Origin: an uncultured Rivularia sp.
Lineage (GTDB): Bacteria > Cyanobacteriota > Cyanobacteriia > Cyanobacteriales > Nostocaceae
Reading direction: 5' to 3'
DNA: 64,000 bases
Assembly: GCA_963665115.1 (NCBI GenBank)
Contig: OY762007.1
Span: forward strand, 128,001-192,000
In this document: positions 1-64,000 of the stretch, piece after piece
Position numbering within the stretch: position 1 is the first letter of the stretch
Layout of the letters: each line of letters begins with the position of its first letter
Made by a program: the position numbers and the translations under genes
The notes under the pieces: model-generated
Database searches by the model: none
Told to the model about the DNA's origin: nothing
Seen by the model: only the letters and a program-made list of their open reading frames with translations

Positions 1-2
1 TT

Positions 3-3000
3 AAAAGTTCAAAAACCAATAATTATCAGTATCAGGTTGGTGGTAGTTTAGAAAATGATGCTGCCTGTTATGTAGTGCGTGAGGCTGATGAGGAACTTTA
101 TCAAGCTCTAAAAGCTGGAGAGTTTTGCTATGTATTTAACTCTCGACAAATGGGTAAGTCATCAATTATGGTACGCACCAGCCATAGATTAAAAGAAGAA
201 GAATATAAATGTACTACTGTTGATATGAGTTGCGTTGGTAGCGAGCAAGTAACTCACGCTCAATGGTACAAAGGAGTAGTTGCTGAATTATGGCGAGGAT
301 TTCGCTTATTTGGCAAGTTTGACTTAAAATCTTGGTGGCGTGAAGAGGAAGATATCTCAGTGCTTCAACGCTTGAGCCATTTTATCGAAGATGTGCTGTT
401 AGTACAATTTCCAAAAGATAAAATAATTATATTTATTGATGAAATTGATAGTATTCTCAGTTTAGATTTTCCTGTAGATGATTTATTTGCTTTAATTCGC
501 TTCTGCTATAACCAAAGAGCATTAAATCCAGAATATCATCGTCTAACTTTTGCTATTTTCGGAGTAGCTACACCAAGCGATTTAATAGCTGATAAAAATC
601 GTACTCCATTTAATATTGGAAAGCCAATAGAGTTAAAGGGATTTACATTAGATAAAGCACAACATTTAGTTAAAGGTTTAGAAGGGAAAGTTAGCAATCC
701 TCAAGGAGTTTTTCAAGAAATACTAGCTTGGACTAACGGACAGCCATTTCTCACTCAGAAACTTTGCAAAATGGTGAAAAATAGGGAATGTGTAATTTCA
801 GAATCAGCAAATAATGTTCAAGATGAAGTTGACAAATTAGTCAATACGCAGATAATTCATAATTGGGAATCACAAGACGAACCCGAACATTTGAGAACTA
901 TTAGAGATAGAATTCTCCAGCAACAGAAAGCAGGTAGATTGCTCGGTATATATCAGCAGATTTTACAAGGTGTAGAAGTAGAAGCAGATATCAGTAAAGA
1001 GCAAACAGAATTATTTTTATCTGGGTTAGTTATTAAAGACAATAATTTACTCAAAGTTAAAAATCGTATTTATGCAGAAGTATTTAATTTAAATTGGGTA
1101 GCAATAAAATTAACTCAATTACGTCCTTATTCCCAAGCTTTTGATGCTTGGATAATTTCACATCAAACAGATTCTTCACGGCTTTTGCAGGGAAAAGCTT
1201 TAAAAGATGCTAGAAAATGGACTCAAGGAAAAAGTTTAAGTGATTTAGACTATCAATTTTTAACAGCGTCCGAACAGTTTGATAATAATCAAATTCAGCA
1301 ACAATTAGAAGCGCAAAAAGTTAAGGAAATTGAAGCACGTTTCAAAGCAGAAACAAAAAGCGCTAGACGCTTGAATTCGTTGTTATTTGTAGTTAGCAGT
1401 GCTTTAATAATTGTAAGTATTTTAGCTTATATAACATTTGTAGCTTACCGTGAAGCAAAGTTGAATGAAGTTAAAGCCACGGCTACTTCTTCTAGAACTT
1501 TATTTGCATTGGAAAAACGTTTGGATGCATTGATTCTAGGGTTAAGAGCAAATAAGAAGTTTAAAGAATTTGGTGGAGTTGACTCTCCAACAAAAAGAAT
1601 AGTTAAAACTGCTTTAAGAAATGCTCTTTTTTCAGCAGTTGAATATAATCGTATTACTGGAATTGATGCTCAAGTTTGGGATGTTGATTTTAGCCCAAAT
1701 GGTAAAATTATTGCTACTGCTCATAGAGATAATACAATTCAACTTTGGACTCGTGATGGTAAAAACATTGCAATTTTAAAAGGTCATGAAAGTGCTGTTA
1801 GAAGTGTTAGTTTTAGTCCAGATGGACAATTTATTGCTTCTACCAGTAGAGATAAAACAATCAAGTTATGGGATAAAAAAGGTGTTTTACTAAAAACCTT
1901 AACAGTTCATAAAGATGTAGTTGCAAAAGTAGTTTTTAGTCCTGATAGTAAAATTTTTGCCTCCGCTAGCCAAGATAAAACAATTAAAATTTGGACTATC
2001 CACGGTGAATTACTGCGTAGCTTCAAAGCCCATAAAAATTGGATTCCGGAAATTGCTTTTAGCCCAGATGGTAAAAAAATTGCTTCTGCTAGTATCGATC
2101 GAACCGTGAAACTTTGGAATCTCAATGGTGAATTGCTACAAACTTTTAGTCACAACCAAGATGTTTGGACTGTAGATTTTAGTCCAGATGGTAAAACCAT
2201 TATTTCAGGAGGTTCTAACAAAACAATTAAAATTTGGCAAATAGAAGATGGAAAATTAATTGATACTTTAAAAAATCATATTTCTGGAGTATGGAAAGTA
2301 CGATTTAGTCCCGATGGTAAAACTATCGCTTCTGCAAGTTGGGATAAAACGATTAAATTATGGAATACGAATGGGGTTTTATTAAAAACGTTAAAAGGTC
2401 ATAATGGTAGAGTCCGAGGTTTAGCTTGGAGTCCCGACAGTGAAACACTTGCTTCTACAAGTGAAGATAAAACTATCAGATTTTGGAATTTAAATAATGC
2501 TTTAGTTAAAACTGTTTATGGTCATGCCAATGGAATAATTCGAGTTGCTGTTAGTTCGGATGGCAAAATGATAGCTTCGGCAAGCGATGATAACACCGTA
2601 AAACTTTGGAGTCGAGATGGTAGATTAATTCAAACTATCAAAGCTCATAATCGAGGTGTTCTTGATGTTGCATTTAATCCTAATAGCAAAATTATTGCTT
2701 CAGCAAGTAACGACGAACAAATTAAACTATGGACTATTGAAGGTAAAAAAATAGGAACTTTAAAAGGACATACTGCTCCCATTTGGTCTGTAAATTTTAG
2801 TCCCGATGGTAACACTCTTGTTTCAGGAAGTGAAGATGGTACGGTTAAATTATGGAATATTGATGGTAGTTTATTAAATACTATAAATACAGATCAAGGA
2901 ATAATTCGAGCAGTTGCATTTAGTCCCGACGGTAAAATTATTGCTTCCGGTGGAAAAAATAAAACTATTAAATTGTGGAATCGTCAAGGAAAACTGCTTA

Positions 3001-3506
3001 AAACCTTAAAAGGTCATTACGATAACGTTGTAGCAATTGCATTTAGTCCAAATGGTGAAATGATTGCTTCTGCAAGTTTGGATAAAAATATTAAGCTTTG
3101 GAATCGTAATGGTGAACTGATTAATACTTTGCAAGGACACAATACTGATGTGAGAGGAGTTACATTTCTTTCTACACCTCTTAGCTCCTCCGATAATAAT
3201 AAACAGCAAAAGCAGAAAAACTATATGATTGCTTCGGCTAGTGGTGACAATACAGTTAAATTGTGGAATACAAATGGAAAGTTAATTACAACCTTACAAG
3301 GACATAAAGGTGCTGTTTGGGATGTAGAATTTACTCCCGACGGAAAAACTCTTGTTTCCGGAAGCGAAGACAATACATTGATGCTGTGGAATTTAGAAAA
3401 AGTTATTGATAGCGACAAAGTTCTCGATTACGCTTGTGATTTAGTCAGGGATTATTTAAAAAATAGTGCAGAAGTTGACTCCGAAGATAGGTATTTGTGT
3501 GATTAA
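3..3506 (+). CDS. AAA-like (AAA_35-type) ATPase + TM + WD40 repeat protein; 5' end runs off the window
   Basis: Frame is open from position 3 ([16 protein letters not shown]...). Walker A-like SRQMGKSS, Walker B IIFIDEID, a hydrophobic segment, and about 14 GH...WD/WN repeats. Confidence 0.92.
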
Positions 3507-3514
3507 TTAGTAAT

Positions 3515-3551
3515 TGGGCATTGGGCATTGGGAATTGGTAATTGGTAATTA
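3515..3551. repeat. Heptamer short tandem repeats (STRR-type TTGGGCA/TTGGTAA)
   Basis: ttgggcattgggcattgggaattggtaattggtaatt directly after the stop codon; similar runs near 15442, 21577, 25907 and 53135. Confidence 0.8.
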
Positions 3552-3756
3552 CTGATGTCGAACAGTTAGGGAGCAAGATGCGAACACCGTGCAAATAGTA
3601 CCCTTCTCATCCTATACTCCCATGCCCAATCCCCTCTTCTCTATTACCAATTACCCATTCCCTTTTATCAAAATAGTTTTTGTCAAACTTTCGGTATAGG
3701 TTGAATTTAGCTAGCATAGCTACCATCAAAGACGGAAGCTTTCTTAGGACAATATC

Positions 3757-4839
3757 ATGACTAGCATCTCCTCTGTACCGGATTTTATCGAATCTTTGCT
3801 AGGTAACGAAGCGAAAGACTTGCTTACTCACAAAGCCAAAGTCTCTCAAAATATGCTCCATTTACCTGGAAGCGATTTTGTAGATAGAGTTTGGATTAAC
3901 AGCGATAGAAATCCCCAAGTATTGCGTAGTTTACAAGCTCTTTACTCTACCGGAAGACTTGCTAATACAGGTTATCTCTCGATTTTACCCGTAGATCAAG
4001 GTATCGAACATTCAGCAGGTGCTTCTTTTGCTCCAAACCCGATGTATTTCGATCCCGAAAATATTGTCAAACTAGCGATAGAAGGTGGTTGTAATGCAGT
4101 TGCTTCAACTTTGGGTGTATTAGGAATAGTTTCCCGTAAATATGCTCATAAAATTCCTTTTATCGTTAAAATTAATCACAACGAATTGCTTAACGTTCCC
4201 AATGGTTATGACCAAATTATGTTCGGTGATGTAGAACAAGCTTGGAAATTGGGTGCTGCTGCTGTGGGTGCCACAATTTACTTCGGTTCGGATAATTCTA
4301 CCCGACAAATCCAAGAAGTTAGCAAAGCCTTCAAACGCGCTCACGAGTTGGGAATGGCTACTATCTTATGGTGCTACTTGCGTAACAGTGCATTCAAGCA
4401 AGACAAAGATTATCACCTCTCAGCCGATTTATCATCTCAAGCCAATCACTTGGGTGTAACAATCGAAGCCGATATTATCAAGCAAAAAATGCCCGAAAAT
4501 AATAACGGTTATGGTGCAGTTGCGAAGGCGATCGGTACGAGCTACGGTAAGACTCACGATAAAGTTTATACCGACTTAACCACAGATCATCCCATCGACT
4601 TAACCCGCTATCAAGTATTAAATTGTTACTGCGGGCGTGCTGGTTTAATTAACTCCGGTGGTGCAACAGGTGAAAACGACTTTGCATCAGCAGTACGTAC
4701 CGCAATTATCAACAAGCGTGCTGGAGGTACCGGGTTAATTTCCGGACGTAAAGCATTCCAACGTCCCTTTGAAGACGGTGTTAAATTGTTCCACATGATT
4801 CAGGATATTTACTTATCTGATGCTGTGACGATCGCTTAG
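3757..4839 (+). CDS. fbaB: Class I fructose-bisphosphate aldolase (FbaB/DhnA type)
   Basis: [27 protein letters not shown] (Schiff-base Lys), GLINSGG and [12 protein letters not shown] motifs. Confidence 0.95.
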
Positions 4840-4865
4840 GTTTGGTAATTGGTAATTGGTATTTT

Positions 4866-4932
4866 GTAGGGTGTGTTACGGCATTATAAATCTTGCGAGT
4901 AAACGAGATATTTTGATCAGCCGTAACGCACC
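4866..4932. repeat. REP-like inverted repeat (GTAGGGTGTGTTACGGC...GCCGTAACGCACC)
   Basis: Inverted arms visible; relatives near 5387-5414, 26544-26612, 27640 and 58483-58542. Confidence 0.7.
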
Positions 4933-5135
4933 ATTTTTAGGCATGGATTAAACCACGATAATCCTATATTTATTATCAAAATTTTAGGCTTTAGAAACCC
5001 GGTTTTAATTTTCACTGAATTTATTACGTTCTTGTAAACTTGCAACAGAGGTAGGCTTTGCAGCAGGCTCGGCTACTGGTGTTATAGCTGGAACCGCTAT
5101 CGGTAGAGCGATTGGCGCTTTTATTGGACAACATA

Positions 5136-5236
5136 TAGCACTTTGCAGGTATATGAGGTACATTTCCCTACTCCCTACTCCCTACTCCCTACTTCCTCTA
5201 GAAACGATGTGTACCTCACTTAAATGAAATCTGCTG
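5136..5236. mobile_element. ~101-bp MITE flanked by TA duplication; same family as 27235-27337
   Basis: TA|tagcactttgca..tgaggtaca ... tgtacctca..tgaaatctgctg|TA; internal CTCCCTA tandem repeats. Confidence 0.7.
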
Positions 5237-5452
5237 TATAGGTGTATGGTTGGCAAACTTCCTTTGGGAAAATGTTGTTAATAAAAGTGCTTTGTATTTT
5301 AAAGATAAGTTTTCTTGGTTTGGGTTGTTTCCCAACCGAGTGATTGCGAGAACTTGTTAACCAAAGTAATTTGTAATTTTAATCTGGTGCGTTAAGCTGA
5401 AGTTATAACGCACCCTTGTATATTGATAATTTCGGCGACTGAAATTATAGCC

Positions 5453-6073
5453 ATGACTCAAACATTAAACAAAACAATAACATATGAAGAATTTATCGAA
5501 TGGAAGCCAGAAAATAAATTATATGAACTGCACAACGGGGTAATTATTGAAGTGGCTCAACCAATTGGTAAACATGAAAATGTTGTCGGATTTTTAATTG
5601 AAAAAATCTTAGTTGAGTATGTTCGTTTAAAATTACCTTATTTCATTGCTTCAAAGGTACTAGTAAAACCTGATGCTAAAGAATCTGCTTATTTGCCCGA
5701 TGTATTGCTACTAAATAAGCAAAATTTGAAGAATGAGCCATTGTATGAGCAAGAGTCTACTGTTTCTCAAAGTGAATCAATACCTTTAGTTGTAGAAGTT
5801 GTAAGCAGCAACTGGAGTGATGATTATGCTTTAAAGTTTGATGAATACGAAACCATAGGTATACCGGAATATGTAATAGTTGATTATTTAGGATTGGGTG
5901 GTAGAAAATTTATTGGTAATCCCAAACAACCTACGATTACTGTCTGTCAATTAGAGGATGGTGAGTATAAAAGCACTTTATATAAAAATGATGAGGTAGT
6001 TCAATTAAAATCATTCCCTGATTTAAAATTGACTGCTGAAGAAATTTTTCAATCTGCTTATATCGAAAATTAA
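5453..6073 (+). CDS. Uma2 family PD-(D/E)XK endonuclease-like protein
   Basis: TYEEFIEW..YELHNG, YLPDV, PLVVEVVS, KFDEYETIGIPEYVIVD; the ATG at 5453 is preferred to the TTG at 5423. Confidence 0.9.
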   Translation: MTQTLNKTITYEEFIEWKPENKLYELHNGVIIEVAQPIGKHENVVGFLIEKILVEYVRLKLPYFIASKVLVKPDAKESAYLPDVLLLNKQNLKNEPLYEQESTVSQSESIPLVVEVVSSNWSDDYALKFDEYETIGIPEYVIVDYLGLGGRKFIGNPKQPTITVCQLEDGEYKSTLYKNDEVVQLKSFPDLKLTAEEIFQSAYIEN

Positions 6074-6109
6074 GTCTTGCCATTCCTTCCAATCCCCTAT
6101 TCCCTTCAT

Positions 6110-6202
6110 TCCTTAGAACAGTTAGAAAATCTTGGAGAAGCATTGCCTGATTTTAGCAGTATGGCTGATTTAGCAGCTTGGATCGAAGAGCTTGAAAGTT
6201 AG
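6110..6202 (+). pseudogene. Orphan C-terminal fragment of an Rpn/DUF4351-type gene
   Basis: Reads SLEQLENLGEALPDFSSMADLAAWIEELES*, matching the C-termini of 6538-7392 and 12927-13805; no start codon. Confidence 0.75.
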
Positions 6203-6319
6203 CTTGTAGCTAGGCTTCACGGTTCACACGGATATAAGTTTTGAGTAAATAATTTATATTTGAACCTTTTCCCAACATTCTTCTCATCAGTTTTTTACAA
6301 TATTTATCTGTAATCATTA

Positions 6320-6393
6320 TGTTGGGTTACGACACGATAAACAAAGATTCTCATTACAAGTAAAATTTGTTAAACGTGTCTAACCCAACCTAC
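6320..6393. repeat. REP-like inverted repeat (GTTGGGTTACG...TCTAACCCAACCTAC)
   Basis: Arms pair; further copies at ~26688-26760, ~27440-27505 and ~27536-27607. Confidence 0.75.
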
Positions 6394-6537
6394 GAACTAG
6401 ATTTTACATAGATTTAATCAACTAAAATTTATCATTTAAAACGCTGCGTTATAGTCTAAGCTGTAACGCATCTTATTATTTATAATTCTGTACAAAATAA
6501 TGTTATTAGTAATTTTAAAAGCTAATAAAATCATCTC

Positions 6538-7392
6538 ATGCGCCGAGATTCTATATTCTATAAACTGTTTCAACAATACCCAAGTTTACTGTTTGAATTG
6601 TTGACAAACCCACCAGAAAATGCATCGAAATACAGATTCGATTCAGTAGCAGTTAAAGAACCAAAATTTGAAATTGATGGGGTATTTCTTCCACCGAAAA
6701 ATGAAAGTCCAGGTGCTGTATATTTCTGTGAAGTGCAGTTTCAAAAGGACGAAAGATTATACGAAAGAGTATTTGCAGAATCTTCCTTATACTTCTACCG
6801 TAACCGCGACCGATTCAACGATTGGCAAGTTGTAATAATTTACCCTTCCCGTAATACAGAACAAAGCGAGATTTTTCCCCATCGCGGACAACTCAACAGC
6901 CCTCAAGTCCGAAGGGTATATCTGAATGAATTGGGAAATATTCGCGAATTACCTGTATGGGTAGCGCTGATGGTTTTGACTACCGTAAACGAACAACAAG
7001 CACCCGAAGAAGCTAGGTATTTAATATCACGTTCTTCCACCGAACAGCCAGAAACTAGAAGTCAGGTAATAATAGATTTAATCACGACGATAATAGCGTA
7101 CAGATTTGAACAACTTAGTCGAAGCGAGGTCGAAACAATGTTAGGAATTACCCTCAAAGAAACCAGAATGTATCAAGACATTAAGGAAGAAGGGAAAGAA
7201 GAGGGAAGAGAAGTAGAAGCGCGATCGCTCATCCTCCGTCTACTAACTCGAAGAGTCGGAGAATTACCATCACCAGTTCGTCAACGTGTTGAAGATCTTT
7301 CCCTAGAACAATTAGAAAATCTCGGAGAAGCGTTGCTTGATTTTAACAGCATGGCCAATTTACAAACTTGGTTGGAGGAAGTTAGTAGTTAG
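6538..7392 (+). CDS. Rpn family recombination-promoting nuclease/putative transposase (DUF2887-like) with DUF4351-like C-terminus, copy 1
   Basis: MRRDSIFYKLFQ, FEIDGVF, FCEVQFQKD, EEGK/EEGR repeats, LSLEQLENLGEALLDF. Confidence 0.9.
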   Translation: MRRDSIFYKLFQQYPSLLFELLTNPPENASKYRFDSVAVKEPKFEIDGVFLPPKNESPGAVYFCEVQFQKDERLYERVFAESSLYFYRNRDRFNDWQVVIIYPSRNTEQSEIFPHRGQLNSPQVRRVYLNELGNIRELPVWVALMVLTTVNEQQAPEEARYLISRSSTEQPETRSQVIIDLITTIIAYRFEQLSRSEVETMLGITLKETRMYQDIKEEGKEEGREVEARSLILRLLTRRVGELPSPVRQRVEDLSLEQLENLGEALLDFNSMANLQTWLEEVSS

Positions 7393-7503
7393 GAGTTAAG
7401 AGTGAGGAGTGAGGAGTTAGGAATTAGGAGTTAGGAATGAGGAGTTAATTTTTCTACCCCCTCTTCCCCCTCTACCCCCTCTACCCCCTCTTCCCCTTCT
7501 TCC

Positions 7504-7734
7504 CTATTCCTCCATCTCCTCAACAACTTCCTTCCTATCCGTCAACGGCTTCACAACTTTCGCTATAGCCTCCGATATAAAAGCCTTCACAAATTCATCC
7601 CGACGATTTAATTGAAACTGCCTTTGCACTACTTCCGTCATTCCTCCATCACCCCAATCTTGATCGTGACGGAAATATTCGATAAAACTCTTACCGGCAA
7701 TTCTGGTTAAGTAAGCTGCGGTTACTCCTTGAAT
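7504..7734 (-). pseudogene. 3'-terminal fragment of the YcjF/DUF697 GTPase gene
   Basis: Reads IQGVTAAYLTRIAGKSFIEYFRHDQDWGDGGMTEVVQRQF...EVVEEMEE*, matching 13896-14129. Confidence 0.9.
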
Positions 7735-8000
7735 AAATTCCCTAACACTAGGGTTGCGACGTTGAATTATAAGTATTAAAAATTACATTTTATCCAAATA
7801 AATAGTTTATAAAACTTAAGATGTAAGATGCCTATTGAGTTATATGCTTTAATACAATCTTCTAATTTTTTTATAGCGACAGAATTATTTTTGATTAAAT
7901 TACATACTGGTATACAAATAGTAAAATAGATCGAAATACTAATAAAACAATACTTCAAACAAAAAGTAGTCGCTAATTTTTACATTTTATTGTTGTTTTC

Positions 8001-9386
8001 ATGCTGGACACGATATTAAATAGTCGCTATCACATCATCAAAAAATTGGGTGGTGGTGGGTTTGGAGAAACATTTCTTGCTTGCGATCGCTGGTTGGAGG
8101 ATGAGAAATGTGTTGTAAAGCAACTTAAACCGGATACCATGAGTCCGGTAACAGTGCGATTGTTTGAGAGAGAGGCACAGTTTTTAACTAAATTGGGCGT
8201 TCACAACCAAATTCCTCAACTTTTAGCTCATTTTCAGCAAGATGATAATTTTTATTTAGTACAAGAGTTTGTCGAAGGACATGATTTATTACAAGAAATA
8301 ACTCCCGGAAAACTCTGGGATGAAAGCGATGTTATCTATTTATTAGAAGAAATTTTAAAAATACTTAAGTTTGTACATAAGAACAACATTATTCACCGCG
8401 ATATCAAGCCAGCAAATATTATGCGTCGGCACAAAGATAACAAAATCGTACTGATTGACTTTGGTGGAGTCAAACAAGTTAAAGCTCAGACAGATTCTAC
8501 AATGTTAACTCCTGTTGTCGGTACGCACGGGTATATGCCAGATGAACAGTTTAGAAATAACGCTCAACTTTGCAGTGATATCTATGCTGTGGGAATGTTA
8601 GGGATTCAAGCCTTGACGGGGATAGAGCCGAAGCAACTCTTAAGAGATGCGAAAACCGGACAACAGCTATGGCAGGATAAAGCCAAAGTAAGCGAAGGAT
8701 TGGCAAATGTCATAGATAAGATGGTGAGGTTTCACTTTACCGAGCGCTATCAATCAGCAGATGAAGCCTTGGAATCTGTAAAAAATTTATTGCTTAGGGC
8801 ATCATACTGGTTTGAGCGCGGCGATCAATTATTGCAGTCAAAAGTTTATAAGCAGGGGATTAAAGCTTATAACGAAGCTATCAAAATTAAACCAGATTAC
8901 CATCAAGCTTGGTATAGTCGCGGCATCGCATTACGCAAATTGAGGCGGTACGTTGAAGCGATTGACTCTTATGACCAGGCTATCAAAATTAAACCAGATT
9001 ATTATCATGCTTGGTATGGTCGCGCTTGGGTGCTAGATGAATTGGATAGGTATGAAGAGGCGATCGCCTCTTATAATCGAGCAATTCAAATTAAACCAAA
9101 TTGTCATTATGCTTTATACAATCGGGGCATAGCGCTATATAGCCAGAAAAAGTATGAAGAAGCAATATCCTCCTTTGATAAAGCAATTGAAAATAAACGG
9201 CATCTTCCCCAAGCTTGGTATCATCGCGGGATAGCGCTGTACGATCTAGAAAACTACAAAGAAGCATTAAAATCTTTTGATGAAGCACTCTCAATTCAAC
9301 CAGACTACGAATTAGCCAGAGAAAACCGCGATTTAGCTGAGAAAAAGTTACAAAAACCGTTCTTTATGAAGTGGTTGGGTAAGTAA
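8001..9386 (+). CDS. Pkn2-type Ser/Thr protein kinase with C-terminal TPR repeats
   Basis: LGGGGFGETF, CVVKQL, HRDIKPAN, DFG; TPRs such as AIKIKPDYHQAWYSRG. Confidence 0.93.
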   Translation: MLDTILNSRYHIIKKLGGGGFGETFLACDRWLEDEKCVVKQLKPDTMSPVTVRLFEREAQFLTKLGVHNQIPQLLAHFQQDDNFYLVQEFVEGHDLLQEITPGKLWDESDVIYLLEEILKILKFVHKNNIIHRDIKPANIMRRHKDNKIVLIDFGGVKQVKAQTDSTMLTPVVGTHGYMPDEQFRNNAQLCSDIYAVGMLGIQALTGIEPKQLLRDAKTGQQLWQDKAKVSEGLANVIDKMVRFHFTERYQSADEALESVKNLLLRASYWFERGDQLLQSKVYKQGIKAYNEAIKIKPDYHQAWYSRGIALRKLRRYVEAIDSYDQAIKIKPDYYHAWYGRAWVLDELDRYEEAIASYNRAIQIKPNCHYALYNRGIALYSQKKYEEAISSFDKAIENKRHLPQAWYHRGIALYDLENYKEALKSFDEALSIQPDYELARENRDLAEKKLQKPFFMKWLGK

Positions 9387-9387
9387 T

Positions 9388-11449
9388 ATGAAAGGTGAAA
9401 AACTCAACAGTCGCTACCGCATCATCGAAAAATTAGGACGTGGGGGATTTGGGGAAACCTATCTTGCCACTGATGAATGGCTTGAAGTTGATAATTACTG
9501 TGTAGTTAAGCAACTCAGACCTAATATTGTTAATAAATATACTTTACGTTTATTTGAGCAAGAAGCACAGGTTTTATTTAAATTGGGAACTCACGACCAG
9601 ATTCCCCAGCTTTTAGCCCACTTCGAGCAAGAAGAAAAATTTTATTTAGTACAAGAATATATTGCAGGGACACGATTTATCTGAAGAAATTGAAGAAGGT
9701 AAACGCTGGGATGAAGCTGAAGTAATTGAATTATTAAAGCAAATTCTTACAGTATTAGGATTTGTACATCACAATAACGTGATTCACCGCGACATTAAAC
9801 CAGGAAATATCATGCGTCGTAGTGATGGCAAAATTGTTTTGATTGATTTTGGAGGAGTTAAGCAACTTACAACTCAAACTACTGCTGCAAAGGTATCAAC
9901 TCACGCTGTTGGTACACCAGGTTATATGCCTCAAGAGCAAATTTATAATAATACTCAACCTTGCAGCGATATTTATGCTGTGGGAATGCTAGCCATTGAA
10001 GCGCTTATTGGTGAAGATGCAATTGATATTCCTACAGATTCTAAAACTTATCAACCAATTTGGCGAGATAAAGCTGATGTAAGTGAGAAATTCGCAGATG
10101 TGATTGATAAGATGGTGCGGTTTAGCTTTGAGGAGCGCTATCAATCAGTTAGTGAAGTTTTATATGTGATCGAAAACCTATCCTTGGGTGCATTAGATTA
10201 TTATCAAAAAGGTGAAAAGTTATATACATTAGGGAAATATGAGAAAGCAGTTGTAGAGTTTGATAAAGCAATTGAAATGCAGCCAGATTTTTATCAAGCT
10301 TGGACGGAAAAAGGTTTGGCTTTGCGAGAATTAAAAAAATATGATAAAGCGCTTTATTTTTGTAATAAAGCAATTAATCTAAAACCAGATTATGCTAAAG
10401 CTTGGACAGGTAAAGCTTGGGCTTTAAGTAAATTAGAAAAGTATCAAGAAGCATTAGCAGCTTATCAGCAAGCAATTTATATTCGTCCGAATAATTATAA
10501 AGCTTGGACGGGTAAAGCTGAAGCTCTAATAGACTTGAATAAATACGAAGAAGCTCTTGAATGTTGCGATAGAGCTATTGAAATAGAACCTAGCTATATC
10601 GATACTTGGATTAAGTATAGCTACGTATTGCTAAAGCTTAAAAGTTATAGTGAAGCGCTAGCTTGTTCTAATCGAGCTATTGAATATGAGCCAGATTCTG
10701 ATTTAGCTTGGACTGTTCGCGGTATGGTGCTGAATAATTTAGAACAGTATGATGAAGCTGTGCAAGCTTTTAAAGAAGCAACACATATTAATCCACATAA
10801 TTATCAAGCTTTTTATGGCTGGGGCAATACTTTATTCAATAATAAAAAGTATGAAAAAGCTATTAGATATTATGGTTTAGCGATTGAATATAAACCAGAT
10901 TTTGCCGATGCTTTGTATCAACGAGGAAAGTCGCTATTACAATTAAAAAGTAATCAAGAAGCCTTGGATTATATCGATAAAGCAATCGATATTCAACAAG
11001 ATAACAGTTTATATTGGGAAGCTCGCGCTACGGTTTTGAAACAATTGGTAAGATACGAAGAATCTCTAACGGCTATTGATAAATCGGTAGAAATCGAACC
11101 ACATAAACATACTAGTTGGCTCCTTCATAGTGAGGTGCTATATGCATTAGCAAGATATCAAGAATCTATTGATTCCTACGATAAAGCATTAAATATCAAA
11201 CCTGATTATAAGTTAGCAATAAAACAACGCAAGCAAGCAGTAAGAAAAGCTGTAGCGCCAAAGATTTTACTTGCTTTAATTCCTGCGTTTTACATTATAA
11301 TTTTCACTGTGCTTTTAACTAAAGCTTTAACTAATCAAAGTGTTTGGTCTATGCTATTTTGGCTTTTTATTTTACCTGTAACTGCAATCACAATTAATAT
11401 CGCATTTGCTTACTTATTTATAAAAATTATTAAAACATTTGCAGATTGA
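9388..11449 (+). CDS. Ser/Thr protein kinase + TPR repeats + C-terminal TM helices; frameshift at ~9667-9669
   Basis: ORFs 9388-9684 and 9662-11449 join as QEYIAGHDL if one G is removed from gcaggg; HRDIKPGN and DFG are intact. Confidence 0.88.
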
Positions 11450-11507
11450 TTTACTATCAAAAATATATAATTTAAATACAAGTTACTACTATTATTATTA
11501 AATAAAT

Positions 11508-12884
11508 ATGTCTAATAAAGAGCCTTGGCTAGCTGTTACCCTGTCAAGCCTTTGGATGGGTACAGGACAAATATATTCTGGATACGGAAAAAAAGGTGTA
11601 TTATTAATGTTATTAGGATTGATACTTTCTCCGCTTTATGCTGTAGGAATGTTATACGCTATGGCAGTATTACTAGGAACTACACCCCTAAATGGTTTTA
11701 TCGTAGTATTATTCCTTGTATTACCTGTATCAATATTTCTATATATATGGAATTTGATTGATGCTTATAAATTGGCAAAAGAGAAAAACACATCAGACTT
11801 TGAAAACAACCGCAAAAAAAATAAAGATGCATGGTTCGCTGTACTCTTGTCTATATTTCAACCAGGATTAGGGCATATATATATTGGGAAAACAATAATA
11901 GGCTTCACTTTCATTTATGTATCCTCATTTATTAATGTTTTCTATGGCTCTGCCTATTCATTGCTGTTTGGCATTTTAATTCCTTTTAATAAGACATTAA
12001 TACATTCTTTTATTATCTACGATGCCTACAAATCAACCCCTGTAAAAACGAAGTACTTTAAGAAAAAAAATATTATCCAAGAAATTTTTACAAGTATAAA
12101 AAGTTGCTTTAAGCCAAAAACAGTAATTGCTAATGTTTGCATATTACTTGTGCTCGTTAAAATTGGTAATTCGCTAAACATAATACATAATTATTTTTAT
12201 GTGTCTGCGGGCTTAAAGCAAAGACAGTACAACGATTTTATGGAACCTACTTTATTGAGTTCGGAGAGTAACTCGAAAGCAGACACAATTATTGTTGCAC
12301 CTCGTTTTATTTATTTAAATAGAACTAGCATAAGATGGCCTTATATATTTCAGCGAGGATTTAATGATTATTTAGATTTGGTTACATGGTTGGATCTAGA
12401 TATGCTGAATAACTTAGAATCTTCTAATATATTTAATTATTCATTTTTATATAATGCTAGACGGGAAGATATAATCACATTTGACTCTTTTGAGCTATAT
12501 TTTGAGCTAAAAAGTTCAAAACTGACAAGACATACAAATTATAAGGATTATAAGGAGATTTTTGATTCTGCTCAACGCATTATCGGTATGCCGGGAGACA
12601 AAGTAGAACTTAAAGAAGGTAAAGTTTATATTAACGACAAGCAGTTAAAGGAAAACTACCTTGCACCGGGACAGACCACCGAACTTGATTTATGTAAGGT
12701 CGATTTTCCGCAACCAGCTTATTTATCTAAACCAGTGACTATACCACCTAAGTCATACTTAGTATTAGGAGATAATCGTAACAAGAGTGTTGACGGTCGC
12801 TGCTGGGGTGTAATTAAAGAAGAATATATTACTGGCAAAGTATCAGGAATAATTTGGCCTCCGGAACGTCAAAGAAGGCTATAA
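11508..12884 (+). CDS. Signal peptidase I (S26)-like membrane protein with duplicated N-terminal TM module; catalytic residues appear substituted
   Basis: KEPWLAV..G.GQIY and KDAWFAV..PGLGHIY modules; MEPTL, RIIGMPGD and YLVLGDNRNKSVDGRCWG boxes. Confidence 0.85.
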   Translation: MSNKEPWLAVTLSSLWMGTGQIYSGYGKKGVLLMLLGLILSPLYAVGMLYAMAVLLGTTPLNGFIVVLFLVLPVSIFLYIWNLIDAYKLAKEKNTSDFENNRKKNKDAWFAVLLSIFQPGLGHIYIGKTIIGFTFIYVSSFINVFYGSAYSLLFGILIPFNKTLIHSFIIYDAYKSTPVKTKYFKKKNIIQEIFTSIKSCFKPKTVIANVCILLVLVKIGNSLNIIHNYFYVSAGLKQRQYNDFMEPTLLSSESNSKADTIIVAPRFIYLNRTSIRWPYIFQRGFNDYLDLVTWLDLDMLNNLESSNIFNYSFLYNARREDIITFDSFELYFELKSSKLTRHTNYKDYKEIFDSAQRIIGMPGDKVELKEGKVYINDKQLKENYLAPGQTTELDLCKVDFPQPAYLSKPVTIPPKSYLVLGDNRNKSVDGRCWGVIKEEYITGKVSGIIWPPERQRRL

Positions 12885-12926
12885 GACAATTATTATTAGT
12901 AGCGAAAGAATTAATAAAATTATTTC

Positions 12927-13805
12927 ATGCGCCGAGATTCTATATTCTATAAATTGTTTCAACAATACCCAAGCTTGCTGTTTGAACTGTTGACAAACCC
13001 ACCAGATAATGCATCCGAATACAAATTTGATTCAGTAGCTGTCAAAGAACCAAAATTTGAAATCGATGGTGTATTTCTACCACCAGAAAATCAAAGTCCA
13101 GGTGCTGTATATTTCTGTGAAGTGCAGTTTCAAAAGGACGAAAGATTATACGAAAGAGTATTTGCAGAATCTTCCTTATACTTCTACCGTAACCGCGACC
13201 GATTCAACGATTGGCAAGTTGTAATAATTTACCCTTCACGTAATACAGAACAAAGCGATATTTATCCCCATCGCGGACAACTCAACAGCCCTCAAGTCCG
13301 AAGGGTATATTTAAATGAATTGGGAAATATTCGCGAATTACCTGTATGGGTAGCGCTGATGGTTTTGACTACCGTAAACGAACAACAAGCACCCGAAGAA
13401 GCTAGGTATTTAATATCACGTTCTTCCACCGAACAGCCAGAAACTAGAAGTCAGGTAATAATAGATTTAATCACGACGATAATAGCGTACAGATTTGAAC
13501 AACTTAGTCGAAGCGAGGTCGAAGAAATGTTAGGAATTACCCTCAAAGAAACCAGAATGTATCAAGACATTAAGGAAGAAGGGAAAGCAGAAGGGAAAGA
13601 AGAAGGAAGAGAAGAAGGAAGAGAAGTAGAAGCGCGATCGCTCATCCTCCGTCAGCTAAATCGACGAGTAGGAGAATTACCACAAGAAATACGTCAACGT
13701 GTTGAAAGTCTCTCCCTAGAGCAATTAGAAAATCTTGGAGAAGCGTTGCTTGATTTTAACAGCATGGCAGATTTACAAACTTGGTTAGAAGAGGTTAGGA
13801 ATTAA
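12927..13805 (+). CDS. Rpn family recombination-promoting nuclease/putative transposase, copy 2
   Basis: Near-identical to 6538-7392, with 8 extra residues in the EEG(K/R) repeat. Confidence 0.9.
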   Translation: MRRDSIFYKLFQQYPSLLFELLTNPPDNASEYKFDSVAVKEPKFEIDGVFLPPENQSPGAVYFCEVQFQKDERLYERVFAESSLYFYRNRDRFNDWQVVIIYPSRNTEQSDIYPHRGQLNSPQVRRVYLNELGNIRELPVWVALMVLTTVNEQQAPEEARYLISRSSTEQPETRSQVIIDLITTIIAYRFEQLSRSEVEEMLGITLKETRMYQDIKEEGKAEGKEEGREEGREVEARSLILRQLNRRVGELPQEIRQRVESLSLEQLENLGEALLDFNSMADLQTWLEEVRN

Positions 13806-13817
13806 GTGTTAGGTGTT

Positions 13818-13846
13818 GTAGAGACGTAGCAGTGCTACGTCTCCAC
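13818..13846. repeat. REP-like palindrome GTAGAGACGTAGCA-n-TGCTACGTCTC
   Basis: Copies also at 17618-17643, 22740-22765, 45477-45502 and 59028-59053; a degenerate copy lies inside murD at 28321-28346. Confidence 0.85.
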
Positions 13847-13895
13847 AGGAGTGAGGAGTTAGGAATTATGAGTTAATTTTTCTACCCCCAATCCC

Positions 13896-15446
13896 CTATT
13901 CCCCAATCTCCTCTTCAACAACTTCCTTCCGATCCGTCAACGGCTTCACAACTTTCGCTATAGCCTCCGATATAAAAGCCTTCACAAATTCATCCCGACG
14001 ATTTAATTGAAACTGCCTTTGCACTACTTCCGTCATTCCTCCATCACCCCAATCTTGATCGTGACGGAAATATTCAATAAAGCTTTTACCCGCAATTCTG
14101 GTTAAATAAGCTGCCGTTACTCCTTGAATTGCTCTACCTATTACAAAAGTTGCAACGTTTAACTGTAGCGCTGTGGAAACTAACTGCAAAGCACCTTTCA
14201 CTATACCCAAACTTGCCAAAGTTTTCGCAAGAGAAAGCGCTAATTCCCTTCCCCTTTCCATGTTAAGTTCGCAACCGTAAACCCGTCCAATTTCTACTAC
14301 CATTTGAGCGTTTACCGCAGCAGTTGCTAATAAATCCACCATCGGTAAAGGTGTAACTGAAACTACACCTGCTCCAATCCACTGAAAACGATCTACAATT
14401 TTATTCGCTTGCCGACGGCGTTGAGTATCGATCAGTTTTCTGGCTTCTTCTCCCAATCTTATTGATTGCAGCAAAATATTATCTGCCACTAAATCTTCAC
14501 CTTCTGCCCGTAAAATTGCTGCCATCCGCCGTAACAATGGCACAATTTCCGGCTCCGAACGGAAAATATCGCCGTTTTCTAACTCTACCTCCTGGGGATT
14601 AGCGGCGATCGCCACGACATCGTTTGTGGGAATAAAGCCCCGCACTCGCTCGCGCAGTTTGGCTAAAATCGCTTGGGTGTCTTCTTCGGCATACAAATCG
14701 GTTTTGTTTAAAACCACCAGCGAACGTTTACCAATTTCCGCTAATGCTTTTAAAGGTTCGTATTCGGAGCGTCGTAAGTCGTTATCTACTACAAATAATA
14801 ATAAATCGGCACTAGTTGCTAATTCCCTAGCTAACTGTTCCCTTTCAGTACCTGCAACTCCCGCTTCCAAAATACCCGGTGTATCAGTAATCAAAATTCT
14901 GCGCTCCATCCCCTTGAGACGCAAACAATAAGTTTCCCCTACGGTGGTAGTTCCCATCGGTGCATCAACATTACCCACCATTCGCCCCATCACCGCATTC
15001 ACCAAAGAAGTTTTACCAGCACTCCCAGTACCAAATACCACCACTTGAATTTCACCGCGTGACAAATTTGCTTCAATTTCGCGGGATTTACTCAACAAAG
15101 CTTGCCGAGAAACTTCATCTTGAATTTGCGAAACCTGTTGGCGCACGGCTGATAAAGTCGTGGAAGCAGTCTCTGTTTTCTTTTCAGGAAGCTTAATATT
15201 AGGGCGTTTACGATTTTTACTGCGCTGTTCCCCAGACTGTATTTTTAATACATAGTAAACAAAAGCCGCAATTAAAGCCGCAACCAAAATCACCAGCAAA
15301 AACAGCAGCAAATTACCCAAAAATGGGGAATAAGACAATTGCCAGTAAAGCCGAGATAGCGAATCTATCAGCCACAGACTAAGCCCGAGGATGACAATTA
15401 AGCCGACAATTAAAGTAACTAAGCGGGATACAGGTATTTTGGGCAT
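13896..15446 (-). CDS. YcjF/DUF697-family protein with 2 N-terminal TM helices and an Era-like GTPase domain
   Basis: GTGSAGKTS (G1), DTPG (G3), NKTD (G4), C-terminal PLPMVDLLA helical domain. Confidence 0.88.
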   Translation of the reverse strand: MPKIPVSRLVTLIVGLIVILGLSLWLIDSLSRLYWQLSYSPFLGNLLLFLLVILVAALIAAFVYYVLKIQSGEQRSKNRKRPNIKLPEKKTETASTTLSAVRQQVSQIQDEVSRQALLSKSREIEANLSRGEIQVVVFGTGSAGKTSLVNAVMGRMVGNVDAPMGTTTVGETYCLRLKGMERRILITDTPGILEAGVAGTEREQLARELATSADLLLFVVDNDLRRSEYEPLKALAEIGKRSLVVLNKTDLYAEEDTQAILAKLRERVRGFIPTNDVVAIAANPQEVELENGDIFRSEPEIVPLLRRMAAILRAEGEDLVADNILLQSIRLGEEARKLIDTQRRRQANKIVDRFQWIGAGVVSVTPLPMVDLLATAAVNAQMVVEIGRVYGCELNMERGRELALSLAKTLASLGIVKGALQLVSTALQLNVATFVIGRAIQGVTAAYLTRIAGKSFIEYFRHDQDWGDGGMTEVVQRQFQLNRRDEFVKAFISEAIAKVVKPLTDRKEVVEEEIGE

Positions 15447-15711
15447 TGGGGATTGGGCATGGGGAATTAGTAATGGGTAATAGGTAATTGTTAACTGTTC
15501 CCCATTCCCTTATTAATAGAAGATTTTCAATCTAAAATCCATAATCATACAACTTCAAACTCCTCACCTTTAAGCTTTAACCTTTAACCTTTAAGCTTTG
15601 ACCTCTAACCTCTAACCTTTGACCTTTAACCTTTAATCTTTGACCTGTATTAAATATTTTATCTAATATAAACATGAAGGTAATTTTTAATAAATTAGGA
15701 GATATCGGGAT

Positions 15712-16236
15712 ATGGGATTATTCGATCAAGTTTTGAATGCGGTGAACAACCCACAAACGCGAGGCAGTATGGATGATATTGGTGGTATTCTCAATACCGT
15801 GCAGCAGTTGAGCGGTAATGCTGGTACAAACTCTTCTACAATGCAGTCTGCTATGGGTGTTGTTGGTAATTTTGTTCGTTCTTCTTTACAAGAAAAGCGA
15901 GTTACAGAAGGCGATCGCCAAGCTGAATCTATAGTAGACCAATTTAGCGGTACTTCCCCTAATTCTCAAGCTGTAAATTCACTTTTCTCTGGTGGTATGC
16001 AGCAGCAGGTAGCCCAAGCTATTTCTCAGCGCACTGGTTTGGATGCAAATATGGCTATGCAAATGTTACCCATGCTGGTTCCTTTGGTGTTGAAATTTTT
16101 ACAGTCGGGTACTAATGCCCAAAATCCCCAGTCTGGTGGAAATTCGGTTCTCAGCAGTTTCCTCGATGCTGATGGTGATGGTGATGTAGATATTTCCGAT
16201 GCGATGGGAATGGCTACCCGTTATTTGGGACGATAG
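15712..16236 (+). CDS. DUF937-family protein with C-terminal EF-hand-like DADGDGDVD motif
   Basis: MGLFDQVL start, LPMLVPLVL, FLDADGDGDVDISDAM; AGGAG RBS upstream. Confidence 0.8.
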   Translation: MGLFDQVLNAVNNPQTRGSMDDIGGILNTVQQLSGNAGTNSSTMQSAMGVVGNFVRSSLQEKRVTEGDRQAESIVDQFSGTSPNSQAVNSLFSGGMQQQVAQAISQRTGLDANMAMQMLPMLVPLVLKFLQSGTNAQNPQSGGNSVLSSFLDADGDGDVDISDAMGMATRYLGR

Positions 16237-16419
16237 TTTCAATTATCAGTTATCAATTATCAAAATTAATTGATAATTGATAAATTTATCCTCTTATATG
16301 CTTTTAACAGATGTTAAGCTATAAAGTTATCAAACTGAATAATGCTAGTCTTGCAGATGCAGACATAGAAAAGATTTATATAATTATTTATAAATTAATA
16401 CTTTTAATGGATATAAATT

Positions 16420-16480
16420 CGTAGTGCGAGCATCTTGCTCGCTTGAGATATATTATAGCAAGCATCTTGCTCGCACTACG
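16420..16480. repeat. REP doublet GTAGTGCGAGCATCTTGCTCGC...GCTCGCACTAC
   Basis: Inverted pair; relatives near 34024, 34757 and 55041. Confidence 0.75.
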
Positions 16481-16523
16481 ACATATTTTCAACCTGAAAA
16501 GACGCTCTCTACAATTACCAAAT

Positions 16524-17573
16524 TTAAATCCCTTTAAAACCAACTTCATTATCCATCTCTTTAGTTAATTTATCTCGATTGGCAAGACGCTTATTTTCTT
16601 TACGAATACCAAGTTGACTGATAAAAATACCAATAATTACTATACTACCGCCGATATATTGAGCAACACTAGGAACTTCTCCTAAAACAAAAAATGCTGC
16701 AACTATTCCGGAAATAGGAATAAAAGAACCTGCTAAAGAAATCTTAGAAGACGGAGAACCTTCCAACCCGATAAACCAAAATGATTGTCCTAGTGCAACA
16801 ATTACCGCACCATAAAGCAACATCCATTTCCATAAAAATGGTGAGAAAACATCCATAAAATGATTGTTGCCATATAGAATTAAAGCTGCAAAAAAGAAGA
16901 TAATTGCTCCTAGTACGGTACGAAATAAACTGTAAAATCCTGGGGTAATATTATTTAAACTTTTTTTACTCAAGATTGTGGCGATCGCCAAACTAACAGC
17001 CCCAATTGCAGTGAAAATTTCTCCCAAACCGATAGCTGCAAATCCCTCTGCTGTGATCATATTTTCAAAGAAGGTTTGCAGAAGCACTATTATACAAATG
17101 CCAATAAAAGAAATTACTGCTCCAACTACTTGTAATAGATTAACTCTTTCACCTAAAAATAAAAAAGATAAAGCAAGAACTAAGGGAGGTTCAAGTCTAC
17201 TAATCAAAACTACATTAGTTGCTTGAGTACGAGAAAGTGCTTCAAAAATTAACGCAGGTGCCAAAGCTCCAGATAATATTGACACACCAATTAAACTCCA
17301 CCAATCTTTTCGAGAAAGGTGTTTCCAGTAACTAGGATGTAATTGTCTGCCATAAATTAAAAATAATACTAATGCAGCACAAACATTACCTACAAATAAG
17401 ACATTACAGAAAGATATTGGATTTCTGCCATCCATAAAATTTTCCGCACCAATTTCTGTCAATCTTTTAGTAATCGCATTGGCAGCACCAAAGATAATTA
17501 CAGCTATCCATAGAAAAACAGAAGCTGGTAAACGTTTAAATAAGTTAGTTGGTTTATTTGAATTATTAGCCAT
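16524..17573 (-). CDS. DMT/EamA family transporter
   Basis: About 10 TM helices; LEPPLVLALSFLFLGE and FFVLGEVPS motifs. Confidence 0.9.
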   Translation of the reverse strand: MANNSNKPTNLFKRLPASVFLWIAVIIFGAANAITKRLTEIGAENFMDGRNPISFCNVLFVGNVCAALVLFLIYGRQLHPSYWKHLSRKDWWSLIGVSILSGALAPALIFEALSRTQATNVVLISRLEPPLVLALSFLFLGERVNLLQVVGAVISFIGICIIVLLQTFFENMITAEGFAAIGLGEIFTAIGAVSLAIATILSKKSLNNITPGFYSLFRTVLGAIIFFFAALILYGNNHFMDVFSPFLWKWMLLYGAVIVALGQSFWFIGLEGSPSSKISLAGSFIPISGIVAAFFVLGEVPSVAQYIGGSIVIIGIFISQLGIRKENKRLANRDKLTKEMDNEVGFKGI

Positions 17574-17677
17574 TTAAATTTTGGATTTTGGATTTTAGAT
17601 TTTCAACCACAACCCTTGTAGAGACGTAGCACTGCTACGTCTCCCAGCGCTACATCTCCCACAGCAAGGATAAAAAA

Positions 17678-18998
17678 TCAAATATCAAGAACAATTTTTT
17701 CAGTCTTCGGTTGAGAAATACAAATCAAAACTTCACCATCATCGGGAGTACCAGTAGGCTCTTCGTGATATGCAACTTCACCTGATTGAATTTTGCAGCT
17801 ACAGGTTAAACATACACCTACACGGCAGCTAAAAGCAGGATTAATTCCATTAGCTTCGGCAAATTCTAAAATTGTGCCGTCTCCTTGATTCCAAGTTAGG
17901 GTTTTACCAGATTCAGCAAATACAATTTCGGCTGTTTCCACACCTTCAACTGCTGTAGAAGATTCTGACGAAGATTTTTTAGGAGCTTTACTAAAAGATT
18001 CAAAGAAAACTTTATTTTCGTCAACTCCCCATTCTCTCAATCCTTCCCGCAAAGAATCCATAAATGCTGGGGAAACCGCATAAATAAAATTCTGCGTTTT
18101 CATGTGCTAATTCTTTAATCAAATCAATATCAACATAACCAACACTATGACATTTTTCTCCATCTTGAGGACGGCTGTAACGATAATGTACCTTTAAATT
18201 GGGATTTTGTTCGGCTAAAGCCATCACTTCTGGTTGAAAAGCGTGAAAATCTTCGTTTCTAGCACCATGTACAAAATAAATTTGACGGTTGGGATTTTCA
18301 ACAGTACAAGCTTTTGCCATACTAACCATCGGAGTTATTCCCACACCATTACTGATAAATACCGCTGGTGCCGATTCTTCTACATCAATATAAAACTTTC
18401 CATTAGGTGGTTTTGCTGGAATTATCGCTCCTTCTTCAATGCAATCATGCATAAAATTAGAAGCAATACCTGGAGGAAGATCCAAATTGGAAGCAGATTC
18501 GCGTTTAATTGAAAGCCGATAATATTGATTTGGATGGTTATAATCGGAAAGCGAATAAGTACGAATTACAGGTTTCTCTACTCCGGGAATATCAAGCTTA
18601 ATTGTTAAAAATTGACCAGGCTTAAAATTAGGTATTGCACTTCCATCCTGGGGTTTGAGATAAAAAGAAGTAATTTCAGAACTTTCTTTTACTTTTTTGA
18701 AAACTATAAAATTTCGCCAATCTTGCCAAACGTCTTTTTTATAATTAGCTTGAGTCTGACTTGATTCGGGTTCAGATTCTCTACTTGTTTCTTTACCCTT
18801 TAAAACGTAACTTAAAACAGAACCAGCAGTAATACCAGTTAAAGAAGAACAAACAGCGAGTTTATTCAAATCTTTATTTTTCGGATTGATTAAACCGATA
18901 GCTGCACCAGCGACAATTGTTGAAATAGCGAAACCCATGCTTGCATATACAGTAGTTTTAAGCCAGGGATTATCAATTTTTCTAAAACTTTCAACCAT
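17678..18998 (-). CDS. FAD/NAD-binding oxidoreductase (FNR-like) with C-terminal 2Fe-2S ferredoxin; frameshift at ~18073-18075
   Basis: RTYSLS, SNGVGITP; YLCGSPAFM is restored by removing one base; ferredoxin motif SCRVGVCLTC...LIC. Confidence 0.88.
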
Positions 18999-19239
18999 AT
19001 TCTGTATTATCCTTTAATAAAAAGTAGACAATCTAACGGTCGTATCTTAATACTTCGTGCTACCTTCTACAAGGGATATTTTACGCTTATTGATTTTATA
19101 TTGTTAAATACAATAATAATATTAAATTCGTTCGCATCGGAGTGAAAAAAATCATAGAGACACACAGAGCGCAAAGAAAAAAAAGAGAGAAGTAACGCAC
19201 CAATAAATTATGATACGTTACGCATATTCGAGCAAAACT

Positions 19240-20091
19240 TTAGGTTTCAACCGTTTGATAAATTTCACGAATGTCTTCTAAAGTATTTATTGTCCATAAC
19301 TTTTGTTGAATTTGTCTTAATATATCTAAATCTTTTATCAAAGATATTTCTGACATTAATTGTAATCCTTCTGAACCAAACTTTACTTCTAAACCCCGTT
19401 CAATTCCTGAAATTAAACCTTTGATCTCTCCTTGATTCAAAATTTCTTGATACCAGGGTGATTCCTGCAATACAGTCATATCCCACCTCATAATTTGCTG
19501 TACTAATTGAGTTGATAATACAAAGCTAGCAAAGAAAGCTAAAAGTGGTTCTAATTCGTCTAACTTTTCATCGGCACGTAATAACTGTACCGCTTGCTGC
19601 ACAACTGTTATCTCATTTCCACCTTTAAGTATTGGTACAAAAGGTAATAAAGAAGAAAGCGATTGTTGAAAAACTAGCTGTACATCTACTTCCCACAAAT
19701 TAATAACTTGATAGTCTTGACGCGCTTGCAATCCTAAAACTTGCGATTGATAACCATTGGCAATTTCTACTGTTTGCGATGGTGGCAAGATATTAATTAA
19801 TACTGGATAAACTGGTAAATTATATTTTTCCTCTGCAAGCCCTGCATAAGCCCGTATTCTTCTTGGTAAACGAGTGTTGTAACGTAATTGCAATTCGTTT
19901 AACACCAAGAAATTCCCGATTTGTGGGTGATGAGCCTTGACAACTACATCACTTTCTCGGCTAATCCATTGAAACTCCGAAGCAAGAATTTCTCGCGCCG
20001 ATACGTCTGCCGATTGTGTCACCCACTTTACCCAAGCATCTGGAGATAAACTAATTAATCGTTTGCTGCCGATATCTGCTGTTTTTGGCAT
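19240..20091 (-). CDS. Rpn family recombination-promoting nuclease/putative transposase (second subfamily)
   Basis: ADIGSKRLISL, RESDV, LVLNELQ, MRWDMTVLQESPWYQEI. Confidence 0.85.
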   Translation of the reverse strand: MPKTADIGSKRLISLSPDAWVKWVTQSADVSAREILASEFQWISRESDVVVKAHHPQIGNFLVLNELQLRYNTRLPRRIRAYAGLAEEKYNLPVYPVLINILPPSQTVEIANGYQSQVLGLQARQDYQVINLWEVDVQLVFQQSLSSLLPFVPILKGGNEITVVQQAVQLLRADEKLDELEPLLAFFASFVLSTQLVQQIMRWDMTVLQESPWYQEILNQGEIKGLISGIERGLEVKFGSEGLQLMSEISLIKDLDILRQIQQKLWTINTLEDIREIYQTVET

Positions 20092-20095
20092 ATTA

Positions 20096-20151
20096 AATTA
20101 CCAATTACCAATTACCAATTACCAATTACCAATTACCAATTACCAATTACC
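20096..20151. repeat. STRR heptamer (AATTACC)x8
   Basis: Eight perfect copies fill almost the whole gap between the argJ stop and the Rpn start. Confidence 0.95.
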
Positions 20152-21464
20152 TATGTCGTATACTCCGCATTAATTTTCACGTAATCGTAACTCAAGTCGC
20201 ATCCCCAAGCTTTACCTTCACCCGCGCCATTTCCAACGCTGACTTTAATAATTACAGGATTATCTACCCTTTGCATATTTACCGTATTCCTATCAACAGT
20301 TAAATCGTTACTATTATTAGTTGCGACAACATCTTTTGGCAAAGAAGATTCTGCTGCTGTTTGTTGCAAATATGCGCTCGCTGCTTTTCTATCAAACTCT
20401 AGGGGTTGTCCTTTTTCCATTAATAAAAAATCTCCCATCTGAATTCTCAAATCGCTTTGCTCGAAGGGTACTCCAGCACGCCCAGCAGCAGCAGCAATTC
20501 TTCCCCAGTTGGCATCTCTACCAAAGATTGCAGATTTAACTAATGAAGAGCCAGCAATGGTTTTGGCAATTTGTACTGCTGATTTTCCATTGACTGCACC
20601 GCTGACTTGCACTTCTATCAAACAAGTTGCACCTTCACCATCGCGAGCGATCGCCTTTGCTAAATGTTGACAAACTGCGGTTAACATTGCTTCCAATTTC
20701 TTGGCTTCGGCAGTCATTTCTGTAATCGCTGGGGTGCGGGATTGTCCGTTAGTTAAAGCAATTAAACTATCATTAGTACTGGTATCGCCATCAACCGTAA
20801 TTGCATTGAAACTCTTATCAGCAGCACGACTGACCATTTCTTGCCACAATTTAGGAGAAACCGCAGCATCGCAAGTCACAAACGCTAACATCGTCGCCAT
20901 ATTCGGATGAATCATTCCCGATCCTTTACTGATTCCGCCAATTCTTACAGGTCGATCGTGTATAGTTGTTTCTAGCGCAATCGATTTTTTCACCAAATCT
21001 GTAGTAATTATCGCCTTTGCTGCTGCGTCACTACCAGTTTCTGAAAGTGCTTCCACTAACTTAGGGATACCTGCTTTAAAAGCATCCATCTTCATTCTTT
21101 GTCCGATTACCCCAGTTGAAGCCAGCAACACCGACTTTGAAGAAATATTAAGTGTTTGCCCCAAGATCATCGCAGTTTCAAGAGCATCCAACCAACCTTG
21201 TTTACCAGTAGAAGCGTTAGCCTGTCCCGCATTGCAGAGAATAGCGCGGGCACTCTGCGACGATAATAACCGCTGACGACAATAGTCAACACAAGCCGCT
21301 GTTACCTGCGACATTGTAAACACACCTGCGGCGATCGCCTCTACATCTGAAACAATCAACGCTAAGTCTGGCGCACCCGAAGGCTTCAGCCCAGCAGCAA
21401 TTCCCCCTGCTTTATATCCTCTAGGTGCTGTAACACCACCATCTATTTCTTGCCAATCACTCAT
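20151..21464 (-). CDS. argJ: Bifunctional glutamate N-acetyltransferase/amino-acid acetyltransferase ArgJ
   Basis: [21 protein letters not shown] (autocleavage Thr), [37 protein letters not shown] at 21464. Confidence 0.97.
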
Positions 21465-21650
21465 TTCTCTTCCCCTGCTTTTGCTTCTCTGCAAGAGGGG
21501 ATTATATCAATTATTAGTTAACGCGGGCAGGATAACTTATTAGTTATTAATAGGAATTGGGGATTGGGCATGGGGCATTGGGGATTGGGGATTGGGAATT
21601 GGTAAAGTTACTTCCTGCCTAGTAAAAGATTACTTATAATAAAACCGCTC

Positions 21651-21717
21651 AGACAAGGCAGTGCGTTGCGGAGGTTCCCTCCGTTGTCGCAACTGCCGCG
21701 CAGAGAAACGCGAAGGT
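21651..21717. repeat. Small dispersed repeat (GCGTTGCGGAGGTTCCCTCCGTTG family)
   Basis: Same core at 39937-40152 (nested), ~44803-44847, ~45181-45208 and ~55860-55911. Confidence 0.7.
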
Positions 21718-21920
21718 AGTAGGAGTTGTTAGCTCAAAATACTGCTTATGCTCCAAGGATAAAGATTATGCAAGCAGCTTGAAAACCCTATTTTTGAAAT
21801 ATCAAGACTTTACAAAGTAGTTTCAGCAATCAATTCAGATCAAGTGTAAATTCAAAATATCAGTTTCAACACCTATACCCAATCCTGAATGCCCAATGCC
21901 CTAACACCGTATAAATACCC

Positions 21921-21974
21921 AAAAAAAAAGAGAGCTACTTGGCAGCTCTCCGGATCATCAGGGTGCATCTACTT
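21921..21974 (-). ncRNA. Putative small RNA, array copy 1 (~54 nt)
   Basis: Minus strand: TGaTATACT-atgtt-AAGTAGATGCACCCTGATGATCCG-GAGAGCTGC-caa-GTAGCTCTC-T9. Confidence 0.78.
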
Positions 21975-21997
21975 AACATAGTATATCACTATTTGTC

Positions 21998-22015
21998 GAG
22001 GGGGCTTTACCCCTC
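21998..22015. promoter_or_regulatory. GGGG-N5-CCCC palindrome (HetR-box-like) at -35 of sRNA copy 1
   Basis: Minus strand GAGGGG-TAAAG-CCCC-CTC; 15 bp from the -10 hexamer at 21980-21985. Confidence 0.65.
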
Positions 22016-22093
22016 AGTTAATTTTGGTTTAAATTTTGGTAAAGAAATTATCTTTAACTTCACAGTATTTTTATTTAGAATTGGAATAAACAT

Positions 22094-22147
22094 AAAAAAA
22101 AGAGAGCCACTTGGGTAGCTCTCCGGATCATCAGGGTGCATCTACTT
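22094..22147 (-). ncRNA. Putative small RNA, array copy 2
   Basis: TGaTATACT; identical 5' core; hairpin GAGAGCTAC-ccaa-GTGGCTCTC followed by T8. Confidence 0.78.
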
Positions 22148-22171
22148 AACATAGTATATCACTATAGTCCC

Positions 22172-22188
22172 AGGGGGTGAGACCCCCT
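22172..22188. promoter_or_regulatory. HetR-box-like palindrome at -35 of sRNA copy 2
   Basis: AGGGGG-TGAGA-CCCCCT with perfect 6-bp arms; 15 bp from the -10 hexamer at 22153-22158. Confidence 0.68.
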
Positions 22189-22243
22189 TACGTAGATTTG
22201 GATAAAAATTTTGCGAAGAAGTCGCAGTTAAATATGAAAAAAC

Positions 22244-22295
22244 AAAAAAGAGAGCTATTTAAACTAGCTCTCCAAACATCAGGGTGCATCTGATT
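22244..22295 (-). ncRNA. Putative small RNA, array copy 3 (most divergent)
   Basis: TGgTAAAAT; AATCAGATGCACCCTGATGTTTG; hairpin GAGAGCTA-gtttaaa-TAGCTCTC followed by T6. Confidence 0.72.
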
Positions 22296-22320
22296 ATCAC
22301 ATTTTACCATTTATGGCATG

Positions 22321-22335
22321 AGGGATTATACCCCT
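22321..22335. promoter_or_regulatory. Imperfect HetR-box-like palindrome at -35 of sRNA copy 3
   Basis: AGGGA-TTATA-CCCCT (one mismatch); 15 bp from the -10 hexamer at 22301-22306. Confidence 0.55.
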
Positions 22336-22466
22336 TGGTATTTTTTTTTGTAAAAAATTCTTTCAAAGTATTATACGAGTAATAAGAGTAGAGCTAATTT
22401 ATCGATCGATAATATCATTACGGCATATGCATAGCGGGATTATACGGATATTATCTAAATTTTCGC

Positions 22467-22522
22467 AAAAAAAAACGGAGAGCTACTTGGCAGCTCTCCA
22501 GATCATCAGGGTGCATCTACTT
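22467..22522 (-). ncRNA. Putative small RNA, array copy 4
   Basis: TGcTATATT; AAGTAGATGCACCCTGATGATCT; hairpin GGAGAGCTGC-caa-GTAGCTCTCC followed by G-T9. Confidence 0.78.
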
Positions 22523-22546
22523 AACATAATATAGCATCTTAGATAC

Positions 22547-22563
22547 GAGGGGTGACACCCCCT
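22547..22563. promoter_or_regulatory. HetR-box-like palindrome at -35 of sRNA copy 4
   Basis: GAGGGG-TGACA-CCCCCT; 15 bp from the -10 hexamer at 22528-22533. Confidence 0.66.
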
Positions 22564-22774
22564 ACTTATACTTTTTGTAAATTTTCTGTGAAGAAAGTTA
22601 GATAAGTTTGAAGATTGTACTATTTACTTCTTTATACTTAAGTAAAAATCGGGAATTAGCCGTTGCTAGATAAAGTATTCATGATTTTATGGGTAAAAAT
22701 ACTGTTTTATTGAATTTTGGCTAAAAAATTGAATACAGGGAGACGTTGCACTGCAACGTCTCTACATCAATTTT

Positions 22775-24260
22775 CTATTCAACCAAAGCTTTAAGTTTTT
22801 TGTCTACCAGTTGATTGGTTAACTTTGGATCGGCACGTTTTCCAGTTTTCTTGAGAAACCTGTCCGACGAAAAACCCTTTAACGTTGGTTTTGCCGCTGC
22901 GATATTTCTCGACTTCTTTAGGATTACCAGCTATTGCTTCATCGATCAGAGGTTCGAGTACTGCTGGATCTGTAATTAATTTTTCGCCAGCAAAAACATC
23001 TTTGGGAGAATCACCATTAAGTAAATCTGGTAATTTCTCTTTGGCTTTGGCATTACTAATCTCACCTTTATCAATTAGCTTAACCACCTCAGCTAAGTTG
23101 CTTGGGGTTAAATTAATTTCAGAAATATTCAGTTTTTCCTTGTTGAGATGAGCCGCAATATCCCCCATAATCCAGTTTGCGGCAGTTTTGGAATTTGCTC
23201 CTTTTTCTACAGCAGCTTCAAAATACTCGGCTGTTGCCTTCTCCTCGGTTAAAACTCGCGCATCGTATGCAGAAAGTCCCAACTCGGTTTCATAATAATG
23301 GCGTTTTTTCGCAGGTAAGTCTGGTAATTCGCTTTCCCAACTCTTTAATTGTGCGTCAGTTACCTCGATTGGAGCCAAATCGGGTTCGGGAAAATAACGG
23401 TAATCTGAAGAACCTTCCTTAACTCGCATACTAATAGTGCGTTGGGAACCTTCTTCCCAAAGACGAGTTTCTTGAATGATTTTTTCGCCAGATTCATTCG
23501 CTTCAATTTGACGTTCAATTTCGTATTCAATCGCTTTTTGAATCGCGCTGAACGAGTTCATATTCTTAATTTCAACTTTTGTGCCAAATTCCTCTTGTCC
23601 GACGGGACGAACGGAAATATTTACATCGCAACGTAGCGAACCTTCCTGCATATTTCCGTCGCTGACACCGAGATAGCGGACAATTCGGCGTAATTCTTGA
23701 GCATATTCGGCGGCTTCTTGCCCGGAGCGGATATCGGGTTCCGAAACGATTTCGATTAACGGGATACCGGCTCTGTTGTAATCTACCAAAGAATAGCTCG
23801 AACCAGAAAGGCGATCGCTACCGGCGTGAACTAGTTTTCCTGCATCTTCTTCCATGTGCAAGCGAGTAATACCAATCTTTTTACGAGTGGCGTTACCATC
23901 TTTGTCAACTAACTCAATTTCAATATGCCCGTGTTCGGCGATGGGTAAATCGAACTGAGAAATTTGGTAATTTTTGGGTAAATCGGGATAAAAATACTGT
24001 TTGCGGTCAAATTTGCTATATCTAGCGATTTGACAATTGAGAGCTAAACCTGCTTTTACGGCGTATTCTAATACTTTTTCATTGAGTACCGGCAATACTC
24101 CAGGTAAACCCATACAAATTGGATCGATGTTAGTATTGGGTTCAGCACCGAATTCTGTAGAGCTATCAGAGAAAATCTTAGTTTTAGTAGCGAGTTGACA
24201 ATGGGTTTCCAGACCAATTATCGCTTCGTAATCAGTTTTTACAGTTGTAGCAACAGTCAT
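22775..24260 (-). CDS. gatB: Asp-tRNA(Asn)/Glu-tRNA(Gln) amidotransferase subunit B; frameshift at ~22856-22858
   Basis: IGLETHCQL, FDRKQYFYPDLPKNYQISQ, DYRYFPEPDL; removing one base restores GQVLKKTGKRADPKLTNQLVDKKLKALVE*. Confidence 0.96.
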
Positions 24261-24831
24261 AAAATTTCAATATTCGAGCTTATATTGCAATCAATAGGTA
24301 TTGTAGCTGTTTCAAGCCAATAACCGATGGATGTTTACGCTCGTTATTATGGTGAGAATTCCGTCCACTGAGAAATTTTATTTGTAATTTCTTGTGGGAT
24401 AAGCATCCCTGCCCGTTTTAAATATCTATGATAGTGGATTATAGTTGTGTTTTTGTAACTTAATTTAAAGTATCTTTACGCCATAGCACATAGAGCCGAC
24501 TTTTACTTTCTTCGGAATTTGTGTATATTTGCGGTTAAACAAATAGTTTTTTACCTGACTTTTCAAATAATACTCTTTAGGTAGATGCACGACAAGCTAT
24601 ATAACTGTTATTAAATGTATAGTTACTCAGAAGGGTTATATCTTCAATTAAAAAAAATCGTTGCCAATGCATTTGTAAATTAAGTTAATTAAAGTATTTA
24701 TTAATTTATCTATTGTAACTTAAAATCGGATAAAAATAGGTAGCAATATGTTATTAGCAAGAGGTATTTAGATACTTAATTCTACTTAATTAAATAATAT
24801 CAGTCCTGCAATAAATAATAGAATAAAGATA

Positions 24832-25899
24832 ATGTCAAATATCTTAGCAATTATAGGAATAGTAATACTAATCTACACGACTTTTGATGTATTGGTAACA
24901 ACCTTAACTGTGGGAGGAGGAGGACCAATAACCAGTAGAATTTCTAGCGGAATATGGTGGTTAGTATTACAAATTCATCAGAAAAAATCTAGTCATAGAT
25001 TGCTATCAATTACTGGGTTGGTATTATTGACTGGAATAGCTTTAGCTTGGTATTTATTAACTTGGGTGGGCTGGACATTCATATTTTGTGCTGAAAATTC
25101 TGCTGTTGTGAATGCTTCTTCTAAAATTCCGGCAGATACTTGGGAAAGAATATATTTTGTGGGTTATAACATATCAACTTTAGGCATGGGAGATTACCAA
25201 GCTCAAGGAATAGTTTGGCAAATAACCACAGCGATATCATCGGCGAGTGGTTTCTTTTTAGTTACCTTAAGTATTGCTTATCTATTACCAATTGTTTCAG
25301 CAGCTTCAGAAAAACGCGCTTTTGCGACATATATTTCTTCATTAGGAGGAACAGCCGACGAAATTTTGAGTCGAGCTTGGAATGGTCAAGATTTTGGAGA
25401 ATTATCTTCACATTTAAGTTCTCTTACACCCACTTTAACTGACCAAGGAGAGAAACATTTAGCATATCCAGTTTTACATTATTTCCACAGTGTAGAACGA
25501 GCTAGGTCTTTACCTTTAAGTTTGATTGCATTAGATGAAGCTTTAACTTTACTACAATATGGAATTCCTCAGAAATATCAACCAGAACCTTCAGTTTTAG
25601 GTCCAGTCAGGAGAGCTAGCGCGGCTTTTTTGAAAACGTTGAAATCGGCTTATTTAGAACCAGCTTCCCATAACCCACAATTTCCTTCTTTAGAAATGCT
25701 GCGTAATAAAGGTATTCCTACAGTTAGCGATGAAGAATTTTGGGAAAATACTAAGATTATAACTAAACGTAGAAGATTCCTTTTAGCATTAGCAGAAAAT
25801 GATGGTTGGACTTGGGATGCTATTTGTTCTACTTTGACTACTAATAGAGCTAGTAGTTTAGATGATGAGACACTTATCGATGATGTGATGTTGCATTAA
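24832..25899 (+). CDS. Ion (potassium) channel family protein
   Basis: TM helices and pore loop IYFVGYNISTLGMGDY; HLAYPVLHYFH. Confidence 0.82.
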   Translation: MSNILAIIGIVILIYTTFDVLVTTLTVGGGGPITSRISSGIWWLVLQIHQKKSSHRLLSITGLVLLTGIALAWYLLTWVGWTFIFCAENSAVVNASSKIPADTWERIYFVGYNISTLGMGDYQAQGIVWQITTAISSASGFFLVTLSIAYLLPIVSAASEKRAFATYISSLGGTADEILSRAWNGQDFGELSSHLSSLTPTLTDQGEKHLAYPVLHYFHSVERARSLPLSLIALDEALTLLQYGIPQKYQPEPSVLGPVRRASAAFLKTLKSAYLEPASHNPQFPSLEMLRNKGIPTVSDEEFWENTKIITKRRRFLLALAENDGWTWDAICSTLTTNRASSLDDETLIDDVMLH

Positions 25900-25947
25900 T
25901 CGCGAATTGGGCATGGGGCATTGGTAATTGGTAATGGGTAATAGGTA

Positions 25948-26520
25948 ATGTTTGAGGCAATTGGGAACGGGATTAATAATGCTTTGGGGTTGGATGTTAA
26001 GGAATTAAATTTATGGCAGTGCGGATTAAGAGCGGCGGTTATTTATGTTTCTGGATGGATAATGGTAAGGGTTGCGGGGGACAGACGTTTTCTGGGTAAA
26101 CACGCTGCTTTTGATGTTGTTTTAAGTATTATTTTTGGCTCTACTTTAAGTCGTACTATCAATGGTTCGGCTCCTTTTTTTCCTACTATTGGTGCTGGGT
26201 TTGTGTTAGTAGGAATGCATTGGATATTTGCCGGAATTTCTTATCATTTTCCCAAAGTAGAGCAGTTAATTAAAGGTTCATCTCGCGTATTAATTCGTGA
26301 CGGTGAAATTAATTATAAAAATATGCGGAAGAGTCATCTGAGTGAAAAAGATTTAGAATCTTCCTTGCGTTCCCAAGCTAAGTTGACTGAAGTTTCACAA
26401 GTTGAACTTGCGCGTTTAGAAAGTAGCGGACAAGTTAGCGTTTTACCCAAAGAAAAACAGCCGCAAATTATTGAAGTGGCTGTGGAAGAAGGAGTTAAGA
26501 CTATTCGGATAGAATTGTAA
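25948..26520 (+). CDS. DUF421/YetF-family membrane protein
   Basis: 3 TM helices, FDVVLSIIFGS, LIRDGEINYKNMRK, ARLESSGQVSVL. Confidence 0.88.
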   Translation: MFEAIGNGINNALGLDVKELNLWQCGLRAAVIYVSGWIMVRVAGDRRFLGKHAAFDVVLSIIFGSTLSRTINGSAPFFPTIGAGFVLVGMHWIFAGISYHFPKVEQLIKGSSRVLIRDGEINYKNMRKSHLSEKDLESSLRSQAKLTEVSQVELARLESSGQVSVLPKEKQPQIIEVAVEEGVKTIRIEL

Positions 26521-26778
26521 TATATGTATTCTATAAATCAATTGTAGGCTGTGTGACGGTTACGATAAATTATCGAATATGACCAAATAAATGGATTCTG
26601 CCGTCACGCACCACAGATGTTGATAATGGAATGGTACGTTACTACAAGTAGGTATTTCACAACATCTTAATTTATCTACAACATTGATGTTGGGTTACGA
26701 TACGATATTATCAATTATCAGTATCTCTTCAAATTTATTTTCGCGTCTAACCCAACCTACAAGACTGGAACAATAATA

Positions 26779-27027
26779 ATGAAAATCGAAACCGAACAAA
26801 AAACAGCTAACAAAAATGAAAAGCTGAGAACTATTGCTTATAGCATGGATTTACTAATACCTGGAATTTATATCTGGTGTCCTTGGTTTGCATTAATAAT
26901 TGGTGGTAGTACTCCCGATGACAATCCTTACAAGTATCCTGGTATGATTCACAGTTCTACTGGTTTTGGGTTGGTACTACCAGGATACAAAATATTTACT
27001 TCTTATCAAGGTAGTTATGACGCTTGA
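26779..27027 (+). CDS. Small hypothetical protein (82 aa)
   Basis: ATG-started ORF whose end overlaps the next ATG at 27017; no family recognised. Confidence 0.6.
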   Translation: MKIETEQKTANKNEKLRTIAYSMDLLIPGIYIWCPWFALIIGGSTPDDNPYKYPGMIHSSTGFGLVLPGYKIFTSYQGSYDA

Positions 27028-27349
27028 TAAGCATACTATACAGGGATTAGCTGCATTTACTACTAAAACACTACCATCAAACGAATTTGAAAAAAGAATG
27101 ATAAATGCTGGGTATTTTGAAGTTGGAAGCGCACCAGCACAAGGTGGAAGAATTAAAGTATGGTGGTCACATGATGAATATCCCAGAGTTGAATCAATAT
27201 ATAGTCCTGATAAAAAGATTGTGTTGACTGCTTACAGCATATTTCATCTTTGTGTGGTACATTCGGACGGGCAGGGATGCCCATCCCACAAGAGTTTTGT
27301 AATATGAGGCTGTACCTCACTTGTTTGCAAAGTGCTGTATCATGTGTAA
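27017..27349 (+). pseudogene. Small toxin-like gene (75 aa if restored) interrupted by a MITE near its 3' end
   Basis: MTLDKH...KKIVLTA|MITE|YHV*; removing 27235-27339 gives act gct tat cat gtg taa. Confidence 0.65.
27235..27337. mobile_element. 103-bp MITE with TA target duplication
   Basis: TA|cagcatatttca..tgtggtaca ... tgtacctca..tgcaaagtgctg|TA; ends match the reverse complement of 5136-5236. Confidence 0.8.
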
Positions 27350-27743
27350 ACTCTACAAAGCATGACTTCTCATTAAAGGCGATCGCCACGTTTAATCTTT
27401 TGAATTTTTTCAAGCACTTCTTGCGCTTCAGTAAAACGCAGGTTGGGTTAGACGCACAAAAAATAATGGTTTTTATGAAAAATTAATCTTGCGTCGTAAC
27501 CCAACATCAATATTGTGAAATACAAACAATTAAAATGTTGGGTTACGACACGATATTATTAATTCTCCCTATTCTTCAAACTTGTTTTCATGTCTAACCC
27601 AACCTACAAATTAAAATTGCGGTTTTATACTCCGGAAATGGTGCGTTACGGCATTATTAAAATAGTAATTTAAACCGGAAATACAAAAAAACCCGGCTTT
27701 CTCAAAGAAAACTGGGTTTTTAAATCCTTACAAACTTACTAAT

Positions 27744-29156
27744 TTACAATTCCAAACACCACTTACGAAAATCATCACCGCGTACTTCAAAATTTTCATA
27801 CTGGTCAAAACTCGCACAAGACGGAGACAGCAAAACCACTAAGGCACCATGCTTTTTCGCTAATTCCAACCCGCGAGCAACGGCTTTTTCCATCGTTCCC
27901 ATGTCTTCGTAGTTGGAATATCCTTCCTCTTCAAAGCGTTTTGCAAATATCGGTGCTGCATCACCAATTAATAATACAGAAAAGGCTTTTTCTTTGATTT
28001 TCTCTATCCAAGGTTTATCGTTACCGGCTTTTGCAGCACCTCCAGCAATCAAAATAACTGGACTTTTTACCGATGCTAAACCAACTTCGGCAGCATCGTA
28101 ATTTGTGGCTTTACTATCATTAATAAAGTCAATTCCTTCCATAGTCCGAATATGTTCTAGACGATGGGGAACCCCTGCAAATTCGCTAATAGCTTGGTGA
28201 ATTGCTGATTTTTCAATTCCCGCTAATCTTGCTGCTGCTATTGACAGCAATAAATTCTGCAAATTGTGTTCTCCCACCATTCGCAATGCGGAAATTGGCA
28301 TAATTTGTTGGTCTTCCGATACAGATGCGATGTGCTGCGTCTCTACAACCCAACCATTCTCTATATAAAAACCTTTACCACCAATTAATTCATCTTTGCC
28401 TTTAATGCTCGTCCAATAAGCATCTTTCCAATCAGTTTCACCCATTTTTCTTAAGTATGGATCGTCACCATTGAAAACCTGCATTTGAGAACGATGCAAT
28501 AATTGCGCTTTGATATTGTAATAGTTATCTAAAGTTTTGTGACGCGCTAAATGGTCTGGGGTAAATGTCGTCCAGATACCGATTTTGGGGGTTATTGAGT
28601 TAGAAGATTCGATTTGATAACTGCTGAGTTCGGCGATTATCCACTCTAAAGGAGGAGGTGGAGAATTATTTTCTATCTCTTCTCCTTGTCCTCTCTCCTT
28701 ATTCTCAATTGCAATTTCAGTAGCAGCAAGACCAATGTTACCGCAAGTGGGTGCGTGTAAACCCGCTGTTTGAAATATTGCTCCGATTAATGATGTGACA
28801 GTAGTTTTACCATTGGTTCCGGTAACTGCTATCCAAGGAGTGGAACGTAAATTGCGCCATGCAAGCTCCATTTCCCCTACGGTTTCAATTCCTTTTTCCC
28901 GCGCTGCAATTAATGCGGGAATGTCCCAGGGAACACCGGGACTAACTACAATTAATTTCGGTAATTCGGTATCGTTTAGTTTCAGGGAATACTCTAATTT
29001 AACAGTGATTCCCTCTACAGCAAGTTCTTGTTGTTGTTTGAGGAGGTCAGGGGAGGTTTTTGTATCACCAATTTCCACCTCCCAACCCTCTCTATTCAAC
29101 AATCTCGCCGCAGCAACACCGGACTTTCCTAATCCAATTACATGAGCTTTAGGCAT
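27744..29156 (-). CDS. murD: UDP-N-acetylmuramoyl-L-alanine--D-glutamate ligase
   Basis: IGLGKSG, VVSPGVP, VTGTNGKTT, ELSSYQ, PHRLE, INDSKATN, LLSPSCASFDQY. Confidence 0.97.
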   Translation of the reverse strand: MPKAHVIGLGKSGVAAARLLNREGWEVEIGDTKTSPDLLKQQQELAVEGITVKLEYSLKLNDTELPKLIVVSPGVPWDIPALIAAREKGIETVGEMELAWRNLRSTPWIAVTGTNGKTTVTSLIGAIFQTAGLHAPTCGNIGLAATEIAIENKERGQGEEIENNSPPPPLEWIIAELSSYQIESSNSITPKIGIWTTFTPDHLARHKTLDNYYNIKAQLLHRSQMQVFNGDDPYLRKMGETDWKDAYWTSIKGKDELIGGKGFYIENGWVVETQHIASVSEDQQIMPISALRMVGEHNLQNLLLSIAAARLAGIEKSAIHQAISEFAGVPHRLEHIRTMEGIDFINDSKATNYDAAEVGLASVKSPVILIAGGAAKAGNDKPWIEKIKEKAFSVLLIGDAAPIFAKRFEEEGYSNYEDMGTMEKAVARGLELAKKHGALVVLLSPSCASFDQYENFEVRGDDFRKWCLEL

Positions 29157-29236
29157 AGACTGTAAGCAGGCCCTGGTTAAGCAACTTTATACTAACGTTT
29201 CTTGGCATAATTTACACCATGTTTTGTTGATTTTTA

Positions 29237-31388
29237 CTACAGATTTTTTACAATTGCGCCAAAATCAGCCAACACGCGAGCGTGGTTACGTAATAACCCT
29301 AGTAAATACAGACGATTTCGTTTAATGTCCGGATTGTCATCCATTACTAACACGCTTTCTGGGGCCGTCGAAGAATGTGCTAACTGTAGGTGCTATTTCC
29401 GTTAATCCTGCTATCAGTTGTTGGTAATTCCGCTGTTGTTGTGCTGCTTGGGTTTGCGGTACTAAGCCAACAACGGCGTTATAAAATGATTCTTCGGATG
29501 ATTTCTGAAATAAGTCTTTTTGTACTAAATTGCCCGGTTCGAGCTGTTGGGTATCTAAATCGCCTTGGGCTGCTAATCTCGTGGAACGATTTACCGTTTC
29601 GTAGATTTTATCTAAGGTGCCGTTGTTACGAATTTCTTGTAGGAATAAAGCGCGATCGCGAACGTCTAGTAAGTCTTGTAATGCCCGCTCAGTATACTCT
29701 TTGTCGTTTTCTCCCAATACTGCATTAACTAAATCGTAGTCGATATGTTTTTCATCTTGTAACAACGTGCGGATGCGTTGTAAGAAGAAATCTTCTAAAG
29801 AAGCGACTAATTCGGCTTTATCTTTATTATGTGTATTCGCAAATTCCGTTGCAGTTTCTGCGAGCAACTGCTGTAAGTTAATTGCTAAATCGCCATCCCA
29901 AATAATATTAACAATAGCAGTCGCGGCTCTCCGTAATGCGAAGGGATCGGAGGAACCCGTGGGAATCATTCCCAAACCAAAAATACTTACTAAGGTATCA
30001 ACTCTATCTGCAATAGCAACAACTCTACCCGTAACAGTTTGCGGTAAAATATCATCCGCACCTCTGGGTAAATAATGTTCAAAAATCGCATCGGCTACAG
30101 CTTCCGGTTCGTTACTTTTGACAGCGTATTTTTGACCCATAATTCCCTGCAATTCCGGGAATTCATACACCATTGAACTAACTAAATCGGCTTTACATAA
30201 TAAAGCTGCTCTTTGAATATATTCTTGTTGTTGAGAATCTAAATTTAACTGCTTTGAAATTCTTTGAGCAACCGTACAGATTCTATCAACCTTTTGCCGT
30301 AAAGAACCCAAATCTTCCTGAAAAGTTACCGTTTCTAATTGCGGTAAAAAGCTTGACAAAGATTGCTTAATGTCCTTATCGTAAAAATATCTACCGTCAG
30401 ATAAACGAGCGCGAATTACCCTTTCATTACCTTTCGCAATGATATCTGATTTTTTCGGGTCGCCATTAGAAACCGTAATAAAATAAGGCAGCAATTCTTT
30501 ACTATTCTCAGCTTTAAACACCGGAAAATACTTTTGATGAGAAACCATCACCGTGGTAATAACTTCCGGTGGTAGCTCCAAAAATTCCGGTTCAAAATTA
30601 CCCACAACAGCAGAAGGATATTCGACTAAATTAACAACTTCTTCTAATAAATCGGGATAAATTTGAGCGTAACCATTATATTTCTTCGCAGCTTCTTGTA
30701 CCTGTTGAGTTATGGTATTAACTCGGGTTTGTGTATCTGCAACCACGGAAGCGGAATACAAAGTATCAATATAAAAGATAGGTTGAGCAATAGTTACGTC
30801 ATTTGGATGCAATACCCGATGTCCCCTGGAAGTATTACCGCTTTTGACAACTTCCGAATTATTTTCGATTTCCAACGGTAAAACTTTATCATCTAATAAA
30901 GCCACCAACCAGCGAATTGGACGAGAAAACTTTAAATCCCCGTCACTCCACCGCATTAACCGCTTACCTTCTAACTTAAAAATCCAATTGGGAATTGCTT
31001 CGGCGAGAATATCAGCAGTAGATTGTCCTTTGATGCTTTTCTTAACAAAAACAAAATCACCTTTATCCGTAGGACGAATTTCTAAAGCGGAAACATCAAC
31101 ACCTTGCTTTTTCGCGAAACCTTCCGCCGCCTTAGTGGGCTTGTCATCCTTAAAAGCAGCCTTCGCGGGTGGCCCCTTTACTTCCTCTTCCCTATCCGCT
31201 TGCTGTTGCGGTAAACCTTTGATTAACACAGCTAACCTGCGGGGAGTACCGTAAATCTCTACCGCATCAGTGTCAAGAAAATTTTCCTTTAAAGATTCGG
31301 GAATAAGCTGCTTCCACTGAGTTAAAGCACCGCTCAAAAAGCTTGCAGGTAACTCTTCCGTTCCGACTTCCAATAAAAAATTAGCCAT
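29237..31388 (-). CDS. glyS: Glycine--tRNA ligase beta subunit; frameshift at ~29361-29364
   Basis: [46 protein letters not shown]; removing one base restores [22 protein letters not shown]...[10 protein letters not shown]. Confidence 0.96.
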
Positions 31389-31558
31389 AACACACGCGAA
31401 TATCTTTCACAATTTCAACAGTTTACCGTGGGTTTTGGTTTGGTTGGTGGGATTGGGGATAATATATTTTTTTAAACGCAGAGGAGCGCGGAGGTTAACG
31501 CAGAGGAACGCTGAGGGAGAATTTTTTAGTAATACAGTATGAGGAAGAGGTATAAAAT

Positions 31559-31849
31559 ATGGATGCTGAGTATGATTTTAGTCAAGGTAAACGTGGTGCG
31601 ATCGAGCCTACAGGCGAAGGTAAAACAAGGATTACAATTCGCTTAGATGATGATATTTTGACATGGTTCCGCGAACAAGTTCATCTTGCTGGTGGTGGAA
31701 ACTATCAGACTTTGATAAATAATGCGTTACGTGAATATGTGCAACAGCGTAGAGAACCTTTAGAGGAAATTTTACGGCGCGTTGTACGGGAAGAGTTGAG
31801 TCAGATAAATTTCAAGCAGCGAGATGGATGGGAGAGCATGACGCACTAA
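31559..31849 (+). CDS. BrnA-family antitoxin (no brnT seen); 3' end runs into a foreign fragment
   Basis: MDAEYDFSQGKRG, KTRITIRLDDDILTWFR, NYQTLINNALREY. Confidence 0.85.
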   Translation: MDAEYDFSQGKRGAIEPTGEGKTRITIRLDDDILTWFREQVHLAGGGNYQTLINNALREYVQQRREPLEEILRRVVREELSQINFKQRDGWESMTH

Positions 31850-32292
31850 GTTTTTGTCCTCATATAGGAATTGCTAGTGGGCTTGTTACGGTTGGATATG
31901 TAGGCACACCTCTTAAATATAGCTGTTCGGTATTTGGAACACCTGTTACCTATGCAAACCGATGTACATCAGTCAAGCCTGAAATAAAAGATATGGTTTC
32001 CAGCAGCATTGTTTTTCCTGCCGATGAATGGCAGAACAGAAATTTTGAACAAGTTATACCCTGTCAAAAGATAAAATTGTCAGATGGAAAAATTCAAGAG
32101 ATGCCACAAAGCTGGCAATTATTAGAACCTAGAACCGTCGAATTAAGAAATATTGGAGATTTTCAAATTCGTGAAATTGTTAATTCGATAGTTAGTTTTC
32201 CTATGCAGACTATGGAAGAACGTGCCAAAGAGGCATTGAAACAGTTAGGTGAAAATGGGCTTTATCGACCATCAAAAACAAATAAGCTTTAG
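31810..32292 (+). pseudogene. C-terminal fragment of a class III nucleotidyl (adenylate/guanylate) cyclase-like protein
   Basis: HIGIASGLVTVGYVG...SVFGTPVTYANRC resembles the second half of the cyclase domain; the metal-binding N-terminal half is absent. Confidence 0.6.
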
Positions 32293-32382
32293 CTTGTTTT
32301 CCTTTAGTAAAACCAATTCCTCAACCGCAATTCCCCTAAACTCCGCTAAAGTTATGATTATATAGTTAGAAACGGTATCTCA

Positions 32383-32754
32383 ATGGTTGTGGAAAGCGAA
32401 CTTCTACAAAATATAGGTAAGGTCAAAAATTATCTCGCTTCATCAGACTACATACCTTTATTTTTACAAGCCGATACCTATACACTTTTAAAGCTATTTC
32501 CCGAAAATTCTATTGACTGTGTAATTACATCTCCAGCTTACTGGGGACAAAGAGCTTACGTTAATAGGGGAATTGGGCTTGAGTCCACATGGTCTGACTA
32601 TATTAACAACCTGCTGGCAATCTTCTGTGAAATAAAGCGAATATTAAAACCTAGCGGCTCTTTTTGGTTAAATATTGGAGATTCTTATCAGCGTAAATCT
32701 TTAGTTGGTATACCTTGGCGAATTGCTTTGGCAATGACTGATAAGCAAAAACCA
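32383..32754 (+). pseudogene. Truncated site-specific DNA methyltransferase (N4/N6, beta class)
   Basis: SIDCVITSPAYW (motif IV-like) and KRILKPSGSFWLNIGDSY; no SAM-binding DPFxGSGT motif; collides with the convergent gene at 32755. Confidence 0.8.
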
Positions 32755-33072
32755 TTAAATCACATCGGGTTTACCTATCCCCAATTCCCTCAACTTCAAC
32801 TTGACATCTTCCCACTCAGTACCGCAGTAGTAATATTTTTGATCTAATATATTAGCGATGTAATAACCATTTTTTGCACCGTTAATTTGCCGTAACTCTG
32901 CTGCAATCTTCTCCATCGAAGTATTAAATAAAGAAAACAAATCTTCCATATCCATATCTGGAGCGTTAAACAAATTTACGAATGTTTCACCTTCCCTAAA
33001 TGCCCAGATTTTGCCGCGACGCTCGATAATTTGGAAGTAAACGGGACGAACGATTGTATCTGTGTTTATCAT
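32755..33072 (-). CDS. Hypothetical protein (105 aa)
   Basis: ATG-started ORF with plausible composition; family not recognised. Confidence 0.7.
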   Translation of the reverse strand: MINTDTIVRPVYFQIIERRGKIWAFREGETFVNLFNAPDMDMEDLFSLFNTSMEKIAAELRQINGAKNGYYIANILDQKYYYCGTEWEDVKLKLRELGIGKPDVI

Positions 33073-33151
33073 AAATATTTATTTGAAATTTGTTTTAAAA
33101 TAAAATTTAAAGGAGTAGCCCCTAGCCGTTAACTAGGGACTACAGACTTAA

Positions 33152-33346
33152 TTAGTTGGCATCATTCTGGGATTTGTCTTGCGGTTCGTCCGCAATATCA
33201 TCTAAATCCCTTATGACATCCTCTGAGTCAACGAGATATCTTTCACCAGTTACTTTATCTTCTTTCATCCAACGTCCGAAAACAAGACGAATAAAGACTT
33301 TAACCGGATTCCAAATTTCTCGATGACCATTACCATTTTTACTCAA
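33152..33346 (-). CDS. Small hypothetical protein (64 aa)
   Basis: Strong AAGGAGGTG RBS before a TTG start; hairpin just downstream (~33115-33143). Confidence 0.65.
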   Translation of the reverse strand: MSKNGNGHREIWNPVKVFIRLVFGRWMKEDKVTGERYLVDSEDVIRDLDDIADEPQDKSQNDAN

Positions 33347-33422
33347 TCAATCACCTCCTTTTAAAACGTAAAAGGGGGATTTTTCATCCCCGCATGAATT
33401 TTACCACTTTTAAATAATAAAC

Positions 33423-33629
33423 TTAACCACTTTTATCGAACTGATTTTTATTTTTTGTGGCAATCAATATTAATTCACCCGAGGCGATCGCATCTAAAAA
33501 TTGACCTGTTGAACCTTCTCTATTGTATATATATCCTAACTTATAAGCGATTTCTTTTAATTTATCTCCCGTTCCCTCCTCAACCCTTGCATGAAGGTTG
33601 GCACGATTTAACTTCTTTCTACCTACCAT
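33423..33629 (-). CDS. Small basic protein, possible ribbon-helix-helix DNA-binding protein
   Basis: MVGRKK..LHARVEEGTGDKLKEIAYKLG..STGQFLDAIASG fits a strand-helix-helix pattern (inference). Confidence 0.6.
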   Translation of the reverse strand: MVGRKKLNRANLHARVEEGTGDKLKEIAYKLGYIYNREGSTGQFLDAIASGELILIATKNKNQFDKSG

Positions 33630-33780
33630 AAGTGTTAACCATAAAAAACAAAAACTGGTTTACATTTATAGAGTAGCAGAAAGGTACTTTAATTTTCTTC
33701 AGATTTTGTCCCAATCTCACCTTGGTATAAGAAATCGCGGATGCCGTTATAATCCTTAAAAAAATGGAGTTCTCTTAATA

Positions 33781-33881
33781 AGTACTTAGGCAAAATTAAT
33801 TGTATATTGTCATTGCGAGGAACGAAGCAATCTCAAGGATTTGAAGCTTTTAGAATGTCAAATTAATTTTGCACGACTACT
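33781..33881. mobile_element. ~101-bp MITE-like element, TA-flanked
   Basis: TA|agtacttaggcaaaattaatt ... aattaattttgcacgactact|TA; imperfect 21-bp TIRs. Confidence 0.6.
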
Positions 33882-34090
33882 TAGCCTTCATTCCCTACAA
33901 TATCCCTTGCTTCACCTCATCCAAACACAGAAAAATTATGCTGATGAGGTGTTTGAGCAATAAGAAAATAAATTTTACATATAAAAGTAAACTTCTTAAA
34001 AAGCATCCTAATTCTTTAATTTTGTAGTGCGAGCCGGAATGCTCGCACTACCAAATCTCTTTCAACATTTAGGATGCTCACATTTTCAAC

Positions 34091-34558
34091 TTAAACACCC
34101 CGCAAACTAGCAAAACCAAAGGTAGCATTAAATTCTTCGCACCAAATTCCTACAGATTTATAATTAGCAAGATTTATATTGTTAGGAATTGCATAGCGCT
34201 GTTTACCATTAAAGCTTTTGATTCTACCTAATGTAATGTAATTTCCTTCTTTGATATTTAAAGGTATGCTGCTATTTTTATGTAAAATAATCTTGACATC
34301 GGGGCCATTACCAGTACTGAATGCTTTATCGAATTCTAAATAACGTCTACCATTAACATTAACAATTTTGGCTTTACCAGTTGTTCTTTTTTCTTGATTA
34401 ACAAAGTTGCCGGATGCAATTACTGATTTGGATTTTGCGGCAACTGTAATACCTTGTCTTGTTTGAGCTTGTGCGGGTTGTGTATTAACTAATTGTCCCA
34501 CGCTGCCGAATAATACGATAGATGCAATTCCGAAGCCAGCTAATTTATTGAATTTCAT
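34091..34558 (-). CDS. Secreted DM13 domain protein
   Basis: Signal peptide ending AQA; FSTGNGPDV, GKQRYAIP, SVGIWCEEFNATFGFA. Confidence 0.9.
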   Translation of the reverse strand: MKFNKLAGFGIASIVLFGSVGQLVNTQPAQAQTRQGITVAAKSKSVIASGNFVNQEKRTTGKAKIVNVNGRRYLEFDKAFSTGNGPDVKIILHKNSSIPLNIKEGNYITLGRIKSFNGKQRYAIPNNINLANYKSVGIWCEEFNATFGFASLRGV

Positions 34559-34725
34559 TTGTCGTTACCTCTTGTTTTAGTTCGTTGTTTTCTTTTCCTT
34601 AATTACTAATATGAAGGATGATGCTGAGGAACTAATGATTAACAACTGAGGAAACGGTAAGAGTTATCTGAGAAAACTGAGAAGGGGGAATCAATGACGA
34701 ACTACATATATATAGCAACCAGCTT

Positions 34726-34863
34726 GGGAACATCCCAATTTTTGAAAAATCCGCAGGTAGTGCGAGCATCTTGCTCGCTCGGGAGCGCAAGCGATCAAGA
34801 TGCATGTCCTAACGGGACACACTGTGTTAACACACTACAAAATGAAAAATTTAAGATGCTCCC
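34726..34863. mobile_element. MITE-like element with possible 8-bp target duplication, carrying a REP-like palindrome
   Basis: ACCAGCTT|gggaacatcccaattttt ... aaaatttaagatgctccc|ACCAACTT. Confidence 0.55.
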
Positions 34864-35025
34864 ACCAACTTAGACGGATTTATTACAACAAGCGATGGGA
34901 GCATAGATTAGCTATACTGATATCTTGCAGCATTCTCAACGAGCCTTTATAAACCCGATTTTTTGCTGATTGCACAACGAAAAAATCATGTTTTTTACAA
35001 AAGAAACCGGGTTTCTGGCAGTACC

Positions 35026-35226
35026 TCACTCTTCACTCTTAATTTCTAACTCTCCACCTCTTGCTTCATTGCCATTCCCATTGTTATTGCCGTTATTATT
35101 ACCATTGCCGTTTAAGTTATTGCTGAAGTTGACGTTTATATAAAATCTAATATTAATTAAGCTACCTTTATTACCGCTGAATAGATAGCCTAATATTAGC
35201 CCCAAGATGAAAGATAATAAAATCAT
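35026..35226 (-). CDS. Small protein: hydrophobic N-terminus + Asn/Gly-rich tract
   Basis: MILLSFILGLILGYLF...NNLNGNGNNNGNNNGNGNE. Confidence 0.55.
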   Translation of the reverse strand: MILLSFILGLILGYLFSGNKGSLINIRFYINVNFSNNLNGNGNNNGNNNGNGNEARGGELEIKSEE

Positions 35227-35497
35227 ATTATCTTGTTCAAAGATAAAAATATAGGAAATACAGCTATTCTATTGATTAATTGATTGACAAACTGTTCAAT
35301 ACAATATACAGGTCTTTGTTGCTAAAGATCGAAATACTACTAATTTATTGCGTTTGATTCTTCCTCAACTCAATAATTAGTAAATTCTTACGTTATTAAA
35401 ATAACCATGAAAAAGTGCGTTTAAACGCACTGAAGGTTTACCGAGTTAGATTTTTTCGACTTTGAGTATCATTACTCATACAAATTAAACATTAAGC

Positions 35498-35731
35498 TTA
35501 AATCTCTTTGCGACTAGCGTAAATTTCACCTTCGGGTAAATTTGGGTTGAGAAAGCATTGAGAAGAATGACTTTTGTCCGTCAAAAAATATCTTTCTACT
35601 ATCACTTTTACGCTAAATGCTTTAACTTCCAATGAAACTCTTGCTGGATATCCCAATAAAATAGCTAGAAAAGCTGTGCCGTACAGACAGGATAATATAA
35701 CAAGAGCTTTCAGATTATTCATGAATTTCAT
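35498..35731 (-). CDS. Small membrane-anchored hypothetical protein
   Basis: AAGGGG RBS upstream; one TM segment. Confidence 0.55.
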   Translation of the reverse strand: MKFMNNLKALVILSCLYGTAFLAILLGYPARVSLEVKAFSVKVIVERYFLTDKSHSSQCFLNPNLPEGEIYASRKEI

Positions 35732-35853
35732 GTTGATTTCCCCTTATGTTTTAATTTGCCCGAATCTCAGATTATTTGAACAGATTTTATAATTAGAAAT
35801 TCGGGCTATTAACTCAACCTGATTTGGATTATCTAAAATCCAAATTCTGAACC

Positions 35854-36081
35854 TTATCGAAGAGACTCGATAAGTACTGCTGTTCCTCCTAAACAGAGTA
35901 GGATTATTCCTAAACGCCAAATACATCCAAAGACTATTGGAAAGAACCAGCCAGCAATGTATTCGGTGCCGATAATATTTGAGAGACTCGCGGCTAATAT
36001 AAAGCCAAATACTATAAATAAAAAGTATTTGCACGCTTTTAAAATTAGTCTAAATAAGGGGTTAAATTTATTAGTAGTCAT
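35854..36081 (-). CDS. Small two-TM hypothetical protein
   Basis: AGGA RBS; two hydrophobic helices. Confidence 0.62.
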   Translation of the reverse strand: MTTNKFNPLFRLILKACKYFLFIVFGFILAASLSNIIGTEYIAGWFFPIVFGCIWRLGIILLCLGGTAVLIESLR

Positions 36082-36141
36082 TAGTTTTTCCTGTTGTCTA
36101 ATTTTTTAATGAAGAGAATCGAAATACCATAAATATGTAGT

Positions 36142-36181
36142 AAAAAAGCCGGTAAGTGTTTGGTTTAACACTTCACCGGCT
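36142..36181 (-). terminator. Intrinsic terminator
   Basis: Minus strand agccggtg-aagtgtt..aacactt-accggct followed by a T run. Confidence 0.65.
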
Positions 36182-36351
36182 CGTAAACTTCTAGTTTATC
36201 GAAAGCCATATTTAGTTGTAGATTTTAGATTTTGGATTAATAATAGCAATGAATATGACTCTCAAACAGTCCTATGATTCTAATAGCTTTGCTTAAAATT
36301 ATAGTTTGACTGAAGAAAATCTAAAATCCAAAATTTAAAATCCAAACTTAA

Positions 36352-36666
36352 TCATTCAGATGAATACCATTGATTCCAAGTTTTAATAACTTGGCGATAT
36401 GCACTGTCTATTGGCTGTAATTGTTGGGGATTTATGGAGTATTGATAGCTGATATGGCTACCCAAATAAACCACTGTTTCGTGATTTTTTCTCTGGCTAC
36501 TTATGTGAAATTCGCCATGTCCTGTTTCACATAATGATTGCATTAACTGTAAATTCAGATGAGAAAATAATGCTGGTAGCATCAGCCCGCTCTGATATCT
36601 GATTAGTCTAGTAGATGTTGATGATGCCTTAGAAGCCTTTCCCCCAAGATGTAGATACATCTTCAT
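36352..36666 (-). CDS. Hypothetical protein (~104 aa)
   Basis: Open frame; start uncertain (ATG 36666 or TTG 36684); family not recognised. Confidence 0.55.
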   Translation of the reverse strand: MKMYLHLGGKASKASSTSTRLIRYQSGLMLPALFSHLNLQLMQSLCETGHGEFHISSQRKNHETVVYLGSHISYQYSINPQQLQPIDSAYRQVIKTWNQWYSSE

Positions 36667-37174
36667 TGGTTCGGCTGCTTCCAAGAAACTCCTGTATTTG
36701 CGGAAAAGTCATGTTCTAATTCTCCGTGAGAATAATAGTTAGTCCCCGAGAGGTATCAATCTTATTGATTCGTTGGAGTATAGGTTGTAGTATTAAATAA
36801 TCATGCATCTACACCCGCCTATATGTAAATTTTGCTTATATGTAAATTATACAAACGTCTACTAATTAAAAACAGTAGCGAAATATACAAAAAATAATTA
36901 AAACTGCCTTTTGGTGTCAAACAGGAATACATAAGAAGCAAATAAATAATAAAAAAGCTATTATAGAAGCTTGGGTGTATTATAAATTTGATGAAAGCTG
37001 CTAATCTGCGTTTGTGGCTTTAAAAGCATATCTGATAACTACTTCAGTTTAAACAAAGCATTTTTATCATGGGTTGAGCATCAAATAAAATGTCTCATTT
37101 TGTGTATTTGTTTTGAGATATACAAAAAAAAAGTAAATTTGATTTACATTTGAGTGGTGCTTATAAGGAGGAGT

Positions 37175-39700
37175 ATGAGTAGGGAAAAAATCAACGATCA
37201 AGAAAAGCTGCGGGAAATGCTGAATTTCTTCTTGAAGGAAATGGGAGCAACCCAGGTAGAATTATCAAAAGGAATGGGTGTTAGTCGTCCGTTAGTAATA
37301 GATTTTCTTAGTCAAAAGAAGGAATATTTGCCCGTTAGCAGCGAGGGTTTAGTCAAACTATGCGAAAATTTGAACAAGCATCGACCTTCTAAAAGAAAAT
37401 TGAAAAAAGGCGATCGCGATGATGAATCAATTCTATTAAGAGAGAATCTGGGAGAAGTTGGTGCCGACGAACTTTTAGAATCTGCCGGTTTTTTACCTGA
37501 TAAAACAGAAAGTATCCGCGTAACTCCAGAAAGATTTTTTCAGGTTACTCAGATAGTTGCGTTGCTTGAGTTGTTGGAATTTGAAGATTTACTTTCCACA
37601 ACTAAGGAATTTTTTTCGATTGCTAGCGATAAGTTAACTATTGCTAGTACGAAGCTGTTTGATGATGGCGATGGCGGTAATGATGCTTTAGAAGCATTGA
37701 TCAAAAAACTTCGCGAGCCTCAGCCTACATTGGGTTTAAAGTTGAAGTTGCAGGTGATTCAAAAGCTGCGATTAACTCAAACTAATTTTAGGAATGGGGG
37801 TAAAACCAAATTTAGCCGTAAAGAAGCAATTTCCCTGTTTCTCAGTATCTTAATTAAGGAGAAAATGAAAGATGATTCACTGCACGCCAGAATTAAAAAG
37901 CTAGAATTTCAGACTTTATCTCGTTCGATTGATGAAGATGAAGAATACAGTAAAATTTACTTGAATTTAACAGATATTGCTTATGATGCAGAGTATGAAC
38001 TCAAAACTCCTGGAATTCCACCCGAAAAACCCAATAAAGTCCACAATAGCCTAAATTTAGAATCACTTCAACCCGTAATAATGGCGATCGCTACCTGTAA
38101 TTTTGGCTTGGAAAAGGAGGATAGCGAACCTTTGGAGTGGATATACACATCTAGCAACACTATGATAGAAAATGCTATCAGTGCCTGTACTTTAAATTTG
38201 GGTTTGAAGGAAGATACTTTATTGACGATTTCTACAAATACCCTTGATAGCAATGTCCATTCTTTAGTTGAAACAACGGTAATTTTAGGAGAAAAGCAGC
38301 AATATCAAGGTATTTGGGTTGATAGAGATTCTATGACTGTGTTGTTACAAGCTATTGTTTGCGCTGTCAAACAATGGTTTGCAGATAAAAGTAGAAAAAA
38401 AGAACTTGACAGTAAAACATATGTATCGGTTTGTAGAAATCTTTCCGATTTGAGAAAGCGATTAATTAAAGTTAGAAAAGCTTTTCATAATTTTCAATTT
38501 TTAGATAAAGGATGTCAATTATCGGAGATTAAGAAAATCGCTGATGAAGCTAAACAGCATTTAAAAGATATTCCCGTTTCTGATATTTACTTTACCTATC
38601 GCTTAAATTTCTTTCGCTGCTACTGTTTAGCGAAGCGATTGGAATTGAGATTATCCAATTTTCAAGGGAATATAATTAATGCTAAATATTTAATTTCAGA
38701 GCTTACTGAAGCACTCGATAAACCCGAAATATTTGAATTAAATGTAGATAAAAAAGAGCTTTCACCCATAGAAGCTTTGATTCACTCGGAAATTTATCTA
38801 TACGAGCTTTCTTGCGGACATAATCCCAGATTATTTCAAGATAATGATATCCGATGGTTTGATGAATTAAACGATTGGAAAAATAAAATTACAAAGGTAA
38901 TTAATACAAAGTCTTGTTATAAAGATGCTGGGATAGATGTCTATGAATCGTTATCAGAGATTCACGGTAATGCAGCTAGAATATACTTTTATATTTCTGA
39001 AGATAAATCAACTTTAGAAAAAGCTGCCCAAAACTTTCTCAAAGCTGCACACTATGCATTACGCATTGGTGTAATTCAGCGTGTATCTAGATGGATAGCT
39101 TTAGCAGGAAGAGTTTGGGTAAGATTAAAAAATAGCGAACTTTCCCTACAGGCTTTAAAATTATCAGAAAAACTTGCTAAAACTGATTTGACAACTGGGC
39201 ATAGTGACAACTTTTGTCAAGCAGTGACTTCGGAAATTAATTTACTCCGTGGTGAATATCTACTCTTAATTGAAAACGATCGAGTTAAAGCGCTAGAAAA
39301 TTTCATCCAAGCTCTAAAAGGTTCCGTATACCTGGGTTTAAATCGGCGCATTTGCGATTCATTATTTAATATATCAAGATGTTCCCAGAAGCTAGGAAAT
39401 CTTAGTATCCAGGAAGGATTGAGCAGAGTTTTTCCGGAAGAAGAAAAACTGATTGATTCCAATATCAAAAAACTTAATCCCACGAGCAATCATAATTCAG
39501 AAAAAGTCTTAGAATTGCTCTGTAATTTATACGGTAAAAAAGATAGTCCAACTTGGTTTCAAGTACGCAACGAATTCTCAACCCTTGCAGCCGACATATG
39601 GCAAACTTGGCATCAAGATACTTCTGAAACTCAGGTAAATACCATACATCCTATTGCTGAGAAGATTAAAAAAGAAACTTGGCTTTGTCAGGTTGAATAG
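37175..39700 (+). CDS. Large protein with N-terminal XRE-like HTH and C-terminal helical (TPR-like) repeats; putative regulator
   Basis: AAGGAGGAG RBS before ATG 37175; TQVELSKGMGVSRPLVIDFL; LEKAAQNFLKAAHYA and KALENFIQALK helices. Confidence 0.75.
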   Translation: MSREKINDQEKLREMLNFFLKEMGATQVELSKGMGVSRPLVIDFLSQKKEYLPVSSEGLVKLCENLNKHRPSKRKLKKGDRDDESILLRENLGEVGADELLESAGFLPDKTESIRVTPERFFQVTQIVALLELLEFEDLLSTTKEFFSIASDKLTIASTKLFDDGDGGNDALEALIKKLREPQPTLGLKLKLQVIQKLRLTQTNFRNGGKTKFSRKEAISLFLSILIKEKMKDDSLHARIKKLEFQTLSRSIDEDEEYSKIYLNLTDIAYDAEYELKTPGIPPEKPNKVHNSLNLESLQPVIMAIATCNFGLEKEDSEPLEWIYTSSNTMIENAISACTLNLGLKEDTLLTISTNTLDSNVHSLVETTVILGEKQQYQGIWVDRDSMTVLLQAIVCAVKQWFADKSRKKELDSKTYVSVCRNLSDLRKRLIKVRKAFHNFQFLDKGCQLSEIKKIADEAKQHLKDIPVSDIYFTYRLNFFRCYCLAKRLELRLSNFQGNIINAKYLISELTEALDKPEIFELNVDKKELSPIEALIHSEIYLYELSCGHNPRLFQDNDIRWFDELNDWKNKITKVINTKSCYKDAGIDVYESLSEIHGNAARIYFYISEDKSTLEKAAQNFLKAAHYALRIGVIQRVSRWIALAGRVWVRLKNSELSLQALKLSEKLAKTDLTTGHSDNFCQAVTSEINLLRGEYLLLIENDRVKALENFIQALKGSVYLGLNRRICDSLFNISRCSQKLGNLSIQEGLSRVFPEEEKLIDSNIKKLNPTSNHNSEKVLELLCNLYGKKDSPTWFQVRNEFSTLAADIWQTWHQDTSETQVNTIHPIAEKIKKETWLCQVE

Positions 39701-39826
39701 AAGAAGAGAGTAGCAAGTAGACAATGAACCGTTGAGCAACCAGCCTTATGGCAATAAGACTCGAATTGGTCGTTTACTTGCTACTTTTATTTTCTTCCTG
39801 CTAGAAGAATTACTTATAAAACCTTA

Positions 39827-39937
39827 CTAGTACCGCTGCGCGGAAGTAAAAAGTAAAAAGTAAGAAGTAAAAAGTATTATATGATAAGGCTTTCAAACTT
39901 TTTAAATGGGTGCTTTATTTACGCCGTACTGTACTAG
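39827..39937. mobile_element. MITE-like element bounded by CTAG (family also at 54895-54997)
   Basis: ctagtaccgctgcgcggaagt ... aaatgggtg..tatttacgccgtactgtactag; internal AAGTAAA repeats. Confidence 0.6.
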
Positions 39938-40152
39938 ACAAGGCAGCGCGTTGCGGTGAGTCAAGGAAAGGGGTGTCGGTTTCCGGAGCCACTGCGTTGC
40001 CGTTCACCGGAGGTGCGGCTCGGTTCCCAAGCCACTCCGTTGCGGAGGTTCCCTCCGTTGTAGGAAGTGGCGTTTCCTCAAAAAGCGCGTTAGCCTTGCC
40101 CGAAGGGAGTTTCCCGCAGTATCTAGCGACTGCCGCGTAGAGAGCGCAGAGG
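39937..40152. repeat. Nested small dispersed repeats
   Basis: Several restarts of (g)cgttgc(g/c)g motifs inside one agacaaggcag...actgccgcg unit; the simple unit is at 21651. Confidence 0.6.
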
Positions 40153-40749
40153 AAAGAGATACAGGTAATTAATTGTAAAGCGCGTTGGGAGTAGTAAATG
40201 CTCTTCCCTATCCCCAATGCCCCATGCCCAATCCAAATTGTTAAAAAACTCCTAATTTGTTATTATCTTCTCACTCAACCCTATTGATTGCTGGTGTAGT
40301 TCAGATAGCTGGTATTATTTGTTTGCTAATGGTAACTTAACATGGCAGTAAATTTTTCCCATAATCGCAGTATCAACTTTGATTATGTCAAGAATTGCAA
40401 ACAGTCCAAATCTGTAATCTTATCGAGGGTTTATTATCAAAAAGAATTTTGAATTTGAGTATTGAAATACTTCTATAGATAGATTAATTAATTAATGCTT
40501 GAATTTATGTGAAACGAGTAATTTTAGATACTTTAAGAAAATATAAACACGAGTTCATTATTGTTGCTCGTCACGGTAGAGTTGATTCAATCAATCTTTA
40601 TAAATTTAAGAGTAAGTATCTCTAAAAGCTTAACAACAACATAACACGGATATGTTGCTAGCGCGTCTCCTCCACATAAATTCAAACAAGAAACATGGGT
40701 TTGACCGTAGGGAGCAAGTTGTTTCCTCTAAATAAATAAATGGGGCATT

Positions 40750-43700
40750 ATGTGGCATAAACAAAAGAACAAAAATCCAATAATCCGCTTGACTTTGTTG
40801 TTAGCATTGGCATCAGCTCCAATGATGAGTGGTTTGTTCAAGTCGGATTATGTAATAGCTTTGGCACCTGAAACACGGTCTTTTCCGCTTCCAACTGAGG
40901 TGGAGAAGGGAACTACAATTAAGGTAGATGGTTCCGCTAGTATGACAAGGGCTAATGAAGCGTTAAAACAGCGTTTCGAGAAAAAGTATTCCGATACTAA
41001 CGTTGAACTTGCTACCAATGGAACGGATGATGCGCTCAGGGATTTACAAGATGGCAAAGTAGATATTGCTGCAATTGGACGCGGTTTAACTCCGGAAGAA
41101 GAAGAAAAGCTGGGTTTGCAACAGCAGCGTTTGCATCGAGAAAAAATTGCGATAATCGTTGGTAAGGGTAATCCTTTTAAAGGCGATTTAACCAATCAGA
41201 AGTTTACTCAAATTTATCGCGGACAAATTACTGATTGGTCGGAACTTGGCGGCCCCTTCTGGAAAAATTAGAGTCATCGATCGTCCCGAGTTGAGCGATA
41301 CTCGCGAGGCTTTTCGCAACTATCCTCTTTTCCAAGGTGATTTAACAACTGGTTCGACTGCGACTCAATTAGATAGCGACGATCCAGCCGAAGTTGTCAA
41401 GCAGTTGGGTGATGATGGTATCGGCTTTGTTTTAGCCAATCAGGTAGAGAAATTGGGTGACAAAGTGCGTGTTTTGAGTATGCACAGAGTTCTACCAACC
41501 GATCCCAAATATCCTTACTCGCAACCGCTAGTTTACGTCTTCAAGAAAAACCCTTCGGAAGCCGTTAAGGATTTTGTCGGTTTCGCAACAGCAGAACCCG
41601 GACAGGAAGCTTTAAAAGCAGCTAGAGAAGAAGAAGCCGCAGCGGTTGCAGCTATTGTTGCTCGTGGGGTAACAAGTGATGCACCCGACGACGCTACAGC
41701 AACTCCCGGCGCAACTCCTCAAAGTACTGAAGCTGGGACTGCTGAAGGTACGGCAGCTAGTGGAAATCAAACAGCAAATAGTAGTGCAAATACTGAAGGT
41801 GTTGAACCTGCAACCAATACTTCTGCTCCCGATAACAGCAGTACTAGAGATCAAGCATTTTTACAAGATAGTACGGTTGTTTCTGAAGCTGGTGAAGGAA
41901 CAATACCTTGGTGGTGGATTTTACTCCCAGTTGCAGCTATTGGTGCATTAGCACTGTGGTGGTTGTTGGGAAGACGTAAATCTCAAGAGGATGATACCGT
42001 TGCTCGCGGTGTATTGCCAAAAGATTCTCCCCCTCCTTTTACTCCCACCTCTACAACTACAACTGGTGCCGTTAAAGAACCGGAACCCGCTGTAAATACT
42101 CCTATAGAACCAAATGCAGGAACTAATGCAGCAACCGTAGAACCTCCAAATACTACATCTGGAATTAATACAGCCGGAATTGCAGCAGGTGCAGGTATTG
42201 CAGGATTGGGAGCCGCAGCGGCGATGTCTTCTAGAGATAATGAAGATACACCCGAAGTCAGCGAAAATTTTGTAGCTGAAACTTCTACGGATTTACAACA
42301 GCCGGATGTTTCCGATTCAGGATTAAACGCGCAACCAACCTACGTACAACAACCCGATTCTAACCAGGGACTGAATTCAAGTTTAGAAGCACCCGATTTA
42401 GAACAACCGGATATTCCCGATACGAGCTTGGATTTAGAAGCACCAGCGGCTGTTGTTAACAGTTCTTATCATTCGTTACCGCGAATTAACACCTCGGTTA
42501 ATAGTTCAGTTAATAACAATATAGAAGTACCACCGATCGCAGAAGAGGTAGGCGATATAGACAGCGTAGCTGAACGCACTCCCACCGCTGACAATGAAGT
42601 GCAATCCGGTTCTCCTCAAGAAGAATTACCATCGGCTTCTACAAATAGTTGGTTGGGAAATTTTGGACTTGGTGCTGGTGTCGCTGGTGCTGCTGCCGGT
42701 GCTGCTGCAACCGATCTACCATCAAAAATTAAGTCTGGTGCAGAAAGAATCAAATCGCAGTTTGCTGGTAAAGATACTCCAGAACCCATTAACGAATCTG
42801 TAGAAATAGATGGAACTGTTCCATATGCTCAGCTACCAGATGTTTGGGATAGCACGCAAGCAGATAGCTCGGATTCAAATAGCGATACATTAGCAGACAG
42901 TAATAATACTGTTGAAAACAATGATCTAACCTCACCTTCCGATCTATGGGGACCCCTGGAAACAGAAGAACCCATTACCCAAGAGGAGGAAGAAACATCC
43001 TTTAGTGGATTAATTCGTAACAATGCTGATGTATCCGTTTCCAGCAATAACGTAGAAGAACAAGCTCAGCAAACTTCACCTTCAAGTTTATGGGGAACCC
43101 CGGAAACAGAAGAAGCAAGTATACAAGAAGAAGAGGAATCATCCTTTAGTGGATTAATTCGTAACAATGCTGATGTATCCGTTTCCAGCAATAACGTAGA
43201 AGAACAAGCTCAGCAAACTTCACCTTCGAGTTTATGGGGAACCCCGGAAACAGAAGAAGTAAGTACGCAAGAAGAGGAATCATCCTTTCCTTTAGGTGCT
43301 GTAGCAGCAGGAGCCGGATTAGTTGCTGGAGCAGCTGCAATCGGTTCTGGTTTACTAAATCGCGATAACGATGATACACCCGAAGATGGTAAAAATGCGG
43401 ACGAAAATAACGATGTAGAACAGCAATCAACCACCGAAAACCAAGAGAATGAACCGGTTAGTGGTGAATTAGGTAGCGAATTGTTCTTGAATCGTTTTGA
43501 ACAAGATACACCGGATGCAACTGACAATACTCAAGCATCAGAAACTGTAGAAACCAATGATTTGCCAGAAGTTCGTATCACAAACGAAAACGAACAGTTA
43601 GCGGATGCTCAAACAACACCACAAGAGCAACCAACAAGCAATGGTTTACCAAATGTTTGGGTAACTCAATCAAATCAACACGCTACTACTCCAGAAGAGA

Positions 43701-44572
43701 CCGTTTCCGAAGAAGAGATTGCTCAATTTGGCGTGTCATCTAGTGATGGTGCAGTATTAGCAGGAGGAGCCGCTGCGGCTGTTGGAGCGTTTACGCTCGG
43801 TTCTCAGATCACAAGCAATGACGAAGAATCCGAAGAAGCAGACGCTCAGCCTTCAATATCTAATAGCGAGAATGTAGCTTTAGATCAAATAGCAGATCAA
43901 GCTGAAATAGATACACAAATTCGCACACCCGAGGAACACTCCGATCCAGGAGACACCGATTGGGATAGAATTTACGGCATTCACCATAACGGAGCTACGG
44001 GAGTACCCGGTGAAAGCAATATACTATTGGCAAATCGCACTCCAAAATGGGCTTATGCTTCTTGGAATATTGCACCTGCCGATCGCGAAGCAATGCAAGA
44101 GCGAGGTGCAAATCAATTGGTATTGCGACTGTATGATGTAACTAACGTTGACTTAAGCTATCAAAACGCCAAAATAGTACAGCAGTACGAATGCGAGGAA
44201 TCAGTTAGTCATCGTTATGTAGCTATACCCAATGCCGATAGAGATTACATTACCGAAATTGGTTATCTAAACGTAGATAAAGAATGGTTGTTAGTATCGC
44301 GATCGCCAATTATTCGGGTATTTAGTCGTCCCCACAAAGACTTTTGGTTTGAAGCAGATGCGGAATTGATAATTCACGGTGCAACAGAACCAGGTTCAAA
44401 TGTAACCATTGACGGACAAAATATCAAAGTCAAGCAAGATGGTACTTTTCATCTACGGGTTCCCTTTACCGAAAGCTTAATCAACTACTTGATTACCGCA
44501 GTAGCACCCGATAGCGAGCAAGCGAAAACCATTCATATGCAATTTTCCCAAAAAGAAAGGAAAGATAGTTAA
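40750..44572 (+). CDS. PstS-like substrate-binding domain + TM + long acidic linker + C-terminal DUF4912-like domain; frameshift at ~41253-41256
   Basis: IKVDGSASM; ITDWSELGGPSGKIRVIDRP after removing one C; WWWILLP TM; PKWAYASWNI and DFWFEADAELIIHGATEP. Confidence 0.85.
42930..43288 (+). repeat. Intragenic tandem repeat, period 144/141 nt (~48 aa)
   Basis: SFSGLIRNNADVSVSSNNVEEQAQQTSPSSLWGTPETEE occurs twice, nearly identical at DNA level (42997 vs 43141). Confidence 0.9.
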
Positions 44573-44620
44573 CAGTTATCAATTATTGGTAATTAGTAAT
44601 TAGTAATTGTATAAGTTTTA

Positions 44621-44656
44621 AATGCTCTGGTAGATCGAATGCCAGGGCATTTTTTA
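44621..44656 (+). terminator. Intrinsic terminator
   Basis: atgctctgg-N11-ccagggcat followed by a T run. Confidence 0.7.
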
Positions 44657-44745
44657 TTTAAAAGGTTCGTAGTAAGCACAGTTTTTATATATTTACGCAT
44701 ATATAAAGTTAAAACGTACTAAAAGCCTTATTCAGTCAGATTTAT

Positions 44746-45027
44746 CTTACATCTTGCACCTTTCTCAGTTAGCTTTCACAGTCGCCTTGGAATAAATTCT
44801 CCGCAGTCGCTACAACGGCTGTGTTCCCCCGCAACGCGCTGCTCTCCAGGCTGATATACCAAGTCTTCCTTCATAAGACTGAGCAAGGGTTTTAGTACGT
44901 TGAAACGTACTTTGTATATGAGCCTTGAAATTTATTTCTCTGCGTTCCCGGGGTCGCGTGCGGGCTAGAAAGCCTCCGGCTTACAAGGGAGAAATGTAGG
45001 CTTAACGATATTGGTGCAAGATGTAAG
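44746..45027. mobile_element. MITE with 15-bp TIR CTTACATCTTGCACC and 6-bp ATTTAT duplication
   Basis: Perfect TIRs; ATTTAT at 44740-44745 and 45028-45033; nested repeats inside. Confidence 0.8.
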
Positions 45028-45033
45028 ATTTAT

Positions 45034-45154
45034 CTGATATCTTGCACCATTCTCAAGAAGCCCAAAGAAACCCGGTTTCTAGTAGTGAAAGCATGAATAT
45101 CTCGTTGTGAAATCGCAAAGAAACCGGGTTTCTGACACTGGTGCAAGATGTGAG
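45034..45154. mobile_element. Second MITE of the same TIR family in tandem
   Basis: CTGATATCTTGCACCA ... TGGTGCAAGATGTGAG followed by ATTTAT at 45155-45160; partial relative at ~34917-35012. Confidence 0.78.
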
Positions 45155-45509
45155 ATTTATCAGACTTTGTTTTTGAGCCTGGAGAGCAGCGCGTTGCGGG
45201 GGTTCTCCACTATGGTAGATTCCATCGTGAGACATCTGTGGAACAAAACAACCCGTGAAGTAACGCATTAAATATAGCTACTACTAACAAACTATGAATT
45301 TCACGCCATAATACAGGATTTTCTGAATAAGGATTCATTCCCGGAAATGGATTAGACATTTTTAAACCTCTCTTTTAAAATCTTCCTCTGCGCTCTCTGC
45401 GCCCTCTGCGGCTTAATTACTTCTTTCCTACTAATAATAGATAAAACATTTCTTTGCGGTAAACAAAATCAGCAAAGAGACGTAGCACTGCTACGTCTCT
45501 ACATTGGTT

Positions 45510-47019
45510 TTATTTCATATCGTAACCAAACAAGTTAACGTCAACTTCTCCTAATTCCAATTCATCTAAACCATATTCAGCCCATCTTCTTTCTACCATT
45601 GCGGCTACTTCGTCATCGGATTCTAACGGCGCACCCCATTCGTGTTCGGTTTCTGGAGGCATTTTAGTCGTTGCGTCAATTCCCATTCTTCCACCCAAGC
45701 CTATTTTCTCGCTGGCAAAATCTAAGGTGTCAAAGGGCGTATCTGGCAAAATAAATACGTCTCGGGTGGGATCTACTTTCGAGCTTATTGCCCATACGAC
45801 TTGACGCGGATCGCGAATGTTTATATCTTTATCTACTACAATCACAAATTTGGTGTAAGTAAACTGCGGTAAAGCACTCCAAAATGCTAAAGCTGCCCTT
45901 CGCGCTTGTCCGGGATATGCTTTATCTATAGATATAATCGCCGCTTTGTAACTTAAGGCTTCCATTGGGAGGAAGAAATCGACGATTTCCGAAACCTGCT
46001 GTCGGAGTATAGGGGTGTAAATTCGGTTGAGAGCGATCGCCATCATTGCTTCTTCTTTGGGTGGACGACCGCTAAATGTAGTCAAATACACCGGCTCTTT
46101 GCGGTGTGTCATACATTGAAAGCGTACCAATGGCGAATCTTCAACGCCGCCGTAATAGCCCATGTGGTCGCCAAATGGTCCATCTGGCAATACTTCCCCT
46201 GGGGTAATGGTTCCTTCTAAAACAAATTCAGAATCTGCGGGTACTTCTAAATCTAGGGTTTTACATTTTGCTAAACTAACACCAGAACCACCGTATAAAC
46301 CCGCAAACAGCCATTCGGATAAATCTACTGGAATCGGTGTTGCTGCCGCCATGATAATTAACGGATCGACACCTAAAGCAATTGCTACTTCAAGTTTTTT
46401 TCCATTCTCCGCAGCTTTGCGTAAATGTCTGGCACCACCGCGCACTGAAAGCCAGTGTACGGTCATGGTATTGTTAGATTGTAGTTGCAAGCGATACACG
46501 CCGACATTTGGCGTGCCGGTTTCACAATCTTTAGTAATTACCAAACCTAAAGTAATAATTTTGCCTGCGTCACCGGAATAAGGGCGAATCAAAGGTAATT
46601 TATTTAAATCTAAATCGTCTCCCTGCACCACAACTTGATGGCAAGCAGGGAAAAAATCTCTTCCCGGTTTTGCTTTAACAACATCAAACAAAACTTTACC
46701 AAAATCGATAGCTTGAGAAATCTTTTTTGGTGGCTTTGGCTGTTGCAACATAGCCAACTTTTTCCCCAAAGTTTCCAATTCCTGGGGATGTTCCATATTC
46801 ATAGCCCAACATATCCTTTCCACGGTTCCCATCAGGTTTACCGCTACAGGAAAATCAGCACCTTTGACATTTTCAAAAATCAAACCGGGGGCCACCTTTT
46901 TGCAGCATCCGATTAGAAATTTCCGCAATTTCCAACTCAGGATCGACTAAAGCAGTAATTCGCTTTAACTGTCCCCTTTCTTCCAAAATTTTGATAAATC
47001 CCCGTAAGTCTCTCGCCAT
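45510..47019 (-). CDS. ubiD: UbiD family decarboxylase; frameshift at ~46887-46891
   Basis: True start MARDLRGFIKILEERGQL at 47019; NVGVYRLQ, DGPFGDHMGYY, GRPPKEE, MGIDATTK. Confidence 0.93.
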
Positions 47020-47073
47020 TGTATATAAAGATATTTGAAGCGTTATTTATATTATCAGGCATAAGTGGGGATT

Positions 47074-47502
47074 GGTTCGTAGTTGCGCTTTAGCGCCAAA
47101 AATGTTGAGTAATAATTGGGGATTGGGGATTAGGTATGGCGGATTAGAGATAAACTATTTTCTATTGCCTCTAGCAATTCTTACAAACCGACGATTATCT
47201 TGGTCATTGAAACGCCCTCTTCCTTCTACAATATTCGCACAAACGCTATCAGCAGAACGAACTATTTGTTTACCAACCATCTATTTTTCAAATTGATTCC
47301 ACTCTCGAACAATATCCCAAATTTCATTAGCCAACTTTTCAGCTAATTGATAAACTTTTAACTCTTGAAAATCAGGTTTTGACAAACTATTTTCTTAAAA
47401 TTGCAACGACAACCCTATAGTTCGCTAAATTCCCCAAAAAATAATATTACCCAATCCCCATTTGTTAATGAAGATTTTGGCGCTAAAGCGCAACTACGAA
47501 CC
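47074..47502. repeat. Perfect 28-bp inverted repeats (REP-like) enclosing a pseudogene
   Basis: ggttcgtagttgcgctttagcgccaaaa at 47074-47101 and its reverse complement at 47475-47502. Confidence 0.85.
47155..47385 (-). pseudogene. Four-helix-bundle (23S rRNA IVP-like) protein remnant
   Basis: MSKPDFQELKVYQLAEKLANEIW..FEK*MVGKQIVRSADSVCANIVEGRGR..FVRIARG; internal stop and 3' truncation. Confidence 0.8.
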
Positions 47503-47519
47503 CATTACCAATTACCACT

Positions 47520-49520
47520 TCAAGGAGTTAATTCCTTAATTCTGGCTAATGCATCTTTATAATTATTCTCTTCACCTGTTTTAATAAAAATGTCTGCTGC
47601 TGATTGAAAATCTTCTATTGCGCCGGGTACTCTTCCTAAGTCTGTACGCAATAAACCACGATTATAATAAGCTAAAGCGTATTCGGAATTAAGTTCAATT
47701 GCTTTAGAATAATCTGCCATTGCTTGTTTTAATTTGCCCATTTCTAAGTTGGCGTTTCCGCGATTGTTGTATGCTGTTGGCAGAGTAGAATCAAGTTCGA
47801 TTGCTCGATTGTAATTTTCAACTGCGCCTTCTATATCTTTTATTTTGAAGCGATATTTACCCCGATGAATATAAGCTTTTGCATCTTCGGGATTCATTTC
47901 TATGGCTTTCTCGTAGTCTTCGTAAGCTTGTTTAGGATATCCTAAATCGTTGTAAACGTCTGCACGAGCAATATAAGCATCAACGTATTTAGAATCTAAT
48001 TCAATGACTTTAGTAAAATCTTTTTTAGCAACAAGTTTTTCGTTGAGTGCGTAGCGTGTTTTACCGCGTTCATAATATGATTCTGTATATTGAGGGTTGA
48101 TTTGAATTGCTTTATTAAAATCCTCAATCGCTTCGAGTTTTTCTCCTATTTCACGATTTACAATTCCTCTTTGAAAGTAAGCTGAAGCAAATTTGGGGTT
48201 GAGGGAAATTGCTTGATTAAAATCTGTAATTGCTTTACGCTTTTCTTTGATTTCGTGACGGGTTAATCCTCTACCGTAATAAGCATTTGCATATTCTGGG
48301 TTGAGTTTAATTGCTTGGTTATAATCGATAATTGCCCCGTTAAATTCTCCAATCAAATAAAGACTAAAGGCTCGATCGTAATATGCATTTGCATCGTTAG
48401 GATTGTTACGAATTGCTGCACTAGAATCTTGCTGAGATTTTTCATAATTTCCTAACCGATAATAAGCATCTCCCCGCGAATTATATGCTGAGGAATATTC
48501 GGGGTTTATTCTAATGGCTTGGGAAAGCAGTTTTATTGCTTGGTTATATTCGGCTTTTTCATGATGTAAAATTCCCTGTTGGTATAGCTGTCTGGCATAA
48601 TTTAGATTTCTGGGTAAAAACAAAGACAAACCTACCGCACCAACTACAATCAAGCTACCAATTCCGGCGAATAATTTAGGCTTTTTTGATAATTGTTGAT
48701 ATACCGGATTTGACTGCGGTTGATTAATCGCTTGTAAATCTTTTAATACCTCTTTGGCTGACTGATAGCGATTTTGATAATTTAAATGCACCATTTTATC
48801 GATAATCTGGGCAAGTTTTTGGTTAATATAATCGCGAGGATGCCAAATTATTTTTTCTGCGTCAGCATTTTTTTGATTTTTCTGGTTTGTAATTTCTCTT
48901 GCTGTTAAACCCGTCAAAGCTTGAATGGCAATAATACCCAAAGTATAAATATCGCTGTTAAATTGGGGATTTCTATAGATTTGCTCTATAGGCATATATT
49001 CTGAGGAAACAACTACGTTAGATACTGCTTCTTGAAGGGCACCAAAGTCAGTTAAAACTAGCTTTCCGTCAGATTCTCGGCGAATAATATTTGCTGGCTT
49101 GAGATTGCGATGGACTATACCGCGTTGATGTATAAATACTAATATTTCTAATACTTCTAATAATATATTTAATACTTGTTCCGAGTTTAGCTTTTTCCCC
49201 GTAACTATTTCTTCTTTTAAAGATTGTCCTACAATATAATTTCTAACTAAATAAAAGTTTTTATTCTTTTCAAAAAAAGTGGTTAAGCTCTGAATTCTAT
49301 CGTCTTGCTGTGCTAAATGTTCTAAAGGCTTCACTTCAGTTTCTAATACGTTCTGAGATATTTTTAATAGTTTTGGATCTTTACTAGCTGGAAGAAACTG
49401 CTTTACTACATATCGACCGAAATTTGATTGACTGGCATCTTCACTTAAATAACTTCTACCCCCTGGGGTGTTATTAAGTAACTCTATTATTTGATAGCGT
49501 TCGAGGATAATATTACTCAT
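47520..49520 (-). CDS. Ser/Thr kinase-like domain + TM + TPR repeats (probable pseudokinase)
   Basis: YVVKQF, HRNLKPAN, DFG; about 10 TPRs. Confidence 0.9.
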   Translation of the reverse strand: MSNIILERYQIIELLNNTPGGRSYLSEDASQSNFGRYVVKQFLPASKDPKLLKISQNVLETEVKPLEHLAQQDDRIQSLTTFFEKNKNFYLVRNYIVGQSLKEEIVTGKKLNSEQVLNILLEVLEILVFIHQRGIVHRNLKPANIIRRESDGKLVLTDFGALQEAVSNVVVSSEYMPIEQIYRNPQFNSDIYTLGIIAIQALTGLTAREITNQKNQKNADAEKIIWHPRDYINQKLAQIIDKMVHLNYQNRYQSAKEVLKDLQAINQPQSNPVYQQLSKKPKLFAGIGSLIVVGAVGLSLFLPRNLNYARQLYQQGILHHEKAEYNQAIKLLSQAIRINPEYSSAYNSRGDAYYRLGNYEKSQQDSSAAIRNNPNDANAYYDRAFSLYLIGEFNGAIIDYNQAIKLNPEYANAYYGRGLTRHEIKEKRKAITDFNQAISLNPKFASAYFQRGIVNREIGEKLEAIEDFNKAIQINPQYTESYYERGKTRYALNEKLVAKKDFTKVIELDSKYVDAYIARADVYNDLGYPKQAYEDYEKAIEMNPEDAKAYIHRGKYRFKIKDIEGAVENYNRAIELDSTLPTAYNNRGNANLEMGKLKQAMADYSKAIELNSEYALAYYNRGLLRTDLGRVPGAIEDFQSAADIFIKTGEENNYKDALARIKELTP

Positions 49521-49955
49521 GGTAGATGACTAAATCTTATATACAGCTTTGCCATCTTAATTGAAGCTAGTTAATTAATATTGCAAACTGCACTTCATTT
49601 TGCAACATAAAATTGTCCAAATATTCTAGATAAAAAACTATTATATATTGAAAATATACTTATAAAAATCGCGAGTTTTTTGCAATAGATTTCTATTTAT
49701 TCGATATATTTTATTTAAAGACTAAATATCAATTATTATTTTTACATTATGCAATACTTTTATGTAACTATTCCTTCTATTAAATGAATAACCTGAAGCA
49801 CTTATTGGCATATCTGTATCTCGATAAAATTCTACATAGATATAGAACCTTTAACTTTTCCCTCCCAGATGTGGTGGTAGCAAAATTTAAAAGCCAAAAT
49901 ATAATATATAGGCTTTATAACGAAAGTCTGACATTTTACATGGAGCGTGCTATCA

Positions 49956-52900
49956 GTGGTATTACAAGTTGAAAAAGACATCTACGAAGCGAAAACTCAG
50001 GAAATCGCGAAGCAATTATTAAGCGCAACTGGGGAAAATCGTTCTTTATTCTCGGCTTTGCGCGATCAAATGCGCCCCGATGATAAGTTATTAGCATGGG
50101 CGATGAGCAATCCTGGTTTGCGGGTGCAGTTATTTAGATTTATCGATACTCTGCCAGCTTTAAAAAGTAATGCGGAAATCGCGGCGCATTTACAGGAATA
50201 TCTCGGCGATGATTCGGTAGAATTGCCTGCGGCGTTGAAGGGAATGCTAAATTTTGCCAACCCCGATTCTATGCCGGGGAAGGTTGCCGCGACAACGGTT
50301 TCCAAAAGTGTGGAAACTTTAGCTCATCGATATATAGCTGGCGAAAATATCAAGCAAGCTTTGAAAAGTATCGAGAGACTGCGTAAAGAAAAGATGGCTT
50401 TCACCGTAGATTTATTGGGTGAAGCGGTAATAACGGAAATTGAAGCGCAGTCTTATTTACAAAGATATACGGATTTGATGGCGCAATTAGCCGAAGCTTC
50501 TCAAAAATGGAAGAATGTAGCGTTAATTGATGAAGCTGATGGGGAAGCTTTGCCGAAGGTGCAGGTTTCGGTAAAGTTGACGGCGTTTTATTCGCAATTC
50601 GATCCTTTGGATGATAAAGGTAGTGAAGAGAAGGTGGTTTCTCACATTCGTACTTTACTGCGTCGTGCGAAAGAGTTGGGTGTTGCTATCCACTTCGATA
50701 TGGAGCAGTATATTTACAAGGATCTGACTTTTAATATCTTGAAAAAGCTGTTGATGGAAGAGGAGTTTAAACAGCGTACAGATATTGGCATGACGATTCA
50801 AGCTTATTTGCGCGATAGTGAGGAAGACGCTAAAAGTTTGATTGAATGGGCAAAACAGCGCGGCAATCCAATTACAATTCGTTTGGTAAAAGGTGCTTAT
50901 TGGGATCAAGAAACCATTACAGCAGAACAAAAACATTGGCAACAGCCAGTTTATAACGATAAAGCCGCCACCGATATTAACTTTGAGAGAATAACTCAAT
51001 TATTGTTAGAAAATCATCAATATATATATGCTGCCATAGGAAGTCATAATGTTAGATCGCAAGCAAAAGCGATCGCCATTGCTCAAAGTTTGAATATTCC
51101 CCAGCGCAATTTTGAAATGCAGGTGCTTTACGGTATGGGGGATAAAATTGCCAAGTCTTTGGTAGAGCAAGGTTATCGCGTGCGGGTTTATTGCCCTTAT
51201 GGTGAATTATTGCCGGGAATGGCTTATTTAATTCGTCGTTTATTGGAAAATACCGCCAATTCTTCGTTTATTCGCCAGGATATGGAAAATCGTCCCGTCG
51301 AAGAGTTGATTTCACCTCCGGTTATTAGAGAGGGGGAAGAGGGGGAAGAGGGGGAAGAGGGGGTAGAAATTGTTTCTGCTTCTTCGGTAACATCTTTCCA
51401 TCCAGCAGCTGACAGCGATTATGCGATGGAGGAATTAAGGAAGAAATCTCAAACTGCTTTTGAAACCGTTAAAAATCAGCTTGGAAAAACTTATTTACCT
51501 TTGATTAATGGGGAATACGTAGAAACTGAAGAAAAGGTTGATTCGGTTAATCCTTCTAATTATTCTCAAGTTGTCGGTAAAGTTGGTTTAATTAATGTCG
51601 AGCAAGCTGAAACTGCAATGCAAGCGGCGAAAACAGCATTTAAAACTTGGAAGAAAACTTCTGCGAAACAACGTGCCGATATCATTCGCAAAGCTGGCGA
51701 TATCATGGAAAATCGCCGCGCTGAATTATCGGCTTGGATTGTTTTGGAAGTTGGTAAACCAGTGCGGGAAGCCGATGCAGAAGTAAGTGAAGCAATTGAT
51801 TTTTGTCACTACTATGCTGCGGAAATGGAACGCTTGGATAAAGGTTTTAATTACGACGTAGCCGGGGAAAATAATCGTTATATTTACCAGCCCCGAGGAA
51901 TAGCGGTAGTTATTTCTCCTTGGAATTTCCCCTTTGCGATCGCAACTGGTATGACGGTGGCAGCCCTTGTAACTGGCAACTGTACTTTGCTCAAGCCAGC
52001 GGAAACTTCAGCGGTAATTGCGGCGAAAATCACCGAAGTTTTGGTAGAAGCGGGAATTCCTAAAGGTGTATTTCAATATGTCCCCGGAAAGGGTTCTGTT
52101 GTCGGCGCTTATTTGGTCGATCACATCGAAACTCACGTTATTGCTTTTACAGGTTCCCAAGAAGTTGGCTGTAAAATTTACGCAGATGCAGCCATATTAA
52201 AACCCGGTCAAAAGCATATGAAACGAGTAATTGCTGAGATGGGAGGCAAAAACGGGTTAATAATTGACGAAAGTGCTGATTTAGACCAAGCTGTTGTCGG
52301 TGCAGTGAAATCGGCATTTGGTTACAGCGGACAAAAATGTTCTGCTTGCTCCAGGGTAATAGTTGTAGAAAGCGTTTATGATACTTTTATTAACAGGTTT
52401 GTAGAAGCAACAAAATCCCTTAATATTGGAGAAACAGAATTACCAGCTACTCAAGTAGGGCCTGTAATTGACGAAAAATCTCAATCCAGAATCCGCGAGT
52501 ATATCGAAAAAGGTAAAGCAGAAGCCGAAGTTGCATTAGAAATGTCTGCACCAGAAAACGGCTATTTTGTTGGTCCAGTCATCTTTGGTAATGTTCCAGC
52601 AGATGGGACAATAGCACAAGAAGAAATTTTTGGCCCTGTAGTTGCAGTAATTAAAGTTAAAAATTTCCAAGAAGCCTTACAAGTAGCCAACAATACCAAC
52701 TACGCCTTAACTGGAGGGCTTTATTCCCGCACACCTTCCCATATCCAACAAGCTCAAGAAGAATTTGAAGTAGGAAACTTGTACATCAATCGTACCATCA
52801 CCGGCGCGATCGTTTCCCGTCAACCCTTCGGTGGCTTCAAACTTTCCGGAGTCGGTTCAAAAGCAGGAGGTCCCGATTATCTCCTACAATTTTTAGAACC

Positions 52901-52961
52901 CCGCACCATCACCGAAAACATTCAGCGTCAAGGATTTGCGCCGATTGAAGGGGCGGAATGA
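49956..52961 (+). CDS. putA: Bifunctional proline dehydrogenase / P5C dehydrogenase
   Basis: VDLLGE, FDMEQ, IRLVKGAYWD, AYLIRRLLEN; ISPWNFP, AEMGGKN, GQKCSA, EEIFGP; start codon uncertain (GTG at 49947 or 49956). Confidence 0.96.
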   Translation: MVLQVEKDIYEAKTQEIAKQLLSATGENRSLFSALRDQMRPDDKLLAWAMSNPGLRVQLFRFIDTLPALKSNAEIAAHLQEYLGDDSVELPAALKGMLNFANPDSMPGKVAATTVSKSVETLAHRYIAGENIKQALKSIERLRKEKMAFTVDLLGEAVITEIEAQSYLQRYTDLMAQLAEASQKWKNVALIDEADGEALPKVQVSVKLTAFYSQFDPLDDKGSEEKVVSHIRTLLRRAKELGVAIHFDMEQYIYKDLTFNILKKLLMEEEFKQRTDIGMTIQAYLRDSEEDAKSLIEWAKQRGNPITIRLVKGAYWDQETITAEQKHWQQPVYNDKAATDINFERITQLLLENHQYIYAAIGSHNVRSQAKAIAIAQSLNIPQRNFEMQVLYGMGDKIAKSLVEQGYRVRVYCPYGELLPGMAYLIRRLLENTANSSFIRQDMENRPVEELISPPVIREGEEGEEGEEGVEIVSASSVTSFHPAADSDYAMEELRKKSQTAFETVKNQLGKTYLPLINGEYVETEEKVDSVNPSNYSQVVGKVGLINVEQAETAMQAAKTAFKTWKKTSAKQRADIIRKAGDIMENRRAELSAWIVLEVGKPVREADAEVSEAIDFCHYYAAEMERLDKGFNYDVAGENNRYIYQPRGIAVVISPWNFPFAIATGMTVAALVTGNCTLLKPAETSAVIAAKITEVLVEAGIPKGVFQYVPGKGSVVGAYLVDHIETHVIAFTGSQEVGCKIYADAAILKPGQKHMKRVIAEMGGKNGLIIDESADLDQAVVGAVKSAFGYSGQKCSACSRVIVVESVYDTFINRFVEATKSLNIGETELPATQVGPVIDEKSQSRIREYIEKGKAEAEVALEMSAPENGYFVGPVIFGNVPADGTIAQEEIFGPVVAVIKVKNFQEALQVANNTNYALTGGLYSRTPSHIQQAQEEFEVGNLYINRTITGAIVSRQPFGGFKLSGVGSKAGGPDYLLQFLEPRTITENIQRQGFAPIEGAE

Positions 52962-53599
52962 TTTAGAGAGGGGGAAGAGGGGGTAGAGGGGGAAGAGGGG
53001 GTAGAATAAATTATTTTTAACTCCTCACTCCTCACTCCTAACTCCGCGCCTCCTAACTTTCTTCTCCCTCTCCCCCTCTTCCTCAGCGCCCTCCGCGCTC
53101 TCTGCGGTTGATTAAATCCGTAATTATAAAAAAATTGGGCATGAGGCATGGGGGATTGGGCATTGGGCATTGGTAATAGGGATGGGAAAAATATAACTCC
53201 ATCCGTTGCCTAACTTTCCTCCCCTCTCCCCTTTCTTTTTCTACAGTCGGGAAGTTAATCAAAACTAGTGTAATTATTGAACTTTTTTCATATAGACGTA
53301 GAGGTTTTAGGTGGCTTATCTTTTAAAGGTTTAAAAACAGGAATTTTAGGAGGAGAAATTAGTTTGTCGTTTGCGAGGTGAAGGACGTTTATGGGTACAA
53401 TCGCGCAACCTTTATCCTTTACTGAATTTTTTATATCCATTCCGTCCCCGCTAAATCAGAAAGCAGCAGTTGAAAAGGTGCAAAAGTTTAATTACCTGAA
53501 AGTTAAAGATTAGTAGTTTTGCTAATTACTAAATACTGGTTACGATATATACTTTTATCTAGTAGGTAAATAAAATAAAAGTATAATATCATCCCCATA

Positions 53600-54859
53600 A
53601 TGCTAAGAGCAAAAACAGCAGCAATCGCTTTAACAACACTCGCGGTTACAACGATTGCGATTTCAGAACATATAGTAGTGGCTCAAAAACCACCACAAAA
53701 AGTAGCGCTTTTAAAAGATTCACCCAAAGAAATAGTTGATGAGGTATGGCAAAAAGTCTATCGTCAATATATTAATGGTACTTTTAACGGACAAGATTGG
53801 CAGGCAGTTCGTAGAGAGTACCTAAATCGTTCTTATGTCTCGAATCAAGAAGCATATGCAGCGATTTCTCAAATGTTAAATAAACTCGAAGATCCCCTAA
53901 CTCGGTTTATGAACCCTGAAGAATTCAAGGGTATGCAGGAAGATCCAGACGCTGCCGCAATCGGACTTAATGTCAAGACTGACAAAAAAACTAAAGAATT
54001 GGTGGTTATTAGTTCTACAGAAGATGCTCCTGCTTATAAGGCTGGGATTTTACCAGGAGACATTCCGGTCAAAATTGACGGTAAAACTACTCAAGGGATG
54101 AATTCTATAAATGTTGTAAGTCGGCTGCGAGGTGAAGCTGGTACACCCGTAAATTTAACTGTTAGACGAGGACAAAAGCAGTTAGACTTTAAGGTTATCA
54201 GAGAAAAGATACAGTTGCCTTCGGTAAGTTATGAAGTGAAGAAAACGGAATCTGGCAATATTGGCTATATCCGTATCAGGGAATTTAACGATGATGCTAC
54301 CACGCAAATGCGTAACGCGATGGTCGATTTAGAAAACAAACAGGTAGCTGGCTATGTTCTAGATTTGCGTTCTAATTCAGGGGGTTTATTGTCCTCTAGT
54401 GTAGAAATTGCTCGTATGTGGCTCAATAAGGGTACGATTATGTCAACTGTCGGTCGCAAAGGTATAGTAGAGCGGCAAGTGGCTTCGGGAAGTGCTTTGA
54501 CAGATAAACCCTTAATCGTTATTGTTAATGACGCTACAGCTAGTGGAGCAGAAATTCTCAGCGCAGCATTGCAAGAAAACAATAGAGCAATTTTAATAGG
54601 CACCAAAACTAATGGTTATAATACAATCCAATCAATCCATTCTCTTGATGATGGTTCTGGTTTGGCTGTAACTGTAGAAAAGTGGCGCACTCCCAAAGGA
54701 CGAGATATTAACAATTTAGGAATTTCTCCCAATGTGGTTGTAAATTTAACTTCTTCTCAACAACTAGGCATGAATCAAAACCGTTCTTTTGGCACAATGG
54801 CAGATCCTCAGTTTTTTAAAGCTGTAGAAAAACTTACCCAATTAGCACGAAAAAAATAA
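53600..54859 (+). CDS. Carboxyl-terminal processing protease (S41/CtpA-like) with PDZ domain
   Basis: [36 protein letters not shown]; catalytic Lys site altered. Confidence 0.9.
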   Translation: MLRAKTAAIALTTLAVTTIAISEHIVVAQKPPQKVALLKDSPKEIVDEVWQKVYRQYINGTFNGQDWQAVRREYLNRSYVSNQEAYAAISQMLNKLEDPLTRFMNPEEFKGMQEDPDAAAIGLNVKTDKKTKELVVISSTEDAPAYKAGILPGDIPVKIDGKTTQGMNSINVVSRLRGEAGTPVNLTVRRGQKQLDFKVIREKIQLPSVSYEVKKTESGNIGYIRIREFNDDATTQMRNAMVDLENKQVAGYVLDLRSNSGGLLSSSVEIARMWLNKGTIMSTVGRKGIVERQVASGSALTDKPLIVIVNDATASGAEILSAALQENNRAILIGTKTNGYNTIQSIHSLDDGSGLAVTVEKWRTPKGRDINNLGISPNVVVNLTSSQQLGMNQNRSFGTMADPQFFKAVEKLTQLARKK

Positions 54860-54894
54860 CTTTAAAAAGTCTCCCCTAGCGCTTTGCTACATCA

Positions 54895-54997
54895 TTAGTA
54901 CAGCACGGCGTAAGTAAGATACCCATCTGAAAATATAATCATAAGCATCAATCTGAGTCTAAAAAATGGGTGCGCTATTTAAGCCGTGTGGTACTAG
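54895..54997. mobile_element. MITE-like element (TAGTACAGCACGGCGTAA...TTAAGCCGTGTGGTACTAG)
   Basis: Imperfect TIRs; related to 39827-39937. Confidence 0.6.
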
Positions 54998-55284
54998 GAT
55001 AGTTAACAAAAATTCTGATTTTAACTTTAATTTGTCTACAGTAAGCGGGCATCTTGCCTGCACTACAATGATTATAATTTTTTTCGGTTATACAATTTAG
55101 CTACACATCAGCTTAATGCTTGGATCTCTCCGGGAATCGTCCACATTAAGTATTGTGAAATTTATGTCCGCAATATTGTTATAACTGCGGATACCTTACA
55201 AATCACTCATGTTTCCAATTTTTATGTTAAACAGCGCCACTACCGAACATAATATAAGAAACAAACCAGATTTAAGATAATCGC

Positions 55285-55743
55285 ATGGCTGAAATAACTG
55301 TAAAAGTTGTTGATTGGGAAGAGTATCCGGTAATTGAGATAATTAGAAGACGGGTATTTCAAGACGAACAAAAAGTACAAGCACAGCAAGATTTAGATGG
55401 GAAAGATAAATTGTGTCCGCAGTTGATTGCTTACTTAGATAACGCTGTGGTGGGTACTGCAAGAATTCGATATTTAGATAATAAAACGGCGAAAATTGAA
55501 AGATTAGCGGTTTTATCTTATGCCAGAGGGAACGGTATTGCTAAAAGGATTATGCAAAAAGCTTTGGAAGTGATAGTAAGCGAGCATATATCCGAAGTTA
55601 GGATTCACGCTCAAGAATATATCAAAGGATTACACCAGCAATTGGGTTTTGAACAAGTTGGTGAAGTCTTTCTTGAAGCCGGAATCCCTCATGTAAAAAT
55701 GGTGAAGACAGTTAACAATGAACAGTTACCAGTTACCAGTTAA
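55285..55743 (+). CDS. GNAT family N-acetyltransferase (ElaA/YjcF-like)
   Basis: IRRRVFQDEQ, GTARI, KIERLAVLSYARGNGIA, FLEAGIPHVKM. Confidence 0.92.
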   Translation: MAEITVKVVDWEEYPVIEIIRRRVFQDEQKVQAQQDLDGKDKLCPQLIAYLDNAVVGTARIRYLDNKTAKIERLAVLSYARGNGIAKRIMQKALEVIVSEHISEVRIHAQEYIKGLHQQLGFEQVGEVFLEAGIPHVKMVKTVNNEQLPVTS

Positions 55744-55963
55744 AATTAAGAGATGTAGTGGGAGCGTCTCGCTCCCTGGTGAAAATAAAGTTGCAAATCT
55801 TAATTTATCTCGTAAAGTTGCAAATCTTAATTTACCCCCATCTCCTTGTCTCCCCTTCGCGTTCGCCACTTCGCTCAACGGAGGGAACCTCCGCACGCGA
55901 GTGGACTCACCATCTCCCCATCTCCTTGTCTCCCCATTGCCCAATGCCTAATGCCCATCCTTC

Positions 55964-58420
55964 ATGAAACTGCTGATTCTCACAACAATCTGGCTGCTCG
56001 GTGCAATTTGCGATCGCGCTTGGTTTTTCTTTGATAAATCTATTCCGTCATGGGATCAAGCTGATTATTTAACTGGTAGTTTAAATTATTTACAGGCTCT
56101 ACAAAATCCCGACTTGTTAAATGGAGAATGGTGGCAAAGTTTATGGTTATTATCTTCAAAAATACCGCCATTTACTTACATCTTCACGGCTTTTATTCAA
56201 CATATTTACGGTAAAGGTTACGATCAAGCAACTTTGGTAATGCTTGGCTTCAGTGCGGTTTTAATCTTATCTGTATATGGTTTAGGCAAAATATTATTCA
56301 GCGATACCGTTGGTTTATGGGCAGCAGCATTGTGTCAAGTAATGCCCGGTTTATATCGATATCGTCTAGAATTTCTCTTAGATTATCCCCTAGCAGCAGT
56401 AGTAACATTAAGTTTCTTTTGCTTGACACTTTGGTTTTTCACTAACTTCACCTCTTCCCCCTCTTTCTTCCATGCGATATTCTTCGGTTTATCTTTCGGA
56501 TTAGCGTTGATGGTAAAGCAAACGGCGCTGTTTTTTCTGATAACTCCGATAATTTGGGTTGTAATTACAACAATACGTAAAGGATTGTGGGGAAGATTAT
56601 TACAATTAATCGGTGCTTTTTGCTTATCTACATTAATTTTTGGCTGGTGGTATCGTGCTAACTGGTTGCTGATTTTAACTTCCGGGAAACGAGCAACAGT
56701 AGATTCTGCAATTGCGGAAGGTGAAGCACCTTTAAATAGTTTAGAAGCTTGGACTTTTTATTGGCATCAATTACCATCACAAGTTTCTTTACCTTTGTTA
56801 ATAATTCCTATCTTTGCCTTATTACTTTATTGGGGGAAAGCCAAGGAAAAGAGAAAAGGCACAGAGGGGTTAGAATTATCAATTGCTTTGAAGTGGTTGG
56901 CAATCTTTTTAATTGGGGCTTATTTATTATCGTGCTTAAACCCTAATAAAGATTATCGTTATGTATTACCGTATTTACCAATTTTATCAGTATTTTTAGC
57001 TTATGGTTTAACTCGTTTTCAAAGCACTTTAGGAAAACGCATTCGTTGGGGTACTTTTGGTTTAGCAATCATTTTAATGCTGTTGAATTTATTCCCCATC
57101 GGTGGAATTCCGGGAAATTGGCTAACCCAGACTCTTAGCAGTAAAGTTCAACATCATCCTTATTTAAAAGCAAAACTTCCTCATTTCCAAGTTATAAAAC
57201 AAATCACCCAAACCGAACCATATTTGTATTCTACTTTGGGAGTATTACCTTCAACTCCAGAAATTAATCAGCATAATTTAAATTATTACGGAGCTTTGCA
57301 AAATTTCCAAGTATATGGAAGACAGGTAGGAACTAAAAAAAGCTTTGTAGATAAAGATGCGCGTTCAATATCTTGGTTTTTAACTAAATCTAAAAAACAA
57401 GGTTCCGTACCCAAAGCACAAAAGAAAATTATCAAAGTTGTAGAACAAAACGGTGATTTTAAGTTGAATAAAACTTGGAATTTACCCGATGGAAGTTTGC
57501 TGAAACTTTATCATCAAAAGAATCCACCTGTTGTGGTGGAAGAGAGAGGGGGAAGAGGGGGGATAAATAATATTAGTTTAGAAAAGGTTAAGGTACCGGA
57601 GATTGCACCACAGGGAAATCCGGTTCCGGTAACTTATACTTGGGAAGGTGATTGGGAAGAATTAAAGAATGGTTTAGTGCTTTTAACATGGAAGAATTCA
57701 GATAACTCAAAATGGATTCATGACCATGAAATTGCATTAGGAAAACTGTATCCTTATGGTATCAAACCTATTGGTAGATTCCAAGTTACCGAAACAATGG
57801 CGATGCTACCACCTGCCGAGATTAAAAATGGCAATTATACCTTAAAAGCAACTTACCTCGATCGGCTTACCGGAGAAACTTATCCGATAAAAATTCCCAA
57901 AACAACTTTACAAATAGATTCCCAAGCAACGCCTACCCCAGCACCAGAATTAGATTTATCTACACAATTGCGTACCTTAGCAGCAACTTTACCCCAAGGA
58001 ATCAAAGCATTAGATAAAGTATTTCAAGAAATTGGACGCATTAATCAATACGACCCCAATCAAAATTATTTAGTAGAAACACGTAAAGCTTTAGAATACC
58101 GCTTGCAGCAAGAACAAAATCTGGAATACGCTTATAGCATAGCCTTGACAAACATATTGCAGCGAAAAACAGAAAAGGCGATCGCATCTTTAAAAAGAGT
58201 AACTCAACTAGACAAAAATAACCCGTATGCTTGGGCTTATCTTGCATTCGTACAGCTTTACGACTTCCAAGGAGCAGCAGCAGAAAAATCCCTACAGCCA
58301 GCCTTAGCAAAATTACCAGATGTCACAGAAATTCAATATTTATCGGGAGTCGCTGCATTACAGCAAGGTAAATTAATCAAAGTATGGCAAGTTGTTAGAC
58401 AATTATCAATGAACAATTAA
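55964..58420 (+). CDS. Phospholipid-carrier-dependent (GT-C; ArnT/PMT-like) glycosyltransferase with C-terminal TPR
   Basis: PSWDQADY, KIPPFTY, FLLDYPL, many TM helices, NKDYRYVLP. Confidence 0.85.
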   Translation: MKLLILTTIWLLGAICDRAWFFFDKSIPSWDQADYLTGSLNYLQALQNPDLLNGEWWQSLWLLSSKIPPFTYIFTAFIQHIYGKGYDQATLVMLGFSAVLILSVYGLGKILFSDTVGLWAAALCQVMPGLYRYRLEFLLDYPLAAVVTLSFFCLTLWFFTNFTSSPSFFHAIFFGLSFGLALMVKQTALFFLITPIIWVVITTIRKGLWGRLLQLIGAFCLSTLIFGWWYRANWLLILTSGKRATVDSAIAEGEAPLNSLEAWTFYWHQLPSQVSLPLLIIPIFALLLYWGKAKEKRKGTEGLELSIALKWLAIFLIGAYLLSCLNPNKDYRYVLPYLPILSVFLAYGLTRFQSTLGKRIRWGTFGLAIILMLLNLFPIGGIPGNWLTQTLSSKVQHHPYLKAKLPHFQVIKQITQTEPYLYSTLGVLPSTPEINQHNLNYYGALQNFQVYGRQVGTKKSFVDKDARSISWFLTKSKKQGSVPKAQKKIIKVVEQNGDFKLNKTWNLPDGSLLKLYHQKNPPVVVEERGGRGGINNISLEKVKVPEIAPQGNPVPVTYTWEGDWEELKNGLVLLTWKNSDNSKWIHDHEIALGKLYPYGIKPIGRFQVTETMAMLPPAEIKNGNYTLKATYLDRLTGETYPIKIPKTTLQIDSQATPTPAPELDLSTQLRTLAATLPQGIKALDKVFQEIGRINQYDPNQNYLVETRKALEYRLQQEQNLEYAYSIALTNILQRKTEKAIASLKRVTQLDKNNPYAWAYLAFVQLYDFQGAAAEKSLQPALAKLPDVTEIQYLSGVAALQQGKLIKVWQVVRQLSMNN

Positions 58421-58574
58421 CAATTATCAATTGTAGGGGAGGCAAATTTGGGTGTAGATTTTCTTCCCCCAATATTGCCGTTGTGTTACGGCACGAGCAA
58501 ATTTTGTTCAAGATTACTATTTAAATAATGCCGTAACGCACCATTCCGATTCTTAACCAACTAACAACTAACAA

Positions 58575-58951
58575 CTACAAAGTATAGTAACTCAAAATCC
58601 GATAAACCTCATCCACCGCATTATCTTTATTAAATTGAAATTCTTTTGGTAAATCATCACCAGAAATCCAAACCTTAATTTCGGCATCTAAATCTACAGT
58701 ATACCGGCACTTTCCTTACTAAAATATTTAATCGACTTATAGGGAATTGATAAAAACTCAGTTTTCTTACCCGTCATTCCTTGCTTATCAATTAAAATAA
58801 TTCTTTTATTAGTAAAAACAACCAAATCTCTAATTAATTTAAAAGCTTTATGCATATTTTCTCCTTCAATCATTAAAGAAGCAAGTTCCCTTTCCAGCTT
58901 CTCCGGATTTACTTCCGATGCATTACCCATCATTCCGCTGAAAATTCCCAT
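58575..58951 (-). CDS. Bacterial PH domain protein; frameshift at ~58695-58703
   Basis: FKLIRDLVVFTNKRIILIDKQGMTGKK; continues in another frame as DLDAEIKVWISG...LSYYTL*. Confidence 0.85.
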
Positions 58952-59085
58952 ATTGTTACCTCTAATAAGTAATAAATTTGATTGATTCTAACTTATTTAT
59001 AGATATTCTGAATTGCTTGCAATAAATGTAGAGACGTAGCATTGCTACGTCTCCCAATATTTAGTAGTGACTACCATTTAAAAAT

Positions 59086-60060
59086 TCACTTCGTCTGAAA
59101 AATATTCTGCACCATCTTCTTATCAGTATTCGCTGCTGCCTTATCTAATTCTGCAATCTCCCCAGCATCCAATTCCCAACCCAAAGCCCCAATATTCTGC
59201 CGTGCTTGCTCTGCATTCTTAGCCCCAGGAATCGGAATCGTACCCTTACAAATACACCAATTAATAGCCACCTGAGACATGGTTTTATTTCTAGATTCCG
59301 CCACTTCTCGCAAACAATCCAATAACGATTTTGCACCGGGAATTAATTGTTTAAATAGAAAATTTCTAATACCTTTAGGATATTTACTTTTATCTGTATA
59401 CTTACCCGTCAAAATTCCCAAACATAAAGGGCTATAGGCAATTAATTTTATTCCTAACTCGTCGCAAACTTCCTTAACTCCCAACTCCGTTACCGGATAA
59501 GTTGATAGTAAAGAATACTGTACCTGTAAAGTTGCGATCGCGATTCCTCTTTCGGCAAACTTCTGATGTACTTTCCTCAATCTTTTAGAGCCATAATTCG
59601 ATAAACCTACCCCCTTAACCAAACCTTGCTCGTACAAATCCCCCAACCCATCTAATAAAGCCCATTCTTGCCAAGGGAAATAATTCGCCGTTGACCAGTG
59701 CATCTGTACCAAATCAATATTTTTATCTAAACGTTTTGCAGAAGCTTTACCAGCAGACACCATCGCCCCCCTAGTCAACCTCCAAGGATAAGCAGCAAGT
59801 TTGGTGGCAATGCAGATATCATCTTTATTTACACCGTCATATTCTTTTGTAAAACGTCCTAAAAGCTTTTCGCTCTGCCCATTGAGCTTACCCGTACCGT
59901 AGGAATCACCAGTATCAAATAAAGTTACACCATTGCTTACACAAAGGTTAAATACCTCTTGTAAATCATCATCCATGCTTTGACTGTATCCCCAAAGCAC
60001 CTTGTTGCCCCATGCCCAAGTGCCGCAACCCATCGTAGGAAATAAGATTTGGTTATCCAT
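59086..60060 (-). CDS. Aldo/keto reductase (pyridoxal reductase-like)
   Basis: GCGTWAWG, FDTGDSYG, IATK, VGLSNYG, QVQYSLL, IAYSPL, PIPGAK. Confidence 0.93.
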   Translation of the reverse strand: MDNQILFPTMGCGTWAWGNKVLWGYSQSMDDDLQEVFNLCVSNGVTLFDTGDSYGTGKLNGQSEKLLGRFTKEYDGVNKDDICIATKLAAYPWRLTRGAMVSAGKASAKRLDKNIDLVQMHWSTANYFPWQEWALLDGLGDLYEQGLVKGVGLSNYGSKRLRKVHQKFAERGIAIATLQVQYSLLSTYPVTELGVKEVCDELGIKLIAYSPLCLGILTGKYTDKSKYPKGIRNFLFKQLIPGAKSLLDCLREVAESRNKTMSQVAINWCICKGTIPIPGAKNAEQARQNIGALGWELDAGEIAELDKAAANTDKKMVQNIFQTK

Positions 60061-60131
60061 CTTTAAATTATTTTTGAATTATAGTAGATGTGCTAACCTT
60101 ATTATTTATTAAAGGGGTAACTTGATATATT

Positions 60132-60788
60132 TTATTTATTAAAGATAGATTTATTTTTATCCATAGATAGCTGTCTTTCAATCATCTCTATTTCTTTAAG
60201 GTGATTTCGTTTATTTAAGTGTTTTGATTTCAAAATATTAGATATATGGGAAATGAAACCTACTGCATCATTAAAACTATTTGATTCTCGTAATGCTTGA
60301 TAAAAATCACGAATTTCAGGAGGTGAAGGATCGACAAATGTTCGTAATTCAGTAATATCAAGTCTACGGTTAAATTCGTTTACAATATCTCGCCATTGAT
60401 GCAAAAGCCGAAACATATCTTGATATTTGTCTTCGGCAAAAACACCAGATGTAATAGCTGTTTCTGTCACTGACATTAATAATCGTGGGTATACTAGCGG
60501 GTGCTCAATAGTATCTATATTTAGATGGAAACGAGAATCCGATAAAATTGCTTTATTATCTTGAAACTCGCGATATAAAGCAAGTAAAAGTACTCTCCGC
60601 TCTTCTTTTACAGATGCCCACCTTTCAGCAAAAATACCTGTTAATGTTGCTAGTAAACCAATAGCTGTTAATGCTGGTTCAAAAATATTATTTTTTTGTG
60701 AATCAATAATGAGCCAGGTAATAGCTAAAATTAAGCCACTAACTAAAGAACAAAAAGTTATAGAACTAACAATATTTTTTATATTCAT
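60132..60788 (-). CDS. Hypothetical protein with two N-terminal TM helices
   Basis: 218-aa ORF starting 5 nt after the stop of the methyltransferase gene. Confidence 0.75.
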   Translation of the reverse strand: MNIKNIVSSITFCSLVSGLILAITWLIIDSQKNNIFEPALTAIGLLATLTGIFAERWASVKEERRVLLLALYREFQDNKAILSDSRFHLNIDTIEHPLVYPRLLMSVTETAITSGVFAEDKYQDMFRLLHQWRDIVNEFNRRLDITELRTFVDPSPPEIRDFYQALRESNSFNDAVGFISHISNILKSKHLNKRNHLKEIEMIERQLSMDKNKSIFNK

Positions 60789-60793
60789 TTTTT

Positions 60794-61954
60794 TTAATTA
60801 TTCCATACTGCATTTGCAAGTGAATAATTATTTTCATCATCACTTACAGTTCCGTTAGGAGCAAGTAAAATTAAATCCATACCAAATTTATTGCGATTGT
60901 TTGGTTCTGAAAGCGTATTTAATCTATCAATAATTGATAATCCACTTTCTGATATAACTTGATCAATACCAGAACGAGTATATTTCCTAGTTAATAATAA
61001 GCGAATCGTGTCTTGTTCGATAAAATTTATACTAGACCTATCAAGTAACATCACTTTATCTGGTTTTCCGGTAATGTTACGATAAACAGCTTTTAACAAG
61101 ATAGCTTTATCTAGCTTTTCGATAGAACTTTCAAAAAAAACGCTGTTTAAATCAATATCTAAATCTGTGTGTTGAAGTAAAGCGCTAGTTACAAACTCTT
61201 TAAAAGATTTACTATTGTCGTACTCATTAACCGTATCTTGTAATGCTTGGTTGCTCAAATCTTTCGTGGAAGCTACTTCTATAAGAAATTTATCTTCAGA
61301 ACGCATTAATTTTGATAGAGTTTGCAAAACTTTAGCATCGTCCTCAAAATTAGCAAGTGTATTTCCTAAAAGAGAAAATAATACAGGGGTATCTCCTACA
61401 ACTCGATCTAGTAACCTTTGTAAATCACTGATACTCTTAGAAGTTGAAAAATCCACTTGAACTGGTAGAATTTGGCTGCCTTTTAATTGCAATCCTTTAG
61501 CAACTCCTTGAACACCCAACCTGAGCATTTCCGCACTCATATCAACCGGAAAATATAGTAAATCGGGATTAGTTTTAAGAAATAAACGTAAAATACTTCT
61601 ATCCTTCATTCCCGTACCTACACCTAAGCTGACATAGTGATATTTTTTATCCTCCAGTTTTGACTGAATTTGATGCCATCGACCTCCGAACGAATCAATA
61701 CCTTCCTTCATAACCACGTACAATGGGTCGTTACAGGCATAAGCCCAAGCAATTGTCGGACCTATCCCCCAGTACGCAAAACCCGATGGAATCTGTTTTT
61801 CATCCCCGGTTTCAGAGAACCCCTTTCTCAGATGCTTGGTAAATTCGGTTAATTTCTTCGATTGTTCTTCTCCTCCTACAAAGCAAAGAGTCCATCCTAA
61901 AACTCCTTCGCTGACAGAATCTTCAAGTAGTTCCTCAAAATTAAAGTTCACCAT
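60794..61954 (-). CDS. Divergent EgtD-like (Methyltransf_33) SAM-dependent methyltransferase
   Basis: YVSLGVGTGMKD, YFPVDMSAEML, LLGNTLANF, DTIRLLLTRKY. Confidence 0.75.
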   Translation of the reverse strand: MVNFNFEELLEDSVSEGVLGWTLCFVGGEEQSKKLTEFTKHLRKGFSETGDEKQIPSGFAYWGIGPTIAWAYACNDPLYVVMKEGIDSFGGRWHQIQSKLEDKKYHYVSLGVGTGMKDRSILRLFLKTNPDLLYFPVDMSAEMLRLGVQGVAKGLQLKGSQILPVQVDFSTSKSISDLQRLLDRVVGDTPVLFSLLGNTLANFEDDAKVLQTLSKLMRSEDKFLIEVASTKDLSNQALQDTVNEYDNSKSFKEFVTSALLQHTDLDIDLNSVFFESSIEKLDKAILLKAVYRNITGKPDKVMLLDRSSINFIEQDTIRLLLTRKYTRSGIDQVISESGLSIIDRLNTLSEPNNRNKFGMDLILLAPNGTVSDDENNYSLANAVWNN

Positions 61955-62469
61955 ACTGTCTTTTATCCTTCACTGCACGCCTGCTTTAATGTTTCATATA
62001 ATTTTAAGATAAAACAAGCATACTTAAGTATATCTTTTACTTTTAAATAACAAAGGTATTCATTGCTAGTCTTGCAGTTAGCAATGAAATTTATTTGTCA
62101 AGTATTTTGTATACAATTTTTTATTGTTCGGGCAAATAAAACGGATTATATTCAACACCAAACTTTCCATATCTTCCCAAATATTCATTATCAACATGAG
62201 CGTGTTTTTAAATCCCCATATAATCTTTTCGCGGTTTCTCCGGTACAAAGCAAAGTCTTTCGTTATCTCATAAATATGGTTCTTCAGCACTTGTTATGGT
62301 TATTAAATTGTCGTAAAAAGCTAGCTTTGCTGCTTTGCTGAAGGAAAAAAAGGAAGATATTAGTAACAAATGAAGTAAACAAGAATCAAAACCTTTTCAT
62401 AGTAAGTGTTACAGCTATTTTTATTTATGATTTAGCATAGTCTGTAATGAAGAGCTAATTATTTATTTA

Positions 62470-62814
62470 TTAAAACAGTAACGGTTCAATTCTTGCTTGT
62501 ACTTCCTCAACCACATTTTCTGGAACCGTTTCTACAAATTGAACATTTCTAACTTTCCAATCAAGACATTTTATTTGATCTGTAAGAATAACACCATGAG
62601 TTTTAAGTTCAGAAGGTAAAGCAACTTCAAATGGATAACCTTTTTGTTGACTAGTTATCGGCAAAAATAAAGCTAAAGAAGTTTTCTGATTATAAATATA
62701 GGGAGAAATTACGAAAGCAGGTCTATAACCTCTTTGTTCGTGACCTTTAGTAGGATTAAAATCCAAATAAACAATGTCTCCTCTAGCAGGAATATATTCG
62801 TTATTCTGTGTCAC
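62470..62814 (-). CDS. mazF: MazF/PemK endoribonuclease toxin
   Basis: YIPARGDIVYLDFNPTKGHEQRGYRPAFVIS, PITSQQKGYPFEV, DQIKCLDW. Confidence 0.95.
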   Translation of the reverse strand: MTQNNEYIPARGDIVYLDFNPTKGHEQRGYRPAFVISPYIYNQKTSLALFLPITSQQKGYPFEVALPSELKTHGVILTDQIKCLDWKVRNVQFVETVPENVVEEVQARIEPLLF

Positions 62815-63053
62815 CAGATTTCATTCCCTTTTGCAACTCCACTATCAATTTCATTATGAAGATTATCTGGAGTAATTTCGTCAACAAGTCCCTCTAAAGT
62901 ATATTTGTTGCGTTTCTTTGGCTTCAATACCAAATTTCCATCAACAACATCAAGTTTGACTTCAGAACCTTCAGCTAAATCAATTTCTTTGGCAATGTTT
63001 TGAGGAATACGAATCGCAAGACTGTTACCCCATTTCGCAATTATTGAAAACAT
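62811..63053 (-). CDS. mazE: MazE/AbrB antitoxin
   Basis: KWGNSLAIRIP, YTLEGLV, C-terminal GNEIW; 4-nt overlap with mazF. Confidence 0.95.
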   Translation of the reverse strand: MFSIIAKWGNSLAIRIPQNIAKEIDLAEGSEVKLDVVDGNLVLKPKKRNKYTLEGLVDEITPDNLHNEIDSGVAKGNEIW

Positions 63054-63452
63054 TTTAACTAATTTGCATTATGTAGATACTATGTATATACATGATAATT
63101 CATCTATTGCACTATTTTCAACAAGTTTAAAGATATAATTCATTTTTATAAATACAATTAATTTATTCTTTAACCTTTATTTAATTTTAACTTTATATTC
63201 ACCTCCAAACTCTTTCTTTTGATAGTTGTATAATCATTTTCTCAAATAAAATAAAGCGAAATTATTAGATTAACCAATCAAAATTCAAAAATGTTGTCAA
63301 TCTTGATACATAAGCACTTATACTAGGCACGGCACTATAAAAGACTAAATACGTCAATCATCCTGCCGCGATAATTTTGCTTCATTTAATGCAGCTAATT
63401 AACGCGCATTCAATCAAGCTCTTATAGAGTAAGCAGACATACCTGTAAACTA

Positions 63453-64000
63453 ATGACGAAACAATTTCACAATCAAAGTTTACAAGTTCGCGCAAGACTA
63501 GCTAACTTATTGGGAAAGCTAAGTGGGAGAAAATTCTCATTGAAACGGCTACTCAAGCGCTGTCTTCCACTTGTATTTGCAATATCATTTTCTACGGTAT
63601 TGTTACTCGATAATTTGCAATCGGCGATCGCTCAATATCCTGCTCCATTCCCTCCCCCAGCGACTATAATTCAACCGGATATAATTCAACCGGAAATATT
63701 AAAGCCGCGACAGCTACCCCGTCAGGAAATTCGCGGGGTATGGATGAGTACTAATGATTTTAATGTTCTTAAAACTCGCGCTGGAGCCAGAGATGCTGTA
63801 ACTCAATTGCGGCGCTTGAATTTCAATACTATTTATCCCGTCGTATGGAATTCTGGTTACACTAAATTTCCTAGTTATACAGCCAAACGCGCTGGTATTC
63901 CCTTTTTCTTTAAAGGTGCGGATGGACATGATATCCTTGCAGACTTAATTACACAATCGCACCGTCAGGGTTTATTGGTACTTCCCTGGTTTGAGTTCGG
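63453..64000 (+). CDS. Glycoside hydrolase family 10-like (GHL10/YddW-type) protein, 3' truncated by the window
   Basis: Not in the ORF track. Frame open from ATG 63453 to the end: signal peptide, EIRGVWM, LNFNTIYPVVWNSGY, HRQGLLVLPWFEF. Confidence 0.88.
   Translation, partial: MTKQFHNQSLQVRARLANLLGKLSGRKFSLKRLLKRCLPLVFAISFSTVLLLDNLQSAIAQYPAPFPPPATIIQPDIIQPEILKPRQLPRQEIRGVWMSTNDFNVLKTRAGARDAVTQLRRLNFNTIYPVVWNSGYTKFPSYTAKRAGIPFFFKGADGHDILADLITQSHRQGLLVLPWFEF

Follow-up and report, generated by a model that had tools for sequence, protein, structure and literature searches.

The gap between gatB and argJ contains four tandem cassettes, each of which is predicted to produce a small RNA of about 50 nt with the 5' end of NsiR1, from a promoter overlapped by a likely HetR operator. 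We propose that HetR represses these NsiR1-like RNAs and that they pair with the start of patU, and we put the probability of this full explanation at about 0.5. In this model, an extended -10 promoter would drive each predicted RNA, the likely HetR operator would cover its -35 region, and HetR bound there would shut down synthesis of the RNA. By base-pairing across the ribosome-loading site of patU, and with other mRNAs, the RNA would hold down PatU, the inhibitor (anti-sigma partner) of the differentiation sigma factor HetZ. The likely HetR operator, the breadth of the family past heterocyst formers and the predicted target are new relative to the initial annotation of this DNA.

Four NsiR1-like cassettes between gatB and argJ

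The window (the whole stretch of 64,000 nucleotides that was analysed) carries four imperfect repeats on the minus strand between gatB and argJ, with start-to-start spacings of 173, 148 and 227 bp. No ORF of 60 amino acids or more was found in the gap between the end of argJ (21494) and the end of gatB (22791). On the minus strand, each unit consists of a 17-bp palindrome, TGn followed by a -10 hexamer (TATACT, TATACT, TAAAAT and TATATT in the four units), the core AGATGCACCCTGATG, a hairpin of 9 to 11 bp and a T run. The initial annotation had described the same array, the same ORF-free gap and the same order of elements, all of which were reproduced; the distance that it gave between palindrome and -10 hexamer, 15 bp, is corrected here to 16 nt, counting from the CCC. 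The spacers between the cassettes are unrelated, as had also been noted, with local alignment scores of only 10 to 12. The features, by window position, are as follows.

22791..24260, minus strand: gatB (Pfam GatB_N and GatB_Yqey; synteny), upstream neighbour; conserved context, with no demonstrated role in the system
22547..22563, minus strand: cassette 4, HetR-type operator (GGG-N5-CCC) over the -35 region; the genome's top-scoring site on the family matrix
22528..22536, minus strand: cassette 4, extended -10 (TGn-TATATT)
22467..22520, minus strand: cassette 4, predicted sRNA with NsiR1-type 5' core, hairpin (22500-22476) and T run
22320..22336, minus strand: cassette 3, imperfect operator (GGG-TATAA-TCC; matrix score 14.3), which includes the -10 of a possible second promoter
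22301..22309, minus strand: cassette 3, extended -10 (TGn-TAAAAT)
22243..22293, minus strand: cassette 3, predicted sRNA, a divergent copy whose first two bases and linker differ
22172..22188, minus strand: cassette 2, HetR-type operator (matrix score 24.4)
22153..22161, minus strand: cassette 2, extended -10 (TGn-TATACT)
22094..22145, minus strand: cassette 2, predicted sRNA with hairpin (22124-22101)
21999..22015, minus strand: cassette 1, HetR-type operator (matrix score 16.7 in the promoter's direction)
21980..21988, minus strand: cassette 1, extended -10 (TGn-TATACT)
21921..21972, minus strand: cassette 1, predicted sRNA with hairpin (21951-21929)
20151..21494, minus strand: argJ (Pfam ArgJ; synteny), downstream neighbour; conserved context

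Between positions 21500 and 22800 there are nine terminator-like sites, compared with 0.9 +/- 1.0 in shuffled sequences, and four of the nine are the cassette hairpins. The folds of the four units all contain the 3' hairpin of 9 to 11 bp (z of -2.0 to -3.5). The 5' part of the RNA, previously taken to be a single-stranded seed, is indeed open in cassettes 1 and 2 and is weakly paired in the minimum free energy structures of cassettes 3 and 4. RNAalifold returned no consensus structure for the MAFFT alignment of 41 units because the 3' arms are offset in that alignment. A stem-anchored count, which was fitted to the stems, gave stems of 5 to 12 bp in 41 of 41 units and an A-U/G-C/G-U exchange at one stem position that none of 1,000 shuffles reached.

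The Rfam NsiR1 model (RF02399), which the initial annotation had suggested running, matched the four units over its full length with 37.2, 33.9, 33.1 and 18.1 bits, below the gathering threshold of 39. The NsiR1 5' core is present at 16 of 16 nt in cassettes 1, 2 and 4 and at 14 of 16 nt in cassette 3. In the whole genome of 8.69 Mb, the exact 14-nt core occurs 14 times, 4 times here and 10 times in the canonical NsiR1 array, and the reversed control pattern does not occur. The RF02399 cut-off was passed by 12 other copies in the genome, 11 of them at C1:7.50 Mb and one solitary, all with TCCGGA upstream. This DIF1 motif is present at all 11 canonical copies and absent upstream of all four cassettes. 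The canonical DIF1-driven array lies beside a gene that we take, from its context, to be hetF, and the cassettes are flanked by gatB and argJ. The genome therefore has two arrays that share a 5' core but differ in promoter type. The proposal of a separately regulated NsiR1 sibling that shares the seed, with a different -35 element and away from hetF, thus holds.

The cassettes are predicted to be transcribed, almost certainly so. Since NsiR1 has been mapped to begin at a G that lies two bases ahead of the core (PMC4734099, Table S3), transcription here should start at about 21972, 22145, 22293 and 22520. These starts are more likely than those 2 nt further upstream (21974, 22147, 22295 and 22522) given in the initial annotation, of which the approximate placing stands. 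Public RNA data comprise two metatranscriptome runs that cover small shares of the stretch, at the contig level only. A further run, X3, covers 96% of the stretch and also has short pieces at the cassettes; it has no record as RNA, so these pieces are uninformative on transcription. The portions available to us of tables for Nostoc PCC 7120, a strain that may or may not carry a copy, hold no entry for this RNA, and in two of them neither the 3' side of gatB nor the 5' side of argJ has a unit of its own; no mention of NsiR was found in the main text, as far as accessible, of the Trichodesmium transcriptome paper (PMC4143802).

Several other features were observed in and around the gap. The box of cassette 3 has its CCC broken identically (the TCC variant) across the genus, and the combination of TATAAT inside this box with TTTACA 18 nt upstream (22320-22354; site 22354-22325) is a possible second promoter. 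A high-copy short palindromic repeat lies immediately downstream of gatB (window 22732-22775), and short heptamer-type tandem repeats in inverted orientation lie upstream of argJ (window 21553-21609 and 21872-21908). At window 22856, gatB ends in another frame than in its relatives; the contigs of X4, X1 and X2 are one base short and X3 has the base, and the difference could be either a variant or an assembly error.

The palindrome as a HetR-type operator

HetR requires GGG-N5-CCC within its target, and changes elsewhere had no effect on binding in EMSA; its site at hetP is a 17-bp palindrome (PMC4649674, PMC4192349). The GGG-N5-CCC motif is perfect in cassettes 1, 2 and 4 and has one change in cassette 3. 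By itself the motif is common, with 552 sites in the genome and no genome-wide enrichment over other spacer lengths. The case for HetR therefore rests on three further tests, namely the flanks, the co-occurrence with hetR and the decay of the box.

In the flanks, six positions that were not imposed by the search match the hetP site in 79 to 97% of 116 units. The hetP site itself scores 22.8 on the matrix built from this family (116 units; median 25.7, minimum 14.6). When the whole genome was scored with the matrix, the box of cassette 4 ranked first, and a site 1.3 kb upstream of a HetP-family gene ranked fourth.

The family was surveyed by scanning genome contigs for the core and GGG-N5-CCC at a distance of 28 to 34 nt. 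Seven of 64 parts were scanned and returned 119 loci, from which about 1,200 stretches are estimated overall. The taxonomically named records among the matches are cyanobacteria, and they include the non-heterocystous filament genera Microcoleus, Leptolyngbya, Spirulina, Coleofasciculus and Lyngbya. Conservation of the core in relatives, a check proposed in the initial annotation, was evident within the genus, where 27 of 27 genomes match, most with 3 to 5 hits. In a sample of 34 other genomes of this genome's family (f1), the strict pattern was found in 17; relaxed searches recovered the RNA in 16 of the remaining 17, often behind a degenerate box. Some boxes in this family are badly degenerate, with matrix scores down to -8.

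HetR was then searched for in 80 of 251 genomes, those left out being the present genome (G000), the 34 of f1, 115 of family f44 and 21 others, the last two groups having no box-core match. Outside f1, box and core occur together in 35 of 35 hetR-bearing and in 0 of 45 hetR-less cyanobacterial genomes; because related genomes are not independent, we give counts and not a statistical test.

The decay of the box is best seen in family f17, in which the RNA is present in 19 of 28 genomes and hetR in one of 28. Core, hairpin and -10 hexamer are preserved in the 18 carriers that lack hetR, mostly still between gatB and argJ. None of the 18 has a complete box; the median score is -27, and a few show remnants. 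In G307 (72% complete, 4% contamination), the single genome of the family with hetR, the box is perfect. The RNA likewise persists without the box in six more hetR-less genomes, which brings the total with RNA and -10 but a decayed box to 24. Such decay of an operator after loss of hetR represents a clean natural experiment in regulatory evolution.

Taken as sequence evidence, these observations make the link between HetR and the cassettes a strong one, and HetR very probably binds the palindrome, its likely operator. The 26 HetR ChIP regions, in the accessible part of the report (PMC4192349), include no named sRNA gene. Further strong HetR-type boxes are found in the genome at G000:C1:1108441, 4548701, 7218129, 5783543, 6571922 and 3285348, the last of which precedes a HetP-like gene, 16 nt before a TATGAT hexamer.

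HetR could either repress or activate the cassettes. The centre of the box lies at about -34/-35, which is the -35 position of the polymerase, and TGn precedes the -10 hexamer in 105 of 145 units. The five central bases of the box, which HetR ignores in EMSA (PMC4649674), fit TTGACA better as written than mirrored (77 versus 23 of 119 loci), and TGACA is found in the box centre 41 times versus 7 for its mirror (119 loci). At hetZ, which HetR activates (PMC13342950), the box in this genome begins 492 nt before the start codon; since hetZ transcription starts at -425 and -429 in other strains, its centre would be near -60 by extrapolation. We lean towards repression because the box sits on the -35 position, a directional -35-like hexamer is hidden in it, the -10 is kept where HetR is missing and the hetZ box is near -60.

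On the opposite reading, the same HetR, bound in place of a -35 element, would recruit polymerase to the same RNAs. HetR would then induce the hetZ-patU operon together with an RNA that dampens patU, so that sigma-HetZ is released; such a coherent feed-forward loop would make regulatory sense. HetR does activate hetZ and hetP in a reconstituted system (PMC13342950), and in 116 of 156 box hits the box stands 31 nt from the core. The sharp mode of the box-to-(-10) spacing (16 nt in 85 of 145 units, 15 nt in 28) also suits an activator, although the spacing still varies from 12 to 19 nt (12-14 or 17-19 nt in 28). The hidden hexamer and the 24 genomes in which -10 and RNA persist without hetR and box likewise speak against activation, which we consider unlikely, if a serious alternative.

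patU as a predicted target and the remaining alternatives

For target prediction, the first 23 nt of cassette 1 were ranked with RNAduplex, with no accessibility term, against 7,041 crude ORF start regions. The first of the 7,041 was the start of the gene overlapping the hetZ stop codon (-27.3 kcal/mol). HetZ was confirmed by NCBIfam; the gene that follows it had no match in the family searches and is called patU here because of its position (PMC7377430). The ten bases ending 3 nt before the patU ATG pair perfectly with RNA positions 1-10. A second helix at patU pairs linker bases that are absent from NsiR1, and adds 6 to 8 pairs in family f1. NsiR1 ranks the patU start 73rd, and cassette 3 pairs weakly (ddG -7.9). 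The starts of hetP and hetP-like genes rank poorly as targets: the two HetP-family starts in this genome, which may or may not be orthologous to alr3234, rank 5,147 to 7,037 of 7,041, canonical NsiR1 copies included.

We then compared the pairing of the 16-nt core with control windows of the same locus in the 43 of 46 hetZ loci that have a recognisable junction. Pairing at the hetZ-patU junction was the best of all windows in 23 of 43 loci, within the top 1% in 29 and within the top 5% in 34, and it failed in 9. The Ala wobble position at the junction is A in 37 of 43 loci, compared with GCA at 138 of 717 Ala codons in HetZ (19%). The site is also kept in two loci (L260 and L262) where it falls beyond the hetZ stop, outside the hetZ reading frame. 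Matched pairs of RNA and target could be formed in 16 of 17 genomes, the other having no junction, and gave ddG values of -4.6 to -24.1; two pairs used a degenerate second copy. PatU3 inhibits sigma-HetZ (PMC13342950), and accumulated PatU3 blocks division and differentiation (PMC9457339), so an RNA that held PatU down while HetR is low would fit the physiology. We conclude that patU is probably a real target.

The junction is also a promoter: it fits the sigma-HetZ consensus TCCGGA-N16-17-TGNA, and in PCC 7120 this region holds a HetZ ChIP peak attributed to patU3. The TCCGGA and ATGAA flanks, and not the spacer, are thus explained without RNA pairing, and a shorter transcript without the sRNA site is implied. 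In the present genome (G000:C1:5843096-5843135), the patU start codon belongs to the sigma-HetZ -10 element; this promoter should therefore start inside patU and give a shorter, PatU3-like PatU from an internal Met.

The RNAs could accordingly be HetR-controlled with main targets other than patU, the junction match being a by-product of overlapping promoter, ribosome-binding site and HetZ codons. The seed contains an anti-Shine-Dalgarno-like CCCU, and the duplex ranking took no account of accessibility and relied on crude gene starts. Moreover, hetZ was not found in the 12 f17 and 8 f8 hetR-less genomes tested, patU was not found in 4 of the 5 tested, and the carriers among hetR-less genomes keep the core unchanged, so other targets must exist. 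A search for a shared start-proximal target in four hetR-less carrier genomes found none, with pattern counts near control. That patU is not a main target is nevertheless improbable, given that the conserved junction bases lie in the promoter spacer, that A dominates the Ala wobble position and that the second helix in f1 uses bases NsiR1 lacks.

It is very improbable that the palindrome is bound by another regulator travelling with hetR. The gene hetR does occur together with other filament genes, among them hetZ and patU, and binding of HetR here is a prediction, but the match to the crystallised HetR site extends beyond the core triplets, and one genome (G154) has hetR and the box with no match to hetZ or patU.

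Eighty loci had flanks that could be assigned: 18 lie near both gatB and argJ, 23 beside gatB alone, 9 beside argJ alone and 30 away from both genes. The synteny that the initial annotation had suggested checking thus applies to 50 of 80, all within 3 kb of either gene, and the PCC 7120 gatB transcript has a 3' tail of 162 nt (PMC10287535); it is hardly credible that the units act in cis on gatB or argJ, as stacked terminators or as a leader, since 30 loci are near neither gene, each copy has its own -10 and box, and the invariant core is that of NsiR1, an experimentally proven trans-acting RNA (PMC9045159).

Implications and comparison with known systems

If HetR does control the cassettes, they would be a direct HetR output even in species without nitrogen-fixing cells; the role of HetR in filamentous cyanobacteria without heterocysts has been called a mystery, and hetR deletion strains of Leptolyngbya BL0902 exist (PMC11298460). 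The cassette is present in every hetR-bearing genome searched outside f1, and a single promoter from it could serve as a HetR reporter. Pairing with patU, if true, would add post-transcriptional control to the recently defined HetR-PatS/sigma-HetZ-PatU patterning core (PMC13342950). It would likewise give NsiR1 itself a proposed target, of which no mention was found in the literature searched. A wider and tentative reading is that one ancient RNA seed is served by two opposite promoters, with sigma-HetZ making NsiR1 in differentiating cells and HetR shutting off its sister RNA, and both metering PatU. This RNA layer in the HetR/HetZ-PatU core circuit would be older than heterocysts, and among direct HetR targets the cassette would be the best conserved in cyanobacteria that have hetR. 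The literature searched yielded no description of a HetR-box sRNA family or of patU as an NsiR1-type target; a prior mention is possible.

Copies of the core with other promoters were also observed. DIF1-type (TCCGGA) copies occur in at least 30 of the 35 hetR-bearing genomes outside f1 (including L311-L339), so NsiR1-type RNAs are not restricted to f1. Three genomes (G056, G057 and G236) have core copies with variant -35 hexamers, and G154 has the box type only. Two Lyngbya records (L068 and L094) carry additional tandem copies whose core differs by one base and in which a plain TTGAC-type -35 replaces the box as a third promoter type. In the present genome, one isolated DIF1-type NsiR1 copy exceeds the Rfam cut-off, and there is another, weak copy (G000:C1:5759041-5759091 and 4564368-4564417). 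Two IMG/VR contigs (L298 and L306) carry an apparent DIF1-type unit with a terminator; among the 16 core matches in viral contigs, the box was found in none of the 15 distinct contexts listed.

In published accounts, NsiR1 is a heterocyst-specific array that is driven by DIF1, lies upstream of hetF and represses both hetF and alr3234 (PMC9045159, PMC6596454, PMC3610870, PMC11797042, bioRxiv 2020.09.09.290692). BLAST hits of NsiR1 were scored for 38 of 89 genomes, and 27 of the 38 are heterocystous (PMC4734099, Table S3); a discussion of the non-heterocystous hits was not found in the accessible part of that paper. The cassettes share with NsiR1 of Nostoc sp. PCC 7120 (RF02399) an identical 5' core, a similar size, an intrinsic terminator and tandem copies with their own promoters (PMC9045159), and are predicted to work like it. 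In contrast to the TCCGGA promoter of NsiR1 (DIF1/sigma-HetZ), they have a HetR-type box and an extended -10; their linker and hairpin differ, their locus is gatB/argJ and not hetF, their scores are below the Rfam cut-off, and the family is found in hetR-less genomes too. The cassettes thus form a genuine branch of NsiR1 siblings, widely conserved and with another type of promoter, and they lie outside NsiR1 proper by promoter, locus and score.

RNA162 of Limnospira indica PCC 8005, a species without heterocysts, is a 57-nt RNA that resembles NsiR1, as the cassettes do (PMC8400943). The accessible part of that report gave no promoter, locus or family description. Like the HetR operators of hetP and hetZ, the cassettes have GGG-N5-CCC with matching flanks, and the hetP site reaches a matrix score typical of the family; their box lies on the -35 of an sRNA promoter, unlike that of hetZ at its extrapolated position. 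Finally, PatU is also kept low by HetF, through proteolysis of PatU3 (PMC9457339). HetF acts on the protein, whereas the proposed sRNA would interfere with translation of the hetZ-patU mRNA.
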